Positions 1 through 13,214 of a stretch of DNA of 13,214 nt are shown here, in pieces. A program made the position numbers and the translations under genes. Source of the stretch: a virus (lineage: Duplodnaviria; Heunggongvirae; Uroviricota; Caudoviricetes); the IMG/VR virus record IMGVR_UViG_3300029064_000011, one strand, 5' to 3'. Numbering within the stretch: position 1 is the stretch's first letter; the number at the start of each line of letters is the position of its first letter. A model generated the notes under the pieces. The model saw only the letters and a program-made list of their open reading frames with translations, was not told the DNA's origin and made no database searches.

Positions 1-1461
1 ATGAAAAAATTACTGCATCTTTTTTTCCCGCTCTCGCTGCGGGTACGTTTTCTGTTAGCAACGGCAGCAGTAGTATTGGTGCTTTCGCTTGCCTACGGAA
101 TGGTTGCGCTGATCGGTTATAGCGTCAGTTTCGATAAAACCACGTTTCGGCTGTTACGTGGCGAGAGCAATCTGTTCTATACCCTTGCGAAGTGGGAAAA
201 CAATAAGTTGCATGTCGAGTTACCCGAAAATATCGACAAGCAAAGCCCCACGATGACACTAATTTATGATGAGAACGGGCAGCTTTTATGGGCGCAACGT
301 GACGTGCCCTGGCTGATGAAGATGATCCAGCCTGACTGGCTGAAATCGAATGGTTTTCATGAAATTGAAGCGGATGTTAACGATACCAGCCTCTTGCTGA
401 GTGGAGATCATTCGATACAGCAACAGTTGCAGGAAGTGCGGGAAGATGATGACGACGCGGAGATGACCCACTCGGTGGCGGTAAACGTCTACCCGGCAAC
501 ATCGCGGATGCCAAAGTTAACCATTGTGGTGGTGGATACCATTCCGGTGGAGCTAAAAAGTTCCTATATGGTCTGGAGCTGGTTTATCTATGTGCTCTCA
601 GCCAATCTGCTGTTAGTGATCCCGCTGCTGTGGGTCGCCGCCTGGTGGAGTTTACGCCCCATCGAAGCCCTGGCAAAAGAAGTCCGCGAACTGGAAGAAC
701 ATAACCGTGAATTGCTCAATCCAGCCACAACGCGAGAACTGACCAGTCTGGTACGAAACCTGAACCGACTGTTAAAAAGTGAACGCGAACGTTACGACAA
801 ATATCGTACGACGCTCACCGACCTGACCCATAGTCTGAAAACGCCACTGGCGGTGCTGCAAAGTACGCTGCGTTCTCTGCGTAGTGAGAAGATGAGCGTC
901 AGTGATGCTGAGCCGGTAATGCTGGAGCAAATCAGCCGCATTTCACAGCAAATTGGCTACTACCTGCATCGTGCCAGTATGCGCGGCGGGACATTGCTTA
1001 GCCGCGAGCTGCATCCGGTCGCCCCACTGTTGGACAATCTCACCTCGGCGCTGAACAAAGTGTATCAACGCAAAGGGGTCAATATCTCTCTCGATATCTC
1101 GCCAGAAATCAGCTTTGTTGGTGAGCAGAATGATTTTGTCGAAGTGATGGGCAACGTGCTGGATAACGCCTGTAAATATTGCCTCGAGTTTGTCGAAATT
1201 TCTGCAAGGCAAACCGACGAGCATCTCTATATTGTGGTCGAGGATGATGGCCCCGGTATTCCATTAAGCAAGCGAGAGGTCATTTTCGACCGTGGTCAAC
1301 GGGTTGATACTTTACGCCCTGGGCAAGGTGTGGGGCTGGCGGTAGCCCGCGAAATCACCGAGCAATATGAGGGTAAAATCGTCGCCGGAGAGAGCATGCT
1401 GGGCGGTGCGCGGATGGAAGTGATTTTTGGTCGCCAGCATTCTGCGCCGAAAGATGAATAA
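1..1461 (+). CDS. phoQ: Sensor histidine kinase PhoQ of the PhoP/PhoQ two-component system, complete 486 aa
   Basis: Full-length ORF with ATG start. Two hydrophobic segments flank a periplasmic domain containing an acidic patch (EDDDDAE), followed by a phospho-acceptor H-box ([10 protein letters not shown]) and ATPase motifs ([20 protein letters not shown]). Matches enterobacterial PhoQ as I remember it. Confidence 0.96.
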
Positions 1462-2062
1462 ATATGTCCTTTTATCACCACAGCAAGACAACCCATTGAT
1501 TTAATTAAACAACCCACACTGCAAAAAGTGCTAAAAACAGCAAATTGACTACACCATTAACTACACCGTTCGGTGCACTGTATGAAACAACGTGGAACAA
1601 ATAGACACAAGAAATATACAGGCGGGTAATCTTTCCAGGGGGAAGCGCACCAATTCATGAGGGGCGTTAATGTCGATATGGGGATCCCCATAACGGGGCT
1701 ACCGGATTTTTTTTCCGGTTAACTGTTAATCAGGCTGGTGGGTTTTACCTGTTCGGTAGGAGTTATGATTATCGTAATACCTTTCCCCCAGTGGGGTAAA
1801 AGCTCCAACCGTAACGATGTTCGTTGTGGTTGCCTTGATGGTCTGCGTGGTCATTATGACCATTCAGAATATGAAGGGTGACGCTTCCGACTTCCTCAAA
1901 TTGAGGTTTCCGAAAATATCAGCGGGTTAGCGATTAATCTGACCATTAATTAAACTACGAAAATTTCGTAGTTTGTGAATATATTCCGGCCTTCTGATTA
2001 ACAGTCCTCAGATGTGAGGGATGTAGCCAGCGCAATTTTGCGTTATCGGGAATATCAGCAAG

Positions 2063-2344
2063 TTACCGCCGCAGCCGTTCCGGCTTCTTCCAGTGGTACG
2101 TTATTTTTTCTTTCTCCCGATACAGTTCAACGCGGCGATTGTAGGCCAGCATTTCAAGAACGCGGTTCCGTATGTTGCGCATATCAACGCCATTAAGTTC
2201 TATACCATCACGGCGCATCACTTCCGCTACAACACGCACATAATTTTCAGCGGTCACGCTGTCCGGCTGTGTGGCCTGTTCGTCATGCTGCTGGCTGATT
2301 CCGGCGACGCGGCGGATTAATCCCAGTAGTTCGGCTTCTGTCAT
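2063..2344 (-). CDS. Hypothetical protein, 93 aa, last island gene next to the left junction
   Basis: ORF with GGGGG Shine-Dalgarno 5 nt upstream of ATG at 2344. No family recognised. The overlapping + strand ORFs 2014..2196 and 2093..2320 are treated as antisense artefacts. Confidence 0.5.
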   Translation of the reverse strand: MTEAELLGLIRRVAGISQQHDEQATQPDSVTAENYVRVVAEVMRRDGIELNGVDMRNIRNRVLEMLAYNRRVELYREKEKITYHWKKPERLRR

Positions 2345-2374
2345 TGTGCCCCCATCGCTCTGATAGTCTGGTGT

Positions 2375-2575
2375 CGTCGGGTCCTTCCTGGAATTATGGC
2401 CCGTTACGGGGCGGCGACCTCGCGGTTTTTATCTGTTTATGAGAATTTTCCGGCAAAAGTCAGATCCGATCTTCTTCTCTGTAACAGACTGTTTAACAAT
2501 GAAAATATTAAAAAAAGAAAGGATCTGACACGAGGCATTTTAGCCAGAAAATGCCATTATCAGATCCTTTCTCAT
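2375..2575 (+). other. Lambda-type cos site, copy A (cosQ-like, cosN, full cosB-like region), + strand orientation
   Basis: 2399-2453 reads cccgttacggggcggcgacctcgcggtttttatctgtttatgagaattttccgg, closely matching the lambda cos junction as I remember it. Cohesive-end 12-mer GGGCGGCGACCT at 2408-2419. Upstream cgggtccttcctgg resembles lambda cosQ. Downstream has ttcttcttc, aaaagaaagga and nested inverted repeats (AAAGGATCTGA 2516-2526 / TCAGATCCTTT 2561-2571 around GGCATTTT-agccag-AAAATGCC 2534-2555) that parallel the lambda cosB region. Confidence 0.8.
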
Positions 2576-2599
2576 TTTTGTTCAATAATTGCGCGTCTG

Positions 2600-3142
2600 T
2601 TACTCGCCTTTCTTCTGTAGCAACTTTTCCGGTACGTTTCCGGTTGTTTCTTTCAAGTAATCAGCCAGTATCTGTGGGAGGTTGTCGGCAACTCTGGCAC
2701 TGGCATTACAGGCTTTAACCACTTCCCTTTTAAGCCTGTCCAGCATGGCGGGGGTAATCTGTGGGAAGCTCCTTTGCATAGTAAGCGGGAGGCTGTCCAT
2801 GATTGATGAAATCTGACTCGCCAGCTTTGAAAGCGCGTACAGGCAAAACTCAGTATCAATCACGTCACCGCGATCGCGATCGTTTTTAAGTTCCTGCGCC
2901 TCTGCCTGTGCTGTCAGTAATCTGATCCTGACTCGTAAAAGTTCATCATCGTCAATCTCGCCTTTGTCGTTTATAAGCTGGCTAATTGCATTGTTAACCC
3001 TATTTTCTATCACGCTGGCAACATCATAAAACGCCTCACGGCCTTTACGCTCAACGGGAGTTACTCCCCACTTGTCGAACGCTGTCGCACTTACACGGCA
3101 GCTTTTCGCCATGTTTTTTTTGTTCATCAGATGAGATTTCAT
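2600..3142 (-). CDS. terS: Terminase small subunit, lambda Nu1-like, 180 aa
   Basis: Same length class as Nu1 (181 aa). Central and C-terminal segments (LTAQAEAQELKNDRD..., FCLYALSKLASQISSIMDSLPLTMQRSFP, LKREVVKACN) align with the Nu1 segments LTRAQADAQELKNARD, FCTFVLSRIAGEIASILDGLPLSVQRRFP, LKRDIIKAMN from memory. The N-terminal HTH region is more divergent. ATG at 3140-3142. Confidence 0.88.
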   Translation of the reverse strand: MKSHLMNKKNMAKSCRVSATAFDKWGVTPVERKGREAFYDVASVIENRVNNAISQLINDKGEIDDDELLRVRIRLLTAQAEAQELKNDRDRGDVIDTEFCLYALSKLASQISSIMDSLPLTMQRSFPQITPAMLDRLKREVVKACNASARVADNLPQILADYLKETTGNVPEKLLQKKGE

Positions 3143-3143
3143 T

Positions 3144-3181
3144 AATACACCAACTTAATTACTGCTTCAGGTTGGTGTATT
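3144..3181. promoter_or_regulatory. Inverted repeat AATACACCAAC(N16)GTTGGTGTATT directly upstream of the terS start
   Basis: Perfect 11-bp arms at 3144-3154 and 3171-3181. In the minus-strand mRNA the proximal arm covers the SD-like GGTG just before the ATG. Could be a protein binding site or a translational hairpin. Confidence 0.4.
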
Positions 3182-3253
3182 GCTTGCATCTTTCCCTTTT
3201 CATTCATAAAGATAGATCAAACAACAAAACCACCACCACCACCCTGAAAAGGC

Positions 3254-3317
3254 TCATAAATAGCGAAAATCCGCGAGGTCGCCGCCCCGTAACGGGTCCA
3301 TATGCCGGAAAGGACCC
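3254..3317 (-). other. Lambda-type cos site, copy B (cosQ-like plus cosN, short divergent cosB), minus orientation, directly upstream of terS
   Basis: Minus strand reads tacgggtcctttccggcatatggacccgttacggggcggcgacctcgcggattttcgctatttatga. The ACGGGTCCTTTCCGG and GGGCGGCGACCTCGCGG blocks match lambda cosQ/cosN as I remember them. The 12-mer occupies 3276-3287 on the + strand as its reverse complement. Sequence diverges from lambda cosB after tatttatga. About 140 nt separate cosN from the terS ATG. Confidence 0.8.
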
Positions 3318-3319
3318 GT

Positions 3320-3343
3320 AAAAAAAGCCGGATTTCTCCGGCC
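3320..3343 (-). terminator. Rho-independent terminator after the 137-aa gene
   Basis: Minus strand GCCGGA-gaaa-TCCGGC hairpin (3327-3342) followed by a 7-U run (3320-3326). Confidence 0.55.
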
Positions 3344-3348
3344 TTGTC

Positions 3349-3762
3349 TCAGATGGTTTTCAGTATGCGCTCGATGTCGCCATCATCGCCCGGGTTTCTG
3401 CCGTCGTATGCCATGCCAGCTGAAACGGCTTGCGGGCTGTGCATGTCCATAAAGTTTTCAAAGGCTGCGGTAAGCTCCGGCGCAACCTTCTGGCGTTCCT
3501 GCTCTATGGTCATGCTAAGGATGCTTTTAGCCGTACCAACATCGATACAAGGCACGTTTGCCATTGCACGTAACAGCGGCTGATAGTCGTTATGCTCATG
3601 AAGCGCCATAATCGCATCAGCGCGCGGCTTGTCCTGCTCTTCCAGTTTGTTGAGTTGATATACGGCCTCGTAGGTTGATAAACCTCTGTCAGCCATTGCC
3701 CGCGCTTCGGCTTTAAATTTACTCGCCAGCGGTAGCGTCATGATGCTTTCATTCGTTGCCAT
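3349..3762 (-). CDS. Hypothetical head-module protein, 137 aa
   Basis: ORF with AGGGGGAA SD 3-4 nt upstream of ATG at 3762. Sits between the decoration-protein gene and cos copy B. No family recognised. Confidence 0.6.
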   Translation of the reverse strand: MATNESIMTLPLASKFKAEARAMADRGLSTYEAVYQLNKLEEQDKPRADAIMALHEHNDYQPLLRAMANVPCIDVGTAKSILSMTIEQERQKVAPELTAAFENFMDMHSPQAVSAGMAYDGRNPGDDGDIERILKTI

Positions 3763-3774
3763 CGTTCCCCCTGC

Positions 3775-4110
3775 TTATCGGGCCAGCGGCTGAACGGATA
3801 CGCCAGAACCCGCAAAGGCGGCGCATTTTTTCGCATCGGTGTCGACGCTCTCGGGCCAGTTCACGGCGGCGATATTAAAGATCCCCGTCTTGTAGCACTG
3901 TGCTGATTTCTGCTTTGACGTGTCCACGGGGTACGAAGTCAGATAAACAGCCTTTCCGGACGCCTGACCATCCCACGGCTTAAACTCGCCATTGTCCGCC
4001 AGCATCAGCGGGGTAAATTCCTGAATGACGCCAGCATCAGCGGCAAAATGTACCAGCGTCGTGGATACCTGCTGACTGCCTGCAAATAACTCAATGTATG
4101 GAGTGTTCAT
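3775..4110 (-). CDS. Head decoration protein, lambda gpD-like, 111 aa
   Basis: Motifs TPLMLAD, WDG, YKTGIF, NWPE and KKCAAFAGSG align with lambda gpD (TPLMLD, WDG, YKSGTF, WPE, KKRTAFAG) from memory. Similar length to gpD (110 aa). GGGGGA SD 5 nt upstream of the ATG. Confidence 0.8.
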   Translation of the reverse strand: MNTPYIELFAGSQQVSTTLVHFAADAGVIQEFTPLMLADNGEFKPWDGQASGKAVYLTSYPVDTSKQKSAQCYKTGIFNIAAVNWPESVDTDAKKCAAFAGSGVSVQPLAR

Positions 4111-4121
4111 AGAATCCCCCG

Positions 4122-5177
4122 TTAACCAATTTTGACGGTAACAAATTTGCGAATGTCTGCCGGCACCGGCTGCGGTGCGCTGTGCGTCTGCACGTACTCA
4201 ATCGCCGGATCGCCGTCCTCAATCCAGTTTTTCGGGTAGTACATGTTTTGCGTTGCGCCCGTTCTTACCGCTTCCTGATCCATAATCGCACCATAAGCAA
4301 CCAGCCCTTTATTGTTGGTGTTGCCCAAGACCAGCAAATCAGGCTCAAGGAAATGTTTTTCGGTGCCGTCGCTGTCGGCGTATTTGCCGGAATAGACGAT
4401 AAGGGCAATATCGCCCAGATAGCCTTTAAAGCTCACCACTTCGCCCAGGTTTTTACAGGCCAGTTCTGCGGCGGATTCTGAACCACGGGAAAGATCGTAC
4501 AGTTCGCGGAATTTTTTAAAGCTGCGTAACGTGCGCCATACCTCAGCGCCCATAATCATGACGTTTGCGGGGCAATTGCCCTGATCCGCATAAAGCTCGA
4601 TATCATAGATTGGATCGTGGGTTTCTTTGTCCTGCTCGGACCATTTACGGCCTTTGGCCTGCTCTATGATGTTGTTTTCCGGCATCTTCCAGTCGATTTC
4701 ATAGCGTTCTATGCCTTCGCCCTCAATGATGTTTTTTCCGGTCGTTACCGCATTTACCGCCAGCCATTCAACACGCGCTTTAATAGCGTTTACCTGGCGG
4801 CGCATGTTGCCAGTAATCAGGCGCATACGGCGATAGGTTGGGTCGTTAAGCTGTGCCGGATCTTCTCCAGCCATGCGCATGATGGTTTTTGTTGGATCGA
4901 TTTCGTGCTTTGGCTTCATGTAGCCAGGTTTAATCGTGCTGGTTTCGTACCCTTTATCGCGCTGTACCTGGCTACCAACCATAGGCGAGCAAAACGCTGA
5001 CATAGTGACTTCTTCGGTGTCCAGGTTATCCAGCATGATGTTTTGGGTGTTGAATGTCGCTACTTTCGGGAAAAACAGCGTGGTAAACAGCGGACTAAAT
5101 TTAAATTCCGCAATATCCCCGCGATTCAGGTACGCAAAAAGCTGGTGAGTGTTAAGTGCCGTTGCTTTGCCTGCCAT
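4122..5177 (-). CDS. Major capsid protein, lambda gpE-like, 351 aa
   Basis: Collinear similarity to lambda gpE over the full length as I remember it: FKFSPLF vs FKFDPLF, KPGYMKPKHEIDP vs TPGYVKPKHEVNP, DPTYRRMRLI vs DPAYRRRRII, WRTLRSFK vs WALFRSFK, SFKGYLGDIALIVYSGKY vs SYKGMYGDVAIVVYSGQY, YPKNWIEDGDPA vs YPKNWVTTGDPA. GGGGGTGA SD. Start overlaps the stop of the upstream 68-aa gene (TAATG). Confidence 0.92.
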   Translation of the reverse strand: MAGKATALNTHQLFAYLNRGDIAEFKFSPLFTTLFFPKVATFNTQNIMLDNLDTEEVTMSAFCSPMVGSQVQRDKGYETSTIKPGYMKPKHEIDPTKTIMRMAGEDPAQLNDPTYRRMRLITGNMRRQVNAIKARVEWLAVNAVTTGKNIIEGEGIERYEIDWKMPENNIIEQAKGRKWSEQDKETHDPIYDIELYADQGNCPANVMIMGAEVWRTLRSFKKFRELYDLSRGSESAAELACKNLGEVVSFKGYLGDIALIVYSGKYADSDGTEKHFLEPDLLVLGNTNNKGLVAYGAIMDQEAVRTGATQNMYYPKNWIEDGDPAIEYVQTHSAPQPVPADIRKFVTVKIG

Positions 5178-5383
5178 TATTCACCCCCATAATTTTTATG
5201 CATCCCAAGCGCCGCAAGTAAATAAGAGCGTACAAGTGAACCTATCGACGGCTCCGGCGTCATCAGCGGATCCAGTCCAGCCGCCACGCCAGCCTCATAG
5301 TTTTTTTTGTGGCGCTGCTTGAGCACCTCCACGATTTCGGGGCTTATGTACACCGAAACACCGCCTTTTTTCTCTTCAGCCAT
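5177..5383 (-). CDS. Hypothetical small protein, 68 aa, translationally coupled to the capsid gene
   Basis: ORF ending in TAA that shares one base with the capsid ATG. GAGGAA upstream of its ATG. First gene after the putative capsid-operon promoter. Function unknown. Confidence 0.5.
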   Translation of the reverse strand: MAEEKKGGVSVYISPEIVEVLKQRHKKNYEAGVAAGLDPLMTPEPSIGSLVRSYLLAALGMHKNYGGE

Positions 5384-5418
5384 AGTAAGAAATTCCTCTT
5401 CGACTTAAAAAATCATAA

Positions 5419-5468
5419 CTGGATGTTCATCCAGCTCTGATTATAATCATGATTGCATTTTGTGCAAT
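5419..5468 (-). promoter_or_regulatory. Putative sigma70 promoter of the capsid operon with two overlapping palindromes
   Basis: On the minus strand: -35 TTGCAC (5462-5467), 16-nt spacer, perfect -10 TATAAT (5440-5445, inside the palindrome GATTATAATC). Palindrome ATTGCA-N5-TGCAAT (5452-5468) overlaps the -35. Palindrome CTGGATG-TT-CATCCAG (5419-5434) sits at the predicted start site. Confidence 0.45.
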
Positions 5469-5544
5469 GATATTGAGTTGTGTTGCAAATTATGAAATGA
5501 TTATCCCGATCATGTGTGTCAGTGCACCAAAAAGCCTCATATGC

Positions 5545-5586
5545 AAAAGCCCGATAAGCCACCTCTGACCTTATCGGGCTTTTTTA
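5545..5586 (+). terminator. Strong hairpin with flanking A and T runs (intrinsic terminator, mainly + direction)
   Basis: GCCCGATAAG (5549-5558), 11-nt loop, CTTATCGGGC (5570-5579), then TTTTTT. Preceded by AAAA, so weakly bidirectional. No annotated + strand gene upstream. Confidence 0.45.
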
Positions 5587-5760
5587 TCTGCCTGCAAAGA
5601 TGTCGAACAAAAATTAACCATAACCATCATCTTTTTTGCATCAAAACAATTAAAAACAATAAATTACGCTCATGATGATGATGACGATAAAATCACAAAA
5701 ATGCGCTTTTTTCCGCGCCTCCCGCCCCGTGTTCAGGCCCACCCCGCCAGGAGGCCCCGT

Positions 5761-5782
5761 AAAAAAGCCGGATTGCTCCGGC
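5761..5782 (-). terminator. Rho-independent terminator after the SSB-like gene
   Basis: Minus strand GCCGGA-gcaa-TCCGGC hairpin (5767-5782) followed by 6 U (5761-5766). Nearly the same sequence module as the terminator at 3320-3343. Confidence 0.55.
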
Positions 5783-5798
5783 TTCTGTCACTCGTCGC

Positions 5799-6221
5799 TT
5801 AAAACGGTATGTTATCCCCGTACGGATCATCATTCCCCGCCTGTTGTTTTGCCCTGTTCAGCGCGTCAGTAGCCTGGCCCTGTTGACCTTTTTTGCCGCC
5901 CAGTCGCGCCGTTCGCGCACTGATTACACTGTCTGCGATAACCTGCCAGCCCTGCCGCGTTTCTCCGTTCTGCCCAGTCCACTGGCTGATCTGCATGTTA
6001 CCCGCCACGCTCAGGAGTTCACCCTTGCGGTGCCTTTCCAGTGCTTCGGCCTGTCTGCCAAATGCCAGGACGGATAACCACATCGTCGCCGTTCCGTCAT
6101 CTGCCTGGCTGCACGGAAGGGGGACCGCCATACGTGCCAGCGTCATTGGTGTGCCCTTGCTGGTCTGTTTTACCTGCGGGTCGTCCACCAGCCGCCCGTA
6201 AGCTGCTATCTGTGCTGTCAT
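5799..6221 (-). CDS. Single-stranded DNA-binding protein (SSB-like), 140 aa
   Basis: Short OB-fold-like N-terminal region, Gly/Gln-rich linker, and the acidic C-terminal tail ending DDPYGDNIPF, typical of bacterial and phage SSBs (DDDIPF). ATG overlaps the stop of the upstream gene (ATGA). Confidence 0.75.
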   Translation of the reverse strand: MTAQIAAYGRLVDDPQVKQTSKGTPMTLARMAVPLPCSQADDGTATMWLSVLAFGRQAEALERHRKGELLSVAGNMQISQWTGQNGETRQGWQVIADSVISARTARLGGKKGQQGQATDALNRAKQQAGNDDPYGDNIPF

Positions 6222-6496
6222 GATTCCACCTCTCCGGTTTTAACGTTGATGGTTGTTACCTGTTCCGCTTCGGCAATCTCCCGCTCTGTCAGCGTGGCAA
6301 AATTTGCCGCCGTCGTGGTCATGAATGCGCTTATCAGTTCGGGATGTGCTTTCGCGTATCCTTCCCCCGCGTGGCGGTCTATCGTTCTGATTGCCACCTT
6401 TAAAGCGTGCTCTGTCATGTCTAACGCGCGATATTTCGGTTCTGTTCTGTCTCTGCGTTTTTTGAGTGATTTATTAAATTTCCCTGAAGTGTGCAT
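6218..6496 (-). CDS. Hypothetical protein, 92 aa
   Basis: ORF between the origin and the SSB gene, stop overlapping the SSB start. The SD is rather far from the ATG, so the start is uncertain. No family recognised. Confidence 0.45.
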   Translation of the reverse strand: MHTSGKFNKSLKKRRDRTEPKYRALDMTEHALKVAIRTIDRHAGEGYAKAHPELISAFMTTTAANFATLTEREIAEAEQVTTINVKTGEVES

Positions 6497-6543
6497 ATTT
6501 ATTTTTACCCCCTCGTTTAAAAAGTTTTGAGTTGTGCCTCCCC

Positions 6544-6772
6544 TTGTCTACCTTATCTACCTTAGTGGCCCTCATACCAGTAATGGCGCGGCTTTCAGCG
6601 GGGTAGAGTGCTTTTATCCACTATCTACCCCGTGTCTACCTCCCTGTCTGATTCAGGTAAAATCAGGTAGAGAGGGTAGATAGTGGGTAGACAGTAAAAA
6701 AAGGTTATCTACCTAACTTAATGCACTGAATTAAATGTATTTTTCTTTACTCAGGTAGACAGGGTAGACAGC
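6544..6772. repeat. Iteron array, putative replication origin
   Basis: At least 11 copies of GGTAGA(C/T)AG or its complement in both orientations (for example 6545-6552, 6554-6561, 6622-6629, 6632-6640, 6666-6672, 6674-6681, 6685-6693, 6705-6712, 6754-6762, 6764-6772), with an AT-rich stretch at 6693-6750. Lies immediately 3' of the primase-helicase gene. Confidence 0.7.
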
Positions 6773-6784
6773 AATTACAAAAAA

Positions 6785-8539
6785 TTATAAAAACGCGTCG
6801 CACTCGTCTGTTGTTATTGCGTTAGTCTGCGTTACTCCCTTAACTTTCCGCGTAATATATTCATGTCCGTAAACTTTCGCGGCTGGCTTCATAGCCTTGC
6901 CAAAGTCATTTACGTTTAGCGGTTTGCTCCTGCCTGCGTACGCCATAAACGCCAGATAGACGCGGTAAAGGCTGTTTCTGGTCGTGTACTTCACTGAATC
7001 GCCACCGCCGCCCATCATCAGGCCGCGTGCTTCCTCCAGAAAATTCAGGAACTGGCAAAACTCAATAACCGGATCCGTCTGTTGCTTTATTGCCAGAGCT
7101 TCATCACCGTCACGCTGTTCCAGTAGTAAAGCCCGTGCCTTCTCAGGGTCGGTAAAGTTCGCCAGCAATCGGCGGATAATGACAGGGATTTCAGCCGCGA
7201 TCTTTTCCGGTAGCTCCCTGTCTTTTTCGGCCTCACTGACGATATTGTCGAAACGGAAAATCACGCGACGACGTGCCACACCTCCGGCCCGTTCGGTGAA
7301 TATCATCGGGTTATTGTTGGTCGCCAGCACCACCGCCCTGATTACCGCCGTGAAACGCTTTTCGTATTTCGGGTTAATTTCCACGGGGTCACCGCCCGTG
7401 ATTTTCTTGATGCCCGTTCCTTCGCCTGTATATTTCGGCTGGTCAGCCAGGACGATAAGACGACTCCCGACAACCTGCGCACGTCCACCAGCATCATCAA
7501 GCGATGTCATTTCAGCGCTTACCGTGTTCTGTTTCCCTGCCAGAAGGCTAGCTATGTGTGTGAATGTACTTTTACCGCTCCCGCCGTCTCCGGTGGCCTC
7601 AATAAACATCTGCCAGTCGTACCGGTTCGCCATAATCATGTACAGCGCGGCACATATACGCATCATCTTGCGCGGGTCTTTTCCGGCTGCGTGCTCAAGC
7701 CATTTATGAAAGTTTGGCGCGTTATCGCGGATGTTCTCCCCTGGTGCTGGTGGCGTGTACTCAATGCCGTTGTGCGTGGTGATCCAGTTCTCCGGCGTGT
7801 GCGGGGAAAATTCCCCCGTTTTCAGGTCAAGCGCACCATTGGCGAACGGCAACAAATCGCCGGACGGCTCGCCCATTGGTTCGGCAATAACTTTTAACGC
7901 TTCCACGGCGTTATTGATTACGCGCTTGCTGAAAGTGGCCCTGTGCTCTGAATAGATCGCCACCATTTCGCGGCTAAGTTCCATTGTGCTGACCGGACAC
8001 CATACCCCGCCGCGCCATACGTGAACGATTTCACTTTCAGGATGTACGCAAACGCCATCAAAGCGATCGGCAAGCAGCTGCGCGCGCTCACTGTCCGCCA
8101 TCTGCGAAAGTTGCGCCTTTTGCTTTACCGGAAGCTCAATGACCAGACCATCAGAAAGATTCTGGCGCTCACGGGCCAGATATTCGCGCCAGTTCTCCAC
8201 CTTCTGACCGTGCATACCATCAGGGTAAAAATTTGCATCCTGTACGCCTGCCGCCGCCAGCTTCTGACCAATCGCCTTTATCATTACTGGCGCAAGATAT
8301 CCGGCCCTGAATATGCGCACGGATTTTCTGCCTTCCGGCACAATTTGCAGCTTATCCAGTTCGGATAACTGCTGCTCCCCAAGCCACACAGGAGTCTCAT
8401 TATCTCCGGCCATACGCGCGTCATGTTCCTGCCATTGTTTTGCGTGTGACCAGGCATCACTACCCGCAAAAATAATGACTTCTGTTTCTTTGTGTTTTAT
8501 GCCGCGTGACTGCTGTTTTACGTTCGGTGCCAGTTTCAT
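6785..8539 (-). CDS. Primase-helicase replication initiator (P4-family phage/plasmid primase C-terminal domain with D5-like NTPase), 584 aa
   Basis: Walker A TGDGGSGKST and Walker B-like RLIVLADQ in the C-terminal half. Domain order and size are typical of satellite pri-rep proteins. Origin iterons directly downstream. Start overlaps the upstream 99-aa ORF. Confidence 0.88.
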   Translation of the reverse strand: MKLAPNVKQQSRGIKHKETEVIIFAGSDAWSHAKQWQEHDARMAGDNETPVWLGEQQLSELDKLQIVPEGRKSVRIFRAGYLAPVMIKAIGQKLAAAGVQDANFYPDGMHGQKVENWREYLARERQNLSDGLVIELPVKQKAQLSQMADSERAQLLADRFDGVCVHPESEIVHVWRGGVWCPVSTMELSREMVAIYSEHRATFSKRVINNAVEALKVIAEPMGEPSGDLLPFANGALDLKTGEFSPHTPENWITTHNGIEYTPPAPGENIRDNAPNFHKWLEHAAGKDPRKMMRICAALYMIMANRYDWQMFIEATGDGGSGKSTFTHIASLLAGKQNTVSAEMTSLDDAGGRAQVVGSRLIVLADQPKYTGEGTGIKKITGGDPVEINPKYEKRFTAVIRAVVLATNNNPMIFTERAGGVARRRVIFRFDNIVSEAEKDRELPEKIAAEIPVIIRRLLANFTDPEKARALLLEQRDGDEALAIKQQTDPVIEFCQFLNFLEEARGLMMGGGGDSVKYTTRNSLYRVYLAFMAYAGRSKPLNVNDFGKAMKPAAKVYGHEYITRKVKGVTQTNAITTDECDAFL

Positions 8540-8835
8540 TTTTTACCCCTGAATCCGTTAATCATGGTTTTCGGCTTCTGGATGTTTGCCCGTGCCCTGG
8601 CGTTGCTGGTGGACACGTTATGCGGCGCGGTCTGTACCAGAGAAAAATCACGCCGGAACTGATAAACAGGCATCACGCAATCATATTCGTAACCTTCACG
8701 GCGGTAGGTTACGCGCCGTTCTTCCACGCCCTTAATCATTACCGTGCCGCCGTACTGGTCGCGGTAAATATCGCCGCGCGTAAATTTAGGGTGAGTGTTG
8801 CCACTGGCAGTTAAGCCAGAATATTTAAGTTTCAT
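8536..8835 (-). CDS. Hypothetical protein, 99 aa
   Basis: ORF with GGAGAA SD. Stop overlaps the primase start. Confidence 0.5.
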   Translation of the reverse strand: MKLKYSGLTASGNTHPKFTRGDIYRDQYGGTVMIKGVEERRVTYRREGYEYDCVMPVYQFRRDFSLVQTAPHNVSTSNARARANIQKPKTMINGFRGKK

Positions 8836-8840
8836 TATTT

Positions 8841-9074
8841 TTATTCTCCGGTGTGCTGTTCTTTATATCTGTCGTGCAATAGATCTATTTCTTGCAGTTC
8901 CATTATTACAGGCTCAAGAAGCGTTATTAATGCCGTGGCAATTCTTGATTTTTGTTTGTCGCGTTCATTGTCGCCAAGTGTTTCAAGCCATATGCGCAAT
9001 ATTTCCAGCATGTTTTCACTGTGAGAAAGTGCAAGAAATGCGCGGTCTATTGTTTCGTGGTAAATATCACGCAT
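8841..9074 (-). CDS. Hypothetical protein, 77 aa
   Basis: ORF with GAGGA SD 6-7 nt upstream of the ATG. Co-directional with the operon. Confidence 0.5.
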   Translation of the reverse strand: MRDIYHETIDRAFLALSHSENMLEILRIWLETLGDNERDKQKSRIATALITLLEPVIMELQEIDLLHDRYKEQHTGE

Positions 9075-9300
9075 GGCTTACATCCTCAGGAAATTTTCTT
9101 CTATAACGCGCCTCTGCCACATATTCCGCATAATCGGCGGCGATATTCAGTACATCAAGCCCCGTTGATTTATATTCTCTCGTGGAAAGTAAGAAAAAAG
9201 CCGCTCTAATAAGTTCTGGCATTGACGAAAGCGCATCAGCCGCATCATCAGGAACGCCGGAAAATTCCTGTTTCAGGGAATTAAAACGATCATCACGCAT
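9067..9300 (-). CDS. Hypothetical protein, 77 aa
   Basis: ORF with AGGGGGG SD. 3' end overlaps the next gene by 8 nt. Confidence 0.5.
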   Translation of the reverse strand: MRDDRFNSLKQEFSGVPDDAADALSSMPELIRAAFFLLSTREYKSTGLDVLNIAADYAEYVAEARYRRKFPEDVSHA

Positions 9301-9658
9301 GTTTACCCCCCTGAATGACCTGATAACCGCAACTGGTCAGCAACTCGATAAATTCCGGCAGTGTGCCGAAACAGCAATCATCACGCAGCCGTTCACAGGA
9401 TACCTCGACGCCGTTTTCGTAGTGACTCACCATACATCCGGTAAAATGCAGATCATCATCGTGATGGCTCGTTGACGGCTTAATCAGTCGCGCACGTTCC
9501 GCCAGTTCCAGCAATGCTTCAACGCTTCCGGCAATTGCACCATCCGGCAGGTGATAATTACGCACTATGCGCCCGTTCTCCACATTGACCAGCAACTGCC
9601 CGGTAAATTTCTCATCAAACTGAATGCTGTTAAGGTCAGAAATTGACAGATTATGCAT
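9293..9658 (-). CDS. Hypothetical protein, about 121 aa (second ATG of the ORF chosen)
   Basis: ORF track gives 9293..9676, but the ATG at 9656-9658 is preceded by AGGAGG at optimal spacing (start MHNLSIS...). Confidence 0.5.
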   Translation of the reverse strand: MHNLSISDLNSIQFDEKFTGQLLVNVENGRIVRNYHLPDGAIAGSVEALLELAERARLIKPSTSHHDDDLHFTGCMVSHYENGVEVSCERLRDDCCFGTLPEFIELLTSCGYQVIQGGKHA

Positions 9659-9875
9659 GGTGCACCTCCTGCACATCAGCCATGATAATTTTTCCGGCCT
9701 TATCCAGTGCCTGATCGGCTTTTAGCTGCACAAATGCTAAATAATGGAAGATGCATTCTGATTCTCTGGCTGCGTGTTTATGCGCCCTGTCAGCAATAAC
9801 AGAAATATCAATAAGCGCGTGCATCAGCGTAGTGAGCGCGGCGGCGGCTGCGTCCGGTGTGGTTTTATTGCACAT
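9651..9875 (-). CDS. Hypothetical protein, about 74 aa (internal start of ORF 9651..9929)
   Basis: GGAGGGG SD precedes the ATG at 9873-9875 (start MCNKTTPD...). The longer upstream extension lacks an SD. Confidence 0.4.
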   Translation of the reverse strand: MCNKTTPDAAAAALTTLMHALIDISVIADRAHKHAARESECIFHYLAFVQLKADQALDKAGKIIMADVQEVHHA

Positions 9876-10095
9876 GTACCCCTCCGCATTTTTTTTCGTT
9901 AGAAATAAGCGTTCTTCTTTCCTGTTCATCGCTCAGGAATACGCAGACCTCACCGCTAAGGCGTTTAAGTAAGCCGATGATTGCCCCTGATTCGCTGTCG
10001 GTCATCATGCCAGGGTAATCCTCTGCCAGTGCGCAAATAACTTCGATTTGGTGGGCGCGTTCTGCTGCCTGTTGTAGTGTGATTTCCTGGCTCAT
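9865..10095 (-). CDS. Hypothetical protein, 76 aa
   Basis: ORF with GGGGGTAGG SD. Its ATG overlaps the stop of the upstream 66-codon reading frame (ATGA). Confidence 0.45.
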   Translation of the reverse strand: MSQEITLQQAAERAHQIEVICALAEDYPGMMTDSESGAIIGLLKRLSGEVCVFLSDEQERRTLISNEKKCGGVHVQ

Positions 10096-10292
10096 AAGCC
10101 TACCCCCTGACGAATACGGGCAGCAAATACCATCACGCAGCCAGCCGGAGATTGCTGGCGTGCTTCCTGTTCGCTGGTGGCCTCAATGGTAATCACGCGC
10201 GGTTGTGCCGTGCTCAGGGCGATAAAACGCCAGATGTATTTATTCAGGTTGTGCGAGTCCCGCCCTTGCGGGTGTGTGGTATGATTTCTCAT
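10092..10292 (-). CDS. Hypothetical protein, 66 aa, candidate first gene of the leftward operon
   Basis: ATG at 10290-10292 preceded by GAGGTAG. Stop overlaps the start of the 76-aa gene. This is the C-terminal in-frame part of the 428-codon ORF 10092..11378. Starts about 95 bp from the operator cluster. Confidence 0.4.
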   Translation of the reverse strand: MRNHTTHPQGRDSHNLNKYIWRFIALSTAQPRVITIEATSEQEARQQSPAGCVMVFAARIRQGVGL

Positions 10293-11378
10293 AGCTACCT
10301 CGATACTTTCGCTATCGTTGGTGGTTAGAAGCCCGGTTAGTGTTAGCGCACTGCCGGGTTTCGTCGTTTCTGCACCTTGCGCCAACAAGGTGTTGAACAC
10401 CAATTTAAACCCAGGTGTTAAACACGTCAAGTGTTGAACACTTATTTTTTTTCCTGCATACTGCATTTGTTTTTTATGAGGGGTACACCACATGGCGACA
10501 AAAGCGGTAAACGCAAAATCACAAACCGTTGCGGCAAGGGTTCCGCATGAAGTTATGAACAATGTTGAGGCGGTAAAAATGCCTGGCGAAAGTACGGGGC
10601 AATTTGTTACTGCGGCATTAAAACGAGAAGTTGAATATCGCCAGCGGCGCAAGGCCAAAGAACCAGAGTAATCACCATCAGCGCCGTGGTGTAAGGTATT
10701 ACGGCGCATTGCTATGCAGGACAACACAATGACCGATAAAGAATTGACCAAAACATTATCACCGGCACGGAAAAGACGGCGCAGAAAGATAGAGCATGAA
10801 TCAGAAAGATTCGCGCCATGTGCTTTTGCCCTTGAGCAATTCCTTAAAGAGTACAGGGAAAAGCGCTCATTGCAGGTATGGCAACGAACTGAACCAGACT
10901 GATTGCATTGCCCACCAGCCGCAAATGTGGCATTGTTGGCAATGCTCATGCGTTGGGGATAACGTGTAGCTTGTGTCGAGGGGCCACCGTAGCGGGTGGC
11001 CTTTGTTTTGCCCGTTATTCGGCAATTGTGGCGCTTCTCCACATGGTTGATATAATCCCACTGCTCAGATTCATTTTTTGCGCAGTAGGTTAATTGTTCA
11101 CAAAGGCGCTCCGGCAACGGGGCGCTTTTTGTTTTTATTAGTTTGTAGAAACCTGACTCAGAGATAATGCTCATATTCTGATTGCCGTCAGGGGTGTAAG
11201 TTAAATTTACTCCCTTTTTATCATCAAACATCTGCAACGCTCTGGCGTTAACAATATTGGTTTCACTCCCGCCAGTAAGGCCGGAAATAACCGGAATAAT
11301 TTCGGCAAAATTTTGCAGATTCTGTTTTTCAGGACGAACGAAGCCCCGCCCTTGTTCGGGAGAATATCCAGTATTCAT
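10092..11378 (-). CDS. 428-codon ORF, probably not one real gene; N-terminal roughly 115 codons resemble a BRO-N/antirepressor-like domain, the middle overlaps the + strand RHH cassette
   Basis: N-terminal part contains ISESGFYKLIKTKSAP, reminiscent of the BRO-N motif I-E-G-LY-LI-S-P. The rest has skewed Cys/Ser/Thr-rich composition and runs antisense through operators, the RHH gene and two + strand terminators. Weak SD at the 11378 ATG. Confidence 0.25.
   Translation of the reverse strand: MNTGYSPEQGRGFVRPEKQNLQNFAEIIPVISGLTGGSETNIVNARALQMFDDKKGVNLTYTPDGNQNMSIISESGFYKLIKTKSAPLPERLCEQLTYCAKNESEQWDYINHVEKRHNCRITGKTKATRYGGPSTQATRYPQRMSIANNATFAAGGQCNQSGSVRCHTCNERFSLYSLRNCSRAKAHGANLSDSCSIFLRRLFRAGDNVLVNSLSVIVLSCIAMRRNTLHHGADGDYSGSLALRRWRYSTSRFNAAVTNCPVLSPGIFTASTLFITSCGTLAATVCDFAFTAFVAMWCTPHKKQMQYAGKKISVQHLTCLTPGFKLVFNTLLAQGAETTKPGSALTLTGLLTTNDSESIEVAMRNHTTHPQGRDSHNLNKYIWRFIALSTAQPRVITIEATSEQEARQQSPAGCVMVFAARIRQGVGL
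10388..10442. promoter_or_regulatory. Three palindromic operator-like sites in a divergent promoter region
   Basis: GGTGTT-G-AACACC (10388-10400), GTGTT-A-AACAC (10414-10424) and AAGTGTT-G-AACACTT (10428-10442). The third overlaps a candidate rightward promoter: -35 TTGAAC (10433-10438), 17-nt spacer, -10 CATACT (10456-10461). Confidence 0.6.
10491..10670 (+). CDS. Ribbon-helix-helix (Arc/CopG-like) DNA-binding protein, 59 aa
   Basis: Not in the ORF track because it is under 60 aa; translated by hand as MATKAVNAKSQTVAARVPHEVMNNVEAVKMPGESTGQFVTAALKREVEYRQRRKAKEPE. The N-terminal strand-like RVPHEV followed by two helices is the classic RHH pattern. GAGGGG SD. The operator cluster lies immediately upstream. 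Confidence 0.6.
10714..10902 (+). CDS. Small, very basic hypothetical protein (58-62 aa), second gene of the + strand cassette
   Basis: ORF track entry 10714..10902. An AGGA SD favours the second ATG at 10729 (MTDKELTK...). Contains an RKRRRRK tract. Followed by an intrinsic terminator. Confidence 0.4.
   Translation: MQDNTMTDKELTKTLSPARKRRRRKIEHESERFAPCAFALEQFLKEYREKRSLQVWQRTEPD
10982..11009 (+). terminator. Rho-independent terminator of the + strand RHH cassette
   Basis: GGCCACC-gtagcg-GGTGGCC hairpin (10982-11001) followed by TTTGTTTT. Confidence 0.55.
11106..11136 (+). terminator. Second + strand rho-independent terminator
   Basis: GCGCTCCG-GCAA-CGGGGCGC hairpin (8 bp including one G-U pair, GNRA-like tetraloop) followed by TTTTTGTTTTT. 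Confidence 0.55.
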
Positions 11379-11430
11379 GGTTAGATCTCTGTATTAGTGG
11401 ATGGGTGGCGGCTGTGTGCCGCCAGCCTGA

Positions 11431-11619
11431 TTAGTGAACTGCCTCGCAGCTGTCCTTCCATGCCAGAACTTCGGATAAAGACCAGCCAACGGAACGACCG
11501 CCCAGCTTACGCCGTGATGGGAATTGTCCGGCTTTTTCCAGGCGGTACCGACATGAGCGGCTCAGGCCTGTAAGTTGCTGACATTCTTTTTCACGTATAA
11601 AGCGATCTGTGCTTAACAC
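11431..11619 (-). CDS. alpA: AlpA-family transcriptional regulator (excisionase-like HTH), 62 aa, GTG start
   Basis: Pattern LTGLSRSCRYRLEKAGQFPSRRKLGGRSVGWSLSEVLAW fits the Phage_AlpA family (TG-SR-T-Y, FP-P-LG-RSVGW, E-W). AAGGGGGAA SD 4-5 nt upstream of the GTG. Positioned next to the integrase as in PICIs and P4-like islands. Confidence 0.8.
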   Translation of the reverse strand: MLSTDRFIREKECQQLTGLSRSCRYRLEKAGQFPSRRKLGGRSVGWSLSEVLAWKDSCEAVH

Positions 11620-11900
11620 AATTCCCCCTTTGTTGTTTCTTAAAGAGTCATTGGGTGGATTATTGGGTTGGGTTGTGTCGGATTGTGTCAGGGTGTTTGT
11701 GGAATGGCAAACACTGGCGGCGGTCGTTTTACAGAAGCAGGGGGAATGAGAATAAAAACTCTTTTAATTCATTATGATGCAAAGGCATAAAATTTTACTT
11801 TTACGCCTTTTTTACATATTTTTAAGAGTGATTCGCCAGTGTATAAAAAAACAGTACACCTATAAAAATCAAATGGTTATTACGATGGCTGATTTTTAAC

Positions 11901-11960
11901 CCGTTGTTCCATTTTGTTCCTTGTTGTTCGTCGTTGTGTCTCGTTGTTTCACGTTGTCCG
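11901..11960. repeat. Six tandem 10-bp direct repeats (consensus TCGTTGTTYC) between int and alpA
   Basis: Perfectly phased units ccgttgttcc, attttgttcc, ttgttgttcg, tcgttgtgtc, tcgttgtttc, acgttgtccg. A related GT-rich pair (gggttgtgtc, ggattgtgtc) lies at about 11667-11686. Confidence 0.55.
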
Positions 11961-11984
11961 CATCCTGAAAAATCGCAAAAAAAA

Positions 11985-13214
11985 TTATATTTCTCTGGCT
12001 ATTGGCAATGTGGTTACGTTTTCATGTGTTCCCGCCAGTATCCCTAACCGCTCCGTCCACATATCCAGCGCGTCACGTTTCGCATCCAGATAACGGGAAT
12101 GGTTATAGACTCGTTGCATCCCTGGCATCTGATGACCTGTAAGCTGCTCCACGACGTGAGGATCCACGCCTAAATCGTTCAGCATCGTTGTAAAGGTGCG
12201 CCGGATGTCATGCAGTGACCAGTGAGGGTGTTTTAGCCTCCTGTGCGCTAATCTGCCGTACTGCGACACGCTTGTTTCCTGTTTCACTTCCCCCAGCAAT
12301 AAGCCCGTGTGCCTGTTCTGCTCCACCAGCTGCGTGACGAACGGCAGTATTGCTTCCGGTATGGGCCGGAATATTGCCACCTTCGTTTTGCTGTGTTCTT
12401 TCGGCACGGTCCAGAGCATTTCGGTAAAATCCCACTCGCTGATCTCCGATAACCTCAGTTCTACCGTCCGGCATCCGAAAACAATCAGGAGGCGGATTAG
12501 TGCGACGTAGTAAGGGGAAAATATTTTTTTGTCCAGTGCCTGCAATAATTCGCCAAGTTCTTTGGTGCTTAAGACACGCTCGCTTATATCCGGTTTTTTC
12601 CCAACGTCCGCCACACTCATATCATCAAGAACGTTGCTGATTGCATAGCGCCGCCTCCGGCAGAACTTAAGCGCCTGTTTGCACGTCTGTAGCAAGAATC
12701 CGGCAGTAACAGGCGTTCGCTTTGCCACCTGGTCAAAACAGGCCAGCCAGTGCCGTAGCTCGCATTTATCCAGCGGCATAGCACCAATGTGCTGTATTAC
12801 GTGATTATTAAGGCGCTTTTTCAGGGCGGCATAATCCACGCGGTTTTCCTTTACGTAAGACTCAAGCCAGTAGGTAAGCGCATCGCCAACCGTTACGGGC
12901 TTTAACGCTTTCTGTACGGTGTAATTCATCTCATGACGTGGATTTTTCCCCTCAGCAAGCCAAGCGCGACACTGTGCCGCTTTTTCCCTGGCAGCTTTCA
13001 GACTCAGATCAGGATAATTTCCCAGCTTAATCCGTTCCGGTCGTGCTCCCCTTCCCGTTCCGGCCCTGTAGGTGAAATACCAGGTTAAAAGGCCGCTGGT
13101 TGAATGCCTGACGCTCAGGTTTCCACCGTCATTAAGAAAGGCTGTTTTTTGGGCGGGTGTGCCGTTGATTTTCCTCAGCTGTGTATCGCTCAGTTTGTTA
13201 AGTGCTCTGCTCAT
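11985..13214 (-). CDS. int: Tyrosine recombinase, P4-type integrase, 409 aa; start codon at the last window base
   Basis: N-terminal arm-binding domain pattern (LSDTQLRK, NDGGNLSV, WYFTYR, LGNYPDLSLKAAREK) typical of P4-like integrases. C-terminal catalytic motifs HDIRRTF and RVYNHSRY. The N-terminal pattern suggests the ATG at 13212-13214 is the true start. Confidence 0.93.
   Translation of the reverse strand: MSRALNKLSDTQLRKINGTPAQKTAFLNDGGNLSVRHSTSGLLTWYFTYRAGTGRGARPERIKLGNYPDLSLKAAREKAAQCRAWLAEGKNPRHEMNYTVQKALKPVTVGDALTYWLESYVKENRVDYAALKKRLNNHVIQHIGAMPLDKCELRHWLACFDQVAKRTPVTAGFLLQTCKQALKFCRRRRYAISNVLDDMSVADVGKKPDISERVLSTKELGELLQALDKKIFSPYYVALIRLLIVFGCRTVELRLSEISEWDFTEMLWTVPKEHSKTKVAIFRPIPEAILPFVTQLVEQNRHTGLLLGEVKQETSVSQYGRLAHRRLKHPHWSLHDIRRTFTTMLNDLGVDPHVVEQLTGHQMPGMQRVYNHSRYLDAKRDALDMWTERLGILAGTHENVTTLPIAREI

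What the first reader, a model, noticed from the sequence alone, without database searches (positions are those of the whole stretch)
10491..11136. Convergent RHH plus small basic protein cassette with its own promoter and two tandem terminators: candidate toxin-antitoxin or defence cargo
This is the only + strand unit in the island, with an RHH gene, a very basic 58-62 aa ORF, a possible 61-aa hydrophobic ORF (10908..11093) and two strong intrinsic terminators. RHH proteins are often antitoxins, and satellites are known carriers of anti-phage systems. The second protein is too short for a typical RelE/ParE toxin, so this may be something different or simply a regulator pair.
Basis: inference. 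Interest (0 to 1): 0.5.

Follow-up and report, generated by a model that had tools for sequence, protein, structure and literature searches.

The report
Satellite repressor operon nested antisense
This two-gene unit in an E. coli phage-satellite island most likely encodes the island's own repressor, with private DNA sites, plus a tiny conserved partner, written backwards inside a reading frame kept open on the other strand; it is not a toxin-antitoxin pair.

Summary
The observation largely holds. 10492-10671 encodes a YlcI/YnfO-family ribbon-helix-helix (RHH) protein. 10729-10902 encodes a real 57-aa basic protein (ORF2). Two intrinsic terminators follow (10980-11003, 11102-11129). The third 'hydrophobic ORF' is not a gene.

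The toxin-antitoxin/defence reading is not supported. In about 100 related loci the RHH gene is hypervariable: 25 proteins, three RHH types. Each allele has its own 9-13-bp motif, repeated 2-4 times at fixed positions around a divergent promoter pair. The same recognition strand goes with the same motif even in Salmonella and Klebsiella. This is an immunity-type repressor/operator switch on the early (P4 PLE-like) promoter of an AlpA-type satellite. No master repressor is known for that class.

ORF2 is a conserved, Escherichia-restricted passenger. Its slot is empty or differently filled in other genera, and its function is unknown.

Unexpectedly, the whole cassette lies antisense inside a 428-codon ORF (10092-11378) that ends in the Kil/Icd-like gene. 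That frame is stop-free in all 86 distinct loci (chance about 0.002 or less per allele). This matches P4's eta/kil translation-dependent read-through. A SymR-like antisense sRNA candidate lies next to it.

The parts
10390..10441 (.). Operator cluster. Three 11-bp palindromes: O1 10390-10400 GTGTTGAACAC, O2 10415-10425 GTGTTAAACAC, O3 10431-10441 GTGTTGAACAC.
   Evidence: 3 exact matches in the window against 0.00 expected in 200 shuffles. Every RHH allele has its own repeated motif at the same positions, about -103, -77 and -63/-30 from the RHH ATG, and the cross-matrix is near-diagonal. The same motif goes with the same beta-strand in Salmonella and Klebsiella.
10402..10430 (-). Leftward early promoter P_L, the P4 PLE analogue: -35 TTGACG 10430..10425, 17 nt, -10 TAAATT 10407..10402. 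O2 fills the spacer, O1 covers the start region and O3 abuts the -35.
   Evidence: Promoter scan gives 9/12. The -35 (GTCAA on the + strand) is conserved in all alleles while the flanking repeats change. Function is inferred.
10434..10462 (+). Rightward promoter P_R of the cassette: -35 TTGAAC (inside O3), 17 nt, -10 CATACT.
   Evidence: Read from the sequence. It scores 8/12, so the scan does not list it. The -10 is conserved as TGTGTATACTG in most alleles and is followed there by an allele-specific repeat. Inferred.
10492..10671 (+). RHH repressor gene (YlcI/YnfO family, 59 aa).
10681..10707 (+). Conserved hairpin in the fixed 57-nt RHH-ORF2 spacer (11-bp stem, loop UAAGG, no U-tail).
   Evidence: Fold of -17.7 kcal/mol. 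The spacer length is identical in all loci, whatever the RHH allele. Role unknown.
10729..10902 (+). ORF2: a 57-aa basic protein with an Arg-rich disordered N-terminus (SPARKRRRRK) and one amphipathic helix. Invariant core ERFAPCxFxLExxLK. An alternative start lies at 10714.
   Evidence: phrog_21027 at 1.6e-15. 36 clusters, all E. coli/Shigella. Only 9 representatives (one a spurious repeat match) among 1.84 billion proteins. pN/pS 0.34, the lowest of six frames. The + frame BLOSUM score exceeds the antisense-frame score in every pair. AF2 gives a helix at 29-54, with pLDDT about 90 over residues 31-40.
10980..11012 (+). Terminator T1: GGGGCCACC-GUAGCG-GGUGGCCUU followed by UGUUUUG.
   Evidence: It recurs in related loci with compensatory stem variants.
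11102..11139 (+). Terminator T2: 12-bp stem followed by UGUUUUUAUU.
   Evidence: (z -5.0).
10092..11378 (-). Eta-like long ORF of 428 codons. The N-terminus is an AntA/Bro-N remnant (about 11100-11378). The middle is antisense of T2, T1, ORF2, the spacer, the RHH gene and the operators. The C-terminus is the Kil/Icd-like gene (ATG at 10292..10290, stop at 10092).
   Evidence: There are 0 stops in this frame against 25 and 27 in the other two minus frames. The frame is open in all 86 distinct loci, with a chance of about 0.002 or less per allele. The C-termini of P4 Eta and of this ORF both match phrog_1743.
11431..11619 (-). alpA (P4 vis analogue), upstream of the eta-like ORF.
   Evidence: PF05930 at 3e-18. 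Annotated as such.
10277..10372 (+). Candidate cis-antisense sRNA. It has an extended -10 (TGgTATGAT, 10277-10285) and a transcript of about 10293-10365 with two hairpins and a U-rich tail. It is complementary to the Shine-Dalgarno and 5' UTR of the Kil/Icd-like mRNA.
   Evidence: Sub-threshold Rfam symR match over the full model: 33.3 bits against a gathering score of 61, E 0.004 whole-window and 1.6e-4 locally. MFE is -35.1 (z -5.2) on the + strand against -20.5 (z -2.2) on the minus strand. Across 18 variants there are 3 pairs with compensatory changes and many G-U pairs that only work on the + strand.

Best explanation
The cassette is the maintenance ('immunity') switch of an AlpA-type phage satellite (Gram-negative PICI / P4-like island). 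It is not cargo.

1. The YlcI/YnfO-family RHH protein, made from its own promoter P_R, binds the three GTGTTRAACAC palindromes. These sit in the spacer, at the start site and next to the -35 of the leftward early promoter P_L, and they overlap the -35 of P_R.
2. Binding keeps the Kil/Icd-like to primase operon off in the resting island and autoregulates the repressor.
3. Repressor and operators diversify together, so different islands are hetero-immune.
4. ORF2 is co-transcribed from the same promoter. It is a conserved accessory protein of unknown biochemistry (basic tail plus one helix).
5. T1 and T2 stop the + transcript before it runs antisense into the ant remnant, alpA and int.
6. The whole operon is written antisense inside an eta-like ORF that starts just after alpA and ends with the Kil/Icd-like gene.
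7. When a helper phage switches on alpA, transcription from the alpA promoter reads leftward across the cassette. Translation of the open frame shields that RNA from Rho-dependent termination, as in phage P4's eta/kil. Convergent transcription would at the same time interfere with P_R.

Shown here: the RHH fold and family; allele-specific repeat covariation; fixed synteny; conserved terminators; the selectively maintained open antisense frame; shared PHROG membership between its C-terminus and that of P4 Eta/Kil.

Inferred: DNA binding; repression of P_L; autoregulation; translation-dependent anti-termination; promoter interference; any role of ORF2.
For: RHH identity:
- NF041551 at 59.7 bits.
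- P22 Arc is the third-best PDB sequence hit, in register over the whole domain, though weak at E 0.18.

Operators:
- 3 exact palindromes against 0 expected.
- They straddle the -35/-10 of the scanned leftward promoter.

Covariation:
- 25 distinct RHH proteins occur in 81 loci upstream of a nearly invariant ORF2.
- Sequence variation concentrates in the beta-strand (residues 11-15) that reads DNA in RHH proteins.
- In 16 allele groups, each allele's motif occurs 2-4 times in its own intergenic region and 0 times in nearly all others. It is shared only between alleles with the same or near-identical beta-strand.
- Salmonella and Klebsiella alleles with KSQT(V/I)AARVPH keep the same operator family (GGTGTTCAACACC, GTGTTAAACAC/GTGTTGAACAC, GTGTTGAACAC) in otherwise diverged DNA.
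- Two islands in one genome share an identical ORF2 but have different RHH alleles and operators.

Core-module status:
- The position between alpA and the replication operon is the same in islands with different integrases, replicases (D5_N primase, AAA_25, DUF927) and first genes (Icd-like or Phage_ASH).
- Matches are present in 1731 of 5426 complete E. coli genomes.

Nested eta-like ORF:
- It is open in 86 of 86 distinct loci, up to 2.4 kb across a tandem duplicated cassette.
- Shuffling gives P about 0.002 or less per allele, and 0.006 or less when only the non-coding parts are permuted.
- In a locus with an intact antA, the ORF's ATG overlaps the antA stop codon.
- The P4 Eta C-terminus and this ORF's C-terminus both hit phrog_1743.

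Literature:
- PMC10111431 describes the P4 eta/kil logic and the 'Bro zone' of Gram-negative PICIs.
- PMC6092414 states that a global repressor of Gram-negative PICIs is unclear and that AlpA is an activator.
Against: - No binding or expression data exist. Every functional step is inferred from sequence.
- P_R scores only 8/12 and was not called by the scan. In many alleles its -35 is poor.
- P4 itself uses an RNA (CI), not a protein, for immunity, and no C4/isrK match is present here. The analogy with P4 is therefore architectural, and BLASTP similarity of Kil to the Icd-like part is weak (E 0.66 pairwise).
- In about a quarter of loci the open frame stops before the Icd-like gene: 26 nt upstream of its start in the O157 type, further upstream in others.
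- ORF2's coding signal is only moderately better than that of the interlocked antisense frame (pN/pS 0.34 against 0.45), and its function is unexplained.
Confidence: 0.68

Rival explanations
1. Type II toxin-antitoxin module. The RHH protein is an autoregulating antitoxin and ORF2 a small basic toxin that stabilises the island or aborts phage infection.
For: - The gene order is RHH first, small gene second, with palindromic operators at its own promoter.
- The closest structural matches of the RHH model include antitoxin DNA-binding domains: CopA_SO, TacA2, ParD2 and Rv0298.
- The neighbouring sRNA candidate weakly resembles SymR, an antitoxin RNA.
Against: - The same ORF2 is paired with 25 RHH proteins of three unrelated types. 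One is a 43-aa Arc-like protein with no C-terminal extension that could neutralise a toxin.
- Three contigs carry a frameshifted RHH with an intact ORF2.
- The RHH occurs alone in Salmonella islands and with an unrelated 84-aa gene in Klebsiella.
- There is a 57-nt spacer with a hairpin instead of coupled genes.
- ORF2 has no toxin-family or PADLOC match. It is predicted as a disordered tail plus a single helix.
Confidence: 0.05
2. The RHH is the island repressor, but ORF2 is accessory cargo. On this reading it is a 'moron' expressed with the repressor in the resting state (like lambda rexAB with cI) that excludes phages or rival satellites, rather than part of the switch.
For: - The slot after the RHH gene is variable between genera: ORF2 in Escherichia/Shigella only, an unrelated 84-aa gene in Klebsiella, empty in Salmonella.
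- A recombination boundary lies right after the ORF2 stop in many genomes (query positions 1-621).
Against: - There is no match to PADLOC or to any characterised family.
- At 57 aa with a single helix it is small for a stand-alone defence effector.
- Within E. coli it is found in every locus examined, with a fixed spacer and at least 91% identity across islands that differ in almost everything else. That pattern fits a core function better than cargo.
Confidence: 0.2
3. Only the minus-strand long ORF (a Bro-N/Eta-like protein) is real. The + strand RHH and ORF2 would then be annotation artefacts of an antisense frame.
For: - PGAP and other annotators often call long minus-strand genes across this region: a BRO-N pseudogene, a 247-aa hypothetical protein in O157:H7, 285-aa and 474-aa calls, and a 324-aa call in LR881103.1.
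- The minus frame is open everywhere.
- Its pN/pS of 0.45 is not far from the + frame's 0.34 over ORF2.
Against: - The RHH family has a curated model and members outside this context, such as DLP12 ylcI.
- The model has an RHH fold.
- Operator and beta-strand covariation only makes sense for a + strand DNA-binding protein.
- The middle of the minus-strand product is unrelated between alleles and has a composition unlike normal proteins.
- The + frame of ORF2 scores higher than the minus frame in every pairwise comparison, for example 132 against 74 for the most distant homologue.
Confidence: 0.03

Closest known systems
Phage satellite P4 left-operon control region (vis, PLL/PLE, nested kil/eta genes, CI RNA immunity)
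   Same: - An AlpA/Vis gene is followed by a long ORF whose C-terminal part is a small killing/division-inhibitor gene, the first gene of the primase operon.
- An internal early promoter lies inside that ORF.
- Both C-termini match phrog_1743.
- The long frame is maintained open, as expected if its translation prevents termination. The P4 logic is summarised in PMC10111431; the original is Forti et al. 1999 J Bacteriol 181:5225, known to me but not held in the library.
   Different: - P4 has no RHH-like ORF on the opposite strand inside eta. It relies on the CI RNA and seqA/seqC.
- Here no C4/isrK RNA is detected.
- Instead, a protein repressor operon with operators, plus a candidate cis-antisense sRNA, is nested antisense in the ORF.
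- The eta-like ORF here is 428 codons, and up to about 800 elsewhere.
P22 immI region (Arc and Mnt RHH repressors, sar antisense RNA, ant antirepressor)
   Same: - Small RHH repressors bind short symmetric operators at a divergent or overlapping promoter pair.
- An antisense RNA covers the ribosome-binding site of the controlled gene.
- Antirepressor (Ant/Bro-N) genes lie next door.
- Arc is the best in-register PDB sequence hit of the RHH profile, and two alternative alleles match the 'Arc-like repressor' phrog_228.
   Different: - The controlled operon here is a satellite's replication operon, not ant.
- The repressor gene is antisense-nested in a translated ORF.
- The repressor is hypervariable, with co-varying operators.
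- The comparison with P22 rests on my own knowledge of that system.
SaPI Stl / Gram-positive PICI Rpr master repressors
   Same: A satellite-encoded repressor is transcribed divergently from the excision/replication operon and keeps the island quiescent (PMC6092414).
   Different: - Stl proteins are larger HTH proteins that are inactivated by helper-phage proteins.
- Here the candidate is a 59-aa RHH protein, and induction is expected to bypass it from the alpA promoter.
- For Gram-negative PICIs the literature states that a global repressor is unclear.
Type II toxin-antitoxin operons with RHH antitoxins (CopA_SO, ParD, TacA)
   Same: The DNA-binding domain has an RHH fold, and the unit is an autoregulated two-gene operon with the RHH gene first.
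   Different: There is no recognisable toxin and no neutralisation domain. The partner is dispensable or replaceable between genera, and the RHH is swapped freely in front of the same ORF2.
YlcI (DLP12) / YnfO (Qin) small prophage proteins of E. coli K-12
   Same: They belong to the same NCBIfam family, NF041551. In DLP12, ylcI also lies on the strand opposite to the surrounding late genes.
   Different: The K-12 proteins are uncharacterised, and I found no functional study. Their context is a lambdoid late region between the lysis genes and nohD, not a satellite control region.

Membership tests
Ribbon-helix-helix (CopG/Arc/MetJ) DNA-binding superfamily | A beta-strand followed by two helices, with a G-x-S/T/N turn between the helices | tested here: met
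Ribbon-helix-helix (CopG/Arc/MetJ) DNA-binding superfamily | Binds repeated short symmetric or tandem operator sites as a dimer or higher oligomer | not testable with these tools
   Indirect evidence only: three palindromes against 0 expected, and allele-specific motif covariation.
YlcI/YnfO family (NCBIfam NF041551) | Whole-protein score above the curated cut-off | tested here: met
   59.7 bits against a cut-off of 30, covering profile positions 1-42 of 42.
Type II toxin-antitoxin system | The second gene belongs to a recognised toxin family or is demonstrably toxic | tested here: not met
   There is no Pfam, NCBIfam or PADLOC match. The prediction is a disordered tail plus one helix. Toxicity itself was not testable.
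Type II toxin-antitoxin system | The antitoxin carries a toxin-neutralising region, and the pair co-occurs obligatorily | tested here: not met
   A 43-aa Arc-like allele has no extension. ORF2 is intact next to a frameshifted RHH in three contigs. The RHH is alone in Salmonella.
P4-type immunity/late read-through architecture (vis - eta/kil) | A Kil-like first gene of the primase operon forms the C-terminal part of a longer ORF that begins upstream of the early promoter, just after the AlpA/Vis gene | tested here: met
   ORF 10092-11378 ends with the Icd-like domain (NF033153 at 65.7 bits). It starts 52 nt after alpA. The P4 Eta C-terminus and this C-terminus both match phrog_1743. The frame is kept open in 86 of 86 loci.
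P4-type immunity/late read-through architecture (vis - eta/kil) | CI-type immunity RNA and seqA/seqC target sites (Rfam C4, isrK) | tested here: not met
   There is no C4 or isrK match, even at E up to 10 in a local search.
P4-type immunity/late read-through architecture (vis - eta/kil) | Translation of the long ORF prevents Rho-dependent termination | not testable with these tools
   The only evidence is the statistical maintenance of the open frame.
Known anti-phage defence systems (PADLOC-DB 2.0) | A match of any cassette protein to a defence-system model | tested here: not met
   No match at E up to 0.1 for the RHH, ORF2, ORF3 or the long minus-strand ORF.
SymR antisense RNA (Rfam RF01809) | Score at or above the gathering threshold | tested here: not met
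   33.3 bits against 61. It resembles SymR in layout (a cis-antisense RNA over a ribosome-binding site, with two hairpins and a terminator) but is not a member by Rfam's criterion.

The most novel reading that the evidence does not exclude
The RHH protein is the long-missing master repressor of Gram-negative PICI/P4-like satellites. It would come in many hetero-immune specificities. Its operon is obligatorily encoded antisense inside a 'translated spacer' ORF whose only job is to carry ribosomes from alpA to the replication operon. The two strands then form a convergent-transcription toggle. In the resting state the + strand makes the repressor, ORF2 and an antisense sRNA. In the induced state minus-strand read-through silences them. 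ORF2, with its lambda-N-like arginine-rich tail, would be an RNA-binding component acting on the conserved spacer hairpin or the leader/sRNA pair.
Probability: 0.25. Interest if true: 0.8.

Novelty: new variant of a known kind. Interest (0 to 1): 0.6.

Why it matters
- **An open question becomes testable.** Gram-negative PICIs and P4-like satellites are in roughly a third of E. coli genomes; this region alone matches 1731 of 5426 complete genomes. Their induction is attributed to the activator AlpA, and the literature says a global repressor is unclear. A hypervariable RHH repressor with matching operators on the early promoter gives a concrete candidate for what keeps these islands silent. 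It also offers a reason why several can coexist in one cell (hetero-immunity).
- **An annotation problem.** A real two-gene operon is systematically hidden under, or confused with, a long antisense ORF. That ORF is itself under selection only to stay open. Annotators alternately call a BRO-N pseudogene, an over-long Icd-like protein or a hypothetical protein there.
- **Sense/antisense constraints.** Repressor alleles must diversify without ever creating a stop codon on the other strand.
- **Practical use.** PICIs are being engineered as delivery vehicles, and knowing their off-switch matters for that work.

Tried and rejected
- **ORF2 homology.** tblastn against GenBank phage records found nothing. 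Pfam, NCBIfam and PADLOC gave no hit. An HMM search of 1.84 billion representatives found only nine proteins, one of them a spurious repeat protein. I ran no fold search on the ORF2 model because a single helix gives meaningless matches.
- **Literature.** Searches for YlcI/YnfO gave no functional study. One P4 search was too loose to be useful. Forti et al. 1999 is not held, so the eta/kil mechanism is cited through PMC10111431 and from my own knowledge. EcCIMP1's 'putative repressor' turned out to be a PerC-like protein, unrelated to this cassette.
- **EcCICFT073.** I tried to locate it by guessing coordinates in CFT073 and fetched its helper prophage instead. I did not pursue this.
- **Substitution analysis.** It cannot cleanly separate the ORF2 frame from the open antisense frame, because their third codon positions coincide. 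I relied instead on BLOSUM scores at larger divergence.
- **ORF3 (10908-11093).** Rejected as a gene.
- **Minus-strand-only reading.** I considered it and rejected it, as set out under rival explanations.
Full report
**Context**

The window holds the 3' end of phoQ (1-1461) and then an island of about 11 kb. All recognisable genes in the island are on the minus strand:
- integrase (11985-13214)
- alpA (11431-11619, PF05930 at 3e-18)
- an Icd-like gene
- several small ORFs and a DUF4222 gene
- a P4-family primase (6785-8539)
- an SSB
- a late zone with lambda-like major capsid, decoration, scaffold-like and small-terminase genes

This is the four-zone layout (Integration, Bro, Replication, Late) described for Gram-negative PICIs, including elements that carry their own lambda E-like capsid gene (PMC10111431). 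Near-identical islands lie between phoQ and roxA in other E. coli. DNA of the region under study matches 1731 of 5426 complete E. coli genomes.

**Checking the observation**

*ORF2.* The second ORF is real, but it probably starts at ATG 10729 (57 aa, pI 9.9) rather than 10714. The phrog_21027 match and all homologues begin there, and an AGGA Shine-Dalgarno sits in the five extra codons.

*Terminators.* Two + strand intrinsic terminators follow. T1 is 10980-11003 plus UGUUUUG. T2 is 11102-11129 plus a U-run, with z -5.0. Of 58 distinct related downstream regions, 56 carry at least one such terminator and many carry two. Stem changes between variants are compensatory.

It has a TTG start, no Shine-Dalgarno and no family hit. 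T1 lies inside it, and relatives differ by many non-conservative changes and have different ends.

- They bracket a leftward sigma-70-like promoter: TTGACG at 10430..10425, 17 nt, TAAATT at 10407..10402.
- O2 fills the spacer, O1 covers the start region and O3 abuts the -35.
- O3 also contains the -35 (TTGAAC) of a rightward promoter, with CATACT at 10457-10462. I read this promoter by eye; at 8/12 it falls below the scan's threshold.

**Comparative evidence on the RHH gene**

I collected about 100 related loci from IMG/VR, complete E. coli genomes and assemblies.
- In every locus with an ORF2 homologue, a + strand RHH gene ends exactly 57 nt upstream of the ORF2 start. The spacer contains a conserved hairpin.
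- ORF2 is at least 91% identical in the 80 IMG/VR loci. The RHH gene in front of it is hypervariable: 25 distinct proteins in 81 loci. These comprise about ten YlcI/YnfO alleles, in 59-aa and 101-106-aa forms, plus 43-aa and 57-aa proteins that match the 'Arc-like repressor' phrog_228.
- Variation among the YlcI alleles concentrates in residues 11-15 of the N-terminal strand (QTVAA, QALKA, KKLEA, QQLNA, QLTTV, KQISI and others). In RHH proteins this is the DNA-reading element.
- Each allele has its own 9-13-bp motif, repeated 2-4 times at the same positions on a conserved promoter scaffold. The scaffold consists of the leftward -35 GTCAA and the rightward -10 TGTGTATACTG.
- In a 16 x 16 table of allele motifs against intergenic regions the counts are near-diagonal. 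Off-diagonal matches are essentially confined to alleles with the same or near-identical strand.
- Salmonella and Klebsiella alleles with KSQT(V/I)AARVPH keep the window's operator family (GGTGTTCAACACC, GTGTTAAACAC/GTGTTGAACAC, GTGTTGAACAC) in otherwise diverged DNA.
- Two islands in one genome have identical ORF2 but different RHH alleles and operators.

This is the signature of an immunity-type repressor/operator pair that diversifies as a unit. The pair sits between alpA and the leftward replication operon in islands that differ in integrase, integration site, replicase (D5_N primase, AAA_25, DUF927) and first gene (Icd-like or Phage_ASH). It is therefore a core module, not cargo.

**ORF2**

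- The family is tiny. There are 36 clusters at 90% identity, all E. coli or Shigella, and nine representatives, one a spurious repeat match, among 1.84 billion proteins.
- The core ERFAPCxFxLExxLK is invariant, indels are in frame, and the C-terminal tail varies.
- AF2 predicts a disordered Arg-rich N-terminus (SPARKRRRRK) and one helix at 29-54, with pLDDT about 90 over residues 31-40.
- pN/pS is 0.34, the lowest of the six frames. The interlocked antisense frame reaches 0.45 because the third codon positions coincide.
- At larger divergence the + frame always scores better than the antisense frame, for example BLOSUM 132 against 74 for a 46%-identical homologue (26 of 57 residues). That homologue again sits 57 nt behind an RHH gene.
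- The slot is not universal. Salmonella islands have the RHH gene alone, and Klebsiella islands have an unrelated 84-aa gene overlapping the RHH stop.
- I therefore regard ORF2 as a conserved accessory of the repressor operon with unknown biochemistry.

**Why not a toxin-antitoxin or defence system**

- One and the same ORF2 is paired with three unrelated RHH types, including a 43-aa protein with no room for a neutralising tail.
- Three contigs carry a frameshifted RHH next to an intact ORF2.
- The RHH occurs without ORF2 in Salmonella.
- The genes are separated by a structured 57-nt spacer.
- No toxin or PADLOC model matches.

**The other strand**

A 428-codon minus-strand ORF (10092-11378) covers the whole cassette.
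- Its first 90 or so residues are a chimeric remnant of AntA/Bro-N antirepressor genes that are intact in other islands.
- Its last 66 or so residues are the Icd-like protein (NF033153).
- The middle is the antisense of T2, T1, ORF2, the spacer, the RHH gene and the operators. It looks nothing like a protein.
- PGAP variously calls parts of it a BRO-N pseudogene, an over-long Icd-like protein or a hypothetical protein. In a deposited 16.5-kb 'phage' genome, a 324-aa minus-strand gene is annotated over an unannotated RHH.

This open frame is not an accident.
- In all 86 distinct loci a stop-free minus frame of 627-2094 nt spans ORF2, the spacer and the RHH gene.
- In about 60 loci it runs in frame to the Icd-like stop. 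In the others it ends upstream of that gene: 26 nt before its start in the O157 type, further upstream in some.
- The window has 0 stops in this frame against 25 and 27 in the other two minus frames.
- Recoding the + genes synonymously and permuting the non-coding parts leaves the frame open in about 0.2% of trials or fewer, for each of 15 alleles with unrelated operator and RHH sequences.
- In two loci with a tandem, partly decayed second cassette, the frame stays open for 2.4 kb.
- Where antA is intact, the long ORF's ATG overlaps the antA stop codon.

This reproduces the phage P4 arrangement.
- In P4, kil is the first gene of the primase operon and is expressed from PLE. It forms the C-terminal part of eta, which starts upstream of PLE next to vis (an AlpA-family gene).
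- eta is translated only from the late promoter PLL, and its translation prevents Rho-dependent termination. PMC10111431 summarises this. The original is Forti et al. 1999, which I cite from my own knowledge because the paper is not held.
- The C-termini of P4 Eta and of the window's ORF both match phrog_1743, although direct BLASTP similarity is weak.
- P4 has no RHH-like ORF on the opposite strand and uses the CI RNA instead.
- Here no C4 or isrK RNA is found.

**Model**

| State | What happens (inferred) |
|---|---|
| Resting | P_R makes the RHH and ORF2. The RHH occupies O1-O3, shutting P_L (the PLE analogue) and limiting its own synthesis. T1 and T2 keep the + transcript out of alpA and int. 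|
| Induced | The helper phage turns on alpA (PMC6092414). Leftward transcription crosses the cassette and is protected by translation of the eta-like frame. It expresses the Kil/Icd-like to primase operon regardless of the repressor, and would interfere with P_R. |

Every step of this model is inferred. What is shown is fold, family, covariation, synteny, terminators and the maintained frame.

**A further layer**

Just left of the operators, a + strand element (10293-10365) has an extended -10 (TGgTATGAT, 10277-10285), two hairpins and a U-rich tail.
- It is exactly complementary to the Shine-Dalgarno and 5' UTR of the Icd-like mRNA.
- It gives a sub-threshold but full-length match to SymR (33 bits against 61).
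- It folds to -35.1 kcal/mol (z -5.2) on the + strand against -20.5 on the minus strand.
- Across 18 variants it keeps its pairs through three compensatory changes and many G-U pairs that only work on the + strand.
- It is a candidate cis-antisense sRNA, analogous to sar of P22.

**Verdict**

The toxin-antitoxin/defence interpretation is not supported, and the 'regulator' alternative is.
- The cassette is best described as a protein-based immunity switch of an AlpA-type satellite, nested antisense in an eta-like translated ORF. That makes it a new variant of the P4-type control region.
- Published work on Gram-negative PICIs that I could search does not describe it, and states that a global repressor is unclear.
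- ORF2's role is the main open point.

Noticed in passing
window 10277-10372 (+): Candidate cis-antisense sRNA over the Shine-Dalgarno and 5' UTR of the Icd/Kil-like gene. It has an extended -10, two hairpins and a U-tail. It gives a sub-threshold full-length SymR match (33 against 61 bits), z -5.2 on the + strand only, and compensatory and G-U pairs across 18 variants.
   Followed up: partly
window 11100-11378 (-): The N-terminus of the long ORF is a chimera. Residues 1-48 match the start of an intact AntA antirepressor in another island (L004). Residues about 49-90 match the middle of an intact Bro-N protein (L007). It is truncated exactly at the antisense of terminator T2.
   Followed up: partly
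window 10681-10707 (+): A conserved 11-bp-stem hairpin lies in the invariant 57-nt spacer between the RHH gene and ORF2. It has no U-tail, so it is not a terminator. It might be a processing site or a target of ORF2's Arg-rich tail.
   Followed up: no
window 6540-6775: A cluster of direct and inverted T(G/A)TCTACC iterons lies immediately downstream of the primase gene. This is probably the island's replication origin.
   Followed up: no
window 2600-5177 (-): The late zone encodes a lambda-like small terminase, a Nu3-like scaffold fragment, a D-like decoration protein and an E-like major capsid protein, but no portal, protease or large terminase. The satellite brings its own shell proteins, as the '11capE' helper-embedded PICIs do.
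   Followed up: partly
L103 3300-4400 and L104 3300-4630: A tandem duplication of the cassette. The first copy is a decayed RHH pseudogene plus an 81-aa ORF2 homologue. It is followed by an intact long-form RHH, which in L104 is followed by a second ORF2. The antisense frame stays open for about 2.4 kb across both copies.
   Followed up: partly
L021, L043, L053 (about 240 nt upstream of ORF2): The same frameshift inactivates the RHH gene in three contigs while ORF2 stays intact. In L021 and L053 the antisense open frame is broken at the same place, which suggests decaying islands.
   Followed up: no
L110 (LR881103.1) 3634-4608: A deposited 16.5-kb 'induced prophage' genome is evidently a packaged satellite. 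It annotates a 324-aa minus-strand hypothetical gene over an unannotated YlcI-like RHH ORF. The same annotation problem recurs in RefSeq (247-aa, 285-aa and 474-aa calls).
   Followed up: no
L109 (E. coli K-12 DLP12) 3752-3946: The family's namesake, ylcI, also lies on the strand opposite to the surrounding late genes, between the lysis cassette and nohD. RHH genes of this family may often be embedded against the direction of a long transcription unit.
   Followed up: no
proteins P0114, P0017, P0018, P0035: ORF2 variants. In the most distant homologue the arginine run has moved from the N-terminal to the C-terminal end. Three variants have a +1-frame tail caused by a 1-nt change in an A-run, which would also shift the antisense frame.
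   Followed up: no

What the first reader, a model, noticed from the sequence alone, without database searches (positions are those of the whole stretch)
11641..11960. Phased 10-bp GT-rich direct repeats flanking the AT-rich alpA upstream region
Six tandem 10-bp units (11901-11960), in phase with the DNA helical repeat, plus a related repeat pair at 11667-11686 bracket the alpA promoter region. They could be binding sites for AlpA, integrase or a helper-encoded inducer. They are about 1.3 kb from the expected att site, which argues for a regulatory rather than recombination role.
Basis: seen in the sequence. Interest (0 to 1): 0.5.

Follow-up and report, generated by a model that had tools for sequence, protein, structure and literature searches.

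The report
Excisionase-type operator array upstream of alpA
The six phased 10-bp repeats are real and conserved, and they are most likely docking sites for the island's own small excisionase-like regulator AlpA, because the same motif arrays sit beside the integrase sites at both ends of this phage-parasitic island (an EcCICFT073-type PICI).

Summary
Read on the gene strand (-), 11960->11901 holds six head-to-tail 10-bp units (consensus GGAACAACGT, invariant core ACAA). No dinucleotide shuffle gives such an array. All 50 full-length distinct relatives carry it: cores are conserved, spacers vary, and copy number changes by whole units.

The window is a near-copy (99.5% over 10639-13214) of the prototype Gram-negative PICI EcCICFT073, inserted between phoQ and roxA.

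In the whole 16-kb island only three such arrays exist: this one, and one in each att arm next to a tandem 12-bp pair. The 12-bp pairs covary with the integrase N-terminal domain, so they are the Int arm-type sites. The phased units do not covary with it.

AlpA is a 62-aa winged-helix protein with an excisionase fold. Published reporters show that AlpA activates exactly the fragment 11562-12017.

Best reading: an operator array of the recombination-directionality-factor type, as in 186 Apl, P2 Cox and RdfS. It would couple alpA autoinduction with excision. Binding itself is inferred, not shown.

A helper-phage protein acting on the array remains possible. The array belongs to a known kind of element; its sites in PICIs had not been mapped in the literature I could search.

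The parts
11901..11960 (-). Distal array: six head-to-tail 10-bp units, consensus GGAACAACGT with invariant core ACAA. It begins 25 bp after the int stop codon and spans about -226 to -285 from the predicted alpA transcription start.
   Evidence: statistics; present in 50/50 full-length relatives, cores conserved, spacers variable; position weight matrix.
11650..11689 (-). Proximal cluster: GACACAATCC GACACAACCC AACCCAATAA TCCACCCAAT. The first three CAAY cores are 10 bp apart. The cluster overlaps the -10 and the early transcribed region of PalpA.
   Evidence: The O157-type relatives have a 10-bp deletion that keeps TTGCCA-N17-AACAAT.
11682..11710 (-). Predicted sigma-70 promoter PalpA: TTGCCA, 17 bp, TG-n-CACAAT.
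   Evidence: TTGCCA and (C/A)ACAAT at 17-bp spacing occur in all 49 relatives scored. The promoter is predicted only; no transcription start has been mapped.
11781..11810 (-). Conserved hairpin in the AT-rich spacer, probably the int terminator or a bidirectional terminator.
   Evidence: As - strand RNA it folds at -16.6 kcal/mol (z -4.6), and as + strand RNA at -10.1 kcal/mol (z -2.2). G.U wobbles occur on the - strand.
11431..11619 (-). alpA: a 62-aa winged-helix protein of the Phage_AlpA family with an excisionase-like fold. It is the proposed binder.
   Evidence: Pfam PF05930, E = 3e-18. AF2 model with pLDDT 88.5. Foldseek top hit is the GIsul2 excisionase 8C3T; RdfS, TorI and BldC also match. 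It is 47% identical to P4 Vis.
11985..13214 (-). int: a P4-type tyrosine integrase with an N-terminal arm-DNA-binding domain.
   Evidence: Pfam PF13356, PF00589. RefSeq gives the same Int protein accession (WP_000085269.1) for EcCICFT073 and for L001, whose DNA matches window 11380-12100 at 100%; the window's own int DNA is 99.5% identical to the EcCICFT073 int region.
1584..1613 (+). Left att-arm array: GAAACAACGT GGAACAAATA GACACAAGAA, three phased units of the same motif.
   Evidence: 3-unit PWM score 30.4 bits.
1544..1567 (+). Tandem 12-bp pair ATTGACTACACC ATTAACTACACC: Int arm-type sites of the left arm. The partner pair and a 4-unit ACAA array lie just upstream of the int ATG, outside the window (L011 14465-14535).
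   Evidence: The architecture matches the annotated P4 attP arm repeats. The pairs covary with the Int N-terminal domain.
1460..1469 (+). att core copy AAATATGTCC, overlapping the phoQ stop codon. It is repeated at the roxA-side end of the island.
   Evidence: Relatives inserted at allE and abgR diverge right after the island end.

Best explanation
The array is an operator of the recombination-directionality-factor (excisionase) type for the island's own AlpA protein. AlpA is a 62-residue winged-helix protein. I propose that it binds head to tail, one protomer per helical turn, to the six G(G/A)AACAA(C/T)G(T/A) units and forms a short DNA-bending filament, as lambda Xis, 186 Apl, P2 Cox, BldC and RdfS do. 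The same motif forms a 3-unit and a 4-unit array next to the Int arm-type sites on the two att arms, where AlpA would act as excisionase. Upstream of alpA the six-unit array sits at a fixed distance from PalpA: 196-200 bp from the -35, and 221 bp (about 21 turns) from the unit that overlaps the -10. From there it would mediate the positive autoregulation of alpA that has been shown for EcCICFT073. The route is probably bending or looping across the AT-rich spacer, possibly relieving silencing. The weaker promoter-proximal units could cap expression at high AlpA levels. One rising AlpA concentration would then lock in alpA expression and trigger excision together. Shown: the repeats, their conservation, their uniqueness to three sites, the AlpA fold, and (by others) AlpA activation of the fragment 11562-12017. 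Inferred: that AlpA is the binder, the filament geometry, and the way activation is achieved.
For: (1) Six exactly phased units, far beyond chance.
(2) All 50 full-length distinct relatives carry the array. ACAA cores are about 0.9-1.0 conserved against 0.4-0.7 for spacers, and copy number changes by whole 10-bp units.
(3) In the complete 16-kb island ACAA/TTGT is the only 4-mer that forms several phased arrays. The three arrays are this one and one on each att arm beside the tandem 12-bp pairs.
(4) Within a clade whose AlpA helix-turn-helix is constant, the 12-bp pairs change with the Int N-terminal domain type while the phased units stay the same. The core type follows the excisionase clade: TTGT here, GTTC/GTTT in the 'CRTTRY' AlpA clade, and xTCC in P4 and CP4-57.
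(5) AlpA has an excisionase/MerR-type winged-helix fold and is 47% identical to P4 Vis.
(6) The window is 99.5% identical to EcCICFT073 over this region. There, AlpA supplied in trans activates a PalpA-lacZ fragment that maps to window 11562-12017, and AlpA expression alone causes int-dependent excision.
(7) The array-to-promoter distance is held at 196-200 bp in 48 of 49 relatives.
(8) Precedents exist for one such factor using direct repeats one turn apart both at att and at a promoter: 186 Apl, with 7 and 5 operators, and RdfS.
Against: No binding data exist for AlpA on any of these sites. In EcCICFT073, AlpA did not change expression of a Pint-lacZ fusion that contains the 4-unit att-arm array. 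AlpA either does not bind there without Int, or binds without affecting Pint. An array 226-285 bp upstream of the start site is unusually far for a simple activator. In the related PICI EcCIMP1, helper-dependent induction of an alpA reporter persisted in a delta-alpA mutant, so some other factor also acts on this kind of region. The covariation with excisionase clade coincides with major Int clades, so only the within-clade comparison separates the two proteins. In more distant AlpA clades no array lies upstream of alpA, because an extra ORF sits there.
Confidence: 0.58

Rival explanations
1. The array is the target of a helper-phage protein, for example the helper's own excisionase or another early regulator, which switches on alpA in trans. 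This would parallel P2 Cox, which binds three phased 10-bp boxes upstream of the P4 late-leftward promoter that drives vis.
For: Helper phages lambda and phi80 induce a reporter whose upstream end is 12017. Induction persists without alpA in EcCIMP1, and excisionase cross-talk is reported there. P4 carries three tandem 10-bp GCTTTAAGTG repeats about 150 bp upstream of vis; that these are Cox targets is my own recollection of Saha et al. 1989. The lambda X2 site shares GTTGTGT with unit 4.
Against: The motif also occupies both att arms of the island, where the island's own factor is expected. In a phased scan with the array PWM, the lambda Xis site region scores -0.1 bits against 25-35 bits for the island arrays, so there is no real match. 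The array lacks the Cox-box sequence TTAAAG. Helpers as different as lambda and phi80 both induce.
Confidence: 0.15
2. A host winged-helix response regulator that reads direct repeats (OmpR/PhoB family, ArcA, PhoP) binds the array and ties island induction to host physiology.
For: Six contiguous 10-bp direct repeats resemble the layout of OmpR F1-F3 sites, and TGTT-type cores resemble ArcA and PhoP half-sites. This rests on my own knowledge and was not tested here.
Against: ArcA and PhoP boxes have an 11-bp period, whereas this array is strictly 10 bp. The motif is tied to att arms beside Int sites across many islands at different chromosomal sites, which points to an element-encoded factor. 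The core changes with the island's excisionase clade.
Confidence: 0.07
3. The repeats have no specific protein partner. They would be slippage-generated tandem DNA that gives intrinsic curvature or nucleates H-NS on the AT-rich region.
For: The unit number varies (3-6 units counted by exact ACAA chains; the apparent 3-unit arrays are thought to include degenerate cores) by whole units. The neighbouring DNA is AT-rich. H-NS silences alpA in Shewanella CP4So.
Against: Conservation is highest in a 4-bp core and lowest in the spacers, the opposite of recent slippage. The same core is phased at two other functional sites. The distance to the promoter is fixed.
Confidence: 0.08
4. The units are additional integrase arm-type sites, used for Int autoregulation or for a secondary synapse.
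For: Lambda P'1-P'3 arm sites are themselves three contiguous 10-bp units. The array lies directly after int.
Against: A separate motif, the tandem 12-bp pair, has the position of the annotated P4 arm repeats and covaries with the Int N-terminal domain. The phased units do not. The array is about 1.4 kb from the core.
Confidence: 0.05
5. The array acts as RNA in the int 3' untranslated region, for example as a protein-binding CA-rich tract.
For: It lies between the int stop codon and a conserved hairpin. P4 Vis is reported to bind RNA as well.
Against: A strict 10-nt period is a DNA-helix property. The same motif occurs in untranscribed or oppositely oriented att arms. As RNA the tract is unstructured (z +1.9) and matches no Rfam family.
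Confidence: 0.03

Closest known systems
Coliphage 186 Apl operators (seven between pR and pL, five at attP)
   Same: One small excisionase uses short direct repeats spaced one helical turn apart both at the attachment site and at a promoter region. At least three adjacent units are needed, binding is cooperative, and the DNA is bent.
   Different: Apl represses two face-to-face promoters that its operators lie between. Here the large array is about 200 bp upstream of a promoter that AlpA activates. Apl is a sequence outlier, not a Phage_AlpA family member. Binding has not been shown here.
P4 Vis and the P4 attP / PLL region
   Same: Vis is the homologue of this AlpA (47% identity). P4 has the same arm layout: a tandem 12-bp pair about 20 bp before the int ATG, preceded by four phased short-core units. 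Vis is both an excisionase and a regulator of late promoters.
   Different: The core motif differs (xTCC against ACAA/TTGT). P4 has no int-vis intergenic array. Its three 10-bp repeats upstream of vis have a different sequence (GCTTTAAGTG) and are linked to the helper's Cox, from my own knowledge.
RdfS of ICEMlSymR7A, and BldC and lambda Xis filaments
   Same: These are winged-helix proteins of the same fold. They oligomerise head to tail with about one protomer per DNA turn. RdfS binds both attP and its own promoter, coordinating expression and excision.
   Different: RdfS and BldC show little or no sequence consensus. Here a clear 4-bp core is conserved. RdfS has an extra N-terminal helix that AlpA lacks.
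AlpA autoregulation in EcCICFT073 (Fillol-Salom et al. 2018)
   Same: It is the same element: the int-alpA region is 99.5% identical, with the same AlpA and Int protein accessions as L001, whose DNA is identical to the window here. AlpA activates PalpA, and helper phages induce it.
   Different: That work did not map any DNA site. The repeats, their copies in the att arms and the fixed spacing are described here from sequence.
Doubled motif in HE-PICI attP sites (PMC10111431)
   Same: A tandem doubled motif occurs once per arm, at about 81 and 132 bp from the attP centre. This matches the roughly 85 and 135 bp of the 12-bp pairs here.
   Different: That motif corresponds to the 12-bp pairs, not to the 10-bp arrays. 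Its binder was left open (Int or AlpA). The covariation here assigns the pairs to Int.

Membership tests
Recombination-directionality-factor (excisionase) operator array | Three or more direct repeats of a short core spaced one helical turn (10-11 bp) apart | tested here: met
   Six units at exactly 10 bp. No shuffle of the window exceeds 3 phased cores (0/300), and no shuffle of the 16-kb island gives any array of >=3 units (0/500).
Recombination-directionality-factor (excisionase) operator array | The same motif is present at the attachment site next to integrase arm-type sites | tested here: met
   A 3-unit array at window 1584-1613 and a 4-unit array at L011 14496-14535 each abut a tandem 12-bp pair. 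They are the only other arrays in the island.
Recombination-directionality-factor (excisionase) operator array | A small winged-helix excisionase-family protein is encoded by the element | tested here: met
   AlpA matches PF05930. The AF2 model's top match is the GIsul2 excisionase, and it also matches RdfS and TorI.
Recombination-directionality-factor (excisionase) operator array | The protein binds the repeats cooperatively and bends the DNA | not testable with these tools
   This needs EMSA or footprinting. No published binding data were found.
Recombination-directionality-factor (excisionase) operator array | The protein regulates transcription from the region that carries the repeats | tested here: met
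   This is literature evidence, not my own test. AlpA activates the lacZ fusion of fragment 11562-12017 in EcCICFT073. The responsible site within the fragment is unmapped.
Integrase arm-type sites | The sequence covaries with the integrase N-terminal arm-binding domain and lies within the att arms | tested here: not met
   The 12-bp pairs covary with the Int N-terminal type, whereas the phased units do not. The six-unit array is about 1.4 kb from the core.
P2 Cox boxes / lambda Xis sites (helper excisionase targets) | Match to the known site sequence (TTAAAG-N-CA; TATGT(A/T)GT(C/G)T(G/T)TT) | tested here: not met
   There is no TTAAAG in the array. The lambda X1-X2 region scores -0.1 bits with the array PWM against 25-35 bits for the island arrays. 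Helpers with other excisionases were not tested.
Replication-origin iterons | Repeats bound by the element's initiator, located at the origin (downstream of pri in Gram-negative PICIs) | tested here: not met
   Different repeats (GGTAGACAG, TCTACC...) lie downstream of the primase gene at 6542-6793. The literature places the ori downstream of pri.
Pseudomonas AlpA-type (Q-like) antiterminator loading site | A 21Q-like multi-helix AlpA protein, a binding element in the promoter spacer and a -10-like pause site | tested here: not met
   That AlpA is an eight-helix protein of more than 140 residues, structurally like 21Q. This AlpA is a 62-aa winged helix. Only the name is shared.

The most novel reading that the evidence does not exclude
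The six-unit array is the long-sought entry point for the helper phage. A helper-encoded excisionase-like or other early protein would recognise the island's AlpA-type operators and fire PalpA. AlpA then takes over the same sites. Gram-negative PICIs would thus sense their helpers through cross-recognition of excisionase operators, a general version of the P2 Cox to P4 relationship.
Probability: 0.12. Interest if true: 0.8.

Novelty: new member of a known kind. Interest (0 to 1): 0.5.

Why it matters
EcCICFT073 is the model Gram-negative PICI. AlpA is known to be its master switch, needed for induction and excision and activating its own promoter. The DNA sites it uses, and the way helper phages turn alpA on, had not been mapped in any paper I could find. 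This analysis points to a defined 60-bp element, gives a 10-bp consensus, and places two further arrays at the att arms. That turns 'AlpA acts somehow' into a set of precise mutagenesis and binding experiments. It also offers a single-protein explanation for how autoinduction and excision are coupled. The region occurs in 878 of 5426 complete E. coli genomes, including O157:H7.

Tried and rejected
- Rfam scan of the whole window: nothing in the region. The only hit is a weak, sub-threshold SymR-like match at 10293-10365.
- RNA folding of the array: unstructured, so an RNA element is unlikely.
- Pseudomonas AlpA antitermination model: rejected, because that protein is an unrelated 21Q-like fold.
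- Genome-contig scan with AlpA: only 3 loci, not informative.
- More distant AlpA clades: these have an extra ORF between int and alpA and no upstream array. They could not test concordance between the alpA-upstream and att-arm motifs, but they did provide the Int-versus-array covariation test.
- Lambda Xis site similarity: a shared 7-mer but no PWM match.
- Additional sigma-70 promoters next to the distal array: none found by the scan, and none convincing by eye.
- Papers on P4 Vis footprints (Cali 2004, Piazzolla 2006): not held.
- PDB entry 8C3T: no paper found.
- The relative L059 seemed to lack the array, but it has a single ACAA-to-ATAA change in unit 3.

Full report
**Context.** The window runs from phoQ (1-1461) into a mobile island whose genes all lie on the - strand. 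They are a P4-type integrase (11985-13214), alpA (11431-11619), a D5-type primase (6785-8539), SSB, a lambda-E-type capsid protein and a Nu1-type small terminase. Window 10639-13214 is 99.5% identical to EcCICFT073, the prototype Gram-negative phage-inducible chromosomal island, which lies between roxA and phoQ in strain CFT073. RefSeq gives the same Int (WP_000085269.1) and AlpA (WP_000953274.1) accessions for EcCICFT073 and for L001, whose DNA is 100% identical to window 11380-12100. The region of the finding occurs in 878 of 5426 complete E. coli genomes. The finding covers the 365-bp spacer between the int stop codon (11985) and the alpA start codon (11619).

**The observation.** On the gene strand, 11960->11901 reads cGGACAACGT GAAACAACGA GACACAACGA CGAACAACAA GGAACAAAAT GGAACAACGG.
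- TRF finds period 10.
- The lag-10 self-match (35 of 50) is the highest in the window and exceeds all 300 dinucleotide shuffles, whose maximum is 29.
- Six ACAA cores lie at exactly 10 bp, while no shuffle gives more than three.
It belongs to a cluster GACACAATCC GACACAACCC AACCCAATAA TCCACCCAAT (11689->11650), whose first three CAAY cores are 10 bp apart.
- This cluster overlaps, rather than flanks, the only sigma-70-like promoter found on the - strand: TTGCCA (11710-11705), 17 bp, TG-n-CACAAT (11687-11682).

**Conservation.**
- Ten E. coli relatives at 78-100% identity keep the AACAAY cores in 10-bp register while the spacers change.
- IMG/VR loci with AlpA at least 90% identical gave 52 distinct alpA-upstream sequences, 50 of them carrying an array. 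In the set of 50 full-length distinct sequences (49 of these plus the window), all carry the array. The one apparent exception has a single ACAA-to-ATAA change in one unit.
- Copy number differs by whole 10-bp units.
- Column conservation is about 0.9-1.0 in the ACAA cores and 0.4-0.7 in the spacers.
- The 33 distinct units give the consensus GGAACAACGT.
- The distance from the last distal core to the -35 hexamer is 196-200 bp in 48 of 49 relatives.
- The -10 is always (C/A)ACAAT at 17-bp spacing, even in the O157-type lineage, which has lost 10 bp of the proximal cluster.
- The last distal core and the core inside the -10 are 221 bp apart, about 21 helical turns.

**The key result: the motif also lies in both att arms.**
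- The island ends were located from a near-identical complete copy (L011) and from L001. A 10-bp core, AAATATGTCC, overlaps the phoQ stop codon (window 1460-1469) and recurs before roxA.
- Each arm carries a tandem 12-bp pair: ATTGACTACACC ATTAACTACACC at window 1544-1567, and ATTAACTACACC twice about 22 bp upstream of the int ATG.
- Directly beside each pair lies an array of the same phased ACAA units. There are three at window 1584-1613, and four at L011 14496-14535, just outside the window.
- In the whole 16-kb locus these two arrays and the six-unit array are the only arrays of three or more ACAA at 10-bp spacing.
- No such array appeared in 500 shuffles, and no other 4-mer (apart from the reverse complement TTGT) forms several arrays.
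- A phased position-weight-matrix scan scores the three arrays at 25-35 bits. Apart from windows that partly overlap these arrays, no unrelated site appeared among the top hits.
- Relatives inserted at roxA, allE or abgR all keep the pair-plus-array module upstream of int.

**Which protein reads which motif.**
- P4 (Vis is 47% identical to this AlpA) has the same layout. Its annotated 'attP arm sequence repeats' are tandem 12-bp pairs about 20 bp before the int ATG, preceded by four phased short-core units. CP4-57 is built the same way.
- In a broader set of PICI-like loci, the AlpA helix-turn-helix is essentially constant (ICRTTRYMMEKEG..RRKLGGRAVGW). Across that set the Int N-terminal domain falls into several types, and the 12-bp pair changes with it: GTGTAGTCAGT, GTGCAGTCAGT, GTGTATCAC.., GGTGTAGTCAT. 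The neighbouring phased GTT(C/T) units stay the same.
- The pairs are therefore the Int arm-type sites, and the phased units are not.
- The core of the phased units instead follows the excisionase clade: TTGT/ACAA for the EcCICFT073-type AlpA, GTTC/GTTT for the 'CRTTRY' clade, and xTCC for P4 Vis and CP4-57 AlpA.
- AlpA is a Phage_AlpA family protein. Its predicted beta-alpha-alpha-beta-beta-alpha winged-helix fold has pLDDT 88.5.
- Its best structural match is the GIsul2 transposon excisionase. RdfS, TorI, BldC and MerR-type DNA-binding domains also match.

**Link to experiments.** Fillol-Salom et al. (PMC6092414) showed the following in EcCICFT073:
- AlpA activates its own promoter.
- AlpA does not change a Pint fusion.
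- AlpA expression alone causes int-dependent excision and replication.
- Helpers lambda and phi80 induce alpA.

Their primers map exactly onto the window. The PalpA-lacZ fragment is 11562-12017, and all other fusions share the upstream end 12017. The AlpA-responsive and helper-responsive determinants therefore lie in a 456-bp fragment that contains the whole finding. No paper I could search maps the sites.

**Proposed mechanism.**
- The array has the defining anatomy of a recombination-directionality-factor operator: short direct repeats one helical turn apart, at least three in a row, present both at att and at a promoter. This is established for 186 Apl, with seven operators at pR-pL and five at attP, and for RdfS.
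- I therefore propose that AlpA forms a cooperative, DNA-bending filament on the six units.
- The fixed, in-phase distance to PalpA and the AT-rich spacer (GC 0.23-0.37) suggest activation by wrapping or looping, or by relief of silencing. H-NS represses alpA in Shewanella CP4So.
- The spacer also contains a conserved hairpin, 11781-11810 (-16.6 kcal/mol on the - strand, z -4.6), which probably terminates int.
- The promoter-proximal units overlap the -10 and the start region, so they could impose a ceiling at high AlpA levels.
- The att-arm arrays would serve excision.
- The binding, the geometry and the sign of each effect are inferences.

**Weak points and rivals.**
- AlpA did not affect the Pint fusion that includes the 4-unit arm array.
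- In EcCIMP1, helper induction of an alpA reporter persisted without alpA. A helper factor must therefore act on such regions too.
- The P2 Cox to P4 precedent (three 10-bp repeats upstream of vis) keeps a helper-protein target alive as the main rival. However, the array has no Cox-box sequence, and lambda Xis sites do not match its matrix (-0.1 bits).
- Host response regulators, Int, pure DNA structure and an RNA role are less likely, for the reasons listed under the rivals.
- The Pseudomonas 'AlpA' antiterminator is an unrelated protein.

**Verdict.** The feature is real, strongly conserved and functionally placed. It is best described as the regulatory copy of the island's excisionase-type operator. 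It is a new, unmapped member of a well-known kind of element, of moderate interest, mainly because it makes PICI induction and its coupling to excision directly testable.

Noticed in passing
window 11640-11652 and 11821-11833: A second conserved motif pair, AAT(G/C)ACTCTT(T/A)AA on the - strand, lies 181 bp apart. One copy is in the alpA 5' leader just before the Shine-Dalgarno sequence, and the other is in the AT-rich spacer. Both are among the best-conserved columns of the intergenic alignment. The binder is unknown, and the pair could be the helper-responsive element.
   Followed up: partly
window 11403-11427: A GC-rich hairpin lies directly after the alpA stop codon (-17.3 kcal/mol, z -4.9). 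It is conserved in relatives and has no T-run. It may be a processing, attenuation or Rho-linked signal between alpA and the downstream genes.
   Followed up: partly
window 6542-6793: A cluster of short tandem and dispersed repeats (CCTTATCTA, TCTACCTCCCTG, GGGTAGACAGT, GGTAGACAG) lies just downstream of the primase gene. A similar phased TACC array occurs in L012 at 8007-8040. These are probably the island's replication-origin iterons.
   Followed up: no
window 10092-11378 (-), 10492-10671 (+), 10714-10902 (+), 10293-10365 (+): A 428-aa ORF downstream of alpA has no Pfam hit. Its C-terminus matches a PHROG 'transcriptional repressor' family (E = 2e-54), and its N-terminus weakly matches Ant/anti-repressor families. 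On the opposite strand, RefSeq annotates two small genes in near-identical islands (YlcI/YnfO family and a hypothetical protein), which also match PHROGs. A sub-threshold SymR-like Rfam hit lies nearby. Which strand is coding here is unresolved. Convergent transcription toward alpA is possible.
   Followed up: partly
L106-L138 (about 40 bp before the alpA ATG), e.g. L109 3310-3350: In the 'CRTTRY' AlpA clade, a strong hairpin followed by T7 (e.g. ATGCTCTCGAACC..CGAGAGCATTTTTTT) sits immediately before the alpA start codon. Several loci also carry paired GTGATATCAC palindromes upstream. This suggests control of alpA by termination and antitermination or by a repressor, different from the EcCICFT073 clade.
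   Followed up: no
L011 14465-14535 / L001 4857-4927 (just beyond window position 13214): The int-proximal att arm (two ATTAACTACACC sites plus four phased ACAA units) lies immediately outside the window, about 22-90 bp upstream of the int ATG. Any analysis restricted to the window misses it.
   Followed up: yes
L099 8503-10052 (CFT073 prophage at icd): In CFT073, the excisionase gene of the lambdoid prophage at icd, named in the literature as the EcCICFT073 helper, is split by an IS3-family element. This bears on whether the helper's Xis could be the inducer in that strain.
   Followed up: no
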